Below are positions 1-64,000 of a DNA stretch of 64,000 nt, piece after piece. Source of the DNA: Candidatus Peregrinibacteria bacterium (GTDB lineage Bacteria; Patescibacteriota; Gracilibacteria; UBA1369; LOWO2-01-FULL-3); assembly GCA_018654255.1 (NCBI GenBank), contig JABILX010000003.1, positions 13,030-77,029 on the forward strand, given 5' to 3'. Numbering within the stretch: position 1 is the stretch's first letter; the number at the start of each line of letters is the position of its first letter. Below the pieces are notes generated by a model. It did no database searches. It was not told where the DNA came from and saw only the letters and a program-made list of their open reading frames with translations. A program made the translations under genes and the position numbers.

Positions 1-1361
1 TCGAACACGACGAAGGCCCACACACCCAATCAGAAAGAACCGACCTATACATAGAACACGCAGAAAAACTTCTCGAGAGCGGCCACGCCTACCACTGCTT
101 CTGCAGCAAAGACCGCCTAACAGAACTCCGAGAAAAACAAGAGTCAGCTAAACAAGCCACAATGTACGACCGCAAATGTGGAGAAATTCCTCTAGAAGAA
201 GCTAGAAAACGAGTAGCAGCCGGTGAACCACATGTCATCAGACAAAAAATCCCATACGAGAACCTGAAATTCAAAGATCTAATCAGAGGAAACGTACAAT
301 TCGATGGAAAAAACGTCGACGACCAAGTCCTAGTAAAATCAGATGGATTCCCAACTTATCACCTCGCAAACGTAGTCGACGACCACTTGATGGAAATCAC
401 ACACGTTATCAGGGGTGAAGAATGGCTCCCATCTACACCAAAACACATCTTCCTTTACAAAGCATTTGGTTGGGAGGTCCCAGAATTCGCACACATTCCC
501 CTATTATTAAACAAAGATCGCAGCAAACTCTCAAAACGCCAAGGACACGTTGCCGTGGAAGACTATATAAAGGAAGGATATCTCAAAGAAGCTATTCTAA
601 ATTTCGTAGTATTCTTGGGTTGGCATCCAGGCGCAGGCGATGAAAACGAACTTTATACCTTAAAAGAGTTAGAGAAAGCTTTTTCAATAGATCGCGTCCA
701 CAAATCAGGCGCAATCTTCGATATTGAAAAATTGGATTGGTACAACTGGCTATGGCAAAAGAAACTCTTCAACGAAGAAATGCAAAAAGTAGCCAACGAC
801 CTAGACGACAAAGTACAGATCGAAGAAGTAAAACGCGGCACGTTCAAATATAAGTTCTCTTCAAAAGAACTTCACGACAAATTCCTAGAAGAAAAAGGCA
901 CCGCTCTACACAAAATCTGCGAAGACTACCTCTCAGAAGACCAAAAAAAAGCCGATCAAACCATTCTCAACCAAGCACTCATAGCAAATGAAGAAAAAGT
1001 TCTAAAATCCGCAAAAGAAATCGCAGAACACTTGGACTACTTCTTCACCTTCCCAGACTTCGAGATAAACCTGATAACACACGAAAAAATGAAGGTGGAT
1101 CTGGCTCAGGCCAAGTCTGCCCTAGAAGCTTGCATACCAGTCCTAGAAAAAATCTCAGAAGAAGACTGGACAGAAGAAAATCTAGCAAAACTCCTCATCG
1201 ATCTCGTTCAAAAACTCGAGATCAAAAACGGCCAACTCCTCTGGCCAATCAGAGTCGCCCTCACAGGACAACAATTCTCTCCAGGAACATTCGAGATGTT
1301 ATGGGCACTGGGAAAAGAGGAATCTCTCGATCGCATCAACAACACAATCACTAGAATGTAG
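1..1361 (+). CDS. gltX: glutamyl-tRNA synthetase, 5' end cut by window edge
   Basis: Frame 3 is open from the window edge (..SERTDLYIEHAEKLLESGHAYHCFC..) into ORF 162..1361. It has a class I aaRS core with a KLSKR (KMSKS-type) motif and GlxRS-like blocks (DGFPTYHLANVVDDHLMEITHVIRGEEW). Confidence 0.9.
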   Translation, partial: EHDEGPHTQSERTDLYIEHAEKLLESGHAYHCFCSKDRLTELREKQESAKQATMYDRKCGEIPLEEARKRVAAGEPHVIRQKIPYENLKFKDLIRGNVQFDGKNVDDQVLVKSDGFPTYHLANVVDDHLMEITHVIRGEEWLPSTPKHIFLYKAFGWEVPEFAHIPLLLNKDRSKLSKRQGHVAVEDYIKEGYLKEAILNFVVFLGWHPGAGDENELYTLKELEKAFSIDRVHKSGAIFDIEKLDWYNWLWQKKLFNEEMQKVANDLDDKVQIEEVKRGTFKYKFSSKELHDKFLEEKGTALHKICEDYLSEDQKKADQTILNQALIANEEKVLKSAKEIAEHLDYFFTFPDFEINLITHEKMKVDLAQAKSALEACIPVLEKISEEDWTEENLAKLLIDLVQKLEIKNGQLLWPIRVALTGQQFSPGTFEMLWALGKEESLDRINNTITRM

Positions 1362-2238
1362 TGACCTTTCGCCACTTTTGAACCAACTGATCTATACCAC
1401 ACCGCTCACCACTTCGATCCGGCTCTTTACGCACTCGCCACAATCCTGGCTTTTTTGCCTCATTTGCTATCAAACCACGATGCGCTAAATCATGATGCCC
1501 AGAACACAGACAAAAAATCCTATCAGGGTCATGACACTTCACCCGAGAAAAACCATCTGCATGATGGAGTTCACTAAATTTCCTACCACAACCAGGAACC
1601 ACACATCTATAATTATCTCTACGCTTAACAAATCTTTCTATAGGTTTAGGAATGTGCCTCGATTCAGATTGAACTGGATCAGGTTTTTTATTCTCGATTT
1701 TTTCTTTTCTCAGATTCAGCAGTTTCTTTATTGCATCTTCCCATTCACCACTTCCTTTGAGCTTCTTCAACTGGTCCAAAACCTGAGGATTCAAAGACAT
1801 TGTCACAAAAACTTTTCCAGGTTGGATTTCCGCGCCGGCGCGGGCTGACTCGGTTCGCATACCTTTGACAAAAACCTCAACTTCACGCCTAGACATGCTC
1901 TCTACCCTGTCGGCCCACTCTTTTTCAGTCTCTTTCGTAGCAACAGTAGCCACAGGCTTAACAGCCCACAGCCCCTTACTGCTAACAACCTTCTGAAGAG
2001 CAGGCATACCCTCAATCTTCTTCAAAATCCGCAAACTCTCATCAACTTGATTCCGACTCAACCCAGCAATCTTCGCCGCATATTCATAAAGACTTCCAAA
2101 ACCTTTCTTCCGCCAAACTTTATACCTATCAATATCCGGCAAAAGCAACATACATCGCCTCGCCCACTCCTTAGCATTCTTGCCACATTCCGAGAACTGA
2201 ACATGCAACTCAACAGACCTAGCATCAATTTTTTCCAT
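1351..2238 (-). CDS. HNH endonuclease domain protein
   Basis: The C-terminus carries an HNH signature (CVVPGCGRKFSELHHADGF...CLCSGHHDLAHRG). The likely start is MEKIDARS at 2238; the ORF track allows 2295. It overlaps the gltX stop by 11 nt, convergently. Confidence 0.7.
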   Translation of the reverse strand: MEKIDARSVELHVQFSECGKNAKEWARRCMLLLPDIDRYKVWRKKGFGSLYEYAAKIAGLSRNQVDESLRILKKIEGMPALQKVVSSKGLWAVKPVATVATKETEKEWADRVESMSRREVEVFVKGMRTESARAGAEIQPGKVFVTMSLNPQVLDQLKKLKGSGEWEDAIKKLLNLRKEKIENKKPDPVQSESRHIPKPIERFVKRRDNYRCVVPGCGRKFSELHHADGFSRVKCHDPDRIFCLCSGHHDLAHRGLIANEAKKPGLWRVRKEPDRSGERCGIDQLVQKWRKVTTF

Positions 2239-2560
2239 TTTCAAATTGGTTAAAAAATAAAAAGAACCAGCAACCTGCCTCAGCAAGTCACACAATAAAT
2301 TTGAATTAAATATAAAATGGACAGAAATAATCGAACTCTACGAAAAACCATCACAATTTTAACACAAAAAAGTCCTCCCAAACAGGTTAAAATCAGCCAA
2401 ACTAGCAATTTTACAAAGACAAAATCTCGAGACCATGGCGTGGTGAGCAAAAACTCACCCTTTAGCAAAACAAAAGCCTCGCCTCGACAACCACAGAACT
2501 TTAATTTATTATGAAGCTGAGAACAAAACAACCAGAACAACCTAAACAAAAGAACACCAC

Positions 2561-2875
2561 ATGAACTTCTTCGAACTAGAACTCATAATCAAGCACGTCA
2601 GAAAAAACAACACTTGCCCGCATTGCGACAAGAGATACAACATAAAAGATATTTCCGTTCTAGCTTCAACACAGCAAGAGTGCCTTCTTGAGCTCAAATG
2701 CCAATACTGCAAAAAAACAGCTCTAACAGATATAATCGCATCATCAAAAGCCCCAAAAGACGTCCCATTAATCAACCAAATGATAAAAAACGGGATAACA
2801 GACAACGACATCTTGGACGTCAAAAACTTCCTAGAAAGTTTCGATGGAGATTTTAAAAAACTTTTTCATAACTAA
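2561..2875 (+). CDS. hypothetical small zinc-ribbon protein
   Basis: 104-aa ORF with two CxxC pairs (CPHCDKRY ... CQYCKK). Its A/C-rich codon use matches neighbouring + strand genes. Confidence 0.45.
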   Translation: MNFFELELIIKHVRKNNTCPHCDKRYNIKDISVLASTQQECLLELKCQYCKKTALTDIIASSKAPKDVPLINQMIKNGITDNDILDVKNFLESFDGDFKKLFHN

Positions 2876-2895
2876 ACCCTCATAACTAAATTAGA

Positions 2896-3132
2896 ATGAA
2901 AAAATATCTTACCCTACCGTTAATCCTCTCAACTCTGCTAATGACAGGTTGCTTAGACAAAGTTAAGGACGGAGCAATAGACATCAAAGACGACACAGTA
3001 AAAGCATATGAAAATCTAAAAGAAGAGATTGGCGAACTATCAGACAAGTTCACAGAAACAAAAGACAAAATCGATGAAACAGCAGAAGACCTAGAACAAG
3101 CAAAAGAATCTATAGACGCCGTATTCGATTAA
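2896..3132 (+). CDS. small lipoprotein
   Basis: The N-terminus MKKYLTLPLILSTLLMTGC is a signal peptide with a lipobox (LMTGC), followed by a charged helical region. Confidence 0.55.
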   Translation: MKKYLTLPLILSTLLMTGCLDKVKDGAIDIKDDTVKAYENLKEEIGELSDKFTETKDKIDETAEDLEQAKESIDAVFD

Positions 3133-3133
3133 G

Positions 3134-3823
3134 ATGATCAAAGCACAACTCCACATTCATATCAAAGGGGATCCCGTTGATAGGATTCCTTACAATTGGA
3201 AAACTTTAATAGACCACGCACACGAAAAAAACTTTCGCGTCCTTTCTTTCACCTGCCACAAACGCATCGTCTTCCCCCTCAAAGCAAAGAAATACGCCCA
3301 AAACCTCGGCATCCTATTAATTAAAGGAGTAGAAATTGAAATACAAAAAGAACACATCATCATTCTCAATCCAACAAAACAAGCAGAACACATCCGAACA
3401 TTCAAAGACCTAAAAAAATACAAAAACACCCACCCCGAATGCCTAATCATGGCCCCACACCCATTTCACCCAAGCAAAGTCTCTCTCAAAAAGAGCCTAG
3501 AAAAACACATAGATCTTTTTGATGCGCTAGAATTCAGCTTTTACTACACAAGCCTCAAAAACCCAAACCTCAAAACAGAAGCTCTAGCAAAAAAACAAGG
3601 ACTGCCATTGATAGGAACATCTGACTGCCACATCTTGAAATACTTCAACCACACATATACAACCATCGAAAACACAAAACCTTTGACAACAAAAAACTTC
3701 CTCAAAACCATCAAAGAAAACAAAGTCAAAATACACACAACTCCCCTCTCAAACATCGAAGCCGCAAAAATAGTCCTAACTCTTTTAATTCGAAAATTGA
3801 GAAAATTATTGCCTGTGGTATAA
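3134..3823 (+). CDS. PHP-family metal-dependent phosphoesterase
   Basis: It has the N-terminal HIHIKGD motif and the distal GTSDCH motif typical of PHP domains. Confidence 0.6.
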   Translation: MIKAQLHIHIKGDPVDRIPYNWKTLIDHAHEKNFRVLSFTCHKRIVFPLKAKKYAQNLGILLIKGVEIEIQKEHIIILNPTKQAEHIRTFKDLKKYKNTHPECLIMAPHPFHPSKVSLKKSLEKHIDLFDALEFSFYYTSLKNPNLKTEALAKKQGLPLIGTSDCHILKYFNHTYTTIENTKPLTTKNFLKTIKENKVKIHTTPLSNIEAAKIVLTLLIRKLRKLLPVV

Positions 3824-3845
3824 TCATCAAAGTAACCCTCACCCT

Positions 3846-4859
3846 ATGCATAATTTTCTTCGCAAAGTTCGTGCTTCAGCAAAAGCAAACCCAAAAAAAA
3901 TCGTTTTCCCCGAGGGAGAAGAGCCTAGAATTTTAGAAGCAACTGAAACGATTATTAACCAAGGATTTGCAAACCCAATCCTAATCGGAGATCCAAGAAA
4001 GATGAAATCTCGCGCAAAAAAACAAAACCTCAAAATCGACTGGGGAAAAGTCAAAATCATCAACCCAAAAACTTCAAAATTAACAGAGAAATACACAGAA
4101 GCTTTCGCAGAAGCCAGAAAAGGAAAAGGCCTCACCAAAGCAAAAGCAAGAAAAATTCTCAAAAGCAAAGAAGGTATCAACTATTTTGGAACAATGATGG
4201 TACACACAGACGACGCAGACGGAATGGTTTCCGGAACAACATTCTCAACAGCAAACACAATAAGACCTGCCCTCCAAATAATAAAAACCGAAGAACAATT
4301 CCACACAGTCTCAGGAATTTTCTTCATGGTTCTAGAAAAACGACTTCTTTTATTTGCAGACGCGGCAATCACTATAGCGCCTGAATCTCACGATTTAGTC
4401 GACATCGCAGAAGACACAGTAAAAACAGCAAAAGCATTCGGAGTAGACCCAAGAGTCGCCTTCCTATCATTCTCAACAAAAGGATCCGCAAACCACCCAA
4501 GAGTCGATCGCGTCCGACAAGCTGTAAAAATGTTCAAACACGAATACCCAGACGTAATTTGTGATGGAGAAATGCAAGTTGACGCAGCTCTCGTACCAAA
4601 AGTCGCAGAAAAAAAATGCCCTTCATCCCCTATCCAAGGAAATGCAAACATACTCGTATTCCCAAACTTAGAAGCAGCCAACATTTCATACAAACTAGTA
4701 GAACGCCTAGCCGGTGCAAAAGCTATCGGCCCATTGCTCCAGGGACTACGAAAACCAGTCAATGACTTATCCCGAGGATGCAGTGCAAAAGACATAGTAT
4801 CAGTAACAGCATTCACCTGCTGCCAAGCACAAGGCACGTGCGAATATTGCGTCTCGTAA
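3846..4859 (+). CDS. pta: phosphate acetyltransferase
   Basis: PTA_PTB-type sequence (KKIVFPEGEEPRILEATE..., DADGMVSG, LVFPNLEAANISYK), directly upstream of ackA. Confidence 0.85.
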   Translation: MHNFLRKVRASAKANPKKIVFPEGEEPRILEATETIINQGFANPILIGDPRKMKSRAKKQNLKIDWGKVKIINPKTSKLTEKYTEAFAEARKGKGLTKAKARKILKSKEGINYFGTMMVHTDDADGMVSGTTFSTANTIRPALQIIKTEEQFHTVSGIFFMVLEKRLLLFADAAITIAPESHDLVDIAEDTVKTAKAFGVDPRVAFLSFSTKGSANHPRVDRVRQAVKMFKHEYPDVICDGEMQVDAALVPKVAEKKCPSSPIQGNANILVFPNLEAANISYKLVERLAGAKAIGPLLQGLRKPVNDLSRGCSAKDIVSVTAFTCCQAQGTCEYCVS

Positions 4860-4881
4860 AACATAACTTAAGCTCCCTCAG

Positions 4882-6060
4882 ATGAAAAAAATCTTAGTAA
4901 TAAACTGCGGATCTTCCTCTCTGAAATTTGAGTTATTTGTAGGAGGAAAAGAACCAACTTCAATCGCAGAAGGATTGATAGACGGAATAGGAAAAGACAA
5001 CTGCCGAGTCACATTCAAAAGTTCAGAATTAAACCTCGGACTAAGAAGCAATTTCGCAAACCACACAGCGGCAATCAAGTATGCTTTTGATGCTTTGTTA
5101 AAATCAAAATCAATCAGTAAACTTTCTGACATTTCAATCGTAGGTCACAGAGTAGTGCACGGCGGAGAAAAATACCAAAAAGCCACAAAGATCGACGCAA
5201 AAGTCCTAAAAGAAATCAAAGCCCTTTGCCCACTTGCACCACTCCACAATCCAATCAACTTAAAAGGAATTGAAGCCTGCAAAAAACTACTCCCACGAGC
5301 AAAACAAATCGCTGTCTTTGACACAGCATTCCACCAAACACTCAACGAAAAAACATATCTCTACGCCATCCCTCAAGAGTTCTACACAAAACACAGAATC
5401 AGAAAATACGGCTTCCACGGAACCAGCCACAAATACGTCACAAATGAAACAATCAAGCTTCTCGGCAAAAAACCAAACCCAAAGATAATCACATGCCACT
5501 TCGGAAACGGCTCATCGATAACAGCTTCCAAAAGCGGAAAAGTCGTAGACACAAGCCTGGGCTACACTCCACTCGACGGAATCCCAATGGGAACTCGCTC
5601 AGGATCTCTAGACCCAACGATTCCACTCCGCCTTCAGCAACTCAAAAAATGGACCCCAGCAAAAACAGACGAATTCCTCAACCGCGAATGTGGACTCAAA
5701 GGTCTTTCTGGAATCTCATCTGACATGCGAGAAATATACGCAGAATCATTAAAGAAAAACCCAGACGCACTCCTAACGATCGGCCATTTGGCATATCACT
5801 CAGCTAAATACATAGGTTCATACATAGCCGCATTAGACGGCCTCGACGCCCTCGTCTTCACAGCCGGAATGGGCGAAAAAGCTTTCTACGTCAGAGAACA
5901 AATCTGTGAACATTTCTCACACCTTGGCCTTAAACTAGATAAGAACAAGAACAAGAAAAACGACAAACTCATATCAACAAAATCAAGTAAAGTAAAAGTC
6001 TTCGTCATTCCAACTGATGAAGAATATCAAATAGCAAAAGAATCACTTCAAATAAAATAA
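4882..6060 (+). CDS. ackA: acetate kinase
   Basis: Canonical N-terminus MKKILVINCGSSSLKF, plus HRVVHGG and GFHGTSH motifs. Confidence 0.92.
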   Translation: MKKILVINCGSSSLKFELFVGGKEPTSIAEGLIDGIGKDNCRVTFKSSELNLGLRSNFANHTAAIKYAFDALLKSKSISKLSDISIVGHRVVHGGEKYQKATKIDAKVLKEIKALCPLAPLHNPINLKGIEACKKLLPRAKQIAVFDTAFHQTLNEKTYLYAIPQEFYTKHRIRKYGFHGTSHKYVTNETIKLLGKKPNPKIITCHFGNGSSITASKSGKVVDTSLGYTPLDGIPMGTRSGSLDPTIPLRLQQLKKWTPAKTDEFLNRECGLKGLSGISSDMREIYAESLKKNPDALLTIGHLAYHSAKYIGSYIAALDGLDALVFTAGMGEKAFYVREQICEHFSHLGLKLDKNKNKKNDKLISTKSSKVKVFVIPTDEEYQIAKESLQIK

Positions 6061-6074
6061 CCTCAACCTATCCT

Positions 6075-7559
6075 ATGAAACTAAACGCAACAAAAATTCC
6101 AATTCGCGTTGGAAAAAAATACATCGCCGTTCTAAATGAAAAACGCGCACACTTCCTCGACCTCCACGCAGGCGATCGTGTAATCCTCAAAAAAAGCAGA
6201 GTCCCTTCCATTCGTGCAATTCTAGAAATAACAGATAACAGCGAACTCAAAGAAACAGAAATTGGACTATACGAAGAAACTTGGGAAAAACTCAAAGTCG
6301 ACAATTACGGTGAAGACGTAGAAATTGGAATCGCAAAAAAACCAATCTCAACCACATACATCAAAGAAAAATTAAACGGCAAACCCCTCGACGCAAAAAA
6401 GATCAACGAAATCATAAAAGACGTCGTAAATGACGATCTATCTGACATCGAAGTCTCATACTTTGTATCTGGATGCTATGTTCACGGACTCTCAGACAAA
6501 GAAACCGCAGACCTCACCCGAGCAATCGTAAAAAACGGCTCACAAATCAAATTCGGAAACCGCATCGTCGCTGACAAACATTGTATCGGTGGAGTTCCAG
6601 GGAATCGAACCACAATGATCATCATCCCAATCATCACAGCAGCAGGAATCGTTATGCCAAAAACTTCATCAAGAGCAATCACAAGCCCATCAGGAACAGC
6701 AGACACAATGGAAGTTCTCGCAAACATAACCAACGACGCACCAAAACTCAAAAAGATCGCTCAAAAAGCCGGAGGATTCATAACTTGGGGCGGTGGAGTC
6801 GACCTCGCATCAGCAGACGACAAAATGATCAAAGTCCGCCATCCCCTATCTCTAGACCCTCAAGGAATGCTTCTCGCATCAATCATGGCAAAAAAATTCT
6901 CAGTCTCTTCAAATCACGTTTTGATAGACATTCCTGTAGGACCTCAAGTCAAAGTTAAAACCAAGAAAGAAGGAAAAATCCTCAAAAAACGATTCGAAAC
7001 TCTCGGTAAATATCTCGGAATGAAAATCAAAGTAATTTTCAGCAACGGCGACCAACCAATCGGAAACGGAATCGGCCCCTCTCTCGAAGCAATGGACGTC
7101 CTGAAAACTCTAAAAAACGAACCAGACGCACCACAAGAACTCAGAGAAAAGTCTATAATGATGGCAGGCCTACTCCTCGAATTATGTGGCAAAGCAAGAA
7201 AAACCAGAGGAAAAGCAATGGCACGCCGCTTACTTGATTCAGGCAAAGCATATGAACAAATGATGAAAATCATCAAAGCCCAAGGAGCAAAACGAACCAA
7301 GCTCCGACCAGGCAAATTCTCAAAAATCATAAAAGCAGGCAAAGCAGGCCGCATCACAGGAATCAACAATAAACTAATCGCACACATCGCAAGAACAGCA
7401 GGCGCTCCAAAAGACGCAGAAGCTGGCGTATATCTCCACAAAAAAATAGGAGCAACGGTCACAAAAGGAGAACCACTCTTCACCATCTACGCAGACATCG
7501 AAGAACGTATCGGTTACACATCTCAATACCCACTCAACAAAGCCTACACAATCAAATAA
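6075..7559 (+). CDS. AMP phosphorylase / thymidine phosphorylase family (archaeal-type, with N-terminal extension)
   Basis: 494 aa with the pyrimidine-nucleoside phosphorylase core (DKHCIGGVPGNRTT, TSSRAITSPSGTADTMEVL). It has the ~90-aa N-terminal domain typical of AMP phosphorylases and sits next to an eIF-2B-family isomerase. Confidence 0.75.
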   Translation: MKLNATKIPIRVGKKYIAVLNEKRAHFLDLHAGDRVILKKSRVPSIRAILEITDNSELKETEIGLYEETWEKLKVDNYGEDVEIGIAKKPISTTYIKEKLNGKPLDAKKINEIIKDVVNDDLSDIEVSYFVSGCYVHGLSDKETADLTRAIVKNGSQIKFGNRIVADKHCIGGVPGNRTTMIIIPIITAAGIVMPKTSSRAITSPSGTADTMEVLANITNDAPKLKKIAQKAGGFITWGGGVDLASADDKMIKVRHPLSLDPQGMLLASIMAKKFSVSSNHVLIDIPVGPQVKVKTKKEGKILKKRFETLGKYLGMKIKVIFSNGDQPIGNGIGPSLEAMDVLKTLKNEPDAPQELREKSIMMAGLLLELCGKARKTRGKAMARRLLDSGKAYEQMMKIIKAQGAKRTKLRPGKFSKIIKAGKAGRITGINNKLIAHIARTAGAPKDAEAGVYLHKKIGATVTKGEPLFTIYADIEERIGYTSQYPLNKAYTIK

Positions 7560-7579
7560 CCACTTTAGCCCGCAAAACC

Positions 7580-8449
7580 ATGCCAAAATATACTTTCAAC
7601 GAAACTGTCAAAAAAATTAAATCTCTCGAGATACAAGGCGCAGAAAACATAGCAGTCCGTGCAGTTGAAGCCTTTGCAACCAAGCTCAAAGAAACCCGCA
7701 GCAAAGCCAAACTGAAAAAAGCCGTCCGCGAACTCAAAGCAGCCCGTGCAACAGAACCTGCCCTCCAAAACGCACTCGACTACTGCCTCGCAAACTACGA
7801 TACCGACTCCAACATCGTAAAAACAGTCCTCGCCCATTTCAAAGACAGCAGACCTATGATCTCAAAAAACGGAGCAACCCTCATAAAAAATGGAATGAAA
7901 GTTTTCACCCATTGCCACTCAAGCACAGTCCGAAGAATTCTAGAAGAAGCTCACAGCCAAGGTATCAAATTTGAAGTCTTCAACACAGAAACCCGCCCAC
8001 GCTTCCAAGGACGAATCACAGCAGCAGAACTCGCTAAGAAAGGAATCAAAGTCACCCACATGGTTGATTCCGCCGGCCGCCATATGCTCAGAAAATGCGA
8101 CTTATTCCTGATCGGTTGTGACTCAATCACAAAGAGCAGAAAAGTCATAAACAAAATCGGTACAGAGAGCCTTTTTGACGCAGCCCAAGAAAGCAAAATC
8201 CCTACATACGTCTGCACAAACTCTTGGAAATTCGACACCGAATCTACCCTGAAGAAAGACACCAAGATCGAAGAACGTGATCCTGCAGAAGTCTGGGATC
8301 GACCACCAAAAAAAGTCACAATCTTCAACCCAGCATTTGAGAAAATCGATTTAGACAAAGCAACAGGTGTAATCACAGAACTCGGCGTTCTCAAGCCAAA
8401 GAAACTCGTTCGCAAAATACGAAAAAATTACCCATACATATGGCAATAA
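7580..8449 (+). CDS. ribose-1,5-bisphosphate isomerase (eIF-2B alpha/beta/delta family)
   Basis: IF-2B-family sequence (GAENIAVRAVEAF..., THCHSSTV, LIGCDSI). Its position after the AMP phosphorylase gene matches the known AMP salvage module. Confidence 0.7.
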   Translation: MPKYTFNETVKKIKSLEIQGAENIAVRAVEAFATKLKETRSKAKLKKAVRELKAARATEPALQNALDYCLANYDTDSNIVKTVLAHFKDSRPMISKNGATLIKNGMKVFTHCHSSTVRRILEEAHSQGIKFEVFNTETRPRFQGRITAAELAKKGIKVTHMVDSAGRHMLRKCDLFLIGCDSITKSRKVINKIGTESLFDAAQESKIPTYVCTNSWKFDTESTLKKDTKIEERDPAEVWDRPPKKVTIFNPAFEKIDLDKATGVITELGVLKPKKLVRKIRKNYPYIWQ

Positions 8450-8928
8450 CAAAGAAAGACATCGGATTCCTAGAACAACTCGACAAAATCGAGCCAAAAG
8501 CGAAATGCGTCCGCGCAAACATCGCAGCAATGCTAGTAAAAAGCGGGAAAGTACTAGTAAAGCACACAAACGACTGGCACAACAAAACTCCTTGCAACAA
8601 GATTGGCTGCATACGCAACAAACGCAAAGTAAAATCCGGCACACACCGCGAAATCTGCTACGGCCTCTGTGCAGAACAATGGTGTCTCGCCATAGCTGCC
8701 CGCAAAGGCATCAAAGTCGCAGGATCAACCTGTTACGTCACAAAACACCCATGCCGCGTGTGTGAAAGCCTCCTCACTGAAGCAGGCATCAAACGCATCG
8801 TCTACCAAGAAGGTTACCCCGACGTCCTTCCAAAATTTGATCTCTTCGAAAAAAGCAAAGTCAAAGTAGAACAAGGCCCAAACACAAACTACAAATCAGA
8901 GAAGATTCCGAAAAGTCACACGATTTAG
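8440..8928 (+). CDS. CMP/dCMP deaminase family zinc enzyme
   Basis: It has the zinc motif C-A-E (GLCAEQWC) plus PCRVCE. CAE rather than HAE resembles the all-cysteine cytidine deaminase subtype. Confidence 0.65.
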   Translation: MAITKKDIGFLEQLDKIEPKAKCVRANIAAMLVKSGKVLVKHTNDWHNKTPCNKIGCIRNKRKVKSGTHREICYGLCAEQWCLAIAARKGIKVAGSTCYVTKHPCRVCESLLTEAGIKRIVYQEGYPDVLPKFDLFEKSKVKVEQGPNTNYKSEKIPKSHTI

Positions 8929-8932
8929 AAAA

Positions 8933-9490
8933 CTAAATCCGCCAAGTAGCATCAAAAGCTTTTAACAAAGCTTCTTTTCCCTCAACTACTTCTCCTAGTC
9001 CATCCCAAAGACCCAACTCTTTCATAACTTTCCTTCTAGCTACCTTTCTACAATCATCTCTCTCTTCTTCATCATCCCAAGGAGCATCCTCCATCTCTTT
9101 ACGCATAAGAGCTTTATACTGCCTCCTCAGATCAGATGCCTCCACTCTAACAACCCTTCTCTTATGATCAGGTAAATCCTGCATTTCATCAATAAGATCA
9201 ATCAAAACATGAAAACGAGACCTAGCTGCCCACTCATCACCTTCCCCATTAAAAAATGCCGCAAATCTCTCACGAATCAAATCAACATTCCCCTCAATAT
9301 CAGCCAAAATCCTTTCATTCAAACCAAGAGAAAAAGCATCATTCAACGCATCAACCTGCTCCGAATCAATTCTATCCTCCAAAAGCCTTGGCAACACAAT
9401 CGTACGCGCCAGCTCCATACCCGACACATCTGGATGACCTCCTCCAATAGACATAATAAATTTTGTTAAATTCAAACAGGAGCCGATCAT
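8933..9490 (-). CDS. hypothetical protein
   Basis: 185-aa ORF with no recognisable motif. An alternative start is MSIGGG at 9454. Confidence 0.4.
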   Translation of the reverse strand: MIGSCLNLTKFIMSIGGGHPDVSGMELARTIVLPRLLEDRIDSEQVDALNDAFSLGLNERILADIEGNVDLIRERFAAFFNGEGDEWAARSRFHVLIDLIDEMQDLPDHKRRVVRVEASDLRRQYKALMRKEMEDAPWDDEEERDDCRKVARRKVMKELGLWDGLGEVVEGKEALLKAFDATWRI

Positions 9491-9540
9491 ACCAAACCCT
9501 CCCCTTTAAGACAATCCATTTATGAAGAATCCTCTTATAG

Positions 9541-9668
9541 AGGGAAAGAAAGGAACGAGAAAAGTTTCAGCTACTTTTTCCTGCATCATGATGCAGGAAA
9601 ACTGAGTGTATGAACATGTTCATACACGAAGATTTAGTAGTTAACTTTTCAAGAGCCTTCTTTCTCTC
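9541..9668. repeat. nested palindromic element, family A, copy 1 (probable bidirectional terminator)
   Basis: Layout is GCTACTTTTTC, hairpin TTTTCCTGCATCATGATGCAGGAAAA (9576-9601), CTGA, hairpin GTGTATGAACATGTTCATACAC (9606-9627), then TTAGTAG. The flanks AGGGAAAGAAAGG / CCTTCTTTCTCTC are inverted. The same architecture recurs at 36356-36490. Confidence 0.6.
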
Positions 9669-11722
9669 TAAAGATCAAACTCATACACCGATGTCGCAGT
9701 CAAAACCTTCATCCTCCCCGAATTCAAATCCACAGTGAAATCACGAATCTCTCCAACTCCATCGATAACATACTGATTTGAGTAAACAAGATTCCCAGTA
9801 TTCTCGTCCTTGTAGAAGACAAGAATCCTTCCATCCGAATCAAGAACATAAAGCTCAACCATATTTTCATCAGTGAGCATCTTCACAGGATCTACGAAAG
9901 CATTGAAAGGCGCCTTAGAAATTATCAAATCCTCCTTCACACCTCCATAATACTTATCAACTCCATCAGAGTTAAGGAACCAAACATTAGCATCAATTCC
10001 AAAGTCTTTAGCCAAAGCCAAGTCACCTTCAGAAGTATATTGATCAGCAACACCAAATCGATCTTGAGTAGCCTTATAAGTATATCTCCAAAGTTGATTG
10101 CTATCTGGATCCAACAAATAAATTCTATTAGACCAATCCTCGATCGCAACACCCTTGTGGAACGCACCATCTTCAGAGTCCATAAATGATAATGTACCTT
10201 CTTTATATTCAATAAATTTACCACTCTTAGTCAAGAAAACGATAGAATCTCTATCATCAAAATCAGTCGCCGCAATCACAGTTTCCTCCTCATCGATAGT
10301 TATAGGATCCTGAACCTGATCCAAAACAAGCTCATAAAGAGCATTATATTCAAAAACAAACAGTCGATCATTATTTTCAACAAATCCAAGAGCACTAATA
10401 TTGCTCCTCTTCTCAGTCAGATCAGCGAGCAAAGTTGGCTCTTCGATCCTCTTAACATTATCAAGACTATCGCGAGTCTCTTCGATTTGTTTCAACAAAA
10501 TACTAGCCTTCTCCCTGAAATGACCAGAACTCAAGACCTCCATTGCATCAGTTTGAGCCTTTTCCAGGATTTGACCTGCAGCTTCTTTATCATATTGTCC
10601 CTTGGTTTCAGCCTCAGAAATATTATTCTGAACATCTATAAGTTTTGTATCAAGAGCATCAATCTCAGCTTTTTGGACATTTTTGCTATACATAACCCAA
10701 ACTCCTCCAATCAATACAATCAAAACAAGAGCGATAGTCAAAAGCGCTTTTCCTCCTCCAAAACCACTTCCAAAAATTCCTCTCTTAAAATTTGAAAACC
10801 AAGAACCTACCCCTGAAACTTTTGTTCTCATGTCTCTTGGAGAACGAGCTTTCTTAAGCATTTTTCTCTCTCTTGTCTTCTTGAAAGCAGCTCCAATAGC
10901 TCCTTTAGCAACACCACCTGCTTTGACCAGAACCTTCGAAAATGTAGATTTCTTCTCAGCTCCAAATGGTGTGGAAACAACTTTATCAGCAGATGAAGAC
11001 GTATCAAGGAGCGTTTCCTGCAAACTTTCTTCACCCATTTCATCACCACCTTCAACCACAGCATCAGCCACATTTTGAGTAGCGATAGCAGTAAGTCCAA
11101 CTTTTCCAAGCATTTCTGTTGAAACAGCATCTCTCAATTCAGCCAAACAAACAGCAGGATCATCATTCATCATAATACGACCAAGATCGGTCTTGCTAAT
11201 ATATCGAAGCAACCGAGTCGAGCTAATCAAAACCTTATCTCCCTCCTCGAGAGCACCATTCGCAATATTACTAAAAACTTTCACCCCATTCTCTTCATAA
11301 AGCCCTTCTGTAACAGAACTAACAAATTTCTTCCTAATAAGATACGCCTCTGAATCTCCACTCTGTGTAATATAAAGAGTATCTCCTACCAAAGCCGCAA
11401 TCACTATATTCAAATTCCCCACATAACCTGAAACCTTCTCACTCTTGAACTTGTCCAACACATCATTTACCAATTTCAAAGAATTCTCGAACCTTTCATA
11501 AGGTTCCTCCTCAACACGATTGAAAAATTCTTCCTGAAACGTCGAAAAGACAGCCTCTCCAATTTCCTCACTATTAGCAGGATTATTCTGAATCTCCAAA
11601 GTTATGAAGATTTCCCCACTTTTCTCCCCATGTTTATCATACTGATCATAAGAATAGTTCTCGAGAAAGCTATTGTCATCTTTGCCGACAAACAAGAAGT
11701 CGTAGTTTGCTTTTAAAGGCAT
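9668..11722 (-). CDS. membrane protein with N-terminal PP2C/SpoIIE-like fold, one TM helix and a large extracytoplasmic domain
   Basis: The N-terminal region resembles PP2C (IVIAALVGDTLYITQSGDSEAYLIRK). A TM segment (ALLTIALVLIVLIGGVWVMY) is followed by a ~330-aa C-terminal domain rich in beta-strand-like repeats. Confidence 0.5.
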   Translation of the reverse strand: MPLKANYDFLFVGKDDNSFLENYSYDQYDKHGEKSGEIFITLEIQNNPANSEEIGEAVFSTFQEEFFNRVEEEPYERFENSLKLVNDVLDKFKSEKVSGYVGNLNIVIAALVGDTLYITQSGDSEAYLIRKKFVSSVTEGLYEENGVKVFSNIANGALEEGDKVLISSTRLLRYISKTDLGRIMMNDDPAVCLAELRDAVSTEMLGKVGLTAIATQNVADAVVEGGDEMGEESLQETLLDTSSSADKVVSTPFGAEKKSTFSKVLVKAGGVAKGAIGAAFKKTRERKMLKKARSPRDMRTKVSGVGSWFSNFKRGIFGSGFGGGKALLTIALVLIVLIGGVWVMYSKNVQKAEIDALDTKLIDVQNNISEAETKGQYDKEAAGQILEKAQTDAMEVLSSGHFREKASILLKQIEETRDSLDNVKRIEEPTLLADLTEKRSNISALGFVENNDRLFVFEYNALYELVLDQVQDPITIDEEETVIAATDFDDRDSIVFLTKSGKFIEYKEGTLSFMDSEDGAFHKGVAIEDWSNRIYLLDPDSNQLWRYTYKATQDRFGVADQYTSEGDLALAKDFGIDANVWFLNSDGVDKYYGGVKEDLIISKAPFNAFVDPVKMLTDENMVELYVLDSDGRILVFYKDENTGNLVYSNQYVIDGVGEIRDFTVDLNSGRMKVLTATSVYEFDL

Positions 11723-11767
11723 AATTATTATTTAAGAGTAGTTTTATCTGTGTGTGAATATACCAGA

Positions 11768-11959
11768 CTATCCCTGGCCATGTAAATCTTCTTCCAATTC
11801 AACCATTTCCCTAATTCTGTCACCAGCCTCTTTAGCCACAGCAACAACTTTCGGATCCTCAAGCTTTCCTCGACTACCATCATCATAAGGCTCTTTCGGT
11901 CTAATCATAGGAGGCAAACAAGACCCAATCGGCCGTGATGGTTTTTTATTCAAAGACAT
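11768..11959 (-). CDS. hypothetical small protein
   Basis: 63-aa ORF with no motif; kept only because no competing ORF covers it. Confidence 0.25.
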   Translation of the reverse strand: MSLNKKPSRPIGSCLPPMIRPKEPYDDGSRGKLEDPKVVAVAKEAGDRIREMVELEEDLHGQG

Positions 11960-12039
11960 ATCTATTTGTTAAATTCAATCTATAAGTAGCCAAATTATAA
12001 CAATCAAATCAAATATGTAAATGTTTTGTTAAAATAGAA

Positions 12040-12068
12040 TTGACTAACACAGTCTTTCCCTCTAGAGT
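12040..12068 (+). promoter_or_regulatory. sigma-70-type promoter candidate for rpmH operon
   Basis: TTGACT (12040-12045), a 17-nt spacer, then TAGAGT (12063-12068), about 50 nt upstream of the rpmH ATG. Confidence 0.5.
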
Positions 12069-12119
12069 ATGCACGCAAAAAAGCAATCAGAACAGAAGTA
12101 CTACTAACTTTCAAATAAA

Positions 12120-12263
12120 ATGCTCGGAAAGCTCAAAAAAAGAAAACGCCTTAGAAAACACGGCTTCATGCATAGAATGGCAACAAAAGGAGGAAAAAGC
12201 GTTCTAGGTCGAAGAAGAGGAAAAGGGAGAAAATCGCTTGCAGTCACAGTCCATTCAAAATAA
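12120..12263 (+). CDS. rpmH: 50S ribosomal protein L34
   Basis: Hand translation gives [47 protein letters not shown], which has the L34 signature (HGF..RM.T..G..VL.RRR.KGRK.L). It is below the ORF-track length cutoff. Confidence 0.85.
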
Positions 12264-12270
12264 ACGGAAA

Positions 12271-12636
12271 ATGATTTCCAAGAATTTTCGACTTAACAAA
12301 TCAGATACAAGCTGGGTCTTGAAAAAGGGTGAAAAACTTTCGACCGATCTTTTCATAGTAAGATTACTTCGACTCCCCCAACAAAACCCTCAAACAAAGC
12401 CACCACAAGTCGCTTTCACAATAGTTACCTCAACAAAACTAAGCAAAAAAGCGGTAGAAAGAAACGCACTAAAAAGACAGATTTCAGAAGCACTCAGACT
12501 CAACATCAACAAGGTAAAGAACCAAGACGAAACCTGGAAAGTCGCATTGATTCCCAAAAAGAAAGTACTTCATGTAGAATACAAAGAAATTGAATCAGAT
12601 ATAATATTACTTATAAATAAACTGAATAATGAATAA
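12271..12636 (+). CDS. rnpA: ribonuclease P protein component
   Basis: MISKNFRLNKS...LFIVR... is basic and about 120 aa. It holds the conserved position between rpmH and yidC. The ORF-track start at 12238 overlaps rpmH, so I use the ATG at 12271. Confidence 0.8.
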   Translation: MISKNFRLNKSDTSWVLKKGEKLSTDLFIVRLLRLPQQNPQTKPPQVAFTIVTSTKLSKKAVERNALKRQISEALRLNINKVKNQDETWKVALIPKKKVLHVEYKEIESDIILLINKLNNE

Positions 12637-13885
12637 ACAAAACCTCATCAAAAACATTCTTCTGTTCCTAATAGTTTTTCTATCACTCAATTACATTTTC
12701 AATAGTTGCCAGTCACCTGAAGAACAAGCCTCTATAATTGATCAAGGAGATTTAGGCTTCATGACGACAGACACTTCATACAGCAGAAACAAACTCGTCA
12801 CGGTAGAAATAAAGAACAACACAACCCAAGAGATCGTAATCCCACAAGATTGTCCTGGAGAACCTTTTGACGTGTTCAACTATGACAACGGTGAATGGGT
12901 GCAAATAGAATCAACTCCAGAAATAGACTGTAGTAAAGCAGAATCATACGCCCTTCAACCAGGAGAAGAATTAAAAGTTCCATACGACAAATGGTCTCAC
13001 GCATTATTTTCAAAAATGGGAAGATTCCGAATTAGTTTCACAACAACAATCGGAGAAGAACTAAAAACATTCGACACCAACGAATTTATAGTAGAAAAAG
13101 AAGGAATGCTGAGCCAACTTTGGAACGGACTCTTCTACAGACCTATATATAACGCGTTAATTTTTTTCATACACGTTCTACCTGGAAACAGCCTTGGATT
13201 AGCAATCATTCTCCTCACCATACTTATCAGAACAATATTGCTCGCTCCATCACAAAAAGCGATGAAAGCACAAAGAAGAATGCAAGAGGTCCAACCAATG
13301 ATTGAAAAGATCAAAGAAAAATACAAAGGAGACCAACAAAGAATTTCTCAAGAAACAATGACTCTTTGGAAAACCCAAAAAGTCAACCCAATGGGAAGCT
13401 GCCTTCCCCTACTCCTCCAATTCCCAGTATTAATAGCATTATTCTGGGTAGTAAAAGGTGGCCTTAATCCTGACAATTCATACCTGTTATACACAACATA
13501 CGAAAACTTCTCTCTTCTGAATATAGACACAGCATTCCTAGGACTAGACTTACTCAAACCAAACGTTTACGTCCTTCCAGTAATAATAGGTCTACTCCAA
13601 TTCGGACAGATGAAGTTATCAATGCACAAAAAAGGAAAGAAGACAGCAGCGAAAAAAGAAATGGCTATGGCAAACAACATGATGATGTACGCAATGCCTG
13701 TTATGATAGCAGTCTTCACAGCATCACTTCCTGCAGGTGTAGGAGTCTACTGGGGAACATCAACCTTATACGGAATAATCCAACAAGTATTTGTAAACAA
13801 AGGCTTCGACAAACCAGGAAAAAAAGACAAACCAGACGATAAGAATTCTGATGACGTAAAGGTCAGAGTAATTGAAAAACACTAA
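12629..13885 (+). CDS. yidC: membrane protein insertase YidC
   Basis: YidC/Oxa1 core (PLLLQFPVLIALFWV, GVGVYWGTSTLYGIIQQ) with a basic C-terminal tail and conserved rnpA-yidC-jag order. Confidence 0.85.
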   Translation: MNKQNLIKNILLFLIVFLSLNYIFNSCQSPEEQASIIDQGDLGFMTTDTSYSRNKLVTVEIKNNTTQEIVIPQDCPGEPFDVFNYDNGEWVQIESTPEIDCSKAESYALQPGEELKVPYDKWSHALFSKMGRFRISFTTTIGEELKTFDTNEFIVEKEGMLSQLWNGLFYRPIYNALIFFIHVLPGNSLGLAIILLTILIRTILLAPSQKAMKAQRRMQEVQPMIEKIKEKYKGDQQRISQETMTLWKTQKVNPMGSCLPLLLQFPVLIALFWVVKGGLNPDNSYLLYTTYENFSLLNIDTAFLGLDLLKPNVYVLPVIIGLLQFGQMKLSMHKKGKKTAAKKEMAMANNMMMYAMPVMIAVFTASLPAGVGVYWGTSTLYGIIQQVFVNKGFDKPGKKDKPDDKNSDDVKVRVIEKH

Positions 13886-13896
13886 TCCCTAAAAAT

Positions 13897-14361
13897 ATGA
13901 AAATCGAAAAACTCATTAAGGAAACTCTAGAGAACCTCCTGATAAAACTTGGATCGGAATACTCCGACATAGTGATAGACATGCGAGACGAAGACACATA
14001 CACAGTAAACATCAAATCAGAAGACGCGACAACACTGATAGGTCATCACGGAGAAACCATCTACAGTTTGCAACACGTCCTCAAGACACTCTGCTGGTCA
14101 AAATCAAAAAAGAAAGATGAATTCAATATCATCCTGGACGTGGACAATTACAGACAAAGACAAGAAGACCGAGTAATCGCAATAGCGGAAAAACAAGTAG
14201 CCTTCACAAGAAAAACAGGAAGACCACAAAAACTTCCACCAATGTCACCTTACTTCAGAAGAGTAGTCCACATACGCTTGATGGAACCAGAGTTCGACGA
14301 CATTGAAACTCTGAGTAACGGAGAAGGAGACCAACGACACATCATTATAAAACCAGCTTGA
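13897..14361 (+). CDS. jag: Jag-like KH/R3H RNA-binding protein
   Basis: KH-like [14 protein letters not shown] and R3H-like [13 protein letters not shown] motifs, positioned downstream of yidC. Confidence 0.75.
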
Positions 14362-15356
14362 TCAAAAAAATCTTAACTATCTTGGTAACCGCAACTCTAA
14401 GCTTCACGTTTGTCGTGAGCTTTTCGATCGTCCACAACCTGGGCCAACTCGCAACAGCCGAAGAAGCCGAACAAACAAAAGCAAATCAACCTGCAGACAC
14501 ACTATGCCCAAACGGTCTTGCCGACGTAGATGAAGGAGAGTACCACTACATCGCAATCAACGACTTGTTTTCAAAAGGAATCCTCAACGGATACGAAGAC
14601 TGTTCTTTCAAATCATACGACCCAATCAATAGAGCAGAGGCATTGAAAATAACATCAGAAGCATTCACTCCCTTCACAGAAGAATACATAGTTCCAGACA
14701 AACGTCCCTTCCAAGACGTTCCACTAGACGCATGGCACGCAAAATACATCGTCCAAGCAAAAGAAAAAGGAATGACCAACGGATACGAAGATGAAACTTT
14801 CCGACCATGGGAAACAATCAACCTCGCAGAGTCCCTCAAAATAATCACCCAATCCCTAAGCAACTACATCGAACCACACGCAGACGAACTGTTCACAGAC
14901 GTCCAATTGGACACATGGTTCTCAGGATACTTCGCATATGCGAAAGCACGAGACCTTCTCAACATATCCGCAGAAAACAAAGTTTTCCCAGAACAAGAAA
15001 TGAGCAGAGGATATTTCGCAGAAATTATCTACAGACTAAAAAGATCTTTCGAAGGATATGATTTCGGCAAAGCAACCTTTTATGGAGAAGTTTTCCACGG
15101 AAGAAACACAGCCTCAGGCAAAATGTTCGACATGTACGAAATGACAGCAGCACACAAGACCCTACCATTCGGATCAATAGTAGAAGTCACAAACTTAGCA
15201 AACGGCAAAACAGTACAAGTAGAAATAACAGACCGAGGCCCTTACGGCCCTGGCCGAGTGATAGACCTGACATCCTCAGCATTTGAAGTAATATCAAGCC
15301 TCAGCCGCGGAATCATATATGTAGAATACAAAGTGATCTCTGAACCAGTCAATTAA
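14358..15356 (+). CDS. SLH-repeat protein with RlpA-like double-psi beta-barrel domain
   Basis: The C-terminus [23 protein letters not shown]...[31 protein letters not shown] is RlpA/DPBB-like. The N-terminal half has SLH-like repeats (NGYED.SF....INRAEALKI). Confidence 0.75.
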
Positions 15357-15668
15357 ATGCGCCGAAAACAAACCTTACAAACAGAAGTAGAAAAAACTAT
15401 AAAACTCCTCATCACAACTCTCGCTATTATAATAATAGTTCTATTAATCGTATTCCTATTTTCTACCGGTAAAAAAGCCCAACAAGGCTACCTCCTAGAA
15501 CAAGCGAGAAACCACAACGAAGAACTCAAAAACAAATCAGAAGGCCTAAAAGCAAAGCTCACAAACGCACAATCAACATCCAATTTTGACGAAAGCGAAA
15601 TAATCGACGAAATGACCCCACCAGAAGACGAAATCCTTGATTACTTGCTTCCAGAGGATAACAATTAA
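15357..15668 (+). CDS. hypothetical single-pass membrane protein
   Basis: 103 aa with one TM (LLITTLAIIIIVLLIVFLF) followed by a coiled region. It is FtsL/DivIC-like in shape only. Confidence 0.4.
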   Translation: MRRKQTLQTEVEKTIKLLITTLAIIIIVLLIVFLFSTGKKAQQGYLLEQARNHNEELKNKSEGLKAKLTNAQSTSNFDESEIIDEMTPPEDEILDYLLPEDNN

Positions 15669-15746
15669 AATTCCCTTGAATAATCCCTCCCCTACAGGTA
15701 GAATCACCGCGTATTTCCTAGCGCCTCTAAAGCGCTTTGACAACAA

Positions 15747-15821
15747 GGTCCCATCGTCTAGTGGTTAGGACATCAGGTTTTCATCCTGAAAACAGGGGTT
15801 CGATTCCCCTTGGGACTACCA
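15747..15821 (+). tRNA. tRNA-Glu (anticodon UUC), CCA encoded
   Basis: Hand-folded cloverleaf: acceptor GGTCCCA/TGGGACT, D arm GTCT-AGTGGTTA-GGAC, anticodon arm TCAGG-TTTTCAT-CCTGA, T arm AGGGG-TTCGATT-CCCCT, then ACCA. Confidence 0.9.
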
Positions 15822-15828
15822 TTAAAAA

Positions 15829-15856
15829 ATGGCAGCCATTCGGCTGGCATTTTTTG
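15829..15856 (+). terminator. intrinsic terminator candidate after tRNA-Glu
   Basis: ATGGCAGCC-attc-GGCTGGCAT stem (one mismatch) followed by TTTTT. Confidence 0.45.
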
Positions 15857-15979
15857 ATAATCAAGGGGAAGAGAACCAAAAGGGTTCGCGTTTTCAAGTG
15901 AACGAGATAAGTGGACAAGCAAAGCTTGGACATTTACGAGTGAACGCAGAAAATCCTGTGACGAGCGCAACGAGTCACT

Positions 15980-15997
15980 TTCCCCTTGGGACTACCA
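15980..15997 (+). repeat. 18-nt direct repeat of the tRNA-Glu 3' end
   Basis: TTCCCCTTGGGACTACCA at 15980-15997 is identical to 15804-15821, the 3' end of the tRNA. Confidence 0.85.
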
Positions 15998-16004
15998 AAG
16001 TAAT

Positions 16005-16132
16005 GGCGAGAAATGCGATCCGTAGTGCAGCAAAGACCACGTTCTTTGCGAAACGAAGGAGAAAAAGCGCCAAAAAATCTACTCCAAACAGTGGAAAGAT
16101 TTTTAAAGCTTTTTCAGCATTTCCCCATTGAA
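16005..16132 (+). ncRNA. structured repeat, family B, copy 1 (candidate small RNA or MITE-like element)
   Basis: A ~128-nt unit also occurs at 44334-44462 with a conserved skeleton: GGCGAGAAATGCGATCCG, a variable hairpin, CGAAGGAGAAAAAGCG...CAGTGGAA.GAT.TTTTAAAGCTTTTTCAGCATTTCCCCA. The hairpin here is GCAAAGA/TCTTTGC. Confidence 0.45.
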
Positions 16133-16165
16133 CACCCTACTCCTTCACCACATCCATATCCACAG

Positions 16166-16993
16166 CTACAATTCAAAATTCAAATCTAGATCCCCAGAAC
16201 CATCTTCATCTTCTTCCGCAAAAAAGATACCAAGCTTAGCTGCCTCCTCTGCGGTCAACCCTTCATCCTCTTCATCATCAGAAAGACGAATACCTTTCGT
16301 CATAGCCCTCCGTTGATCTTTATCTTCAGACGCACTCCAAGTAGAAACATATTCACCACCAACCTTACGATTTGGATCTTTAAAAGTTTCATGAATACGA
16401 GAAGCAGCATATGCAGCAATCTGACGGATCCTTTCCCTAGTCATTCTAGAAATAAACCCAACATCTTCAAGAGAAAGCCCTCCCCTCTCAGCAATATCCA
16501 AAGCACAAGAGGCTGGGATCTCCATAGGATCCATCTCAGGAAAATTAATCTTCAAAGCTCCAGTATCCTTTATCTCCAAATAAAGATGATACCTACAAAG
16601 AAGAAATGGACACGGACGAGGCCCACTCTCACAATGAGCTCTGATCTTAGGACGATTAGCTTCAGCCCATTCTGCCTCTTCTCTCAAATCTCCACCCAAA
16701 TCAGCAACCACATTTTTATGAGTCTTCTCCAACTTCACAAATGGAATAGTCCCCGGCTTCATATACCTAGGCTCATCAACTTCTTCTTCACAACTAGCTT
16801 GCCTTAAAACATCATTCTCAATCACATCATTTTTATCAACCACATCCTCACCCCCAACAAGCACTTTTAAATCTTCATCCGAAAACTCATCCTCAATCAT
16901 TACTCCACCATCAACATCATCTTCATCAAAATCCAGATCAACAATGAGATCTGGATTCACGTCACCATCATGTTCAGGAGCCCTAGTTTCCAT
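16166..16993 (-). CDS. acidic protein with sigma-70 region-4-like HTH
   Basis: The central block CPFLLCRYHLYLE...SLEDVGFISRMTRERIRQIAAYAASRI resembles a sigma region 4 / HTH. Both termini are very acidic. Confidence 0.5.
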   Translation of the reverse strand: METRAPEHDGDVNPDLIVDLDFDEDDVDGGVMIEDEFSDEDLKVLVGGEDVVDKNDVIENDVLRQASCEEEVDEPRYMKPGTIPFVKLEKTHKNVVADLGGDLREEAEWAEANRPKIRAHCESGPRPCPFLLCRYHLYLEIKDTGALKINFPEMDPMEIPASCALDIAERGGLSLEDVGFISRMTRERIRQIAAYAASRIHETFKDPNRKVGGEYVSTWSASEDKDQRRAMTKGIRLSDDEEDEGLTAEEAAKLGIFFAEEDEDGSGDLDLNFEL

Positions 16994-17039
16994 CTAAAAA
17001 ATTTGACAAATATTGTTTATTTGATGTAGAAGTTTTACC

Positions 17040-18698
17040 ATGCTTGACTCACAAACATCAACATTAAATTTCGAAACTCCACCCGAAGACAAAATTTTGA
17101 CTCCGGAAAAATTAGCCGAACTTGCAACAAAAGATTGTGAGAAAGGCGAAATTTTTCTTGGCAACATGGGACAATTCATCCGACTACAAGAACTCGAAGA
17201 CAATATTTGGTATGTACCAATTGAACTGATAATCCCAAACCCAGATCAGCCAAGAAACTACTTCGACGAGAAAAAATTGAATGAGATGGAAGTCTCAATG
17301 TTAGACAGAGGCCAAGAAAATGCTGCAGCAGTAGTTCCATACATAGATTCAGAAGGAAAAATAAAATTTCTAATAGAAGGAGGTGAAAGAAGATTTCGAG
17401 TAATCACCGAAAGAATTGGAGCCCAATACATGAAAGTAGAAATAAAATGGAGGCCAACTTACAAAGAACTTTATGTAGCAGCCGGGCTAGACAACTTAGA
17501 TAGGGAAGATCCCAATCCAATAGAACAAGCCAAGTTCTTCAACAGATTAATAGAATGGGAAATGGAAGCAGATGGAATCGGAAAAGCAAAAGCAACAAAC
17601 ACCATAAGCAAAAAAACAGGAAGAAAAGAAACATTCATAAAAAACAGACTAAAACTGCTCGAAACCTCCGAAATAATACAAACAGCGATTATAGAAGGAC
17701 TCCCTGCGCACATAGGAATTGAAGTAGCTAGAATGGCAAAACGAGGGGACAACCAACTGGCAGCAGAACTAAAAGCCGTACAAATCCTATTAGACAATCC
17801 AGAAAAAGACTACGATAGCGAAGCTGCAAGAATAAAAGACCTCTCAAAACTAACAGTAGGAGAAGCTCAGGAAGTTATGAAAGCAATCTTGGCATCAACA
17901 GGAGGAAAAGCAGGAGAAGAAACCGTAGCAAGAGTAGACGCAGCAAAAAAAATCATTGGATTTTCCTCAGCCCTAACAACAATAATAAATCAATCAAGAA
18001 GACTGGTCGCAAACCCTAAGCTAATCCCAACAATAATAGCAACGATGCAGGAAAGAAGAGGTTACCCACCAGACATAGTCTTCGACAGAATACAAACAGT
18101 GCTCCCAATAATCAGAGGAATTCACAGACAAATAGTTGAAACAGCAACAGATACAGAAATACCTATGAAACCCGACGACCTGAGAGCAGAGCTAGAAGAA
18201 GTAAGAAGCGCCCTCGATGAAATGATCGAAGACCTTGCAGTCCCAACGAGAGGATACCCAACAGAAATAATCAAGACAAGAGCACAAGAAGCATTCGCAA
18301 GACTAAAAGAAGTTTACGAGAAGATAGTCGTAACAGCAATGATTCCGCCACCACTCGAAATCCCTGAAGGAGCCCCCACTTTCTTTGAACAACTAAAAAA
18401 ACAAGGAGCAAACTTAGCCCAAAAAAGCGCACTCAAATTCAGAATAGCAAAAATACTCGCAGACGCATCCGACAACGACGAAAAATCACTAAACAGCAAA
18501 GAAATAGCAGACAAACTAAAAGAGCAAGGCATCAGCACAAAAGAAACAGTCATAGAACAAATCATCAGAGATCTAGACAGCGACTTAATGAGAATGGACC
18601 TAAGAGTAGATGTACAAGTTTTAAGAATCAGAGACAAAAAAACAAACAAACTTCAAAAAGTGAATACATACCGACTCAAGTGGGTAATCAAGAGATAG
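17040..18698 (+). CDS. ParB/Srx N-terminal domain protein with long C-terminal extension
   Basis: ParB-like nuclease-domain blocks are IELIIPNPDQPRNYFDEKKLNEMEVSM and EGGERRFRV. It is divergent from the 16166..16993 gene, with a 46-bp spacer containing TTGACA. Confidence 0.6.
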   Translation: MLDSQTSTLNFETPPEDKILTPEKLAELATKDCEKGEIFLGNMGQFIRLQELEDNIWYVPIELIIPNPDQPRNYFDEKKLNEMEVSMLDRGQENAAAVVPYIDSEGKIKFLIEGGERRFRVITERIGAQYMKVEIKWRPTYKELYVAAGLDNLDREDPNPIEQAKFFNRLIEWEMEADGIGKAKATNTISKKTGRKETFIKNRLKLLETSEIIQTAIIEGLPAHIGIEVARMAKRGDNQLAAELKAVQILLDNPEKDYDSEAARIKDLSKLTVGEAQEVMKAILASTGGKAGEETVARVDAAKKIIGFSSALTTIINQSRRLVANPKLIPTIIATMQERRGYPPDIVFDRIQTVLPIIRGIHRQIVETATDTEIPMKPDDLRAELEEVRSALDEMIEDLAVPTRGYPTEIIKTRAQEAFARLKEVYEKIVVTAMIPPPLEIPEGAPTFFEQLKKQGANLAQKSALKFRIAKILADASDNDEKSLNSKEIADKLKEQGISTKETVIEQIIRDLDSDLMRMDLRVDVQVLRIRDKKTNKLQKVNTYRLKWVIKR

Positions 18699-18753
18699 TA
18701 ATTGACATATATTCTCCGCAAATGGTAACTTCGCCTCCTTTGCAAACAACAAA

Positions 18754-21700
18754 ATGCCAAAAAACACACTAGACAGCCTATTAAAACTGGAAGCACCCGA
18801 GAATCCCCTTCTAGAAATAATAGAGGATCCAATCGCAGCGATCACGATATCAGATGCCTTAAGAGGTCCTGTTCTTAATTTGCTTAGACAAATAGAAACA
18901 AAAAAATAGAGTTAGGAAGAGCCAAAGAACTAATTAGAAGAAAATTACTAACAATAATCGACCAAGAAGAACTGACAATAACTGACAGACAAAAAGCCCT
19001 GCAAGTAATAGACGAAATAGAAGACTCGCCAGAGCCAGAACCAGAACCAATCCCTGAAGCAGAAGACCCACAAGAGACAGAAGAACCCGCGCCCATACTT
19101 CCAGAACACACAGTAGTTCCACACCCAGTAAAAAAAGAAAGCTCTTTTTTCGACAAACTTATATCTCAAATAACCGAAACTCAAAACCCAAAAGCAAAAG
19201 AAATACTCAGATATTTCAGGGAAGCACCTGCAGGAGAAAAAGTATCAATAGGAAAACTAACAGAGCTCATAGGAGCTTCAGCATCCATCACAGCTTGGCT
19301 AATAATAGAAAAACATCTCACACACTCCCGCCCATTTTTCTTAAAAATCACAGGCAAACGAGGCAAAGGACAAAGACCAGAAATACAATTGGCACACACC
19401 CTAGAACCTCCTCCAAAAAAGGAAATCCCAATTCCAGCAAACGCAGTAAAAGGCCCAATCAGAAGAGGCCACCCACTATACGAAGAATTCCAAACCTTTT
19501 ACCACCACGAGATAACAGCTCCTCTATACAGAGAAATCATGTACTACATGTCAAAATTAGAAAGTGGTAAACATACAACAACAGCAGGCATAGTCGCCAA
19601 CACAAGCGTTCCAAACACAAACACCGCAACAGTCCTGATTAAAACCAAGCTAACAACAACCAAGCCATTCTACATAGAACAAGTGAAAAACCCAGATGGA
19701 TCACACCAAAAATTACTATTCCTATGCCACAAAAACCCTGAAGAAGAGGAAGAAAACATAATCCCAGAAAACATAGCAGAAGGCCCGATAACAAAAGCCC
19801 ATCCACTATCGAAAAACCTAGAAAACTTCTTAAGAAATTCAAAAGGAGGAACACACGAAAGAATTATAAGAATACTGGCCGCATCAGCAAACAAAGTTCC
19901 AACCACAATGATTACAATGGAAACCGCAACAGGAGTTGCCACTCAAACTTTAAAAAACACCCTCGATGACCTAAAAGACACTAGGCCATTCTACATAGCA
20001 ACAAGAAAATACGGAAAAACAACAAGCCTTTACTTATGCTATGAAAAAACCAAAGACGAAGACACAAACCTTCCACCAGAAACACCACCATCAGCAGAGA
20101 AATCCAAGAACCCAATCATAAAAACCGACCCACTAGGTACAAAAAAGTTCTTAGCCCAATGCGCAAACACAAAAGCAACATTCAAAGTAGCGCAACTCAT
20201 TGCAGAAGATATGGAGGTTGGCCAACGCACAACATATGAAATACTCAGCAAGAAAACAGGGCTAACACGAACATACTTAATAAAAATAGCCGAGCAACTC
20301 GAACAAACCCAACCATACAAACTAGAAAAATATTTAGCAGAAAAGGTTACAATACTAAAACTGGCAGCAAACCCCATTGAGAAAGAAGATCCAGAAGAGT
20401 CAGAAATAAGCGAAGAAGAAAAAGAACTGTTTTTGGAATGGAAAACACATCCATCACTAATAGGAAAACCCACTATACAAACACTAATAGACTACTTATC
20501 AAAATACCCAATAGGAAGCCGATTTGAAGAATCAAAACTAGCAGAAATACTAGAAATCAAGATTCTTTCATTCAAAAATCAAGTAGCACCAATACTAGCC
20601 GAAACAGAACCTTTATGCCTAATATTGGTAAAAGGCCAATACCAAGCAAAAAGACCCGAAGACGACGAAACCGGACTAGAATACCAAACACAAGAAGACA
20701 AAATAAGAAGACGACTCGTATTAAAACTACTATCAATATACGGTGAAGAAACTATAAACCCACTACCATTCGAACCAGAAATGAGATCCATAGACGACGA
20801 AACCAGCTCCGGGATAACAGCCCTCGCAATAAAATCCATACTAAAACTTGAGAGAAAATTAAAAGACCAGGAATTTGTAGTAGACCAAATTTGTAGAAGA
20901 ATAGATTTACTTATAGAAAATATTCGCAGCCAATTTAAAGACATGCCAGAAGTAGAAAAAGCTCTAAAGTCTTTAGTAGAAAGAGAACGTCAAACAATGG
21001 AAAGAGAAATAAAATTCAAACTATGGCAGAAATCAGCAAAAGGCCAATCGGCAAAAAAAATAGTAAAAGTATTGTCAGATCGATATTTCCAAATAGGAGA
21101 CGAATTGCTTTTAGAAGACTTGGCAAGACTCGCAAAAGTGGAACCACAAACAGTGAAACAAGCAGTAAGGGGAAGTCTGGCAAACACCACTCCATTAGGC
21201 CTGAAAGAAAAACACGAAAGAACTGGCGTGTTCTCTTATACAATCACTGAAAACGAAACCAAAGAAGCAAACAACGGAATCCCCGAAATCCCAATCTTCC
21301 CAGTAGTAGGCCCTATCCACCCAAGTCACCCATTATACCCAGCACTACAACAAACATTGGAAAACTTAGGAAACGCAGAAAGAATAAAAGAGATCTTGCA
21401 ATTCCTAGCAAACAGATACCCAAATCAAACGGTAACTTACCAAACAGTCGCAGAAAAAACCGACGTCCCAAGCTACAACGTCACCCAAGCTACAATAAAC
21501 ATGCACTTAGATGAAGAAACACAACATCACAAAACAGCCCCATTCACAGTAAAAAAATCTCCACTCCCAGGAGAAAAACGAAAAATACAAATAAAGTTAT
21601 GGTGCCGAGCTCAACTACCAAAACAAAAAGAAAGAATGAGAAAACATCCATCTTGCAATGATTGGATAAGAACACTACACGACCCAACAATGCAGAGACT

Positions 21701-22205
21701 AGCAAGAACACTCGTAGACCTAGGACCAAACGAAATAATTTCAACAGACAAATTAATTAGACAAGCCTTTCAAGGCAAGATAACACCTGACGTAGAAAGC
21801 AAAGCTAGAACAGCCATATCAGGAATGCTGAGAATTTTAACAAATCACCCGGAAATCCAAATAACAAGATACATAAGACAAGGAACAACTTACCTAGGAA
21901 CATCCCTGGCAAGCGCAGACGTAACCGAATGGGCAGCTGCAACTCCAAGAAAAGAAATCGAAAGAAAAATGGTTGAAGCAATCTTAGAAAGATTTTTCAC
22001 CTCAAGATCTCGCCCAATAACTTTCACAAAAAAAGAAGTCAAAAAAATATCAGGACTAAAGTCCGTAAAAGAAATCGAACAATTGATAGAGGTCTTGAAC
22101 AAAGCTCCGAATTTCAAACTGATGCAATCTCCACAGGACAAAAAAGAAGTAATGTTCGTCTCAGCAAAAAGAGAAATCACCGATGACCTCACGACCATTA
22201 ATTAA
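18754..22205 (+). CDS. very large protein of tandem winged-helix-like modules; needs a -1 frameshift at an A7 run
   Basis: The ATG at 18754 opens a 51-codon ORF that ends at TAG 18907, right after AAAAAAA (18900-18906). The -1 frame is open from 18888 and runs into ORF 19389..22205. The 167 codons 18888-19388 contain no ATG/GTG/TTG, yet they encode another copy of the repeated module. Confidence 0.55.
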
Positions 22206-22312
22206 CTCCTCCTCCCCCACTCCCCTCCAACAACCCCTTGACTCCAAGGAGTAAATTGTTGTAAAAATAACTACCGGAACAACACATTAAAACCACGCGC
22301 CACGCGCTCAAA

Positions 22313-23503
22313 ATGAAACGCATCTATCTCGACCACGCAGCAACAACTTACGTAGACCCAAAAGTCTTGGAAGCAATGCTACCCTACTTTACCGACAACT
22401 TCGGTAATCCAAATTCAATCTACACATCAGGCCTAGCATCAAGAAAAGCTATCGAAGACGCCAGAACAACAATCTCAGAAATCTTGAACTGCGAATACGA
22501 CGAGATCATCTTCACAGGAAGCGGAACCGAAAGCGACAATCTCGCAATCTTCGGCACGGTCCAAGCCCTAGCCAAAGACAAAAAGCCAGAAGACCTCCAC
22601 CTCATCACCTCAGCAATCGAACACAACGCAGTACAAGCTCCATTTAAAAAACTTGAAAAAGAAGGATACAAAGTAACTTACATCAAACCTCAACGAAACG
22701 GCCTCATAGATCCAAAAGATTTTGAAGAAGCAATCACAGACAAGACAGCCTTCGCATCAATCATCTACGCAAACAACGAAATCGGCACAATCCAACCAAT
22801 AGCCGAGCTAACACAGATAGCACACCGAAACGATATCATCTTCCACACCGACGCCTGCCAAGCAGCAGGAGCCCTCACAATGGACACACAAGAACTCGAC
22901 GTCAACCTACTCACTCTCAACGCTAGCAAAATCTACGGACCAAAAGGCATCGGAGTCCTGTTCAAAGCATCAAGCATAAAACTCGAACCACAAATCATCG
23001 GCGGTGGCCAAGAATCAAACCTCCGAAGCGGAACCGAAAACGTCCCAGGAATAGTAGGAATGGCAAAAGCCCTCGAACTCGCCCAAGAAACATACAAAGA
23101 AGAATCAGCCAGACTTACCACTCTCCGCAACCACCTCATAGACGGAATAGAAAAACAAATCCCACGAACATACCTCAACGGCGACCGCGACCTCAGACTA
23201 CCAAACAACGCAAACATCCTGATCCTAGACATCGAAGGTGAAGCACTTCTCCTCCACCTCGACGACGCCGGCATCGAAGTCTCAACAGGTTCAGCTTGCG
23301 ACTCGAAATCTCTCGAACCTTCACACGTCCTCACTGCCATCGGCCTTCCAAAAGACGCAGTCCACGGCTCAATCCGCTTCACCCTCGGCAAAAAAACAAC
23401 AAAGGAAGATATCGATTACGTCCTCAAAACTCTCCCAGGAATAGTAGAAAACCTCCGTAAAATATCCCCTGTCAGAATTGACGAAACCAAGCTAGGACTT
23501 TAG
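22313..23503 (+). CDS. cysteine desulfurase (NifS/IscS family)
   Basis: YLDHAATT at the N-terminus, the PLP lysine context LNASKIYGPKGIG, and the catalytic Cys in STGSACDS. Confidence 0.88.
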   Translation: MKRIYLDHAATTYVDPKVLEAMLPYFTDNFGNPNSIYTSGLASRKAIEDARTTISEILNCEYDEIIFTGSGTESDNLAIFGTVQALAKDKKPEDLHLITSAIEHNAVQAPFKKLEKEGYKVTYIKPQRNGLIDPKDFEEAITDKTAFASIIYANNEIGTIQPIAELTQIAHRNDIIFHTDACQAAGALTMDTQELDVNLLTLNASKIYGPKGIGVLFKASSIKLEPQIIGGGQESNLRSGTENVPGIVGMAKALELAQETYKEESARLTTLRNHLIDGIEKQIPRTYLNGDRDLRLPNNANILILDIEGEALLLHLDDAGIEVSTGSACDSKSLEPSHVLTAIGLPKDAVHGSIRFTLGKKTTKEDIDYVLKTLPGIVENLRKISPVRIDETKLGL

Positions 23504-23510
23504 AATCGCC

Positions 23511-24032
23511 ATGAACTTAACCAAATCAATCATGTCAAAACTCCTCTTCATAATAGCCCCAAAAAACTACCAAGACACAGAATACGAAGATCCAAAGAAA
23601 GTCCTCACAAAAAAAGGCCATGAAGTCATCACAACCTCAACAACAGCAATAGCAACAGGCGCTCTAGGCGGAGTAACTCACACAGACCTCTTGATCAACG
23701 AAGCCAAGCCAGAAGATTACGATGCAATAGTCTTCATCGGCGGCGGCGGATGCCAACTCTACTTCGAAAGCCCAACAGCTCACCGCCTCGCACAAGCCTT
23801 CTACGATGCAAACAAAATCACCGCCGCAATCTGCGCAGCACCAATCATCCTCGCAAAAGCAGGCCTCCTCACAAACAAAAAATCAACCTGCTATTCAGGC
23901 GGGGCCGATCAACTCAAACAACTCCAAGCAAATTACACTGGCAAATCCGTAGAAAAAGACGGCCACATCATAACCGCGAACGGCCCATCTTCAGCAAAAA
24001 AATTCGGAAAAGTTATAGCCAAAAATCTTTAA
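23511..24032 (+). CDS. DJ-1/PfpI family protein
   Basis: Nucleophile-elbow context AICAAPIILAKAGLL and about 170 aa in length. Confidence 0.75.
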   Translation: MNLTKSIMSKLLFIIAPKNYQDTEYEDPKKVLTKKGHEVITTSTTAIATGALGGVTHTDLLINEAKPEDYDAIVFIGGGGCQLYFESPTAHRLAQAFYDANKITAAICAAPIILAKAGLLTNKKSTCYSGGADQLKQLQANYTGKSVEKDGHIITANGPSSAKKFGKVIAKNL

Positions 24033-24105
24033 GCACTTGCCGTCAATTTAAAGTGCGTAACATTCACTTGCCCCAGACCCCTCTCATGAATAATATGGGG
24101 AATGC

Positions 24106-24153
24106 ACACAAAATCTTGTGTTTCAACTCAACACTAGGCACAAAATGTAGTCT
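24106..24153 (+). promoter_or_regulatory. pair of NrdR-box-like palindromes upstream of the ribonucleotide reductase gene
   Basis: ACACAAAATCTTGTGT (24106-24121) and GCACAAAATGTAGTCT (24138-24153) are offset by 32 bp, about 80 nt upstream of the RNR start. Confidence 0.45.
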
Positions 24154-24233
24154 TCCCTTCATTTCTGCGAAAATGTCAAATATTACTGGCGTTCGCGGCT
24201 TTTATACCCCAAATATATAACACCCCAGGTCCT

Positions 24234-26537
24234 ATGTCCCCTATCCAAAAAATAAAAAAGAGAGACGGCAGAATTGTCGACTTCGACCAAGAAAAAATCA
24301 CCGAAGCTGTCTGGAAAGCGGCAAGTTCTGTAGGAGGTGAAAACAAACAAGTAGCAGAACAAATCTCAAATCAGATCTCTGCAGTATTGGAAGTCTTCTT
24401 CAAAGACGAATCAGACATTCCAACAGTCGAACAAATCCAAGACTTGGTAGAAAAAATCCTAATCGAAGGAGGCCACGCAAAAACTGCAAAGGCATACATC
24501 ATCTACAGACACAAACAAGCGGACGCACGAGAACAAAAAGAATTAATGTTCGGCAAAGGGGCAGCCGACAAAACATTAAGCTTCTCAAACAATGCACTTC
24601 AAGTGTTAAAACGAAGATACCTACTAAAGGACAACAAAGGAAACCTGAAAGAAACACCAGAAGATCTAGTACGACGTGTAGCGAAATCAATTGCAGAAAC
24701 TGACAACAAATACGAAGGTGAAAATTCTCAAGAAACAGAAGAAAAATTCTACGAAATGATTAAGAATTTAGAATTCATGCCAAATTCTCCTACCCTCATG
24801 AACGCAGGCACAGGGATCGGCCAACTTTCTGCATGTTTCGTAATTCCAGTAGAAGATTCTATGGAAGGAATATTCACAAGCTTGAAGAACGCAGCACTCA
24901 TCCACAAAAGTGGAGGAGGAACTGGATTCTCTTTTGCACGACTACGACCATCAGAAGACATGGTCAGCTCAACGACAGGAGTATCATCAGGCCCAATCTC
25001 ATTCATGAAAGTTTTTGACGCAGCTACAGAAGTAATCAAACAAGGAGGAAAAAGACGAGGAGCAAACATGGGAATCCTCAGAGTTGATCATCCAGATATT
25101 CTAGACTTCATCAACATGAAGTCAGACATGAAAACACTCCAGAACTTCAACATATCAGTAGCTGTCACAAACGCATTCATCCAAGCTCTAGAAAAAGACG
25201 AAGAATACGACCTCAAAAATCCAAGAACAAAAGAAACAATGAAACGACTCCCAGCAAGAATGGTATTCGACTTGATAATTGCCAACGCTTGGAAAAACGG
25301 AGATCCAGGAGTAATTTTCATCGACGAAATCAACCAAAAAAGCCCAGTCAAACATCTCGGAGAAATTGAAGCCACGAACCCATGCGGAGAACAACCACTC
25401 CTCCCATACGAAAGCTGCAACTTAGGCTCAATAAACTTAAACAAAGCAATTTCAATAAGCGGACAAGACCTCGACTGGAACAAACTAGAACAAATCGTAT
25501 TCAGCGCAGTCCATTTCCTCGACAACGTAATAGACGCCAACAACTACCCAATCCCAGAGATAGCAGAAACATCAAGAAAAACCAGAAAAATCGGACTTGG
25601 AGTCATGGGATTCGCAGACATCCTATACAGACTTGGAATCCCATACAACTCAGAAGAAGGAATAAAGATGGGAGAACGAATCATGCGATTCGTAGACGAG
25701 AAATCAAAAGAAAAATCAATCACACTCGCACAAACCAGAGGAACGTTCCCAGCTTGGGAAGGATCTTTCTATCACAAAAACGGAATCAAGATCAGAAATG
25801 CATGTACTACAACCGTAGCTCCAACAGGAACAATCGGAATGCTCGCAGAAGCATCAGGAGGACTTGAACCACACTTCGCCATCTCTTACATCAAGAACGT
25901 AATGGACGGAACAGAGCTCGTATACACAAATAAATTCTTCGAGAAAGTCGCAAAAGACCAAGGATTCTTCTCAAAAGAATTGATGCACGAAATCGCAAAA
26001 GTAGGTTCGATCCAAAATTTCGTTGAAATTCCAGAAGCAGTAAAGAAAGTGTTTGTAGTAGCCCAAGACATCGCTCCAGAATGGCACATCAAGATGCAAG
26101 CCGCTTTCCAAAAACACGTCGACTCAAGCGTATCTAAAACCATCAACTTCCCACACGAAGCCTCAATAAAAGACGTAGAAAAAGCATACCTCCTTGCTCA
26201 CAAACTAAAATGCAAAGGAGTCACAATCTACAGAGACGGAAGCCGAGACAATCAAGTTCTAAACATTGGAAAAGTTAACAAAGCTGAAGTTCCAAAAGAG
26301 ACCTTCACTCCAATCATCGAAGAATCTACTCCAGCAACAACTCCAGAAAGACTCGAAGAAATCGCCCCACCCCCAATCTTCGAATCCGCTAAGTCAACCG
26401 AGCCTCGCGAACACAAACCAATGTCAAAACACGACATTTTACAGAGTAAAAAGTGTCCAGAATGCAAAAGCGACGTCCAAATCGGTGAAGGGTGCATGCT
26501 CTGCCTTTCTTGTGGATTTTCAGCCTGCACAGTCTAA
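24234..26537 (+). CDS. nrdJ: class II (adenosylcobalamin-dependent) ribonucleotide reductase with ATP-cone
   Basis: N-terminal ATP-cone (IKKRDGRIVDFDQEKITEAV), catalytic block NPCGEQPLLPYESCNLGSINL, and a C-terminal zinc ribbon CPECKS...CMLCLSCG. Confidence 0.85.
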   Translation: MSPIQKIKKRDGRIVDFDQEKITEAVWKAASSVGGENKQVAEQISNQISAVLEVFFKDESDIPTVEQIQDLVEKILIEGGHAKTAKAYIIYRHKQADAREQKELMFGKGAADKTLSFSNNALQVLKRRYLLKDNKGNLKETPEDLVRRVAKSIAETDNKYEGENSQETEEKFYEMIKNLEFMPNSPTLMNAGTGIGQLSACFVIPVEDSMEGIFTSLKNAALIHKSGGGTGFSFARLRPSEDMVSSTTGVSSGPISFMKVFDAATEVIKQGGKRRGANMGILRVDHPDILDFINMKSDMKTLQNFNISVAVTNAFIQALEKDEEYDLKNPRTKETMKRLPARMVFDLIIANAWKNGDPGVIFIDEINQKSPVKHLGEIEATNPCGEQPLLPYESCNLGSINLNKAISISGQDLDWNKLEQIVFSAVHFLDNVIDANNYPIPEIAETSRKTRKIGLGVMGFADILYRLGIPYNSEEGIKMGERIMRFVDEKSKEKSITLAQTRGTFPAWEGSFYHKNGIKIRNACTTTVAPTGTIGMLAEASGGLEPHFAISYIKNVMDGTELVYTNKFFEKVAKDQGFFSKELMHEIAKVGSIQNFVEIPEAVKKVFVVAQDIAPEWHIKMQAAFQKHVDSSVSKTINFPHEASIKDVEKAYLLAHKLKCKGVTIYRDGSRDNQVLNIGKVNKAEVPKETFTPIIEESTPATTPERLEEIAPPPIFESAKSTEPREHKPMSKHDILQSKKCPECKSDVQIGEGCMLCLSCGFSACTV

Positions 26538-26632
26538 CCTGTAGAGCAGGTTGACTTTTGGTAAATAAATGATAAAGTTGTCTCTCGCTGCGAATTAAGC
26601 AGCAAAGACACAAAATTTGTTAACCTTAAAAA

Positions 26633-29110
26633 GTGGGCCCAGACATAGCCAGAAATTTGGATGACAACCTAGATCTTGCACAAGAGGAACAAGAGGAACA
26701 AGAAGCTCAAGAGAAGCTTTCCCAAACCCCAAGAAGTTTTGAGGAACAAAAAATCAAAGCCCTAAGCCATGAGGATAGAGAGCGTTTCCGAAGTGGAAAA
26801 GTAGGCCTAGAAGACTTGAAAAAAGAAAGTGAACAGGTCAAAGACCAAGCCACAAACTTGATTGAAATGGCTCGAGGACAAGAAAAAATCACAAAAAAAG
26901 AAGCAAAAGAATACAAAAAACGACTGAACATAAGCCAACGCAAAGGAGAACGCGAACAAATAGTAGAAGACCTCCAAGGAGCGATTGCTCAAATCCAAAC
27001 AACAAGAGACAAAAACGAAGAACTCGAAAAATCCGATCCAGAACTCCAAAGAGCATACGGACAATATGACAGACTAATAAAAGAAAACGCTCATTTATTA
27101 GGATCAAAAGCAGTCGAATCAAACGACCCACAGGAATCATACACAGCCTGGATAAGACAACAGAAACCATCAATAGCTGAAATAGAAAAACTCACTGTCA
27201 AATTCTTCCAATCACAACGCCCACCAAGACTAGCCATATACAACAAACTCAAAGCAAAACTTCCAAAATACGGAATCGCCAAACCAACCGACATTCCATT
27301 CATAGAAAGAGAAGGATTATCTGAAAGAGAACAGTTCTTCGAAAGAATCGAAAGCCTTGAATCAACCATGAACAAGATGGGTGGCCTCAAAGACAAACTC
27401 TACTCAAAGAAAGCTGAAAGAGGAATTATGCAAGACCTCCTCCACGCAACAACCGAACAAGACCAAGACACAATTTTAAACAAAGTAGAAAGAACCCTTC
27501 ACAAAGAAGAAACAAACGGCTACGCAGACCTCGAGACAGCCGCTAGGTCAAACCGCATCAGCCAGAAATCAATGACAAACATCCTCAACTACTACAAGAA
27601 CCTCGCCAACACCAAAGACAGACTAGAAAACTTAAAACTATGGCCAAGCTTCATAGAAAACGAAGCAAAACTAACAGACAACCTAAAAGAAGTCTTCGAC
27701 AAAGCACCAAAAAACGACGAAGGATACAATCTAGCCTTCCAGGCATTCAAACACATGGACTTCGTAGGAAAAGAAAAATTCATCGCAGACCAGAAACAAA
27801 AACGAGAAACCGAAATCAACGAAGAAGAACACAACAAAGAACTAGTACTTTTAGCTTTCAAACAGGAATGCGAAAAAGCACGACAAGAAAACACCTTGTC
27901 AGACAAAACCGCAGAAAATTACGAAAAATGGTTAGACTCTAGGGCAAAAACCGCAACCTTCGCTGAACTAAAAGAATTCCTAGCAGTCTTAACCTCCCCA
28001 ACCGCAAACGAACAACACAAGAACCTCAAAGCATACGAAAAAAGAAAGAAATTATTCAGAACAGACCTAAGAACTCTCCGAGATCTCGACCCAACTATTT
28101 CAGACAAAAAAATAGCCAAGTGGGAAAAAAGATATAACGAAGAAGGTTGGACAAAAAGAAGTAATATCCACGACGAACTAAAAATAGAAATCAACAAAGC
28201 CAAAGAAAACCGAATTGGCGAAAAAGCAAAAAAAGCTGGATTAAAAGTCATCGACGGAGGAAAAGAAACCAAAGAAACCACAGACACTCTATCAACAGAT
28301 AAAAAGATCGCAGTCCAAGCAATCAATCGCCTTTTCGATCTCGAAGCATACGGCGACGCAATGATTATGTGTTGGGAACTTCTCAAACATCACAAAGACG
28401 ACGAAGAAATAAAATCTCTATTCGATAAAATCCAGAAATTCGCAAACTCAGGAGCAAAAAAAGCAAACAAAGCCGAACAACAAGACACGTACGAAAAATA
28501 CCAAACCCTCGCAGACAAAAAAATGACAAACGACACCGAGACAAAAGAAGATTCCGACGAACTTCAAACAAAAGAACAAGCCCTACACTTAACAAAAAAA
28601 GACCAAGAACAAAAGAAGAAAACCTCAGCAAAAGACAGAAACCAAGACGAAGTAATGGAAAAAGTAAAACACGACACAGAACTCGGATCATACGCAGAAG
28701 AATACCTAGAAGGAAGCACAGACGATGAAATTATAGATGCAGACACCCTCAAAGCAACAAACGTAATCAAAGTCGATTTCGACACCGAAGACACAAAACA
28801 AGACAAGAAAACACTGAGAAAACAAGTCCGCAAAGAACGTGAAAAAGCCGGAGAATACCAAGGTTCAACTGTAATAGAATTCGAACAAGGAAAAACCGGA
28901 CGAACCATGGATGCACGCTCAGGAAAAGAAGCGGAAGCTCAATTACAAAAAGAAAAAGAAGTTCTAGCAGCCGAAATGGCCCTAGACATAGCAAGCATAG
29001 TTCACCCAGAAGGTGCCCCAACTCCAGATCAACTAGCAAGAGCAAAAGAAGCTGCCCTTGCAAAATTGAACAAAAAAGCGAAAACTAAGATAGAAAGATC
29101 AACCGAATAA
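26633..29110 (+). CDS. hypothetical Lys/Glu-rich coiled-coil protein
   Basis: 825-aa ORF with a GTG start and a highly charged, low-complexity helical composition. No catalytic motif recognised. Confidence 0.5.
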   Translation: MGPDIARNLDDNLDLAQEEQEEQEAQEKLSQTPRSFEEQKIKALSHEDRERFRSGKVGLEDLKKESEQVKDQATNLIEMARGQEKITKKEAKEYKKRLNISQRKGEREQIVEDLQGAIAQIQTTRDKNEELEKSDPELQRAYGQYDRLIKENAHLLGSKAVESNDPQESYTAWIRQQKPSIAEIEKLTVKFFQSQRPPRLAIYNKLKAKLPKYGIAKPTDIPFIEREGLSEREQFFERIESLESTMNKMGGLKDKLYSKKAERGIMQDLLHATTEQDQDTILNKVERTLHKEETNGYADLETAARSNRISQKSMTNILNYYKNLANTKDRLENLKLWPSFIENEAKLTDNLKEVFDKAPKNDEGYNLAFQAFKHMDFVGKEKFIADQKQKRETEINEEEHNKELVLLAFKQECEKARQENTLSDKTAENYEKWLDSRAKTATFAELKEFLAVLTSPTANEQHKNLKAYEKRKKLFRTDLRTLRDLDPTISDKKIAKWEKRYNEEGWTKRSNIHDELKIEINKAKENRIGEKAKKAGLKVIDGGKETKETTDTLSTDKKIAVQAINRLFDLEAYGDAMIMCWELLKHHKDDEEIKSLFDKIQKFANSGAKKANKAEQQDTYEKYQTLADKKMTNDTETKEDSDELQTKEQALHLTKKDQEQKKKTSAKDRNQDEVMEKVKHDTELGSYAEEYLEGSTDDEIIDADTLKATNVIKVDFDTEDTKQDKKTLRKQVRKEREKAGEYQGSTVIEFEQGKTGRTMDARSGKEAEAQLQKEKEVLAAEMALDIASIVHPEGAPTPDQLARAKEAALAKLNKKAKTKIERSTE

Positions 29111-29111
29111 A

Positions 29112-29717
29112 ATGATTGACCTAGCCTTCGCCATCTTGGTATTCGCAGTTCTAGCTGTGGTAATAATAGTTATATTAGCGCTCTTCACATCCTTCATAGT
29201 CGCAGTTTTTGGCGGCGGCCCTTTTGTCCCAACCCCAACAAAAGAAGTCAAACGCATCCTAAAACACGCAAACATTCGCAAAGGTGACAGACTCTACGAC
29301 ATCGGCGCCGGCGACGGACGCTTCATCCACTACGCAACCAAACTCTACGGAGCAAAAGCAACCGGCTTCGAAATAGACCCATTCGTATACCTACTCGCCC
29401 GCCTCAGACAAATTTTCCTCAAATGGAAAGGAGAAATGGTCCGGGCAGACTTCCAATCACACAGCTTGAAAGACGCAGATATCATAATCTGTTATATGCT
29501 CCCAAACACATTGAAAAAATTCAAAACTAAATTCGAGAAAGAACTTCGTCCAGGCTGCAAAGTAATCTCATACACCTTCAAAGTCGGCAACTGGAAACCA
29601 ATAAAAATCCTCCCAAAAAGCAAAAAACGCCACCAAAAACGCATCTACATCTACAGCGTCCGCGACAACTCAGCAAAAACTCGTACCAAGAAAAAAACAA
29701 TTTCCAAGAGAAAGTAA
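29112..29717 (+). CDS. class I SAM-dependent methyltransferase with N-terminal TM helix
   Basis: Motif I YDIGAGDGRF follows a hydrophobic N-terminus. Its 3' end overlaps the comEC 3' end convergently. Confidence 0.6.
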   Translation: MIDLAFAILVFAVLAVVIIVILALFTSFIVAVFGGGPFVPTPTKEVKRILKHANIRKGDRLYDIGAGDGRFIHYATKLYGAKATGFEIDPFVYLLARLRQIFLKWKGEMVRADFQSHSLKDADIIICYMLPNTLKKFKTKFEKELRPGCKVISYTFKVGNWKPIKILPKSKKRHQKRIYIYSVRDNSAKTRTKKKTISKRK

Positions 29718-31024
29718 CTCACAAACGAGACTTTTTCTCCCAACCCTTCAGACACAAAGCTCAAAACAATCGCCACAAAAGACGAGAGCATAATTAGCGG
29801 AATAAAAGGCAAAACAAATATATTCGCCAAAGGACAAATCAGAGAGAACCTCCCAAAACTCCTCAAAATCACAGGCAGAGCAAAAGTCTGAGCTGACAAA
29901 GTCATTATCAGATTTTCCCGTACAGCAAACATCACAGGCACCCGCGACAATGCACGCCCAAAAACACCTCCAGCCTTCTCAATCACAGGAGAAACATAAA
30001 TCAAACCCAGTGTCGCCAAAAACGACAACTGAAATCCAACATCATATGGCCCCACTTTGGGATTCCACAAATTCATAAAAAAAGCCGTCAAAACCACAGC
30101 ATACCCAACTTGATTCTGCCTTCCAAAATAAAGAGCAAAAAGCCCAATCACTCCCATTATCCCAGCCCTCACAACGGCGCTTGACGCGCCTACCAAAACC
30201 ACAAACACAAAAACAAAGAGGCTCGCCACAACAACGCGCGCCCTCCGCCCCAAAAAACCAAACATCCCAAACACAACCAAAATCACCAAGGTAATATTAT
30301 AGCCAGAAATCGCAACAATATGAGTCAATCCAGTCTCATTGAAATCCAAAGTCAATTCCTCAGGAATCCCCTTCCTCACTCCCAGAAGGAGACCTGCAAC
30401 CATACTTCCATGAGGCTCCGAATAAATCCGTGAAACCTTCTCCTCAAATTTTCCCTTCAAATCATAAATCCCCTCAAAAAACAAAGAACCACACCCATCC
30501 CCCACCTTCATCACCCGAGCATTATTCACCATCGAATAAATTCCATATCTCTCCAAATACTTCCCATAATCAAAATCATCAATTTTCTCAGCACGCACAG
30601 GCCCTCCAACCACAGACAAAACATCCCCATATTCATAAACCGGATACTTCGCCGCATTGACCAACAACTTCCCACCATACACACGCCCCTCCTCCCCAGA
30701 GATAACCACCTCCGTCAAAGTATATTTCACCCGATCAGCCCTCACATCAACCTCACCAGAAACACATCCCGTCATCGAAAACTCCCCAGTTCCGTTCAAG
30801 ACGGACACATCATCACCAAAAGAGATTTCTGCTAACAAAAACCGTCCAACCCCAAAACACACCCCAAGCATAATCACCAACAAAATCTTCAACCCAACCA
30901 CCACTCCTTTCCGAACAAAAACCCAAACTACCAAACCAAGAAACACGACCCCAATCATCACATCCTGCGCCGCAAAAAACACCCCTATCAAAAAACCTAT
31001 CATGAAAAATATCACCATAACCAA
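29651..31024 (-). CDS. comEC: ComEC/Rec2 family competence membrane protein
   Basis: Polytopic membrane protein with the competence-domain block GLTHIVAISGYNITLV. Confidence 0.75.
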   Translation of the reverse strand: MVMVIFFMIGFLIGVFFAAQDVMIGVVFLGLVVWVFVRKGVVVGLKILLVIMLGVCFGVGRFLLAEISFGDDVSVLNGTGEFSMTGCVSGEVDVRADRVKYTLTEVVISGEEGRVYGGKLLVNAAKYPVYEYGDVLSVVGGPVRAEKIDDFDYGKYLERYGIYSMVNNARVMKVGDGCGSLFFEGIYDLKGKFEEKVSRIYSEPHGSMVAGLLLGVRKGIPEELTLDFNETGLTHIVAISGYNITLVILVVFGMFGFLGRRARVVVASLFVFVFVVLVGASSAVVRAGIMGVIGLFALYFGRQNQVGYAVVLTAFFMNLWNPKVGPYDVGFQLSFLATLGLIYVSPVIEKAGGVFGRALSRVPVMFAVRENLIMTLSAQTFALPVILRSFGRFSLICPLANIFVLPFIPLIMLSSFVAIVLSFVSEGLGEKVSFVSYFLLEIVFFLVRVFAELSRTL

Positions 31025-31067
31025 AAACTACAGCACCAACCTTAAATAAAACTTAAATTTTTCTAAA

Positions 31068-32150
31068 TTATTCCACAACTTCGGGTTCCACCACCTCAGG
31101 CTCCACCTCAGGCTCCACAACCTCCAAGTCGCCCCCAAGGTCACCAAGTTCCTCCTGCTTCGTCTCAACAGTGTCCATAGGCTGAATTTCATCTATACCA
31201 CCCATAATACCAGACTCAAAAAACGCACCAAAGAAAGCCGCAAGATCAAAAACCTCATATTCTAGAGGAGTATCAACAGTGAAAGGCTTGTTAATATTAG
31301 AAACAACAATCTCAATGTCCGCTTCAATCTCATCTCCAGAAGCAACATCTCGAGCAAAAGCATCTCCATCAATCTTTACCAGGGCCCCAGACAGAGGATC
31401 CACCCAAACATCGCCATCAAAATTAATAGAACCAAACAAATTCATAAAACCAGAAGCATAATCAGAATCAAACTCTTCTCCAGAAAGTTCAGCACATTTT
31501 TTCTGATACGCCAAAATTCCAGCAGGATTAAGCTCCACACTGTAACGATAAGCTTCATACTCACCAACAGTCTCTGTTCCTTCGAAATTAATACCTGTGA
31601 AAAACTCAGCGACCAAAAGCTCTTCTCTCTTTTGTCTATCTAATGGATCAAGATCCTCAACAGGAGTCCCAACAATACCTTTCACATAACCTGCAGCCAT
31701 AGATTCTTCAGTTCCAGACTCAAGCTTCCACCAAGGCCCAACCAAATCAGAAAACAAAGCCACGGGGAAATTTGGAATCTCAGGCATATCAAGAAGTCTA
31801 ACAAAAGCTCCATCTTCAGTTTCCCTCAAATAAACATCAGCACGATAATTTTCACCAGCAGCCTCTATCTTCGCAACAACATTAATCTCAATACCTTCAT
31901 TCTCAGAATCATAATAACTATAAGATCCATTCAAAGACGCCTCAACTTCTCCACCACCATTTCCAGATTGACTAATAGCCAGATCAGACTCAAACCGCAA
32001 AGATTCCGCTCCAAACAGATTAAAAACAGACTTCTGCAAAAAAGCTGAAGAGTCACTCACAGGATCCTCTTCCCCACAACCAGACAAACCAACCAACACA
32101 AGAACTACAATTAACCCCGAAACAAAAAGAGATTTACGATTTTTATTCAT
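31068..32150 (-). CDS. hypothetical lipoprotein
   Basis: Signal peptide plus lipobox (VLVGLSGC) and an acidic C-terminal EPEV repeat tail. Confidence 0.5.
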   Translation of the reverse strand: MNKNRKSLFVSGLIVVLVLVGLSGCGEEDPVSDSSAFLQKSVFNLFGAESLRFESDLAISQSGNGGGEVEASLNGSYSYYDSENEGIEINVVAKIEAAGENYRADVYLRETEDGAFVRLLDMPEIPNFPVALFSDLVGPWWKLESGTEESMAAGYVKGIVGTPVEDLDPLDRQKREELLVAEFFTGINFEGTETVGEYEAYRYSVELNPAGILAYQKKCAELSGEEFDSDYASGFMNLFGSINFDGDVWVDPLSGALVKIDGDAFARDVASGDEIEADIEIVVSNINKPFTVDTPLEYEVFDLAAFFGAFFESGIMGGIDEIQPMDTVETKQEELGDLGGDLEVVEPEVEPEVVEPEVVE

Positions 32151-32239
32151 ACAATTTTGTTAAAATATAAGTCGCGCTTCGGTCGCGCTGCTTCGCATTA
32201 TAAATTGCATATTACTTTTTTTAAAGTAAAATACTTCCG

Positions 32240-33664
32240 ATGCAGATTAGAAGAATAAAAAACAAGGGAGTAAACATCTCGATAATCCTCTCCCTAACAA
32301 TCATAGTCATACTTGTAACACTGATAATAAAAGTGCTTTTAAGCATCGATTTCAATGCGCTTATGCTCGCTGCAGGCGAAACACTGGAAAAAGACGAATT
32401 CAACCAAACAAATTTCCTAATTATAGGAACAGGAACAGACGATCACGATGGTGCAGACCTGACAGACACAATAATAGTAGCCAGCCTCGACCACAATCTC
32501 GACGTAGTCACGATGGTTTCTATACCAAGAGACCTACATATCGACGATGATTTATTGCAAGTCCCAAGAATCAACGAAATCTTTTATTACGCAAAAGAAC
32601 ATTTTGGCAATGAAAAAGAAGGTTTAGACTTCTTGGTCAAAAAAGTCGAAGAATCAACAGGTCTACCAATCCATTACCACGTCAAAATTGACTTCAAAGG
32701 ATTCACAGAGATCATAGATGCAATCGGAGGCATAGACATCGATGTACCAGAAGCAATATACGACCCATTCTATCCAAAAGCAGAAACAATATCTTACGAA
32801 TTATTCCAAGTATCAAAAGGACTTCAACACATGGATGGCGCAACAGCCCTCAAATATGCACGAAGTCGTAAAACAACCTCAGACTTCGACAGATCAAAAC
32901 GCCAACAACAAATAATATACGCATTGAAAGAAAAAGCTCTCCAAACACGCCTAATCCTCGACACAGACAAATTAAAAGAACTTCTAAACACAGTAAACGA
33001 CAACATAGAAACAAACCTAAACATCAGAGAAATGCTCACACTAGGAGCACTCGCAGACAACTTCTCCCAAGAGAAAGTCTTGAGTTTTCAAATCCACGAC
33101 GATCCAGTTCAATGCGGAGGATTCCTTTATGCTCCTCCCATACAACAGACCGGCGGAGCTTTCGTCCTTGAACCTGCAGGAGGAATCGAATACCTCCAAA
33201 AATATTTTGATTTGATAACAAAACACCAACCAGCATTCCACGAAAATCTCAAAATCCAAGTCCTCAACGGCACACCAGCCGCAGGAATCGCAGCAGAAAA
33301 CAAACAAGTCTTCCAAAGATACTGCATGGATGTAGAAAGATTCGGGAACGCAAGATCTCAAAACATCAAACAAACAACAATTTACTACAACCCAATTCCC
33401 CTACCAAAAAAAGAACCCACCGAAGAAACAAAATACTACACTCCCTTCACAATAGAGCTAATAAAAGAAATTATTCCCGAAGCAGTAACTTCAGAAACAT
33501 TCCCACAAGAATACATCGACCAAGGATATGACAAACTCTCAGACATAATCGTAGAAATCGGGGAAGATTACATCGACTCAGATCACTACTTGGAAGACAG
33601 CTTCTACCCTTTGTACGAAATAATTTACGCAGAACCAACCCTAGAACCAACTACAGATGAATAA
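32240..33664 (+). CDS. LytR-CpsA-Psr (LCP) family protein
   Basis: N-terminal TM, then the LCP core (GADLTDTIIVASLD...VSIPRDL, ALKYARSRK). Confidence 0.8.
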   Translation: MQIRRIKNKGVNISIILSLTIIVILVTLIIKVLLSIDFNALMLAAGETLEKDEFNQTNFLIIGTGTDDHDGADLTDTIIVASLDHNLDVVTMVSIPRDLHIDDDLLQVPRINEIFYYAKEHFGNEKEGLDFLVKKVEESTGLPIHYHVKIDFKGFTEIIDAIGGIDIDVPEAIYDPFYPKAETISYELFQVSKGLQHMDGATALKYARSRKTTSDFDRSKRQQQIIYALKEKALQTRLILDTDKLKELLNTVNDNIETNLNIREMLTLGALADNFSQEKVLSFQIHDDPVQCGGFLYAPPIQQTGGAFVLEPAGGIEYLQKYFDLITKHQPAFHENLKIQVLNGTPAAGIAAENKQVFQRYCMDVERFGNARSQNIKQTTIYYNPIPLPKKEPTEETKYYTPFTIELIKEIIPEAVTSETFPQEYIDQGYDKLSDIIVEIGEDYIDSDHYLEDSFYPLYEIIYAEPTLEPTTDE

Positions 33665-34385
33665 TCAGGACCATTTCGTTCGCCTCAACGCTTTCATTTC
33701 TCAAAGTGGCATCACAAGTCGCAGAAAAGCAGACGATCTTATTAGTGCAGGCAAGATAAAAGTGAACGGCAAAACGATCACAGAACTGGGAACAAAAATC
33801 GACCCAATAAAAGACAAAATAGAATTCGAAAACAAACAGATAACTCCACCAAAACACCTCACCTACCTCGCAATCTACAAACCAAAAGGAATCATTAGCA
33901 CTCTCCACGACGAAGAGAACAGACCATGTATGAAAGACTTAATCCCACCAAATCTAGAAAGTAAAAACCTACGACCAGTAGGCCGTTTGGACAAAGACAG
34001 TGAAGGACTAATGCTCCTAACTGACGACAATCAATTCATAAACGAACTTACCCACCCAAAATTTGAAAAAGAAAAAGAATACCTGGTCAAAATCAACAAA
34101 CCACTAAAATTAAGCCAGAGAAATCAATTAGAAGAAGGCATAATAATAGAAACAGAGGAAGGCGCATTCAAAACACGCCCATGCCGCATCCACCTTTCAC
34201 CAAGCCACCTCCACATAACATTAAAAGAAGGACGCAAACGGCAAATCAGAAAAATGTTTCAACAATTAGACATCACTGTAATATACTTACAAAGAATGAG
34301 AATCGGAAAACTCGTACTAGGAAAACCACCGATTGAAAATCTCACGCCTGGACAAGGAATATTAATAAACAAAAATGCTATCTAG
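33657..34385 (+). CDS. pseudouridine synthase, RsuA/RluB family
   Basis: S4 domain (RLNAFISQSGITSRRKADDLISAGKIKVNG) and the catalytic GRLDKDSEGLMLLT block. Confidence 0.85.
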   Translation: MNNQDHFVRLNAFISQSGITSRRKADDLISAGKIKVNGKTITELGTKIDPIKDKIEFENKQITPPKHLTYLAIYKPKGIISTLHDEENRPCMKDLIPPNLESKNLRPVGRLDKDSEGLMLLTDDNQFINELTHPKFEKEKEYLVKINKPLKLSQRNQLEEGIIIETEEGAFKTRPCRIHLSPSHLHITLKEGRKRQIRKMFQQLDITVIYLQRMRIGKLVLGKPPIENLTPGQGILINKNAI

Positions 34386-35286
34386 CTTAATCAGTTTTTA
34401 CATCACCGCAGCGCTACAACCACTCCTCCCTCTCCCAACAAACGAAAACATCCCAATCATCGAAGAGGCCAGCATTAACATAGGCAAACTAGATTTCCTA
34501 GACTTACTTTCAGTCAGCCCAATTCCGATCAAAAAAGACGGCTACATTTCACCAGTGATCAACGCCCATTCATCAGTAGCAATCGACAACCAAACCGGAG
34601 AAATCTTATTCGAAAAAGACCTCCACACAAAACGACAAATCGCTTCGATTACAAAACTAATGACAGCGATAATCATATTGGAAGAAAACGACCTCGACTC
34701 AATAGTAACAGTCTCTCCAGAGGTAAAATACGCAGACGGATCAGAGATGTTCCTTCACACAGGAGAACAAATAACTGTCGAGAACCTCATGTATGGACTC
34801 ATAATAAACTCAGCAAACGATGCAGCAGTAGCACTCGCAGAATTCAACGCAGGATCAGTCGAAGCTTTCGTAGAAAAGATGAACAAAAAAGCTTTATCAC
34901 TTGGGCTACTCGACACTCATTTCCAAAACCCAATCGGATACGACAACTCACACAATTATTCAAGTGCATACGACGTCGCTATAATGGCCAGATACGTATA
35001 CCAAAAACCTTTCGTCAAAAAAGCAGCAGCTATAAAAGAACTTGAAGTAACATCGGTAGACAACGCCTACACTCACAAACTCGAATCAACAAACGAACTT
35101 CTAGACAGCTACCTAAACATCAAGGGTCTAAAGACAGGACACACCGACCAAGCAGGCTTATGCTTGGTAGCCATTGCCGAGAACGAAAACCAAAACGATA
35201 TCATCTCCGTAGTACTAAACAGCCCAGCACGATTCACCGAGAGCAAAATACTAATTGACTGGATATTTCGCGCCTACATCTGGTAA
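34375..35286 (+). CDS. D-alanyl-D-alanine carboxypeptidase (peptidase S11)
   Basis: SxxK (SITKLMT), SxN (NSAND) and KTG (LKTGHT) motifs are present in the correct order. Confidence 0.8.
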   Translation: MLSSLISFYITAALQPLLPLPTNENIPIIEEASINIGKLDFLDLLSVSPIPIKKDGYISPVINAHSSVAIDNQTGEILFEKDLHTKRQIASITKLMTAIIILEENDLDSIVTVSPEVKYADGSEMFLHTGEQITVENLMYGLIINSANDAAVALAEFNAGSVEAFVEKMNKKALSLGLLDTHFQNPIGYDNSHNYSSAYDVAIMARYVYQKPFVKKAAAIKELEVTSVDNAYTHKLESTNELLDSYLNIKGLKTGHTDQAGLCLVAIAENENQNDIISVVLNSPARFTESKILIDWIFRAYIW

Positions 35287-35311
35287 CATACCAACCACTT
35301 AATTTTTTTGT

Positions 35312-36355
35312 ATGCATGAATTCACAAAAGATCTAATTCTAATACTAGGATCATCATTCCTGGCATTCCTAATAACATTTATTGCAGTCAAACCATTTAC
35401 AAATTTCCTCATCAATCACAAGATAGGAAAACAGATCCGAGAAAACGCATTAACAGGAGAAAAATCATCAGTATTCTCAGCACTACACGCAAAGAAATCA
35501 GGAACCCCAACGATGGGAGGAATCATCATATGGGGATCTGCTCTATTCGTAATTCTCTTATCAAGATTAGCTTCAGCAATGGGATTTTTCGACAGATCAT
35601 TACTAAACAGAAAAGAAACCTGGATCCCAATATTCACAATGGTCGCAGTAGGAATGTTGGGTGCATTAGACGATTATTTGAACATCAAAGGAATTGGCAA
35701 AACAAAAGGATTAAGCGCATCTTTCAAACTCATATGGCTCACTATATTCGGTGGTGTTGGAGCATACTGGTTCTTTGAGAAACTAGGCTTCGATTCAATA
35801 AACATCCCCATGATCGGAGACGTAACAATCGGATGGTGGTATATCCCGCTTTTCATATTCATCATTGTCGCAACTTCAAATTCAGTAAATTTAACAGACG
35901 GTCTAGACGGACTCGCCTCAGGACTTTTGATACTAGCATTCGGCGCATTTGGTATAATCGCATATATCCAAGGACTTCTAATACTATCTGCATTCTGCGG
36001 AGTCATCGTAGGGTCTACAGCAGCCTTCCTTTGGTTCAACATCCCTCCAGCACTCTTCTACATGGGAGACACTGGAGCACTGAGCCTGGGAGCAACACTA
36101 GGGGTTATCGCAATGCTAACAGACCAAGTATTAGTACTTCCATTTATTGGATTCATATTTGTAATTGAAACACTTTCTTGCATCATTCAAATCACATCAA
36201 AAAAACTCTTCAAAAGAAAAGTCTTCCGCATCGCTCCAATCCATCATCACTTTGAAGCAAAAGGCTGGCCAGAATCAAAAGTAGTCATGCGATTCTGGAT
36301 AATCGGAGGATTCGCAACAGGCCTTGGATTGATACTTAGCTTGCTGACACTCTAA
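35312..36355 (+). CDS. mraY: phospho-N-acetylmuramoyl-pentapeptide transferase
   Basis: Polytopic protein with NSVNLTDGLDGLA and PIHHHFE motifs. Confidence 0.9.
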   Translation: MHEFTKDLILILGSSFLAFLITFIAVKPFTNFLINHKIGKQIRENALTGEKSSVFSALHAKKSGTPTMGGIIIWGSALFVILLSRLASAMGFFDRSLLNRKETWIPIFTMVAVGMLGALDDYLNIKGIGKTKGLSASFKLIWLTIFGGVGAYWFFEKLGFDSINIPMIGDVTIGWWYIPLFIFIIVATSNSVNLTDGLDGLASGLLILAFGAFGIIAYIQGLLILSAFCGVIVGSTAAFLWFNIPPALFYMGDTGALSLGATLGVIAMLTDQVLVLPFIGFIFVIETLSCIIQITSKKLFKRKVFRIAPIHHHFEAKGWPESKVVMRFWIIGGFATGLGLILSLLTL

Positions 36356-36490
36356 AGAGAAAAAAAGAAGATGAGAAATGTTCTGCTACTTTTTTCGTTC
36401 TCATGAGAACGAAAAACTGAATCATAGAACATGTTCTATGGTTCAGCTTAGTAGCAATATTTCGAAGGTTCTTTTCTCCTCCTCAAACAT
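36356..36490. repeat. nested palindromic element, family A, copy 2 (between convergent genes)
   Basis: Layout is GCTACTTTTTTC, hairpin TTTTCGTTCTCATGAGAACGAAAA (36392-36415), CTGA, hairpin CTGAATCATAGAACATGTTCTATGGTTCAG (36417-36446), then TTAGTAGC. The flanks AGAGAAAAAAAGAAG / GGTTCTTTTCTCCTCC are inverted. Confidence 0.6.
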
Positions 36491-36542
36491 GTTGAATGAT
36501 TCAGCTAAGTAACCAACATTTACGAGAATTCTCTTCCTAAAC

Positions 36543-38315
36543 CTATCTAGTCAAATCCAAAAGTGGATCCAAAATTTTCATATCATCACCTGATCCAGTA
36601 ACAGGAACGCCGTAATCCGAAGTTTGTTGAACCGGAGCCGCAACCCCAGTAGACACAGTATCCACAGCCACATCAATCTCACCAGCGGCAACTTCATCGT
36701 TAATTGCCTCCATCATATCACTAGCAGCCTCCTCAACTGCCGCAAATTTCTCATCAACCTCGACATCATCTGCAACATCTTCCACAGCATCCCCCACGTC
36801 TTCCGTCGCAGCATAATAATCGTCCATAGCTTCCTGAGCTAATTCATCCTCACCAACTTCAGACAAGTCCTGGAACTCAGACAATTTTGAAGCAGCTTGT
36901 CTGCTCTTGATCAAAGCCATCTCAGAGTCCGTCTCAGCAGAAGCTTGTTCAGCAACATTCATATATTCCTTTGCTGTATACAGAGGAGAAGTCGGCAAAA
37001 TAGATTTTAAATATTTCTTTGTTTTCTTAATCTCACTATCAAGATACACCTTCAATTCATTAGCATATTCATCATCTCCATTAATTCTCACATTCTCAAT
37101 CATCGCTCTCAAACTCTCAACCTCAGAAACATACTGATCAAAAACACCTTCTGCCTCACCCTGATCAACCCCACCTTCATTCATCATAACTCCCCATTCA
37201 ACAAAATGTCTTTGAGAAACTTCAAAATCCAATTTCTGTTTAGAAATATCATCGAATGTAAGAAGTCTAACAACTCCAGTCTTAATTGATTTAAACGGAT
37301 AAAGTCCACTCTCTGGTAAAGAACCAATAGAGTCCTTCAATTCCTCAGAAGCCTCAGCATCTATTTTTGCAATATGAACCTTGTCGTTCTCTAGATTTTC
37401 CTGGACCCACTTATCACCTACCTCAGAAGATTCAGCCAAAACAAAATCATTATCCTGAGAGCTAACTTCGGCCTTCTGACCTTTCTTCACTTTCACAACC
37501 TCAGAACCTTCATTACTAGTCTTCATCTCAACAACATTACTATAAACCTCAATAACCGACTGATCGTCGTCCCTGTGAACATTGAAAGCAGCTTTCTTGG
37601 CAGTAGCCTGCACATCCCCAGCCTTCACAACAAAAGAGTCACCATCTTCAAAAAGATTGAAAACTCTAGTCCACATATCACCATGCGCAATTTCAACTTC
37701 AACATTGGTAACCACGGTCCCTCCAGAATCTTCGAACAATTTTGAGAGAGATATCTCTGATCCCTCCTTCAAGCGAGCAACACTATCATCAAGGAATTTT
37801 ATACTAACCCATCCATCTTCACCAGTGTACACTCTATCCCCTTCCTCAAGCTTCATTTCACCATACGCCATATATTGATCACCATCTCTATCGACATAAA
37901 CCTCTCCACGCATATCTTCTATAACTGTAAAACTATCCGCAGAAGCAACATTCAAACTACCACCAGCAAAATTAAAAAGTCCCATAAACATCGCAAACGC
38001 TAAAAAAGCGCCAACGAATCTTTTAGTTAGACCCAAGGCGCTTGAAAATGAAAATCTGTTCTGTTTAGCTGTTTCAATATAAGAGATGATTCTTTCCTTC
38101 ATACAAACCCTCTGATAATCCGTCAGCCAAACATCACGAGCAACATCTTTTATGAGCCTCGACACCCCACGTTCTTGCTTGAAAGATTCACTTTGAGAAG
38201 TTGAAGAAATCTTATGCATAATACGATTTTTCATCACTTCCTTCCGCTCCAAACTCAAAACAGGCTTATCCAAGCCATGAATCCAATCCTCTATTTCATT
38301 AATTTTATCTTTCAT
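36543..38315 (-). CDS. anti-sigma-like membrane protein with FecR domain
   Basis: Downstream of the ECF sigma gene. It has one TM (FVGAFLAFAMFMGLF) and a FecR-like block (GEMKLEEGDRVYTGEDGWVSIKFLDDSVARLKEGSEISL). Confidence 0.6.
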   Translation of the reverse strand: MKDKINEIEDWIHGLDKPVLSLERKEVMKNRIMHKISSTSQSESFKQERGVSRLIKDVARDVWLTDYQRVCMKERIISYIETAKQNRFSFSSALGLTKRFVGAFLAFAMFMGLFNFAGGSLNVASADSFTVIEDMRGEVYVDRDGDQYMAYGEMKLEEGDRVYTGEDGWVSIKFLDDSVARLKEGSEISLSKLFEDSGGTVVTNVEVEIAHGDMWTRVFNLFEDGDSFVVKAGDVQATAKKAAFNVHRDDDQSVIEVYSNVVEMKTSNEGSEVVKVKKGQKAEVSSQDNDFVLAESSEVGDKWVQENLENDKVHIAKIDAEASEELKDSIGSLPESGLYPFKSIKTGVVRLLTFDDISKQKLDFEVSQRHFVEWGVMMNEGGVDQGEAEGVFDQYVSEVESLRAMIENVRINGDDEYANELKVYLDSEIKKTKKYLKSILPTSPLYTAKEYMNVAEQASAETDSEMALIKSRQAASKLSEFQDLSEVGEDELAQEAMDDYYAATEDVGDAVEDVADDVEVDEKFAAVEEAASDMMEAINDEVAAGEIDVAVDTVSTGVAAPVQQTSDYGVPVTGSGDDMKILDPLLDLTR

Positions 38316-38349
38316 TTCAACTACTTTAACGGGGAATTAATAGGTTTTG

Positions 38350-38946
38350 TTACACTTCATCTAATCCAATTTCAGTAAGTTCGTACTTCAGAGCCTTCAA
38401 AGCCCTAAATTGCAAAATCCTCACACTGCCTTCACTTTTGTTCAAAATCTTTGCGATTTCTTCATTAGAAAGCTCATTTATGAACTTCAAAATAACTATC
38501 TGCTTATAGTTCTTTTTCAATTTAGAAAGCGCAATTTTCAACTTGTCAGAATGCAAGCTGTTCTCAGTCATCTTGATAGGATTGTGCTCTCTTCTATATT
38601 CAGGAACATTCGGAGAAAGTTCAACAAACTCCTTATCTTTCTTGAATCTATAAGTATCAACTACCAAATTGTGAGCTATCCTGAAAATCCAAGCAGAAAA
38701 TCCTTTCTGAGCAGGTTTATACTGCTTTATCTTCTCCCAAGCCTTCAAAAAGACCTGTTCAGTCAAATCCTCAGCATCCGCCTTTGGAACCCGGAAATAT
38801 ATGTACCTATAAATAGAATTAACAAAAGTATCGTATATCGAAGCAAAAGCATCACTATCGCCTTTTTGCGCAAGGGAGACAAGCTCCTCTATTTCCTTTT
38901 TTTGCTCATCAGTTAGAGCCACTGTTATTAGGTTACAGGCTACCAC
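38350..38946 (-). CDS. ECF-type RNA polymerase sigma factor
   Basis: Region 2 (FVNSIYRYIYFRV...AEDLTEQVFLKAWE) and a region 4 HTH (LSNEEIAKILNKSEGSVRILQFRALKAL). Confidence 0.85.
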   Translation of the reverse strand: MVACNLITVALTDEQKKEIEELVSLAQKGDSDAFASIYDTFVNSIYRYIYFRVPKADAEDLTEQVFLKAWEKIKQYKPAQKGFSAWIFRIAHNLVVDTYRFKKDKEFVELSPNVPEYRREHNPIKMTENSLHSDKLKIALSKLKKNYKQIVILKFINELSNEEIAKILNKSEGSVRILQFRALKALKYELTEIGLDEV

Positions 38947-39047
38947 TTATACTACAAAAACGGGGTGTTTGTCAAACACCCAAACGATTATCAAGTTCTA
39001 ATACGGAATCTACAGGACTTCCATTACAGAAAATAACTTTACACATA

Positions 39048-39971
39048 TCAAATGAGATATTTTGAACACCTATCAACTTCCTCCTTACTTCCAATATAAA
39101 TTGGCGTTCTTTGGTCAATTTTCTCATAAGTTTTCTCGAGAATTCGTTTATAACCATCACTAGCCGCTCCCCCAGCCTTCTCCATAAGAAACGCCATTGG
39201 AGCACATTCAAAAATCAATCGTAACTTCCCATCAGGATACTTCGAATAAGGTGGATAAGAGAAAATTCCTTTTCCCTTGAGAAGAATCTGATTCACATCA
39301 GGAACCATCCCTCCAGAATATCTCAACGTGTACTCTGACCTAATCCAGAAAGTCACAAGATCCAAATACTTGAGATTCTCAGAACAAGCCCGCAAATTCC
39401 CAGGCGAAAACATCTTCCCTTCCCCAACCTTCAACTCACTCTTGCTCAAATAAAATTCATCCTCACCAAGAGTAAATTCATTCACCTCTCCATCAATCGC
39501 AAGAACAATAGTCGTCCTCGGCCCATAAACAGCAATCATTGATACCTCCAAATCATCTCCTTTCAAACCAACAAAACTCTTGTCTTGATTTGCATCCGAC
39601 CGCAACTTCAGATCATAAACACCAAAAATAGTCCCAACCGCCAAATTCACATCTATCAACGAAGACCCATCAAGAGGATCATAAGAAACTGCAAAATCCC
39701 CATCACCAAGCCAAATTTCATCAGGTTGTTCTTCAGACGCAATCAAACCAATCTGCTCGTTTTTCTCACATTCTTCCTGGATCAACTTGTCCGCAAGAAT
39801 ATCCAGCGCCATCTGTTCCTCACCATATTCATTGTTGGTACCAGCCTTGCAGGTCTCGGCTGTACTGATTCGTTCAGAGATAGCCTTCACAGATTCAGAA
39901 AGAGTCACAAGAACACTTTGAAGCTGTTCATCCTGAACCTTCTCCTGAAGAAAACTTTGTAATGTTTGCAT
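39048..39971 (-). CDS. fbp: fructose-1,6-bisphosphatase class I
   Basis: GEEQMALDILAD, DPLDGSSLIDVNLAVGTIFGVY and GKLRLIFECAPMAFLMEKAGG blocks. The likely start is MQTLQSF at 39971; the ORF track allows 40010. Confidence 0.85.
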   Translation of the reverse strand: MQTLQSFLQEKVQDEQLQSVLVTLSESVKAISERISTAETCKAGTNNEYGEEQMALDILADKLIQEECEKNEQIGLIASEEQPDEIWLGDGDFAVSYDPLDGSSLIDVNLAVGTIFGVYDLKLRSDANQDKSFVGLKGDDLEVSMIAVYGPRTTIVLAIDGEVNEFTLGEDEFYLSKSELKVGEGKMFSPGNLRACSENLKYLDLVTFWIRSEYTLRYSGGMVPDVNQILLKGKGIFSYPPYSKYPDGKLRLIFECAPMAFLMEKAGGAASDGYKRILEKTYEKIDQRTPIYIGSKEEVDRCSKYLI

Positions 39972-40037
39972 TGGAAATATTTTATTATACACAAAAAAAA
40001 TACCTTTCACTCAGAAGAAAGTCAAAGGAAGACACCC

Positions 40038-40403
40038 CTACCTACTCACCACAACTGTCTCACCATGAACAAAAGCGATCGCACCAGGTCTCACCATGTG
40101 AGAAACCTTTGAAGTATTTTTAATTGCATCAAGCGCACGAACCTTAGAAAGTTGCATATCTTTGATCTCGCGCTCCTTAACAAGACCTTGCTGTTCAGCA
40201 TCAAGCTTATTTAGCATATATCCCTTCGTCACCTCATTAGTCGCAAAAATCAAAGTAGTCATCGTCAACAAACAAACAAAAATAACCAACGAAACAATCA
40301 AGAAATAAGGACTCAACTCAAAATTCAAAAGCCTAGCTGGAATAATCCTCCTAAGAAGACTCTTTTGATACGACGCACCTCTTTCTAATACTAACTGTGA
40401 CAT
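40038..40403 (-). CDS. FtsL-like cell-division membrane protein
   Basis: 121 aa with a single TM followed by a coiled region, immediately downstream of rsmH as in dcw clusters. Confidence 0.5.
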   Translation of the reverse strand: MSQLVLERGASYQKSLLRRIIPARLLNFELSPYFLIVSLVIFVCLLTMTTLIFATNEVTKGYMLNKLDAEQQGLVKEREIKDMQLSKVRALDAIKNTSKVSHMVRPGAIAFVHGETVVVSR

Positions 40404-40404
40404 T

Positions 40405-41355
40405 TTATGGGAATGAGATTAATTTTTTAACTGCGCGGAGTTTCGCACTCCTAGCTCTAGGGTTCTCAGACACTTCTTGCTCAGACGGCCCAACAGGTTT
40501 CCTTGTGAGCAATTCCACAACCGACTCACCTCTGCACTTACACATAGGAACTTCTTGGGGACAAATACAACTTCGAGCCAAATCCTTAAAGAAATGCTTC
40601 ACGATTCGATCTTCCAACGAGTGATAGGAGATCACAACAATCCTCCCACCAACCTTTAGAACCTCCATCGAACCGTCAAGCGCCTCTTTAAGAGCATTCA
40701 ACTCATCATTCACCTCTATCCTCAATGCCTGAAATATCTTTGTAGCTGGATGATGCTTACTCTTTTGACCCTTCTTCTTACCTCGAGATGACGTCACCGA
40801 CTCGAGAAAATCTGCCAATTCTTTAGTAGACTCAAACTTCTTCGCCATTCTCCTCTCAGAAAGCTTCCGAGAAATCCTCCTCGACGCACGCTCCTCCGCA
40901 TACAAATAGATCACATTAGCCAAGTCCTCTTCTGAATAATGATTCACAACCTCATAAGCAGTTAATTTCTGATCTTTTGAGAATCTCATATCAAGCGGAC
41001 CATCTTTCATAAAGGAAAATCCCCTCTCAGCCTCATCTACATGAGGAGAACTCAATCCAAGATCAAACAAAATCGCATCAACCTGTTCAAATCCTGCTTC
41101 TTGAACCCTAGTTTTTAATGATCGGAAATTATCGTTTATCAGAACTTTATTTTTGTACCTTTTGAGTCTTTTTTCTGCCTCCTCCAGATTTGCCTTATCG
41201 AGATCAAACCCAATCAAAGTCCCCTTTTCTCCTACCAATTCCAACATTCCAGAAGCATGTCCCCCAAGCCCAAGCGTTGCATCCACAACGACTTGCCCAG
41301 CACCCAAATCCAAATACTTATAAACACCTTCTTTTAACACAGATATATGCTCCAT
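40405..41355 (-). CDS. rsmH: 16S rRNA (cytosine1402-N4)-methyltransferase
   Basis: HISVLKEGV...VVDATLGLGGH, FDLGLSSPHVD and VISYHSLEDRIVK motifs. Confidence 0.9.
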   Translation of the reverse strand: MEHISVLKEGVYKYLDLGAGQVVVDATLGLGGHASGMLELVGEKGTLIGFDLDKANLEEAEKRLKRYKNKVLINDNFRSLKTRVQEAGFEQVDAILFDLGLSSPHVDEAERGFSFMKDGPLDMRFSKDQKLTAYEVVNHYSEEDLANVIYLYAEERASRRISRKLSERRMAKKFESTKELADFLESVTSSRGKKKGQKSKHHPATKIFQALRIEVNDELNALKEALDGSMEVLKVGGRIVVISYHSLEDRIVKHFFKDLARSCICPQEVPMCKCRGESVVELLTRKPVGPSEQEVSENPRARSAKLRAVKKLISFP

Positions 41356-41651
41356 TTTTTCGCTTCTATAAGGTCAAGAATCTTTTTTTACCCATTTTAA
41401 TGTTCAAAACTTGTGCACACCCTGTGTATAATTTTTGTACTCTTACCCTTCCTCCCAAAGATAAGGTTAGAAAACCTGTTCGTCAACAATTTCAGCTCAA
41501 AGAACTCAAAACATAGTACTAAATTAGTACTCAGCAACCATAAAAACACCAACTTTCCCTCCTTGAAAAGCCGTTTTCAAATGTTTCACAAAATCATTTG
41601 CCACAATCAACCCAGGTTGTATAACTTTTGTGTGCACCAGCCACTCACCTC

Positions 41652-41697
41652 CCGAACTTAACTACCCCTTTTACTTAAGTCCGAACTTAACTATAAT
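41652..41697 (+). promoter_or_regulatory. 46-bp promoter-like unit with tandem CCGAACTTAACTA boxes, locus 1
   Basis: CCGAACTTAACTA occurs at 41652 and 41681 (29-bp offset). The second box ends in TATAAT (41692-41697), 6 nt before the ATG at 41704. A homologous unit lies at 63848-63893. Confidence 0.45.
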
Positions 41698-41703
41698 CCA
41701 ACC

Positions 41704-42189
41704 ATGCTAGAAAACCTCACCACCCCAGAAATAGCCACATTCTTCACCTCAATGCTCCCAGGACTAGAGCTAAGACTCGGCATACCATTAGGCATAGGAT
41801 TCGGCTTAAGCCCACCCCAAGCATTTATAATAGGAACACTAGGAAACCTAATACCAGCATTTTTCATCCTAAAGCTACTAGATCCAATAGCAAACCTCCT
41901 CAGAAAACACTCCAAGCTAATGGATCGGTTCTTCACATTCCTTTTCGACAAAACCCGCAACAAACATTCAAAGAAGTTCGCAAAATATGGCAAAGCATTC
42001 ATTATAATATTCGTATCAATCCCCCTGCCAGGATCAGGAGCATGGAGCGGAAGCCTGCTGGCATATCTATTTGGGGTAAAATACTGGCAAGCAATACTTC
42101 TAATAAGCCTCGGCGTAATAATCGCAGGAATACTGGTCACAGCAGGGTTCGGATCGATACACGCGATATTTACATACCTTGTCGCATAA
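41704..42189 (+). CDS. small multidrug-export-like membrane protein (COG2426-type)
   Basis: Four-TM protein with LELRLGIPLGI and PLPGSGAWSGSLLAYLFG blocks. Confidence 0.55.
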   Translation: MLENLTTPEIATFFTSMLPGLELRLGIPLGIGFGLSPPQAFIIGTLGNLIPAFFILKLLDPIANLLRKHSKLMDRFFTFLFDKTRNKHSKKFAKYGKAFIIIFVSIPLPGSGAWSGSLLAYLFGVKYWQAILLISLGVIIAGILVTAGFGSIHAIFTYLVA

Positions 42190-42526
42190 GCAACTCATCA
42201 ATTTCCAAAACAACCTTTCTCCCATTCACAACAATCTCCATACCTAGAATCCTCGCTACAACCTGAGCAACAAGTTCTTGATTATTAGCAATATCAACAA
42301 AAAAACGATCTCCCCTAGGATCCTCCGTTCTAGTCATACACGGAAACAAACCTGCCTCAAAAAGATAATTACGTACTTGCCCCCTAATGTAATCCCCAGA
42401 AACAACATCGGCTCTACCCGGAGCATCCTTATCAATTACATCAACAGGGATACTTGCAAAAGCTCTTTCAGGAGGAGCAGCCCCTGGTTTTGCTATAACA
42501 AGTGACCGAGGTCTATCTATACTCAT
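42170..42526 (-). CDS. hypothetical protein
   Basis: 118-aa ORF with no motif recognised. It overlaps the previous gene's 3' end convergently by 20 nt. Confidence 0.4.
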   Translation of the reverse strand: MSIDRPRSLVIAKPGAAPPERAFASIPVDVIDKDAPGRADVVSGDYIRGQVRNYLFEAGLFPCMTRTEDPRGDRFFVDIANNQELVAQVVARILGMEIVVNGRKVVLEIDELLMRQGM

Positions 42527-42589
42527 AATTTTTTAAATTAAAAATAGGAGGAACTTATAACACACCTCGATTCCACAGTCAACCAACCC

Positions 42590-43210
42590 CTACCTCATCA
42601 TCCCTCCCATTTCACTTCCATCACCACGAACAAAGACAGTAGTATCACCCACAATCTTCACTATAGTAGAAGGTGGATTCTCTGGAATCTTGCCACTATC
42701 AACAACGAAACCAAGATTTCCATACCTACGAACCCCAAACTGTTTCTTCAAATCAGGAACACTATAACAAGCTGGTTTCCCAGAAAGATTTGCAGAAGTT
42801 GTGACGATTGGCCTCCCAAGCATCCTGACCATCTTCATAGTAAAAGGATCACTACTGTACCTAATAGAAATAAACTGGTGACCAGGATTAAAAAATTCAG
42901 GAAGACCTCCTTGTCTCCTCATAACTATAATTGAAACTGGACCTGGCCAAAACTTCTCGACAATACTTTCCGCATAATCACTAAACAGACCATATTTGTC
43001 CGCCATATCGAGAGAAGACACTAATATACTCAAAGGCTTCTCATTCTCCATCTTTTTCATACCATATAACGCTTTCAGCCCCTCCTCATTTGTCGGATCC
43101 ACTGCTAAACCATAACATGTCTCGGTAGGATGCAAGACAATTTTCCCCTCCTGGAGAGCTTCTACCGCCTTCTTTAGAACATCATCCATATTTTTTGCAT
43201 TCATACGCAT
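42590..43210 (-). CDS. tsaC: L-threonylcarbamoyladenylate synthase (YrdC/TsaC domain)
   Basis: HPTETCYGLAVD and TTSANLSGKP motifs. Confidence 0.85.
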   Translation of the reverse strand: MRMNAKNMDDVLKKAVEALQEGKIVLHPTETCYGLAVDPTNEEGLKALYGMKKMENEKPLSILVSSLDMADKYGLFSDYAESIVEKFWPGPVSIIVMRRQGGLPEFFNPGHQFISIRYSSDPFTMKMVRMLGRPIVTTSANLSGKPACYSVPDLKKQFGVRRYGNLGFVVDSGKIPENPPSTIVKIVGDTTVFVRGDGSEMGGMMR

Positions 43211-43321
43211 AACAAAATGGTTAGTCTTGATTATTGGCCGAGCCCAATTATACTAATGACGAAGCTAAAGTCAAATCCAAGGCCTTTGAAATAGGGCCTT
43301 TATATATTAACCATTACTACT

Positions 43322-44332
43322 ATGAAACCAAAAATTGCTATCAACGGATTCGGAAGAATAGGTCGTGCTTGTTTTCGCATTTTAATGGATGATTTCGCAG
43401 ATGATTTTGAGTTAGTAGCCGTAAACGACCCTGCAGACAAAGAAGCTCTTTGTCATTTATTAAAGTATGATTCAAATTTTGGAACCTGGAGCAAAACTCC
43501 ATCTTGCTCTGCAAACGGAGTAGAAGTTGAGGGTAAAATGGTGAATTTCTCCTCAGACCGCGATCCTGAAAATCTGCCTTGGACAGACCTAGGAGTAGAC
43601 ATCGTATTAGAATGCACAGGCGTATTCCGAGACAGAGAAGGTGCAGGAAAACACATCAAAGCCGGAGCAAAAAAAGTAATAATTTCAGCTCCAGGAAAAG
43701 ACGTCGACTTCACAGTAGTCCGAGGAGTAAATTGCGGACAACTCAAACCTGAACACAACATCATTTCAAACGCTTCTTGTACAACAAACTGCTTGGCTCC
43801 ATTCACACGCGTATTGCACGAAAAATTCGGATTAAAAAGAGGTTTGATGACAACAATTCACGCATACACAAATGATCAAAGAATCCTAGACGTCAGCCAC
43901 AAAGACCTACGCCGAGCCCGAGCAGCAGCAGTCTCAATGATCCCAACTTCAACAGGAGCTGCCAAAGCAATGGGAATCGTAATGCCAGAACTAGAAGGAA
44001 AATTGAACGGACTTTCTGTCCGCGTACCAACCCCAACAGTTTCATTGGTTGACTTGGTAGCTGAAGTAGAAAAAGGAACATCAGTCGAAGAAGTAAACGC
44101 TGCGATGCGCGAATATTCAGAAGGAGAAATGAAAGGTATTCTCGGATACAACGAATTGCCCCTCGTCTCAATCGACTACATCTGCAACCCCCTATCTTCA
44201 ATCGTAGACGGCCTCTCAACTCAAGTCATCGACGGCACTCTCATAAAAGTACTTTCTTGGTACGACAACGAATGGGCATACTCAGTCAGAACAGTTGAAT
44301 TGGCAAAGATGATGGGAGCGATGATGGGCTAG
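43322..44332 (+). CDS. gap: glyceraldehyde-3-phosphate dehydrogenase
   Basis: INGFGRIGR, the SNASCTTNCLAP catalytic cysteine block, and WYDNEWAYS. Confidence 0.93.
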   Translation: MKPKIAINGFGRIGRACFRILMDDFADDFELVAVNDPADKEALCHLLKYDSNFGTWSKTPSCSANGVEVEGKMVNFSSDRDPENLPWTDLGVDIVLECTGVFRDREGAGKHIKAGAKKVIISAPGKDVDFTVVRGVNCGQLKPEHNIISNASCTTNCLAPFTRVLHEKFGLKRGLMTTIHAYTNDQRILDVSHKDLRRARAAAVSMIPTSTGAAKAMGIVMPELEGKLNGLSVRVPTPTVSLVDLVAEVEKGTSVEEVNAAMREYSEGEMKGILGYNELPLVSIDYICNPLSSIVDGLSTQVIDGTLIKVLSWYDNEWAYSVRTVELAKMMGAMMG

Positions 44333-44333
44333 T

Positions 44334-44462
44334 GGCGAGAAATGCGATCCGAAGAGAAGGCAAACTCGCATGTTTGCCGTAGCGAAGGAGAAAAAGCGAT
44401 GAAAAATCCGCTCCAAGCAGTGGAAGGATCTTTTAAAGCTTTTTCAGCATTTCCCCACTGAA
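44334..44462 (+). ncRNA. structured repeat, family B, copy 2
   Basis: It starts 2 nt after the gap stop codon and has the same skeleton as 16005-16132. The variable hairpin here is GGCAAAC/GTTTGCC, and the inner helix is ATCC/GGAT where copy 1 has ATCT/AGAT. Confidence 0.45.
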
Positions 44463-44480
44463 AAAAACCTACCCCACCCC

Positions 44481-44522
44481 TTGCCAAACCACCAGTTAGC
44501 ACTATATAATCCCTAGTGCTAA
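44481..44522 (+). promoter_or_regulatory. hrcA promoter with CIRCE operator
   Basis: TTGCCA (44481) and TATAAT (44505). CIRCE is TTAGCACTA-N9-TAGTGCTAA at 44496-44522, against the consensus TTAGCACTC-N9-GAGTGCTAA. Confidence 0.8.
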
Positions 44523-44559
44523 ATTTCGGCCGTCAAAAACGACCACAAACCTGCAAACA

Positions 44560-45279
44560 ATGACCAACGAACGCAAACAACAAGTCCTAAAAGCAATCAT
44601 AAAACACTTCATCGATACAGCGGAACCAGTCGGTTCTAATACAATCATCGTGAATTACAATTTCCACGTATCCCCTGCAACAATCCGAAACGACATGGCA
44701 ACTCTGGAGAACGATGGCTTCATTTACCAACCACACACCTCCGCCGGCCGCATCCCAACAACAAAAGGATACCGAGAATATGTAGAAAAAATCGCAGACA
44801 TCGAAAAAGCAAAGAAGGAAGCTACAAAAGTCATCAAAGAGTTATCAGAAGAATACAAGACCCAAAAGGCCAAAGAATACGTCTATGACGCCGTTCAGCT
44901 CCTTTCTAGAGCAACTGCCACAGCTAGCTTCGCAACAGTCCCAGACAGCAACAGAACGTTCTATCTTGGCTTGTCTAACGTACTCAAACAACCAGAATTC
45001 ACCCAAAACACAATCCACGCCAGCCAGGTAATCGAAATGTTTGAGCATGGCGACAATTTCATCACAACCTTAAAATCTCTAAACGTAGAAGACGAAACAA
45101 AAGCATTCATCGGAGAAGAGAACATTCTCGAACAAATCCAATCTTGCGGAATGGTCGTCACAAAATACAACATCAACGGATTCAAAGGATTCCTCGGAGT
45201 CCTCGGCCCCACCCGCATGCACTACCCTTTCAACATAGCGATGGTAGAACAAATCAAAACCCTACTAGAAAATAACTAA
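44560..45279 (+). CDS. hrcA: heat-inducible transcription repressor HrcA (short form)
   Basis: The N-terminal w[29 protein letters not shown] is typical HrcA. It is followed by grpE and preceded by CIRCE. At 239 aa it is shorter than typical HrcA. Confidence 0.8.
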
Positions 45280-45289
45280 AATCCAAACT

Positions 45290-45805
45290 ATGACTAAAGA
45301 TAAAAGTAAATCTTCCGCAAATCCACCTGCCCAAAACGACACCGAACTCCTGAAACTAAAACTCAAAGACGCAGAACAAAAACTCGAACAAATGACCGAA
45401 CTCGGCCGCCGTGCCATCGCTGACATGGAAAACATGAAACGCCGAGTGGAAGAAGACCGCTCAAGAATGGCCCTTTTCGCAAACATAGAACTGGTACGAG
45501 CAATTCTACCTGTTGTCGATAATTTCAAAAGAGCCCAAGCCCACACACCAGAAGACCTATCTGACACAGCAAAAGAATGGCTCCAAGGAGTAACTCAAAC
45601 ATTAAACCAACTCACTCAAGCCTTGGAACAAGCAGGTGTCAAAGAAATCGAAGCCCTAGGCCAACAATTCGACCCAAATCGTCACGAGGCAATAGTCCAA
45701 GACAAAGGCCCTCAAAACCAAGTCCTAGAAGTCCTAGAACCCGGATACAAAATTGGCGACCAAGTAATCAGACCAGCGAAAGTTAAGGTTGGGATGGGAG
45801 AGTAG
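45290..45805 (+). CDS. grpE: nucleotide exchange factor GrpE
   Basis: RAIADMENMKRRVEEDR, VVDNFKRA and FDPNRHEA blocks. Confidence 0.88.
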   Translation: MTKDKSKSSANPPAQNDTELLKLKLKDAEQKLEQMTELGRRAIADMENMKRRVEEDRSRMALFANIELVRAILPVVDNFKRAQAHTPEDLSDTAKEWLQGVTQTLNQLTQALEQAGVKEIEALGQQFDPNRHEAIVQDKGPQNQVLEVLEPGYKIGDQVIRPAKVKVGMGE

Positions 45806-45850
45806 CAATCACCCCCCATCCAAACTAATCAAAATTAACACAAGAATGAC

Positions 45851-46102
45851 ATGGAGAAACCCAGCAAGGGAGAAGGAGTAGAATTAGCAACAATATTCGT
45901 ATTATCAGCCATAATCTTAGCAGCCTCAGGAGCTGTAAAACTCGAGCTAGCAAAAAGATACCACTCCAAACATCAACCCACTAAAGAATCAGAAGCAATA
46001 TCGGCACCAGCCCCTGCCGAAGCAACAAAGCCACAAATGGGATTGTGGGAACAAATAGTAGAAAAAACTAGAAAGGCATTGAGCCAAGAAATACTTCCTT
46101 AA
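45851..46102 (+). CDS. hypothetical small membrane protein
   Basis: 83 aa with one TM (LATIFVLSAIILAASGAV). Confidence 0.35.
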   Translation: MEKPSKGEGVELATIFVLSAIILAASGAVKLELAKRYHSKHQPTKESEAISAPAPAEATKPQMGLWEQIVEKTRKALSQEILP

Positions 46103-46114
46103 AACATAAACGAG

Positions 46115-46561
46115 ATGGAAACCGAACAACCCTTATCACAACAATTAGAGAAGTTACTCACAGGAATAGAATCAACTGACAGCGAAACTGAAGAAACTCC
46201 AGATAAAGACGAAAGAATAAAAACCACATTAGAAGACAACGCAGATTTAATAAAAGACGTATACAAAAACAAACCATTCACAAAAAAAGAAATAGAAATG
46301 CTAACAATCCTTTGCGAACTTGGTGAATCATACGGATTAGACATAATAGAAACATCTGGAGGAAAATTCAAAAGAGGAACAATCTATGTTCACCTTTCAA
46401 AAATGGAAGAAAAAGGTTTGGTAACAGGAGACAAAGAAGAATCTTCAGAGGTTGGCCCACGCAGAAGAAAATTCAAAATAACAGAAGAAACACGAGAGAG
46501 ATTCCAAACATGGTTAAAACTACTCAAAATATTGGACTTAGCAGTACTCAAAACAGATTAA
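46115..46561 (+). CDS. PadR-like winged-helix protein
   Basis: The C-terminal half ILCELGESYGLDIIETSGGKFKRGTIYVHLSKMEEKGLV resembles PadR/wHTH. The N-terminal half is acidic. Confidence 0.45.
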   Translation: METEQPLSQQLEKLLTGIESTDSETEETPDKDERIKTTLEDNADLIKDVYKNKPFTKKEIEMLTILCELGESYGLDIIETSGGKFKRGTIYVHLSKMEEKGLVTGDKEESSEVGPRRRKFKITEETRERFQTWLKLLKILDLAVLKTD

Positions 46562-46570
46562 AAACTTCCC

Positions 46571-46611
46571 TTGACCCCTTCAAACTAGCACTCTATAATA
46601 CAGAGCGCTAA
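46571..46611 (+). promoter_or_regulatory. dnaK promoter with second CIRCE operator
   Basis: TTGACC (46571), a 17-nt spacer, then TATAAT (46594). CIRCE-like CTAGCACTC-N9-GAGCGCTAA lies at 46585-46611. Confidence 0.7.
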
Positions 46612-46650
46612 TTCACTTTAGCAACTAACACAAACTTAACAAAAATAATT

Positions 46651-48615
46651 ATGGCAAAAATCATAGGAATAGATCTAGGAACAACCAACTCATGCGTCGC
46701 TGTCATGGAAGGTGGTGAACCAACTGTAATCGCAAATTCAGAAGGCGCACGCACCACTCCATCAGTTGTCGCTATCAAAGACGGTGAACGACTAGTAGGA
46801 ATCACTGCAAAACGTCAAGCCGTCACAAATACAGACAACACTATTTATTCAGCAAAACGATTCATCGGACGACAATTTTCCGAAGCAAAAAAAGACATTG
46901 AACAAGTTGCATTTGGATGCAAAGAAGGAAAAGGAGGAGAAGTAGAGATGATTCTAGAAGGCAAACAAAAACGTCCTGCTGAAATCGCAGCAATGGTTCT
47001 TCAAAAACTCAAAACAGACGCTGAAAGCTACCTCGGTGAAAAAGTCACAGAGGCAGTAATCACAGTCCCTGCATACTTCAACGATTCACAAAGACAAGCA
47101 ACAAAAGACGCCGGAAAAATCGCCGGACTTGAAGTCAAAAGAATCATAAACGAACCAACAGCAGCGGCTCTCGCATACGGAGTCGACAAAAAAGGCGGTG
47201 ACAAAACAGTCGCAGTCTACGACCTCGGTGGAGGAACTTTCGATATCTCAATCCTTGACCTTGGAGAAGGAGTTTTCAAGGTTTTATCAACAAACGGAAA
47301 CACCCAACTCGGAGGTGACGATTTCGACCGAAAGATCATGGAATATTTAGTCGCTGAATTCAAAAAAGATCAAGGCGTAGATTTGAGCAAAGACAAAACT
47401 GCAGTTCAACGTCTGCTCGAAGCTTCAGAAAAAGCAAAAGCTGAACTCTCATCAACACACGAGACAACGATCAGCCTACCATTCATCACATCAGACTCAG
47501 ACGGAGGTCCAAAACACTTCGAAATGAAACTCACACGAAGCAAACTCGAAGACCTAGTAGCAGACCTAATAGAAGCAACTGTCGAACCATGTCAGAAAGC
47601 AATGGACGACGCAAAAACATACGCATCAGACATCGATGAGATCATCCTAGTCGGAGGATCAACTCGTATGCCAGCTGTTCAAAAGAAAGTCGAAGAGATC
47701 TTCGGAAAAGAACCACACAGAGGACTCAACCCAGACGAAGTAGTAGCGATGGGAGCCGCTCTCCAAGGCGGAATTCTCCAAGGCGACAGCAACGTAAAAG
47801 ACATTCTGCTCGTAGACGTCACTCCCCTATCACTCGGTATCGAAACTCTCGGCGGAGTAAACACAGTCCTGATAGAACGAAATACCGCAATCCCAACATC
47901 AAAATCACAAATTTTCTCAACAGCTGCCGACAACCAACCAGGCGTAGAAGTCCACGTCCTACAAGGTGAACGCCCAATGGCCATCGACAACAAATCCCTC
48001 GGGAAATTCATGTTGGACGGAATTCCACCAGCACCTCGCGGAGTACCACAGGTCGAAGTAACTTTTGAGATCGATTCAAACGGAATCTTGAACGTCAAAG
48101 CCCAAGACAAAGCAACTAGCAAAGAACAACACATCACAATCACAGGAAGCTCAAACCTTTCTGACGAAGACATCGAAAGAATGAAAAAAGAAGCTGAAGC
48201 ACACGCTGACGAAGACAAGAAAAAGAAAGGAGAAATCGAAACTCGCAACAAAGCCGACTCATTAGTAGTACAAGCAGAACGCACATTAAAAGATGCCGGG
48301 GACAAAGTCTCAGACGACATCAAAAAACCTGTTGAAGAAAAGATTGAGACTCTCAAAAAGACACTCGAAAACAAGGACGCAAAACCTGAAGACATCGAAA
48401 AAGACTATGAAGCTCTCTCTGAAGAAATTCAAAAAGTAGGAGCAGAAATGTATAAAGGTGCTCAAGAAGCAGGCAGCGGAAAAACCGACGCCCCAGCCGA
48501 AGACGACGACGTAAAAGTTTACCAAAAAGGTGAAAAACCTGAGGAAAAAAAGAAAGAAAACGAAGTCGAAGGAGAGGTAGTTAAAGAGGAGGAGAAAGAG
48601 AAAAAGAACAAATAG
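46651..48615 (+). CDS. dnaK: chaperone DnaK (Hsp70)
   Basis: [23 protein letters not shown] and [11 protein letters not shown] motifs. Confidence 0.97.
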
Positions 48616-48755
48616 AACAACGAAATCACAAACAAAGCTTGACTATTTTTTAAATCACTGTACGGTACGAAAGTCCATTAGGGATATCTAGGAGTTAGAA
48701 ATTAAATTCCATTAGACATCACTTAACGGAATTTTATTTCTTAACCTTTTATACA

Positions 48756-48953
48756 ATGGAAGGTATCATCAAAAAGCTGAACGAAAAAGGCTTTGGATTC
48801 ATCACTCCGGACGGAGAGGATAAGGACGTTTTCTTTCACAGAAACGACCTTGTAGACGCTGAATTCGACAACCTGAACGAGGGTGACAGAGTCACTTTTG
48901 AAAAGGAGGATTCTGAAAAGGGTCCAAAAGCAGTAGGAGTTACACTCGTTTAA
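48756..48953 (+). CDS. cspA: cold-shock protein (CspA family)
   Basis: KGFGFI (RNP1) and VFFH (RNP2) in a 65-aa protein with a ~100-nt leader. Confidence 0.9.
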   Translation: MEGIIKKLNEKGFGFITPDGEDKDVFFHRNDLVDAEFDNLNEGDRVTFEKEDSEKGPKAVGVTLV

Positions 48954-48978
48954 TTACAGAGCAGTAATAGAATACAAA

Positions 48979-49018
48979 AGGTCATTTGAATACTAGTTAT
49001 TTAAATGGCCTTTTTTTT
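48979..49018 (+). terminator. intrinsic terminator of cspA
   Basis: AGGTCATTTGAAT-actagtt-ATTTAAATGGCCT forms a 13-bp stem with two G-T pairs, followed by T8. Confidence 0.75.
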
Positions 49019-49022
49019 GACA

Positions 49023-49169
49023 AAAAAATACCCTCATGAGAGATTAGAGGAATACAACGAACTTGAAAGACAAGCAAGAGACAACGGGGTCGGTTTATGG
49101 GCCGAAGGTGTATGTGACGACTTCTCACCACCACCAAAACCTCAACGGTCTCAACACCAGAAGAAATAA
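49023..49169 (+). pseudogene. orphan 3' fragment of a thermonuclease gene
   Basis: In frame it reads KKYPHERLEEYNELERQARDNGVGLWAEGVCDDFSPPPKP...*. Over 119 nt it is 104/119 identical to 59764-59882, the 3' end of the intact nuclease gene. There is no upstream coding part. Confidence 0.8.
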
Positions 49170-49274
49170 GTGCAACAATCGGAGGAAAACACTAAAAGAC
49201 CACAACTTCAGCGAAATCATAAACCGCTCAAAAATAGGATACGAGATCGTGCTAACAGAAAGAGCGCCACAAGA

Positions 49275-49610
49275 CTAAGCCTTCAACGCAACATCCCGCA
49301 AAAAACTCGACACTGAAGAATAACCCAACCGAGCCGCCTTTTTCTCAATCGCCTTCTTTTCCTCAACCGCAAGCCTAAACCTAATAATCTCTTTTGTTTT
49401 TTTCTGATAATTCTTCTCAGCTATGATTAACTCTGGCAAATCAATCAACAAGGCCGGAATATCCTCAGCCAAAAACGGTTGAGATATAGCAGCGGCTGGA
49501 CACTCGAAATAGACAACATCCTCCCCCTCATCCTTGTACGAAGAACTAATCGAATAAGGATATTTCTTATTATTAAAAGTTATTAAATGTTTCGTCTTTT
49601 TCTTATTCAT
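49275..49610 (-). CDS. antitoxin-like protein with C-terminal ribbon-helix-helix
   Basis: The C-terminus RFRLAVEEKKAIEKKAARLGYSSVSSFLRDVALKA is CopG/RHH-like. It lies immediately downstream of the hicA-like gene. Confidence 0.55.
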   Translation of the reverse strand: MNKKKTKHLITFNNKKYPYSISSSYKDEGEDVVYFECPAAAISQPFLAEDIPALLIDLPELIIAEKNYQKKTKEIIRFRLAVEEKKAIEKKAARLGYSSVSSFLRDVALKA

Positions 49611-49622
49611 AGAAATTCATTT

Positions 49623-49805
49623 TTAATAATTTTGAACGGGAATCGAGACCTCAACGTTACGAAACATATGCTTGAACTTCACATGACTCCCCTTCGCCTC
49701 TACCCTTTCAAACCCAAACCACATCAATATCCGACAAACCTCCCAAACCTTAAGACTCCCCGGATTCTCCAAAAACTTCTTTATCAACTTTTCTTTTCGA
49801 CTCAA
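49623..49805 (-). CDS. hicA: HicA-family toxin (mRNA interferase)
   Basis: 60 aa with a HicA-like pattern in FGFERVEAKGSHVKFKH. Confidence 0.7.
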   Translation of the reverse strand: MSRKEKLIKKFLENPGSLKVWEVCRILMWFGFERVEAKGSHVKFKHMFRNVEVSIPVQNY

Positions 49806-49860
49806 ACACTTGTGGTTACATTATATAAAAATATAGCTACAAAGTCAACCCAAACACAAC

Positions 49861-50742
49861 TCAAAGCGGACTTCTAACGCCACGAAGCCCCCTCTTCGTC
49901 ACCCGCGTATAAAGCTGAGTCGTCTTCACATCCCGATGCCCCAAAAGCTCCTGCACATAACGCAAATCCACCCCATCCTCGAGAAGATGTGTCGCAAAAC
50001 TATGCCTCAACGAATGAAACGACACATCACCCCTAATCCCCAAACGAACTAAACACTGCGAAAAAACCTTCTGCGCCGATCGACTAGTCAACCTGCCACC
50101 CCTATTACTCGGAAAAACATAATCCCGCCCAGCACTCCCATCAACAAACGCCCAAAGCTCCCGCGAAATCCTATCCGGCAACAACGTCACCCGATCTTTG
50201 CCGCCCTTCCCACAACGCACATTGATAAACCCATTCCCAAAATCCAAATCCCCCACCCGAAGACTCACAACTTCACTCACCCGCAGCCCCGCCCCGTATG
50301 CAACCGAAATCAACAAACGATGTTTTTGATTCTCAATCCCCCTAATCACCCGACGAACCTCAGTTCGATCGAGCACCCTCGGCAACCGAAGCGACCGTTT
50401 GGCACATTTGATGCTTTTCCCCACATCCCTCTCCAAAATCTCCCTATAGAAAAACTTCACCGCATTCAACGCCAGATTCACAGTCTGCGGCGCAGCCCCC
50501 TCATCAATTTTTTTCAGAAGAAATCTCTTCACGACCGCATCCCCAGTATGCTCCACATTCACGGCAAATTGATCTGGATCAAGCTCAAACAAAAACTCCA
50601 AATACTCCCGCAAATAACCTGTATAACTCTTCAAAGTCCTCGGACTATAATTACGAATCTTCAGCTCAGTCTCCACCACACCCACACACATATAAATGAT
50701 TGTATACTTCGGCGCACCCGGACTAATGTGAAAGATATTCAT
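49861..50742 (-). CDS. IntI-like tyrosine recombinase lacking the integron-integrase-specific insertion
   Basis: Landmarks are LRVGDLDFGNGFINVRCGKGGKDR, HSLRHSFATHLL, LLGHRDVKTTQLYTRV and the C-terminal GLRGVRSPL. Only 58 residues lie between GKGGKDR and HSLRH. An alternative start is MCVG at 50691. Confidence 0.8.
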   Translation of the reverse strand: MNIFHISPGAPKYTIIYMCVGVVETELKIRNYSPRTLKSYTGYLREYLEFLFELDPDQFAVNVEHTGDAVVKRFLLKKIDEGAAPQTVNLALNAVKFFYREILERDVGKSIKCAKRSLRLPRVLDRTEVRRVIRGIENQKHRLLISVAYGAGLRVSEVVSLRVGDLDFGNGFINVRCGKGGKDRVTLLPDRISRELWAFVDGSAGRDYVFPSNRGGRLTSRSAQKVFSQCLVRLGIRGDVSFHSLRHSFATHLLEDGVDLRYVQELLGHRDVKTTQLYTRVTKRGLRGVRSPL

Positions 50743-50865
50743 GATACTCTTACCCTACCCCACCAACCTTACAAAAAACTTAAATAAAACTAAATTTTTT
50801 ATTAAATCCACACCACCAATCCAACTCCACTTCCCGCATCCCCCCATTTTTGCTAGCATAAGTTC

Positions 50866-50885
50866 AGATAAACACTAGTTAGCTG
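50866..50885 (+). other. attI-like junction (first crossover box)
   Basis: CAGATAAACACTA-GTTAGCTG resembles the L'-R' arms of the downstream sites. No left-arm partner is visible upstream. Confidence 0.45.
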
Positions 50886-50951
50886 AAATAACAATAAATT
50901 CCCATGCTCCTTCGGAGCATATATAATAACCAAAACTAATTTTCTTTAATT

Positions 50952-51704
50952 ATGAATCAAGTAACAATTTTTTCCATTGTAATACTAATAGCGATCTTTC
51001 TTTTATATCGCTACGTTGAACGTCGCCTGAATCAAATTGAAAACAGAATTGCTCATAAGGACGTGGTTCCGGAAAACAATGAAGCAAAAAATTCTTTAAC
51101 GGCTGTTGAAAAAAAATTGAGCGCAATCCAAAACTTGTGCTCGCCGCTTTTTTTGTTAAATATTTTCGACACATGGAGCAGTCTTACAACCGATGACTCA
51201 ACACAATTAGAGCTATTGGTTAAAGATTTTGAAGAAGCGGAAGAAACAAGAGTGTCGAAAATCAAAGGGGTAAATGATACCGAAAAAGAGGAACTCCAAG
51301 AATATGAGGAAAAGCATCCTAATAAAAAAGAGTTTGAACCTAGTCATAGCCTGAAATGCGACATACTCGCGGCGAGCACAGCAATAGTAATCAGACAAAC
51401 ACTGCATGAGCAACTAGAAGCCGTTAAAGAACTGTTTTTTGATGTCTTAAATGGGAAAATCTCCATTAAAGAAGCACGTCAAAAATCAATAAAAATCGCT
51501 TCAAGAAAAGACATTCATGATCTGGAAAACACTTTGTATTCACCAGAACTTTATGCCAATGATATTGAAAAGGATAAGGACATTCACCCTGAAATCAAAA
51601 AACAGTTCAAAGAATTTTTTGCAATGTATCAAAAACGTTGGGGCGACAATAAGTGGAAAGATCGCTTGAAATGGTACAAGGAAATGGAAAATTACGAAAA
51701 TTAG
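50952..51704 (+). CDS. cassette 1 ORF, hypothetical (N-terminal TM, coiled region)
   Basis: 250-aa ORF that starts 73 nt after the junction at 50879. It is AT-rich and lacks the host A/C bias. Confidence 0.6.
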   Translation: MNQVTIFSIVILIAIFLLYRYVERRLNQIENRIAHKDVVPENNEAKNSLTAVEKKLSAIQNLCSPLFLLNIFDTWSSLTTDDSTQLELLVKDFEEAEETRVSKIKGVNDTEKEELQEYEEKHPNKKEFEPSHSLKCDILAASTAIVIRQTLHEQLEAVKELFFDVLNGKISIKEARQKSIKIASRKDIHDLENTLYSPELYANDIEKDKDIHPEIKKQFKEFFAMYQKRWGDNKWKDRLKWYKEMENYEN

Positions 51705-51748
51705 TTTTGGTTATTATTCGCCTTCGGCGAGGGAATTTATTGTTACAT

Positions 51749-51879
51749 CAGCTAACAATGAATAACTGGTTCACTCACTCCGCTACGCTTCGTTCGTTCT
51801 CCCAAATTTGGCGGCGGTATGTCGCTCCGCTCCAAATTATACCGCCACCAAACTTCAGTTATTCATGGACGTTATACGC
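51749..51879 (+). repeat. attC-like site 1
   Basis: CAGCTAAC-a-ATGAATAACTG ... TTTGGCGGCGGTAT/ATACCGCCACCAAA ... CAGTTATTCAT-ggac-GTTATACGC. Its R'' is the exact complement of GTTAGCTG at 50878. Confidence 0.6.
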
Positions 51880-52027
51880 AATTCAAAAAATATTTTTCTT
51901 TTAATAAGGAATTTTGACAGGCTTTTTAAAAGGGGAATAAATTTGATTTTTAATTTATAATGAGGGGGATAGCGGTATTTTCTCCGCTTCTCTCCGAAAA
52001 TGATTTATAATTTAACCAAAAATTATT

Positions 52028-53248
52028 ATGGGATTTGAAACACCAACACCGCCTGAAGCACACGATACTTCCAATGCTATTGAAAAACCAAAACCGATTC
52101 CAGAACCAGCAGAGAAATCTGTTGACGATCAGAGACAAGAAACAAAAATGTCTTCTCCTGATTTAAGTAATCAATCTCCAAAACAAGAACAGGAAGATCA
52201 AACCAAAATAGATCAAATTAGAGAACAGTTAGATTTAGAAAATGAAAATTTAGTGACTAAACAGGATATTTTAAACCCTGAAGAAGCAAAAGTGAGACTG
52301 TTTGCGCTGATGGATGAAATACAGGAAACAAGTGCCACTCCAACCAATAAGGCAAAAACAATAGAAGAAATAACGCAGCTACTTAGAGAAATTTCAAAAA
52401 CAAAGGATCCTAAATCTTATAAATTTTTTAGAGAAGATGGTCACTTTAAACAACTAAAAATTGTCAGTAAATATTTGATTGAAAATTCTCTTGATCGTGA
52501 TTTGCACGAAAGAGTGCTCACTTATCTTGGTAGTGTAGGCATTGAAACAACCCAAGATGAACGAGCGCAAATTATTGATTATTTCAGAGAGAAAGATGAC
52601 GAAAAAAGACGCGACACTTTCATGTCTTATGCACAAAATGGACTTTTAACATTAAAGTCTGCAATTGAGCGTGGAGTGCTAAAAGAATCTTCGTCAACAC
52701 CAGGTGACTTTTCATCATTAGACGACCTTCAAGAATTTTCTTTAGAAGAACATGGAAATGTAAGAGGTTATGAGCTTAGTCCACAAGACATCAATGATGA
52801 ATTATTTTATGGAAGAAATAGTTTCTTTGGTGTTGTTTTAGAAAGAGGTGGAGAAGAAATTGATAGAGCGGGCAAACTACCAAAAGCAGAAGTTCAAAAT
52901 AGATTAAGGAATTCAATGATTTTTATTATGAAATCAGAAAAAGCCGATATCTCTAGGCGCACAGATAATGCCAATAAAGAAGATATCGTGAGAAGAGACA
53001 TAAAACCAGAAGAAATTGATTATTTAATTGTTGATCATTCAAATATCACAGCTGCACAAGAGGCTTTTGGTCATTTACCTTGCAGGATAATTTCTGCTGA
53101 TACTGTTGAAGCTAAACTTCAAAATTTCTTTGAAGAACCTTATAAATTACCAGATTATAAAGGTGAAGTAGAAAAAATAGCAAAAAATGAAGGTGAGGTT
53201 TGGTGTCATATCGCCAGACTTCCAGTAGATACGTATCCTGAAGAATAA
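52028..53248 (+). CDS. cassette 2 ORF, hypothetical
   Basis: 406-aa ORF with no motif recognised. It is followed by a perfect 17-bp hairpin, GTTTTGGATTTTGGGCA/TGCCCAAAATCCAAAAC (53252-53302). Confidence 0.6.
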   Translation: MGFETPTPPEAHDTSNAIEKPKPIPEPAEKSVDDQRQETKMSSPDLSNQSPKQEQEDQTKIDQIREQLDLENENLVTKQDILNPEEAKVRLFALMDEIQETSATPTNKAKTIEEITQLLREISKTKDPKSYKFFREDGHFKQLKIVSKYLIENSLDRDLHERVLTYLGSVGIETTQDERAQIIDYFREKDDEKRRDTFMSYAQNGLLTLKSAIERGVLKESSSTPGDFSSLDDLQEFSLEEHGNVRGYELSPQDINDELFYGRNSFFGVVLERGGEEIDRAGKLPKAEVQNRLRNSMIFIMKSEKADISRRTDNANKEDIVRRDIKPEEIDYLIVDHSNITAAQEAFGHLPCRIISADTVEAKLQNFFEEPYKLPDYKGEVEKIAKNEGEVWCHIARLPVDTYPEE

Positions 53249-53426
53249 GGAGTTTTGGATTTTGGGCATTCACCTCTAACCCCTCTGCCCAAAATCCAAA
53301 ACAAAAAACAAATTTATAATTATTGTATGAAAAGTCTGTCAAAATGAAATTGAATGAAAAATATTTTTTGAACTTCTCGCTATCGCTCGACCACATTGCA
53401 TTCTTGCTCCACTGCGTTCCGCTCGG

Positions 53427-53545
53427 GGCGTATAACACAGTATATCTGGCTCGCTCGTGCCCTTGCTCGACCCATATTTGCCAAAAACTCATTGATTTTA
53501 AAAGGAATTTTGGCAAACATCAGATATACTGAAACGTTGTACGCC
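53427..53545 (+). repeat. attC-like site 2
   Basis: GGCGTATAAC-a-CAGTATATCTG ... TTTGCCAAAA/TTTTGGCAAA ... CAGATATACTG-aaac-GTTGTACGCC. Its R'' GCGTATAAC is the exact complement of GTTATACGC at 51871. Confidence 0.6.
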
Positions 53546-53943
53546 ATAACAAAAAGCCCCAAGTTCCAAATAGCATTTTCAGTAGCAGATAGAGTTTAAA
53601 GTAGAAATTAACACATCACTGAGTCAACCTCCTGTAAATCAAGTCACCTTAACTTACAATCTGTCTGTCACTTCTCTCTAAACACCAAGCCCATTTAGAA
53701 CAAGTTGACAGTGACCATAAACCTTTGAGAAAGCTTACAACCAGACTTATTATTGCCATCCAAAACTTGAGGCACAACTAGCGACAAATAATTCCAATTT
53801 ATCACCACTTGCGCCCCGAGTTTCGCGTATTTTTTAAAGATCACTACAATCATAGTACCACATTTATAAAACAAAATCAAGTATTTTCAGACAAAAAATC
53901 CTTAATGTTTGGGCTTTTTGTTACACGCTCACTTCGTTCGCTA

Positions 53944-54132
53944 GCGCACAACAAAAGTATATATGGTTCACTCACGTTTTGCGATTCTTAAATGAAGGCA
54001 AATCCAAAACTCCCCTACTTTTAACCAATCCTTTACATCTCCACCGTTCTCCCAACTTGTTGCGAGGTGATCCCGACAAGTCGGGACCATTGTACCTCAC
54101 CCCAAGTTCACATATACTTTGGCCGTTGTGTG
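53944..54132 (+). repeat. attC-like site 3
   Basis: GCGCACAAC-a-AAAGTATATATG ... CATATACTTT-ggcc-GTTGTGTG. Its R'' matches the complement of the preceding R' (GCGTACAAC) at 8/9. It shares GGTTCACTCAC and CGTTCTCCCA blocks with site 1. Confidence 0.55.
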
Positions 54133-54190
54133 ATATAATGAAAAAAACAAAGTTTATATTTTTGATAATTTATCCATAACCAAATAAAAA

Positions 54191-54616
54191 ATGGAACAAA
54201 ATCAACCAACACAAACCAAAAAACCTCCGCTCGGCATAAAAATAATGGCCGGAATATTACTCCTGATAGGTCTCGTTATAGGATTCGATGTGTTGTCTTC
54301 AATTAGCGCAATACTGTTTGGTGGATGGATGTTAGTCACAGGCATCGTCGCATTAATTCTCTTCATTTACACAGAAAAAACCAGCATCAACATGTTCAAA
54401 ATGAAATCGAGCAACAAAATAAACTACTACATTGCCCTCTTTCTGGATATGCTATATATATGCTCAATGCCATTAAGGGAAACCCTTATACTTACACACG
54501 AAACACCATCAGCAGATACATTTCTAGTAGCAATAATATTAACGGTAATTGTGTTCGCAGTCCTTGCACTACCATTCTTTTTCATTACTAGAAAGCACAA
54601 AGATCTATACGTATAG
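54191..54616 (+). CDS. cassette 4 ORF, hypothetical 4-TM membrane protein
   Basis: 141-aa hydrophobic ORF that starts 65 nt after the junction at 54126. Confidence 0.55.
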   Translation: MEQNQPTQTKKPPLGIKIMAGILLLIGLVIGFDVLSSISAILFGGWMLVTGIVALILFIYTEKTSINMFKMKSSNKINYYIALFLDMLYICSMPLRETLILTHETPSADTFLVAIILTVIVFAVLALPFFFITRKHKDLYV

Positions 54617-54668
54617 AATAAATTATCAAAAATATTAAGCCTGCTTCGCAGCCTTATTTTTCATTACA

Positions 54669-54792
54669 GCACACAACAGAGTATGTGCGGCTCGCTTCCG
54701 CAAGCGGAGCACTCACCCATATTGACCAGTGATACGCTTTCAGCGTATTTTATCACTGGTCAACATCGCATACGATCCGACCGTTGTGTGCC
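54669..54792 (+). repeat. attC-like site 4
   Basis: CACACAAC-ag-AGTATGTGCG ... TTGACCAGTGATA/TATCACTGGTCAA ... CGCATAC-gatccgacc-GTTGTGTGCC. Its R'' is the exact complement of GTTGTGTG at 54125. Confidence 0.6.
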
Positions 54793-54861
54793 ATTTCAGG
54801 TTTGACAAATCCCATAATAAACATATATAAATCTACTCCTATTCTATAAACAAGATTAAAC

Positions 54862-55068
54862 ATGACAAATACACCCGATCAAGAAACAGAGATAACCATA
54901 GATGAGAGAGTCGCTGTCCAAGTCGACTTGGAATTAACAACAAGAGCTATAAAATGTCAAACAAGACTAACCCCAGACAGTAAAACAACCATAGTCAAGG
55001 TAAGCACATCTGTAGAAGATCGTGTAAGACAACTGCTATCAAGCCTAGGATTCAAAATAACTAAATAA
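54862..55068 (+). CDS. cassette 5 ORF, hypothetical small protein
   Basis: 68-aa ORF that starts 78 nt after the junction at 54784. Confidence 0.45.
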   Translation: MTNTPDQETEITIDERVAVQVDLELTTRAIKCQTRLTPDSKTTIVKVSTSVEDRVRQLLSSLGFKITK

Positions 55069-55169
55069 TTATGAATGAAATTTTAGAAGGGGTTTCTTTC
55101 GAGCCACTATCACCTCGGCAAAAGCCAGCTTGTATAAATAACAGCGCTGAACACAAATGCGACAATCCT

Positions 55170-55314
55170 GCCACACAAGAAGCAGTACACGGAATTAATA
55201 GAGTTAGATGTTGTGATGAAGATCCCTGCAAGATAAGAGCAGCAACCCTCGCAAAAATAAGTAAAGAATTGCAATAATTTTGCAACATCGTACACACACC
55301 GACCGTTGCGCACC
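55170..55314 (+). repeat. attC-like site 5 (right arm clear, left arm degenerate)
   Basis: The right arm CATCGTACACACACCGACC-GTTGCGCACC matches the family. The candidate left box GCCACACAAG matches the complement of the preceding R' (GGCACACAAC) at 8/10. Confidence 0.4.
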
Positions 55315-55387
55315 ATAATCCCGAGAAATTATTTGACATAACCCCATTATTCACGTATAGTTGCCCCTATTTTTTTAAACCCTATTT

Positions 55388-55630
55388 ATGTCAGAATCAG
55401 ATAAGATTCTTGTTGTTACTGAGAAAGGCGCTATACCTCTTCCAGAAACTTCAGCACTCATCCCTAGGATAGAAGCAATCATTGATGATCCAGAAACCAA
55501 AGCTATTAAACGAGATGAAATTGGTGACATAATCGTAAATACAGGAACCCTGCTGCTAGCTATTAAGCCCCAACAACTTGAACTCAGGGCAGAAGAAGTC
55601 CTAAAAGAGATATTAGGCGACAGAGACTAG
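55388..55630 (+). CDS. cassette 6 ORF, hypothetical small protein
   Basis: 80-aa ORF that starts 82 nt after the junction at 55306. Confidence 0.45.
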   Translation: MSESDKILVVTEKGAIPLPETSALIPRIEAIIDDPETKAIKRDEIGDIIVNTGTLLLAIKPQQLELRAEEVLKEILGDRD

Positions 55631-55636
55631 GCGGCT

Positions 55637-55725
55637 TATTCACCCATGTTTGACGAGGGTAAGTCTTTCGGCGTATTTTACCGCTGTCAAACATCACACA
55701 ACAGATGTATGTGCGGCTCGTTTCC
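55637..55725 (+). repeat. rearranged attC-like fragment (central block followed by a left arm)
   Basis: TTCACCCATGTTTGAC...GTCAAACATC is homologous to the centre of site 4. It is followed directly by CACACAACAGATGTATGTGCGGCTCG, near-identical to the left arm of site 4. No right arm follows. Confidence 0.45.
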
Positions 55726-55768
55726 TTCGTTAGCAGAAATATCGTTTACAACACTTAACAATAAAAAC

Positions 55769-56185
55769 ATGAACAAACCAACTTCACATTTTGAAGAAGG
55801 AGGTCCAAGCCAAGAACCACAAAGCACCTCCGAAAGAGAAAAACAAGAAAGAGTAGTAGAAATTCTTAGGTTAGTAGAAAAAATTAATGAATCAGGTGCG
55901 CCTTTGCCTTTTCCTGGCATTCCTCAAGAAACTTATTTAAAAATGAAGGCAGATGAAAATGAGGCTCCTGGTTATACTACGCCAATAGACGAAATAATAT
56001 TTAGATGTCAAAGAGAGGGTATAAAAGTAATCACAGGAAGACATCCAGGATCAGGCGGCGTCTTTATTTTACCAGCAGGCAGTGATGATTGTGACATGGA
56101 CAGCATTCTCCCCCGCCAATTAGCAGTTGAGGCTGTTGAAAATGAACATCTTGCAAGATTGATACAGCTAAAAACTAAAAATTGA
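55769..56185 (+). CDS. hypothetical protein
   Basis: ORF from MNKPTSHFEEGG. The upstream part of track ORF 55646.. overlies the attC-like fragment and is not counted. Confidence 0.45.
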   Translation: MNKPTSHFEEGGPSQEPQSTSEREKQERVVEILRLVEKINESGAPLPFPGIPQETYLKMKADENEAPGYTTPIDEIIFRCQREGIKVITGRHPGSGGVFILPAGSDDCDMDSILPRQLAVEAVENEHLARLIQLKTKN

Positions 56186-56210
56186 TTGATTTTTTTAACA
56201 AAATAAAAAC

Positions 56211-56501
56211 ATGGAAAAATACTTTATCTACACCATTACATTTCTATACAGCATTGGAGGACTAATAACGTTCGCTGGATTTTTTCCAACAATGAAGGAC
56301 CTATGGAAAGGAAAACCAAGTGCAAATATTAATACCTACATCATATGGGGAGCAACTACCTTCATCACATCACTATATGCAATTTTTGTCGTAAAAGACT
56401 TGCTTTTCAGCTTGGTAATTAACCTTCAATTAGTAGCATGCGTGATTGTTTTGATCTTGAGACTAAGGCTAAAAGTAAAAAAGTCCAAAAAGACTCCATA
56501 A
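56211..56501 (+). CDS. hypothetical 3-TM membrane protein (PQ-loop/SemiSWEET-like shape)
   Basis: 96 aa with three hydrophobic helices and an FFPTMKDLWKGK loop. The similarity to PQ-loop proteins is only impressionistic. Confidence 0.35.
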   Translation: MEKYFIYTITFLYSIGGLITFAGFFPTMKDLWKGKPSANINTYIIWGATTFITSLYAIFVVKDLLFSLVINLQLVACVIVLILRLRLKVKKSKKTP

Positions 56502-56526
56502 AACCTCATTCCATCTACACCACAAC

Positions 56527-57936
56527 TCACGCCGCCAGAACCCCCTGAGGACCAGACAACACCTTCTCAAACTTTCCAACGTGTTCCAAGAAGTTCTGAG
56601 ACGGAACATTCCACGTCCCAAAGTGCTGTCGATAAAAAGGAATGTCTCCAGCCACTTTGTTACCTTTAGCCTCCAAAAAGAAACATACATCAACTGCCTC
56701 AGACCCAAGAGCCTGCAAAGCCGGAATAATCTTTCTTAAAGTAGTTCCCGTCACCGCATCATTTTCACAAACCAAAATCCTTTTAGCTTCAGTTACAGGC
56801 TTGAAATTCATGCCAACATTTCTCCAGACAGGTTCTCTGTTTTCCCATTCTCGATCTTTTTGATGCCACTCAATATACCTAACATTTCCTCCCATTAATT
56901 CACAAAGCGCAGCCATAGAACATCCAGCATTCATAACACCAACGATCAAGTCATATTGACTAATCAACTCCCCAGCAGCATTAATCATATCAGGCCGAAT
57001 CTCAGTATTCATACTCTCTAGAGGCAATCCTACCTGCCCAGCATAATCCAAAAAGGACCCAAGATTCCCGCGCAATCTATCCTTCACCAAACCATCAACA
57101 AAAGAATCCTTCAAAACTGTCTCAAAATCATCTCCATCACAATCACCATCATGATATTTTAAATAACGAGAAATATAAATCTCCATTTCCTCTTCCGTAA
57201 AAGTACGATAAATCTCGGGAGGTATATGGTAATCATATTCATTCGAATAAACAAACCCTCTGCCATATCTCTTAAGCTCATCATCCAGACCCAACATATT
57301 AAAACCATCTGCAATACCATAAACATTCTTGGAATTTACAAATAATTCATTGATAAATAAAAGGAATTCTTTTAATTCAATTTGCTGTTGACCATCAAGA
57401 GGTTCACCAGATTCATACGAATATTCTTTTCTTACATGATTAACTAATTTTTTAGCCAACTCCATTGAAATATCGCGCCTCGTTTCAGGAGAGTAAGTGG
57501 AATCAAGATACCTATTTCCACATTTTTTAAGACTATCATCAGGAAACCTTTCAGCCAACATATCTCCATCGACAACAACACCCAACAAATCTGCTCTACA
57601 AACAGCACGTACCTCATCAGCCAAATCAAAATCTCCAAGGGCAAGTATCCTATCAACTTCCTCCCCAACTCCCTCCACAATCCCCTCAACGAGATAACGG
57701 TCTCTCAATGCATAAATCTCAACCATCATTTTCTCCAGTTTTGTTTGAAAGCCAGGGATAAAACGTTTTGAAAAAGCAGCAATTTCCCCATCATTTCTAA
57801 TCATGAGTTTAGAAGCCCTGTCATCCTCTCCAAGCATCCAAAAAGCCTCAACATTACCGGTACTTCGAATCTGATGAAGCACGTCACCTGGTTGAAAATC
57901 AATGGTCTCCGAATTTGTAGGCGGTCGATTTCTCAT
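56527..57936 (-). CDS. protein with C-terminal phosphoribosyltransferase-like domain and unknown ~300-aa N-terminal region
   Basis: The PRTase PRPP-loop-like motif RILVCENDAVTGTTLRKI lies about 65 aa from the C-terminus, preceded by YDLIVGVMNAGCSMAA. Confidence 0.5.
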   Translation of the reverse strand: MRNRPPTNSETIDFQPGDVLHQIRSTGNVEAFWMLGEDDRASKLMIRNDGEIAAFSKRFIPGFQTKLEKMMVEIYALRDRYLVEGIVEGVGEEVDRILALGDFDLADEVRAVCRADLLGVVVDGDMLAERFPDDSLKKCGNRYLDSTYSPETRRDISMELAKKLVNHVRKEYSYESGEPLDGQQQIELKEFLLFINELFVNSKNVYGIADGFNMLGLDDELKRYGRGFVYSNEYDYHIPPEIYRTFTEEEMEIYISRYLKYHDGDCDGDDFETVLKDSFVDGLVKDRLRGNLGSFLDYAGQVGLPLESMNTEIRPDMINAAGELISQYDLIVGVMNAGCSMAALCELMGGNVRYIEWHQKDREWENREPVWRNVGMNFKPVTEAKRILVCENDAVTGTTLRKIIPALQALGSEAVDVCFFLEAKGNKVAGDIPFYRQHFGTWNVPSQNFLEHVGKFEKVLSGPQGVLAA

Positions 57937-58045
57937 GAATTTTAATAAGCAAAAAACAAAGAGAAGATATTGTACCAGAAACCCTCAAAAAAGCAACCCC
58001 TTTGAAAAACTCCGCTCAAATTTGCGAGGGATCTCCCTTTGACAT

Positions 58046-58393
58046 ATGATAACACCAATGAACACATTAGAATTCCTCAGACAGTTTCGTTTCAGTGGTT
58101 ACGCTATCTTTGATTTAGTAGCAGCCTTACTTGGTATTTATTTGATATCACCTCTCCTATCCAAACTCTTTTTGAAAATCAGAATTGATATTCCAAAACT
58201 CAACTGGCTATATTTGACCTTACCAATAGGAATACTCGTTCATCTCTTGGTTGGAGAAATGACCCCCATGACTGTAGATTTCCTGAACATACACGACCAT
58301 TACATTTTGAAAATACTGACGATCGGATTATTAGTCCTAGGATTGAGAAACATAAAAATAAGGAAAAAACACAAAGCCACTAACCAACGTTGA
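58046..58393 (+). CDS. hypothetical membrane protein
   Basis: 115 aa with three to four hydrophobic segments. Confidence 0.4.
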   Translation: MITPMNTLEFLRQFRFSGYAIFDLVAALLGIYLISPLLSKLFLKIRIDIPKLNWLYLTLPIGILVHLLVGEMTPMTVDFLNIHDHYILKILTIGLLVLGLRNIKIRKKHKATNQR

Positions 58394-58457
58394 CCAATAA
58401 CATACTCCAACATATGATGTGGTCATCAACTTTTTAATAATCTAAACCAAAACCATC

Positions 58458-59033
58458 ATGCCAACTTTAGAAGGATCAAAAACCGAAAAAAATCTATTAA
58501 AATCTTTCGCTGGAGAATCTCAAGCCAGAATGCGCTATGACTATTTTGCAAAACAAGCAAAAAAAGAAGGGTTAGAACAAATCTCAGCTATTTTTGAAGA
58601 AACAGCCCTCAACGAAAAAGAACACGCAAAAAGATTCTTTAAATTTTTGGAAGGCAGACCTGTTGAAATCACAGCCACCTACCCTGCTGGAAAAATAGGA
58701 ACAAGCCTTGAAAACCTAAAAGCCTCAGCCGAAGGAGAAAACGAAGAATGGACAGAACTATACCCAGAATTCGCCAAAATAGCAGAAGAAGAAGGCTTTC
58801 AAGAAATAGCAGATACTTTCACAAAAATAGCAGAAGTTGAAAAAGCTCACGAAGAAAGATACAAAAAGCTATACAAAAACCTGGAAAAAGGAAACGTTTT
58901 CACCAGCAACGACACCATAACTTGGAAATGCAGAAATTGCGGATACTTACACCAAGGAACTTCTGCTCCAGAAATATGCCCAGCTTGCCTACACCCACAA
59001 GCACACTTCCAAATCAAAGAAAATAATTACTAA
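58458..59033 (+). CDS. rbr: rubrerythrin
   Basis: Ferritin-like diiron motifs ([36 protein letters not shown]) plus the C-terminal rubredoxin CRNCGY...CPAC. Confidence 0.9.
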
Positions 59034-59080
59034 GCCTGGTTGGCTTAAATATTAGAGCATACATAAAAAAGAAAAATTGA

Positions 59081-59170
59081 ATTTCACCCACTCTCCCAAG
59101 TCTGACAGTGGCACGTCGCTTCGCTCAATTGTACCACCGCCAGACTTCGTACATACTCCGACCGTTAGCC
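59081..59170 (+). repeat. orphan attC-like half site (central block plus right arm)
   Basis: ATTTCACCCA..., hairpin AAGTCTGACAGTGGCAC/GTACCACCGCCAGACTT, then CGTACATAC-tccgacc-GTTAGCC. No matching left arm is seen nearby. Confidence 0.45.
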
Positions 59171-59253
59171 AAAATATCTCTCAAATTCACCTTCACATTT
59201 GACAAAAAAGAGTAGTTAGAACTAAAATATTCTCCTTTTAACCAATCTAAATT

Positions 59254-59913
59254 ATGGCAGGACTAAAAGAAGTAGCACTACTCAGCATTGCATTAGCACT
59301 AGCACCCAGTTGCGCCCACCACGACATAAACAACGGAAGAAATCACCCCCCCAAAACAAAAACTACTGAAAGAGTAGAAGAATCCCGACTTGCACTACAA
59401 AAAGTACTCACCGAAGAACATCCAGATCATCCTCCTGCCTACGAAGCTGAGAAACAAGAAGTTCCTGTACTAAAAGTTGTAGACGGAGACACTGTTGATG
59501 TTTATTACAAGGGGAAAAAAGAAAGAATTAGAATAATTGGAATAAACACCCCTGAAACAGTCCATCCATCAAAACCAGTAGAATGCTTTGGGCGAGAAGC
59601 GTCGAATAAAATGAAAGAATTGCTAGAAGGTCAAAAAATTATTATCAGAACAGGACAAGGCTCAGGGGACAGAGGTAAATATGGTCGCCTTTTAAGGTAT
59701 ATAGAGCTTGGTGGTGAAGACATCGGTGCTAAAATGATCGAAGAAGGATACGCCTTTGCCTATAAAAAATATCCTCATGAAAGGTTAGAGGAATACACTA
59801 AACTTGAAAGACAAGCGAGAGAAAACGGAGTCGGATTATGGGCTGAAGGAGTATGTGACGATTTCGTCCCACCACCAAAACCAGAATGGCATCCAGTTCC
59901 TGAAAAAAAATAA
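59254..59913 (+). CDS. thermonuclease (SNase-family) lipoprotein
   Basis: Signal peptide plus lipobox (ALAPSC). SNase blocks are VVDGDTVDV, RIRIIGINTPE, ECFGREAS and YGRLLRYI. Confidence 0.85.
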   Translation: MAGLKEVALLSIALALAPSCAHHDINNGRNHPPKTKTTERVEESRLALQKVLTEEHPDHPPAYEAEKQEVPVLKVVDGDTVDVYYKGKKERIRIIGINTPETVHPSKPVECFGREASNKMKELLEGQKIIIRTGQGSGDRGKYGRLLRYIELGGEDIGAKMIEEGYAFAYKKYPHERLEEYTKLERQARENGVGLWAEGVCDDFVPPPKPEWHPVPEKK

Positions 59914-60151
59914 AAACTTTTCACAACATCGTAAAAAACCCAACAGGACGAACGACATTGACAATCTCACGAAAAAGTGTAAAATTAACACCTTGTAGAA
60001 ATACCGTATTTAACCTAAAAAAAATGCGTCAATTAGAACACCAAGACGAAAACAACTTGGAATAGAGCAACAACCCTCTTCTTAACAGGTTTACGTAGGT
60101 TGACGCTATGCCATAAAAAATGTTATAATAAACAGAAGTAACATAAACGAA

Positions 60152-60754
60152 ATGGCGTCAAAAAAACTAAAATGGCCTCACCCATGCAAGCACACTCCAA
60201 AGAGATTTCTTGAAGCTTTGACATTGGATATCATGTCTATTCCAGGTCTATTCATGTCTGATGAAGCAAACGCAAAATGGCATCTAAAACACGTATGCCC
60301 ACATTGCAGCCAACACAGAAAAAGCTTTAGGGACCCAAAAGAAAAAGGAGACTTTTGCCTATGGGAAGACGCATGGAAACGCGGACACTACGTTGAATAC
60401 CCAAGAAACTTCGGAATAAAAGCTTGGATCCTATATTACTTAGGAGTCCGAACAAACATGAGAAGATTCTACAATCTATACAAAAAACTCCTAAAACAAC
60501 CGAAAACAATCAAGAGAAAAGTACATTTCATGTACATCAAAGACAAAATCATCCTCAAAGACACCAAAAAAAGATGTTGCCCAGCACACTACTGGCCACA
60601 CAAAATTCCAGATGGTAAACCAATTACAGACGAGCCATGCCACACCCACAAAAAAACATGGCGAAAAGCCCACCACAACTTCTACTGCAAATTCATAAAG
60701 TGCCCACATTACAAATTCATGAAAGAAAAAACAAAGTCAATTCCTGAGGAATAA
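60152..60754 (+). CDS. hypothetical basic Cys/His-rich protein
   Basis: 200 aa with several C/H clusters (CPHCSQH, CCPAHYWPH, CHTHKK, CKFIKCPH). No family recognised. Confidence 0.45.
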   Translation: MASKKLKWPHPCKHTPKRFLEALTLDIMSIPGLFMSDEANAKWHLKHVCPHCSQHRKSFRDPKEKGDFCLWEDAWKRGHYVEYPRNFGIKAWILYYLGVRTNMRRFYNLYKKLLKQPKTIKRKVHFMYIKDKIILKDTKKRCCPAHYWPHKIPDGKPITDEPCHTHKKTWRKAHHNFYCKFIKCPHYKFMKEKTKSIPEE

Positions 60755-60857
60755 CCCAAGAAACACCCTCTTGACAAAACCCCGGAAAGATTCTCTTGCT
60801 TTTTTCGCAAACCCTGCTAAACTATCGCTCCAATCAAGAAGTAACCATATTTGAACC

Positions 60858-61313
60858 ATGTTAGAACCATCAAGAATTTCACAAATATCAGCCATCCAGG
60901 CTCCAATAAGTCTACCAACTCACGTATCTCAAGTAGAAGAAATGGATGTACCCAATTCATACCTACCAAGAATCCTAGAATTAGCACAAGAAGCTATAGA
61001 GAAAAGTGGCAAACAACGAATAGATGGAAGCATATTATTCGACGTTATGTGCAATTTTGGTTTCAGCCAATGGCTAGAACTTCAGGAAAGAATGATCTTA
61101 ATGAGCCTAGAAACTAGCGAAGAAATAGACGAACAATTGGGCAGAGAAATCAAAAGAATAGCCCTAAACTCAGTCTTCCCACAATTGACTAAACAAGTCT
61201 TAGACCTTCAAATGACAACACAACCCGCATCTCAAGAAAGAGAAGTTTTTACAATCATACAAGACACACAGACACAGCTACCTGAAGACCTGCTACAAGC
61301 GGCTTCAATGTAA
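60858..61313 (+). CDS. hypothetical protein
   Basis: 151-aa ORF with no motif. Confidence 0.4.
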   Translation: MLEPSRISQISAIQAPISLPTHVSQVEEMDVPNSYLPRILELAQEAIEKSGKQRIDGSILFDVMCNFGFSQWLELQERMILMSLETSEEIDEQLGREIKRIALNSVFPQLTKQVLDLQMTTQPASQEREVFTIIQDTQTQLPEDLLQAASM

Positions 61314-61314
61314 T

Positions 61315-63822
61315 TTAGTCCAACTCCACCTCAGCAACATCACTCAAATCATCCATTTGATTTGCTTTGACCATATCTGATGACGTCGTGTAGAAATAAT
61401 CCCCAATATAAAGGATTCTTTCCAGCCATTTCGTATAGTCATATCCATAGTTATACTCCGCGTCAAAATTATCGTAATGCGTTACAGTTCCTCTTAGCTC
61501 AAAACCATCTTCCAAACTGACATCATAAACATAAGCTCCCTGGAATGTATAATCACCGTACGACCAACTATCCACACCAAAATCTTTCACATCCTGCGGA
61601 ATTTCAGCAATAGTGATAGGAAAGGCCATAATTCCTTTGTCCTTATCAAAAAGCAAAGCTTTGTGATTCCAACTCAGCTCACTATGAGTCCCACGATCCC
61701 CTATCACGACCTTGTGCATCTCTTCAGGATTTTCAACATCTGAAACATCAAACATCGCAAGCTTCACACCCTGATACCAAGCTCCCTCAACTCCCATATC
61801 ATCCATCTCTTCTTCCGTCATAGCATCAGTATCCAAACCAAATCCAATCAAATGATCTTCGTCATAAGGATGCAAATAATCGCTGAATCCAGGAATCTTC
61901 AATTCACCAAGAACCTCAGGATCAGTAGGATCCGAAACATCAATCACAAACAAAGGATCAATCGTCTTGAAAGTCACCATATAAGCTCGATCTCCAAGGA
62001 AACGAACAGAATAAATTTCCTCTCCAGGAGCAAGACCTTCAACACTTCCAACAACCTCCAAATCATCATCTAAGACATATAAATTATTCAAAGATGAATC
62101 ATCCCACGTCTGACCTTCAGTGGTTGCAATTCTGAAATATCCGTTATTCTCATCCATTGAGAATTGATTCAACGTTCTACCAGACACAGTCCCACTTCCA
62201 AGATACTCCATGTCATCATATCCAAGCCCAACTTTGTGAACAATCGTTTCATCTTGCCAAGAACTCGTCCATCGATCCCAGAAAACAGGATTGTAATACT
62301 GCTCAGCTATATACAAATTATCCCTAGATGAATAAACATTCAAACTAGATCCCAAAACAGCTTCACTCTTCACCACAGAATCACTATCAGATATATCAAT
62401 CGCCGAAACAACCATATAATCAGAGCTACTTGAACCAGGAACATACATCACATCTCCACAACTACAAGTCGCCTGAATATCATCAACCGCACTGTCAGCA
62501 TAAAGAGGAACAACATCCTCATACGGCATATCATCCCAATCTTCCTCAACCCAACTCCAATAATTCGAATATTTATTTGTAATTAAATAAAGAACATCAT
62601 CAACTTTTCTAGAAGTTGAATAATACCCCTCAAAATCAACCTGCCTCTCAACAACAGGCTCGCTTCGATCACTAATATCCAAAACGTAAACCTCTACCAA
62701 ATCCGTATACACATCACCATATCCCCTATCGTCTACCTCAGAAACAAAGTAATCCAAATATTCATAAGCACTACCAATCACAACCAACCTATCCCCATCA
62801 ACATACATTTCACTCGGATAGAAATCTTCATTACCAAAAGTCACTACAGCCACTTCAGCCATTTCTTCAGGTGGATAAGCCTTGATAATCCTCACAGTAC
62901 TATCCTTGATAGTATAAACATATTCAGCATCATTCTTTACAATATCAGCTTCATCAACTCCTTCTACTTGGATGTTCGTAGTTGAGAATTCAGCGCCACC
63001 TTCCGCACCTCCCTCAGCTCCAGCCGTTGAAACAGACTCCTCAGCCATATCCATCTCCATCGCAGCAGGCTCAGCAAACATAATATCATCCTCCCACATA
63101 CCTCTCATAGAAACATTATAAGAGTCCATATTCACACCCAAGAAACCCTTCAACTCCTCACAATCATCAAAAGCAGTCAACTCCGCAACCACAGTCTCCC
63201 CACTCATAACCCCCTCGTAAGTATTTGAAAGACCGTAAAAATTCTCACTATCAATTTTATAAATCATATCCGACATTTCAGCGCGGGTCATGGTTTTACC
63301 AAAATCTTCGACCGACGCTGGAATCGCATTCAAACCCTCCAACGAAACAACAAACTGTTGAAACCAATTATCATCTAAATCTAAGTCCAATTCCAACCCA
63401 AGCAAATTCGCAACCATCTTGCTCGCCTCAGCAAAATTGATTTCTTGCTCAGGCCTGAAAGTCCCATCATCATACCCCTCAACAAACTTCAATTCAGCAG
63501 CCTTACATATATAAGGAGCAAACCATTCATCAGAAACATCCTCAAAACAATCCTCTCCCTCCTCTTCATACTCAGTCGCACCCATCACAATCTTCAGAAA
63601 CTCAGCACGATTGATATTATCGTCAGGCTTGTACGTCCCATCGTCGTAACCATCCACAACTTCATTATCTTCAAGATAATTTACAGCATTCAAATTTGGA
63701 TGGTCATAAGACACATCAGAAAAAGCCGCCGCCGAATCCATTACCGGCAGAAATGCCGCCAACAAGGCAATAATAGAAAAAATAGCGATCAGAACTTTTG
63801 TAAAAGTTTTCTTTTTACTCAT
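61315..63822 (-). CDS. secreted SLH-domain protein with C-terminal beta-propeller domain (COG4880-like)
   Basis: The likely start is MSKKKTF (63822) with a signal peptide. SLH repeats (DGYDDGTYKPDDNINRAEFLKI) are followed by the block FLGDRAYMVTFKTIDPLFVIDVSDPTDPEVLGELKIPGFSDYLHPYDEDHLIGFG, typical of the beta-propeller family. Confidence 0.7.
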   Translation of the reverse strand: MSKKKTFTKVLIAIFSIIALLAAFLPVMDSAAAFSDVSYDHPNLNAVNYLEDNEVVDGYDDGTYKPDDNINRAEFLKIVMGATEYEEEGEDCFEDVSDEWFAPYICKAAELKFVEGYDDGTFRPEQEINFAEASKMVANLLGLELDLDLDDNWFQQFVVSLEGLNAIPASVEDFGKTMTRAEMSDMIYKIDSENFYGLSNTYEGVMSGETVVAELTAFDDCEELKGFLGVNMDSYNVSMRGMWEDDIMFAEPAAMEMDMAEESVSTAGAEGGAEGGAEFSTTNIQVEGVDEADIVKNDAEYVYTIKDSTVRIIKAYPPEEMAEVAVVTFGNEDFYPSEMYVDGDRLVVIGSAYEYLDYFVSEVDDRGYGDVYTDLVEVYVLDISDRSEPVVERQVDFEGYYSTSRKVDDVLYLITNKYSNYWSWVEEDWDDMPYEDVVPLYADSAVDDIQATCSCGDVMYVPGSSSSDYMVVSAIDISDSDSVVKSEAVLGSSLNVYSSRDNLYIAEQYYNPVFWDRWTSSWQDETIVHKVGLGYDDMEYLGSGTVSGRTLNQFSMDENNGYFRIATTEGQTWDDSSLNNLYVLDDDLEVVGSVEGLAPGEEIYSVRFLGDRAYMVTFKTIDPLFVIDVSDPTDPEVLGELKIPGFSDYLHPYDEDHLIGFGLDTDAMTEEEMDDMGVEGAWYQGVKLAMFDVSDVENPEEMHKVVIGDRGTHSELSWNHKALLFDKDKGIMAFPITIAEIPQDVKDFGVDSWSYGDYTFQGAYVYDVSLEDGFELRGTVTHYDNFDAEYNYGYDYTKWLERILYIGDYFYTTSSDMVKANQMDDLSDVAEVELD

Positions 63823-63847
63823 AGAAATGGGGTTAAGAGGTTGGAGT

Positions 63848-63893
63848 TCGGACTTAACTATAGGCTTTACCTGAGTCCGAACTTGACTATAAA
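63848..63893 (+). promoter_or_regulatory. 46-bp promoter-like unit with tandem boxes, locus 2
   Basis: TCGGACTTAACTA (63848) and CCGAACTTGACTA (63877) have the same 29-bp offset and a similar spacer (CTTTAC.T.AGT) as 41652-41697. The unit ends in TATAAA. Confidence 0.4.
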
Positions 63894-64000
63894 AAAGCAC
63901 CCACAAGTCTACAAGAAACTGCGAAAAAAGGCTAGAGAGGAAGAGGACGGCCCCTGCCCTTCCCTTCCAAAAAACTTTCCGCTAATATAACGAGCGCCCA

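Follow-up and report, generated by a model that had tools for sequence, protein, structure and literature searches.

A probable sedentary chromosomal integron in CPR bacteria with a short, Xer-length recombinase that lacks the I2 domain

The chromosome of Candidatus Peregrinibacteria (CPR, Patescibacteria) carries a tyrosine recombinase gene and a cassette array side by side. From the sequence comparisons reported here, we think it probable that the locus is a sedentary chromosomal CPR integron run by a short, Xer-length integrase that is related to IntI and Xer and has no I2 domain. The window (the whole 64-kb stretch of DNA that we analyzed) contains a recombinase gene with an adjacent attI and cassettes that end in attC, four of these sites being complete. 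We infer from adjacency, orientation, and co-distribution that the cassettes are recombined by this very enzyme. A search of full texts open without subscription found no published account of integrons in CPR or of I2-less integrases paired with attC arrays. The integron variant described here is new and is relevant to how the evolution of attC recombination relates to that of the I2 domain.

RESULTS

A tyrosine recombinase without the IntI additional domain

The gene next to the array is as follows.

49861..50742, minus strand: tyrosine recombinase gene; intact ORF of 293 aa, IntI-like, without the ~43-aa additional domain that holds the I2 helix.

Homologues of the recombinase begin near M18. 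The motifs GDLDFGNGFINVRCGKGGKDR, HSLRHSFATHLL, and LLGHRDVKTTQLYTRV and the C terminus GVRSPL, on which a preliminary description had based a likeness to integron integrases, are all found in the 293-aa ORF, and the match to Pfam Phage_integrase (PF00589; E=1.7e-40) indicates that these motifs reflect homology and not a chance match. The protein has a tyrosine recombinase fold with the R-K-H-R-H/W-Y catalytic set, and the catalytic residues (R154, K179, H243, R246, H269, and Y278) are invariant across 120 relatives. In public annotation it is called XerD or tyrosine-type recombinase. The top NCBIfam model was TIGR02249 (integron integrase), which matched in two separate stretches with 214.6 bits, under its cutoff of 265; the next model was XerA_Arch (NF040815), with 205 bits against a cutoff of 220. 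PRK15417 scored 135 (cutoff, 435), and all Xer cutoffs were missed, the XerC model reaching 187 (cutoff, 335) and the XerD model 175.5 (cutoff, 329.6). VchIntIA (2a3v) was the nearest solved structure by sequence (phmmer, PDB) and also the nearest fold when the AlphaFold model was used as the Foldseek query (E=3.7e-15), followed by XerA. The reading in the preliminary description, an IntI-like protein of Xer length, is supported. The quoted landmarks are nevertheless not IntI specific: short relatives from Bacteroidota, Firmicutes, Alphaproteobacteria, and DPANN archaea likewise have an xSPL(D) C-terminal tail and a SAM_4 N-terminal domain.

Integron integrases are defined, and found by IntegronFinder, through the I2 additional domain, which is regarded as the innovation that enabled recombination of folded single-stranded attC. 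This IntI-specific domain (the I2 helix, around patch III, between GKGxKxR and HxLRH) is missing from the recombinase. The interval from GKGGKDR to HSLRH is exactly 58 residues, as the preliminary description had counted, and 105 of 119 CPR relatives have the same spacing. VchIntIA (P0121, database sequence) has 101 residues there, as do 117 of 118 Vibrio IntI proteins, which bears out the value of about 100 given for IntI1 in that description; the corresponding spacing is 100 in IntI1 and 66 in Escherichia coli XerD. The phmmer match to 2a3v falls into two parts, query 27-191 aligning with chain 13-172 and query 222-293 with chain 246-317, and leaves ~43 IntI residues unmatched. In the multiple alignment, the recombinase has gaps of 13, 19, and 11 residues relative to IntI, and the 19-residue block, VWLPTALKEKYPNAPYEFR, contains the I2 helix. 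In the AlphaFold (AF2) model (pLDDT 91.8), H190-200 and H220-234 are joined by no more than a short loop, with no helix there. Spacing, alignment, and model all bear out the earlier suspicion that the IntI insertion, an extra helix-rich subdomain, is absent.

The attI-like site and the cassettes

The elements of the array are listed below; a slash marks the crossover point.

50850..50886, plus strand: attI-like site, ..GCATAAGTTCAGATAAACACTAG/TT..; crossover GTT at 50878-50880, 136 nt upstream of the recombinase ATG.
50879..51871, plus strand: cassette 1; ORF 50952-51704, 250 aa, no Pfam family above cutoff.
51744..51883, plus strand: attC1; R'' TCAGCTAAC at 51748, R' GTT at 51871; cmsearch 89.3 bits, E=2.8e-17; ssDNA fold z=-3.4.
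51872..53536, plus strand: cassette 2; ORF 52028-53248, 406 aa, no Pfam family.
53424..53548, plus strand: attC2; R'' GCGTATAAC, R' GTT at 53536-53538; cmsearch 99.1 bits, E=1.4e-19; fold z=-6.6.
53537..54125, plus strand: cassette 3; no ORF of at least 90 aa.
53940..54137, plus strand: attC3, a long variant; R' GTT at 54125; cmsearch 31.3 bits, E=9e-4; found by hairpin scan and fold.
54126..54783, plus strand: cassette 4; ORF 54191-54616, 141 aa, no Pfam family.
54665..54795, plus strand: attC4; R'' GCACACAAC, R' GTT at 54783; cmsearch 88.4 bits, E=4.4e-17; fold z=-7.3.
54784..55316, plus strand: cassette 5; two 68-aa ORFs; terminal L'-R' half site 55283-55316, R' GTT at 55305.
55609..55741, plus strand: degenerate or rearranged attC; weak, cmsearch 22.9 bits, E=0.084.
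55742..59172, plus strand: distal array with decayed sites; ends in an L'-R' half site 59144-59172, R' GTT at 59164.

The sequences of the window and of two further loci, L001 and L002, align as far as the attI GTT (50878-50880) and carry different cassettes beyond it. The attI junction, GTTAGCTGA, is the exact complement of the attC1 R'' box (9/9), and the R'' of the first attC matches the attI junction at 8/9 positions in L001 and 8/9 in L002. The initial ~140 nt of cassette 2 are conserved in other CPR arrays. Toward its distal end the array is decayed, and complete attC sites are kept in only 4 or 5 of the ~14 cassette-like units of the window. The distal ORFs include a rubrerythrin (58458-59033) and one reverse-oriented 469-aa ORF, an SNase ORF (59254-59913) comes after the end of the distal array, and the gene content of the distal slot in L001 and L002 differs from that in the window. 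An Rfam scan of the window returned one tRNA and nothing else.

As to a common promoter (Pc) driving promoterless cassettes, a promoter scan found no strong promoter-like site between the recombinase gene and attI, CPR promoters being poorly known. The best promoter matches lay inside cassettes, with a total count not above that in shuffled sequences; many cassettes appear to carry a promoter-like sequence of their own, which we offer only as a suggestion.

Cassette 1 has flanking inverted repeats of 68 to 74 nt. An invertible segment or a MITE was rejected as the main explanation of this cassette because the outer 9 nt of the repeats are the R' and R'' of the same cassette. Beyond these outer 9 nt, R'/R'' identity gives no account of the repeats.

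Cassette differences between closely related loci

In relatives that are 66 to 84% identical, the same syntenic slot is occupied by different co-oriented small ORFs. A strain that is 99.2% identical to the window (L089) has one additional 846-nt cassette at attC2, bounded exactly by GTT, whose own R'' matches its own start at 9/9 positions. L088 and L002, with flanks that are 100% identical, differ by a GTT-bounded block of 2,948 nt that comprises five cassettes, including a duplicate of cassette 1. That near-identical strains differ by whole cassettes at exact GTT points to recent activity, and these differences show the predicted cassettes to be discrete mobile units that recombine at G/TT.

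In 35 pairs, R'' agreed with the 6 variable bases after the GTT of the preceding site at a mean of 4.63/6 positions (perfect in 12 pairs), versus 3.37/6 for the R' of its own site (perfect in 2). Random pairs are perfect in 1.4% of cases, and the circle-rule comparison gave a Wilcoxon p value of 1.6e-4. These figures show that the R'' of a predicted attC matches the start of the cassette to which it belongs, as excision in circular form would predict. Horizontal transfer of a whole cassette was considered and rejected for window cassette 2: its attC is 94.5% identical to an attC from a Gracilibacteria locus, but the ORFs differ.

Structure of the attC sites

The attC sites are imperfect palindromes of 90 to 200 nt in a single orientation, laid out as R''-L''...L'-R' with invariant AAC and GTT. 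Many R boxes fit RYYYAAC and GTTRRRY (for example, GCCTAAC and GTTAGGC). An internal loop of 1 x 4 nt parts the R box from the L box, the latter forms an unbroken 11-bp helix without extrahelical bases, and the '' arm contains a conserved unpaired segment of 25 to 45 nt, GGyTCG..CCCATATT. The preliminary description had offered, as its second reading, that site recognition here differs from that in canonical integrons, and the 1 x 4 nt loop and unbroken L box fit that reading. Within one lineage the sites resemble one another, as VCRs do. L-box pairing was 93% across 63 sites, with compensatory changes in 10 of 11 pairs, the covariation counts coming from sites that were partly chosen or aligned by their pairing; in 32 nonseed sites it was 91%. 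As single-stranded DNA, attC1, attC2, and attC4 fold with z scores of -3.4 to -7.3 relative to shuffled sequences. From this pairing and the stability of the folds we infer, on indirect evidence, that attC is recombined as a folded single strand.

The same platform could instead operate by classical double-strand exchange at duplex "simple sites" (L'-spacer-R'), with two ordered strand exchanges as in Xer or Cre, the attC hairpin being incidental or serving, for example, transcription termination. We consider this rather unlikely. An incidental hairpin sits poorly with the covariation of arms that lie 60 to 150 nt apart, which involves positions unconserved in sequence (the 10 of 11 compensatory pairs, with 91 to 93% of cells paired), and with folds far more stable than those of shuffled sequences; R-box complementarity across the crossover is, moreover, retained in the circular form of the cassette. 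The attI site does resemble the L'-R' half of attC, and several junctions in the window and in L001 keep just this half site, but the half sites lie in decayed distal parts of the arrays. Duplex exchange would also suit an enzyme without I2, the domain held to confer single-strand recombination (PMC7790495), and IntI1 itself is capable of full double-strand attI x attI exchange (PMC4792948). The R' GTT is invariant, while the exact bond cleaved, the strand, and the choice between one- and two-strand exchange are not readable from sequence.

Short recombinases and attC arrays across CPR

A generic hairpin scan of the 64-kb window found exactly four sites, every one in the array, and given its background of 0.17 hits per kb elsewhere, a covariance model was used instead. 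A strict scan for R''/R' 9-mer complementarity recovered three window sites and almost none in L001 and L002, since R' is chimeric after integration. With the attC covariance model (cmsearch, E<=0.1, 1.10 Mb, both strands) we obtained 69 matches, of which 68 were located upstream of a homologous short recombinase gene and in divergent orientation to it; the non-CPR loci in the cmsearch set gave zero. Sites were found in 24 of the 27 CPR loci whose upstream sequence extends to 1 kb or more, and the lineages in which the two occur together have recombinases only 39 to 51% identical. These matches show a CPR-wide pairing of short recombinase genes with predicted attC arrays, which supports the association, proposed in the preliminary description, of a Xer-like enzyme with attC-type hairpins.

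In 28 loci the contig breaks off within 700 nt upstream of the gene, against 3 loci in which it does so within 700 nt downstream (p=4.6e-6). Assembly breaks beside the gene, seen in 28 of 55 loci, suggest a systematic loss of the arrays from metagenome-assembled genomes.

The association bears on whether the gene might be a housekeeping Xer-type chromosome-dimer resolvase of CPR (the "Cand" subgroup), with the attC arrays hitch-hiking or recombined by another enzyme. We hold this to be very unlikely, given that 68 of the 69 matches keep to a single side and orientation with respect to the gene in such divergent lineages and that the cassette insertion point, 136 nt from the start codon, is conserved together with the gene. 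The annotation as XerD or tyrosine-type recombinase, the treatment of candidate-phyla proteins as Xer-related by Smyshlyaev et al. 2021 (PMC8138268), and an XerA_Arch score near that of the IntI model would favor a resolvase, but every Xer model cutoff was missed. No second tyrosine recombinase was found in the 64-kb window, so that the enzyme may have a dual role; the window also shows no GC-skew switch and hence no terminus or dif.

Placement among tyrosine recombinases

A tyrosine recombinase phylogeny had been proposed in the preliminary description as a check on the IntI affinity. In a neighbor-joining (NJ) tree of 46 sequences, canonical IntI was monophyletic (99%), but the CPR clade fell outside it (CPR+IntI support, 0%); with deeper nodes at only 40 to 50%, we use this tree solely for that placement. 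It hints that the CPR clade is neither nested within nor sister to canonical IntI.

A fossil integron, in which an ancestral canonical IntI lost I2 and became inactive and the array is a decaying relic, would account for the degenerate or half attC sites in distal cassettes and would fit the requirement of IntI1 activity for the additional domain (Messier & Roy 2001, as cited in PMC4792948 and PMC7790495), but it is extremely improbable in view of the usual 58-residue form and invariant catalytic residues, whole-cassette differences between strains 99 to 100% identical, the near-perfect matches of first cassettes to attI junctions, and the position of the CPR clade in the NJ tree.

DISCUSSION

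Proposed mechanism and implications

Under our preferred reading, an active integron with an I2-less integrase, the enzyme would bind the R and L boxes of attC and cleave at the conserved R-box triplet, G/TT on the cassette strand. Strands would be exchanged with the attI beside the enzyme's own gene or with another attC, so that single-gene cassettes could be inserted, excised as circles, and reshuffled. Probably only one strand is exchanged, with replication resolving the product; the XerC-only integration of folded CTX-phi ssDNA is a precedent for this without I2. The choice of strand and partner may depend on other asymmetric features, for which the 1 x 4 nt R/L loop and the 25- to 45-nt unpaired segment on the '' arm are candidates, and not on recognition of extrahelical bases by I2. 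The decay of the distal array and the finding of Messier & Roy 2001 that IntI1 needs the additional domain for activity speak against this reading.

CPR bacteria represent a large share of bacterial diversity and have tiny genomes, and integrons would be a major route of gene flux among them. Current tools would probably overlook these integrases and register the arrays at best as integrase-less attC clusters (CALIN). A recombinase this compact, with sites defined by structure, could also find use as a tool.

We tentatively propose, at slightly less than even confidence, that folded-attC recombination needs no I2 and that cassette platforms with short recombinases are ancient and widespread (throughout CPR, apparently in Bacteroidota with N-terminally extended enzymes, and perhaps in DPANN), canonical I2-bearing IntI being one later elaboration. 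Whether I2 or attC came first has been stated as an open, chicken-and-egg question (PMC4792948), and the lack of natural intermediates has been stated as a problem (PMC7790495). If the proposal is true, the CPR systems are the "missing intermediates" or a parallel solution to this problem. Apparently active attC arrays with an I2-less enzyme would make both evolutionary questions testable with real proteins and sites.

Comparison with known systems

Canonical sedentary integrons, such as the Vibrio cholerae superintegron (VchIntIA and VCR, 2a3v), likewise have an integrase divergent from co-oriented, mostly single-ORF cassettes of unknown function, an attI beside the integrase gene, a G/TT crossover, and attC sites of the R''-L''...L'-R' type. 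Unlike them, the CPR system has an enzyme without I2 (~43 aa) that falls under the TIGR02249 cutoff and outside the IntI clade in the NJ tree. The central spacer of canonical attC is unpaired over roughly 5 x 5 to 6 nt, whereas in CPR attC a loop of 1 x 4 nt lies between the boxes, the 11-bp L box is unbroken, and the '' arm has the conserved unpaired segment. The host is also different, and many CPR cassettes seemingly have their own promoter-like sequence.

Acinetobacter plasmid pdif modules are similar in being gene-sized modules bounded by short Xer-type recombinase sites. In pdif modules the duplex XerC/XerD sites measure 28 bp and alternate in orientation, whereas the CPR sites are imperfect palindromes of 90 to 200 nt that all point the same way and are accompanied by an attI and a recombinase of their own. 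We rejected pdif-type Xer modules as an explanation on account of site size, orientation, and the attI.

The archaeal integrons of Ghaly et al. 2022 (PMC9668308) are also a MAG-based extension beyond the usual bacterial phyla, with attC arrays and putative attI sites. Archaeal IntIs were reported to carry the IntI-specific additional domain (PMC9668308), which the CPR enzymes lack.

The "Cand" simple tyrosine recombinases of Smyshlyaev et al. 2021 (PMC8138268) are the same proteins (~270 aa, Xer/IntI-related), and the NCBI name for NF040815, "site-specific tyrosine recombinase/integron integrase," covers them as well. In that work they were treated as Xer-related, and cassette arrays or attC were not linked to them (PMC8138268), whereas we find them associated with attC arrays in 24 of the 27 loci that could be tested.

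XerCD/CTX-phi supplies the mechanistic precedent for the proposed CPR model. In CTX-phi (IMEX), a Xer-length recombinase without I2 joins a folded ssDNA hairpin to a duplex chromosomal site by exchange of one strand, and replication then resolves the junction (PMC7790495). The CPR system differs in that CTX-phi integrates at dif with the housekeeping XerC and XerD of its host, where there is no cassette array, attC family, or dedicated recombinase gene at the site.

The recombinase lacks the additional domain of integron integrases

The window recombinase is encoded by an intact open reading frame (ORF; 49861..50742, minus strand). Its 293-aa product carries the motifs GDLDFGNGFINVRCGKGGKDR, HSLRHSFATHLL, and LLGHRDVKTTQLYTRV and ends in GVRSPL, and the catalytic residues R154, K179, H243, R246, H269, and Y278 are invariant across a 120-sequence alignment. 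GKGGKDR and HSLRH are exactly 58 residues apart, as in 105 of 119 relatives; the interval is 101 residues in VchIntIA (database protein P0121) and in 117 of 118 Vibrio integron integrases (IntI). For IntI1 and Escherichia coli XerD, we take the interval as 100 and 66 residues, respectively. The preliminary description had read the motifs and the 58-residue interval correctly from this ORF, and the IntI spacing of about 100 residues that it gave was right.

The Pfam domains are Phage_int_SAM_4 and Phage_integrase. Among NCBIfam models, TIGR02249 (integron integrase) scored best but matched in two stretches and below its cutoff (214.6 versus 265 bits); XerA_Arch was second (205 bits; cutoff, 220), and XerC (187 bits) and XerD (175.5 bits) fell far under their own cutoffs. 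VchIntIA (2a3v) was the top PDB sequence match, split into query 27-191/chain 13-172 and query 222-293/chain 246-317, which leaves ~43 IntI residues without a counterpart; Pyrococcus XerA (4a8e) followed in one unbroken stretch. In a multiple alignment that also included VchIntIA, another Vibrio IntI, IntI1, and XerD, the absent residues fell in three blocks (13 + 19 + 11), of which the 19-residue block, VWLPTALKEKYPNAPYEFR, is the region of the I2 helix of the IntI-specific additional domain. Between helices 190-200 and 220-234, where the extra domain would sit, an AlphaFold2 model from 120 relatives (mean pLDDT, 91.8) has just a short loop and small strands. Foldseek ranked 2a3v first in the PDB (E=3.7e-15, TM 0.63), with XerA after it. 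The alignment and structure prediction proposed earlier both bore out the absence of the insertion. From the model, PDB, alignment, AlphaFold2, Foldseek, and catalytic-residue results, we therefore conclude that this is an intact tyrosine recombinase, with IntI as its nearest characterized relative, that lacks the domain that defines IntI.

Relationships of the recombinase family

At E<1e-20, the window protein matched more than 7,900 database proteins. The top matches were nearly all ~270-aa proteins from Patescibacteria (CPR), and the 90% cluster of the window protein contains a Candidatus Peregrinibacteria entry. Source names include XerD, “tyrosine-type recombinase/integrase,” and “site-specific tyrosine recombinase/integron integrase.” The short interval and an xSPL tail are common to all aligned relatives. 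The tail and the SAM_4 domain also occur in short relatives from Bacteroidota, Firmicutes, Alphaproteobacteria, and DPANN archaea, and neither is IntI specific.

In a neighbor-joining tree (46 sequences, 270 columns) whose deeper nodes are poorly supported, canonical IntI were monophyletic (99%), a clade of CPR proteins plus IntI received 0% support, and a supergroup of everything except E. coli XerC/XerD received 74%. Smyshlyaev et al. (2021) placed candidate-phyla proteins in a “Cand” subgroup of Xer-related recombinases (PMC8138268). In lacking the additional domain and scoring below the TIGR02249 cutoff, the window enzyme fails the tests by which IntI are defined.

In a 94%-identical relative (P0001, at L004:10001-10882), the final ~25 residues are unrelated and the DNA downstream differs, which suggests recombination or an assembly chimera at the gene's 3' end. 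Relatives from Woesearchaeota and Nanoarchaeota (L055, L057, L062, L067, L079, and L081) are short and 34 to 38% identical; their contigs end 258 to 1157 nt upstream of the gene, as in CPR loci.

The cassette array and its surroundings

Cassette sites (attC) consist of an R''-L'' arm and an L'-R' arm. From 136 nt upstream of the recombinase start codon onward, the sequence read on the plus strand carries sites of this type. A hairpin scanner (AAC...GTT, complementary arms of 28 nt) found exactly four in the full 64 kb, every one within 51.7-54.8 kb; three of these, folded as single-stranded DNA, are far more stable than shuffled sequence (z = -3.4, -6.6, and -7.3). The distal array (55.3-59.2 kb) holds half or degenerate sites only. 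Most cassette ORFs belong to no Pfam family, the exceptions being a rubrerythrin and a staphylococcal-nuclease homologue. Features in and around the array are as follows.

49005-49169: 54-aa ORF fragment across the recombinase and toxin-antitoxin genes from the array; its 49023-49148 is a 126-nt copy, 85% identical to 59764-59889, of the 3' end of the nuclease cassette ORF
49275-49610, minus strand: NikA-like/antitoxin ORF beside the HicA-like ORF (pair region, 49275-49805)
49623-49805, minus strand: HicA-toxin-like ORF directly downstream of the recombinase
50878-50951 and 51689-51756: cassette 1 flanks, a 68-74-nt inverted repeat, 90-92% complementary, broken by unrelated small GC hairpins; its outer 9 nt are R' and R''
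51872-52010: first ~140 nt of cassette 2 (R' to ORF), 74-76% identical to post-R' sequences in other CPR arrays (L014:114-254, L042:81-228, L007:5722-5831, and L025:7002-7130), with a promoter-like TTGACA-18-TAAATT at 51914
53424-53548: attC of cassette 2 (attC2), 94.5% identical to the attC at L048:6174-6301 (Gracilibacteria), where the recombinase is just 39% identical and the ORFs beside attC are unrelated
55333 and 59199: strong promoter-like sites directly after R' in other cassettes
56527-57936, minus strand: 469-aa ORF, no Pfam family, reversed within the otherwise co-oriented distal array

The inner part of the cassette 1 repeat may add ~65 bp to the stem that attC forms in the circular cassette or pair the 5' and 3' untranslated regions of the mRNA. 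Cassettes may carry their own promoters, the total promoter-like count being not above that of shuffles. The HicA-like/NikA-like pair is kept in L001, L003, and L005. The plus strand of 1-64000 is C-rich and A-rich throughout (GC skew, -0.03 to -0.50; AT skew, up to +0.47) with no switch in GC-skew sign, and therefore no replication origin or terminus lies within it.

A family of attC sites accompanies the CPR recombinases

A covariance model (19 seed sites, 131 positions, 20 base pairs) was searched against both strands of the window and 86 loci (1.10 Mb), yielding 69 matches at E<=0.1 and none in non-CPR loci. Of these, 68 are located upstream of the recombinase gene and on the strand opposite to it, the sole exception being weak (E=0.056). 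An attC at E<=1e-3 was present in 24 of the 27 CPR loci whose upstream sequence spans >=1 kb; many of these loci supplied no seed site. Contigs of 28/55 CPR loci end <700 nt upstream of the gene, and 3 end <700 nt downstream (binomial p=4.6e-6); upstream breaks of this kind would be expected where strain-variable arrays disrupt metagenome assemblies.

The common layout is R'' (..TAAC), A, L'' (11 nt), GGyTCG..CCCATATT (25-45 nt, unpaired or branched), a terminal hairpin, AACATC, L', RAAC, and R' (GTTA..). The R-to-L gap is 1 unpaired base on the '' arm and 4 on the ' arm. Many R boxes match the classical RYYYAAC/GTTRRRY consensus (e.g., GCCTAAC/GTTAGGC). Their mismatches concentrate at the three positions after GTT, as expected if R' is chimeric. 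In most sites the 11 bp of the L box form one uninterrupted helix. With the caveat that pairing itself played a part in how sites were found or aligned, 93% of L-box cells are paired (63 distinct sites) with compensatory changes in 10/11 pairs, and sliding the partner by 1-3 columns lowers whole-structure pairing to 27-40%; in 32 non-seed sites the L box is 91% paired, 15 of them at 11/11. The sequences show that attC keeps a fixed orientation to the gene and that its arms have stayed complementary.

Two non-CPR, Bacteroidota-like relatives (L066:9608-15189 and L059:9095-13669; 410-584 aa, with an N-terminal extension) also lack I2. Downstream, on the same strand and each behind co-oriented ORFs, are attC-like sites (L066: 11471-11677, 12302-12502, and 14991-15189; L059: 12912-13074 and 13506-13669) that the CPR model did not detect. 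In each of the two loci, the site 2 R'' box is exactly complementary to the site 1 R' box. Because of this layout and complementarity, I2-less integron-like arrays in “inverted” orientation may exist outside CPR.

Cassettes are gained or lost at attI and attC

Loci L001 (84% identical protein), L002, and L003 (both 66%) occupy the same chromosomal slot as the window recombinase, between dnaK-grpE-hrcA with the HicA/NikA-like pair and an SLH/beta-propeller gene with serS; the small co-oriented ORF sets between gene and flank differ. The upstream regions in the window, L001, and L002 align through ..ATAAACA(C/G)(T/G)AGTT and diverge beyond it, which places the crossover of the array insertion site, attI, at 50878-50880. 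In the window, the R'' box of the first attC, TCAGCTAAC, is exactly complementary to the junction GTTAGCTGA; the match is 8/9 in L001 and L002.

For 35 consecutive site pairs from 17 sources (window plus 16 loci), we compared R'' with the six variable bases after GTT. It matched the preceding site at a mean of 4.63/6 (perfect in 12/35), its own R' at 3.37/6 (2/35), and random other-locus pairs at 2.87/6 (1.4%); the Wilcoxon test gave p=1.6e-4. Such a signature would be expected had every cassette passed through a circular form in which attC was opened at G|TT.

Contig L089 matches window 48001-53548 at 99.2% identity and has one additional 846-nt cassette: identity is lost straight after the attC2 GTT (53536-53538) and regained straight after the GTT of the extra cassette's attC, whose R'', TCGTATAAC, is the exact complement of that cassette's first nine bases. 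The flanks of L088 and L002 are 100% identical; what separates the two contigs is five cassettes in a 2,948-nt block that is bounded by the attI GTT and an attC GTT and contains a second cassette 1 copy (99.2% identical). As judged from sequence comparison, the crossover is located, cassettes behave as units, and cassettes have recently been gained or lost.

Mechanism and comparison with known integrons

The main mechanistic rival is purely double-strand recombination at L'-R' “simple sites.” We favor folded single-stranded attC as the substrate; one strand would be exchanged and the product resolved by replication, and a particular strand would presumably be chosen.

Our full-text literature search found no report of CPR integrons or attC arrays with I2-less integrases, and the IntegronFinder 2.0 survey text contained no CPR taxon names. 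Archaeal IntIs reportedly have the additional domain (PMC9668308). Smyshlyaev et al. described the insertion as “not fully conserved” within their integron-like subgroup and did not link such proteins to arrays (PMC8138268). In a 2026 permafrost study, IntegronFinder detected no complete integron on 97.4% of the contigs carrying “integron-type” recombinases, and novel attC sites were raised as one possible cause (PMC13323075).

With an attI beside the recombinase gene, cassettes that end in attC, and recombination of cassettes as units at G|TT, the system works like an integron. Toxin-antitoxin genes are cassettes in Vibrio superintegrons, whereas the HicA/NikA-like pair here lies outside the array. 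In canonical attC, extrahelical bases near L'' lodge in a pocket of the integrase (Nivina et al. 2016, PMC5027507), and the I2 domain is held to recognize them (PMC4792948); the CPR system, in contrast, has neither I2 nor an interrupted L box, and this joint absence suggests that enzyme and site co-vary. A precedent for an I2-less enzyme using folded single-stranded DNA is the XerC-only integration of CTX-phi at dif (discussed in PMC7790495).
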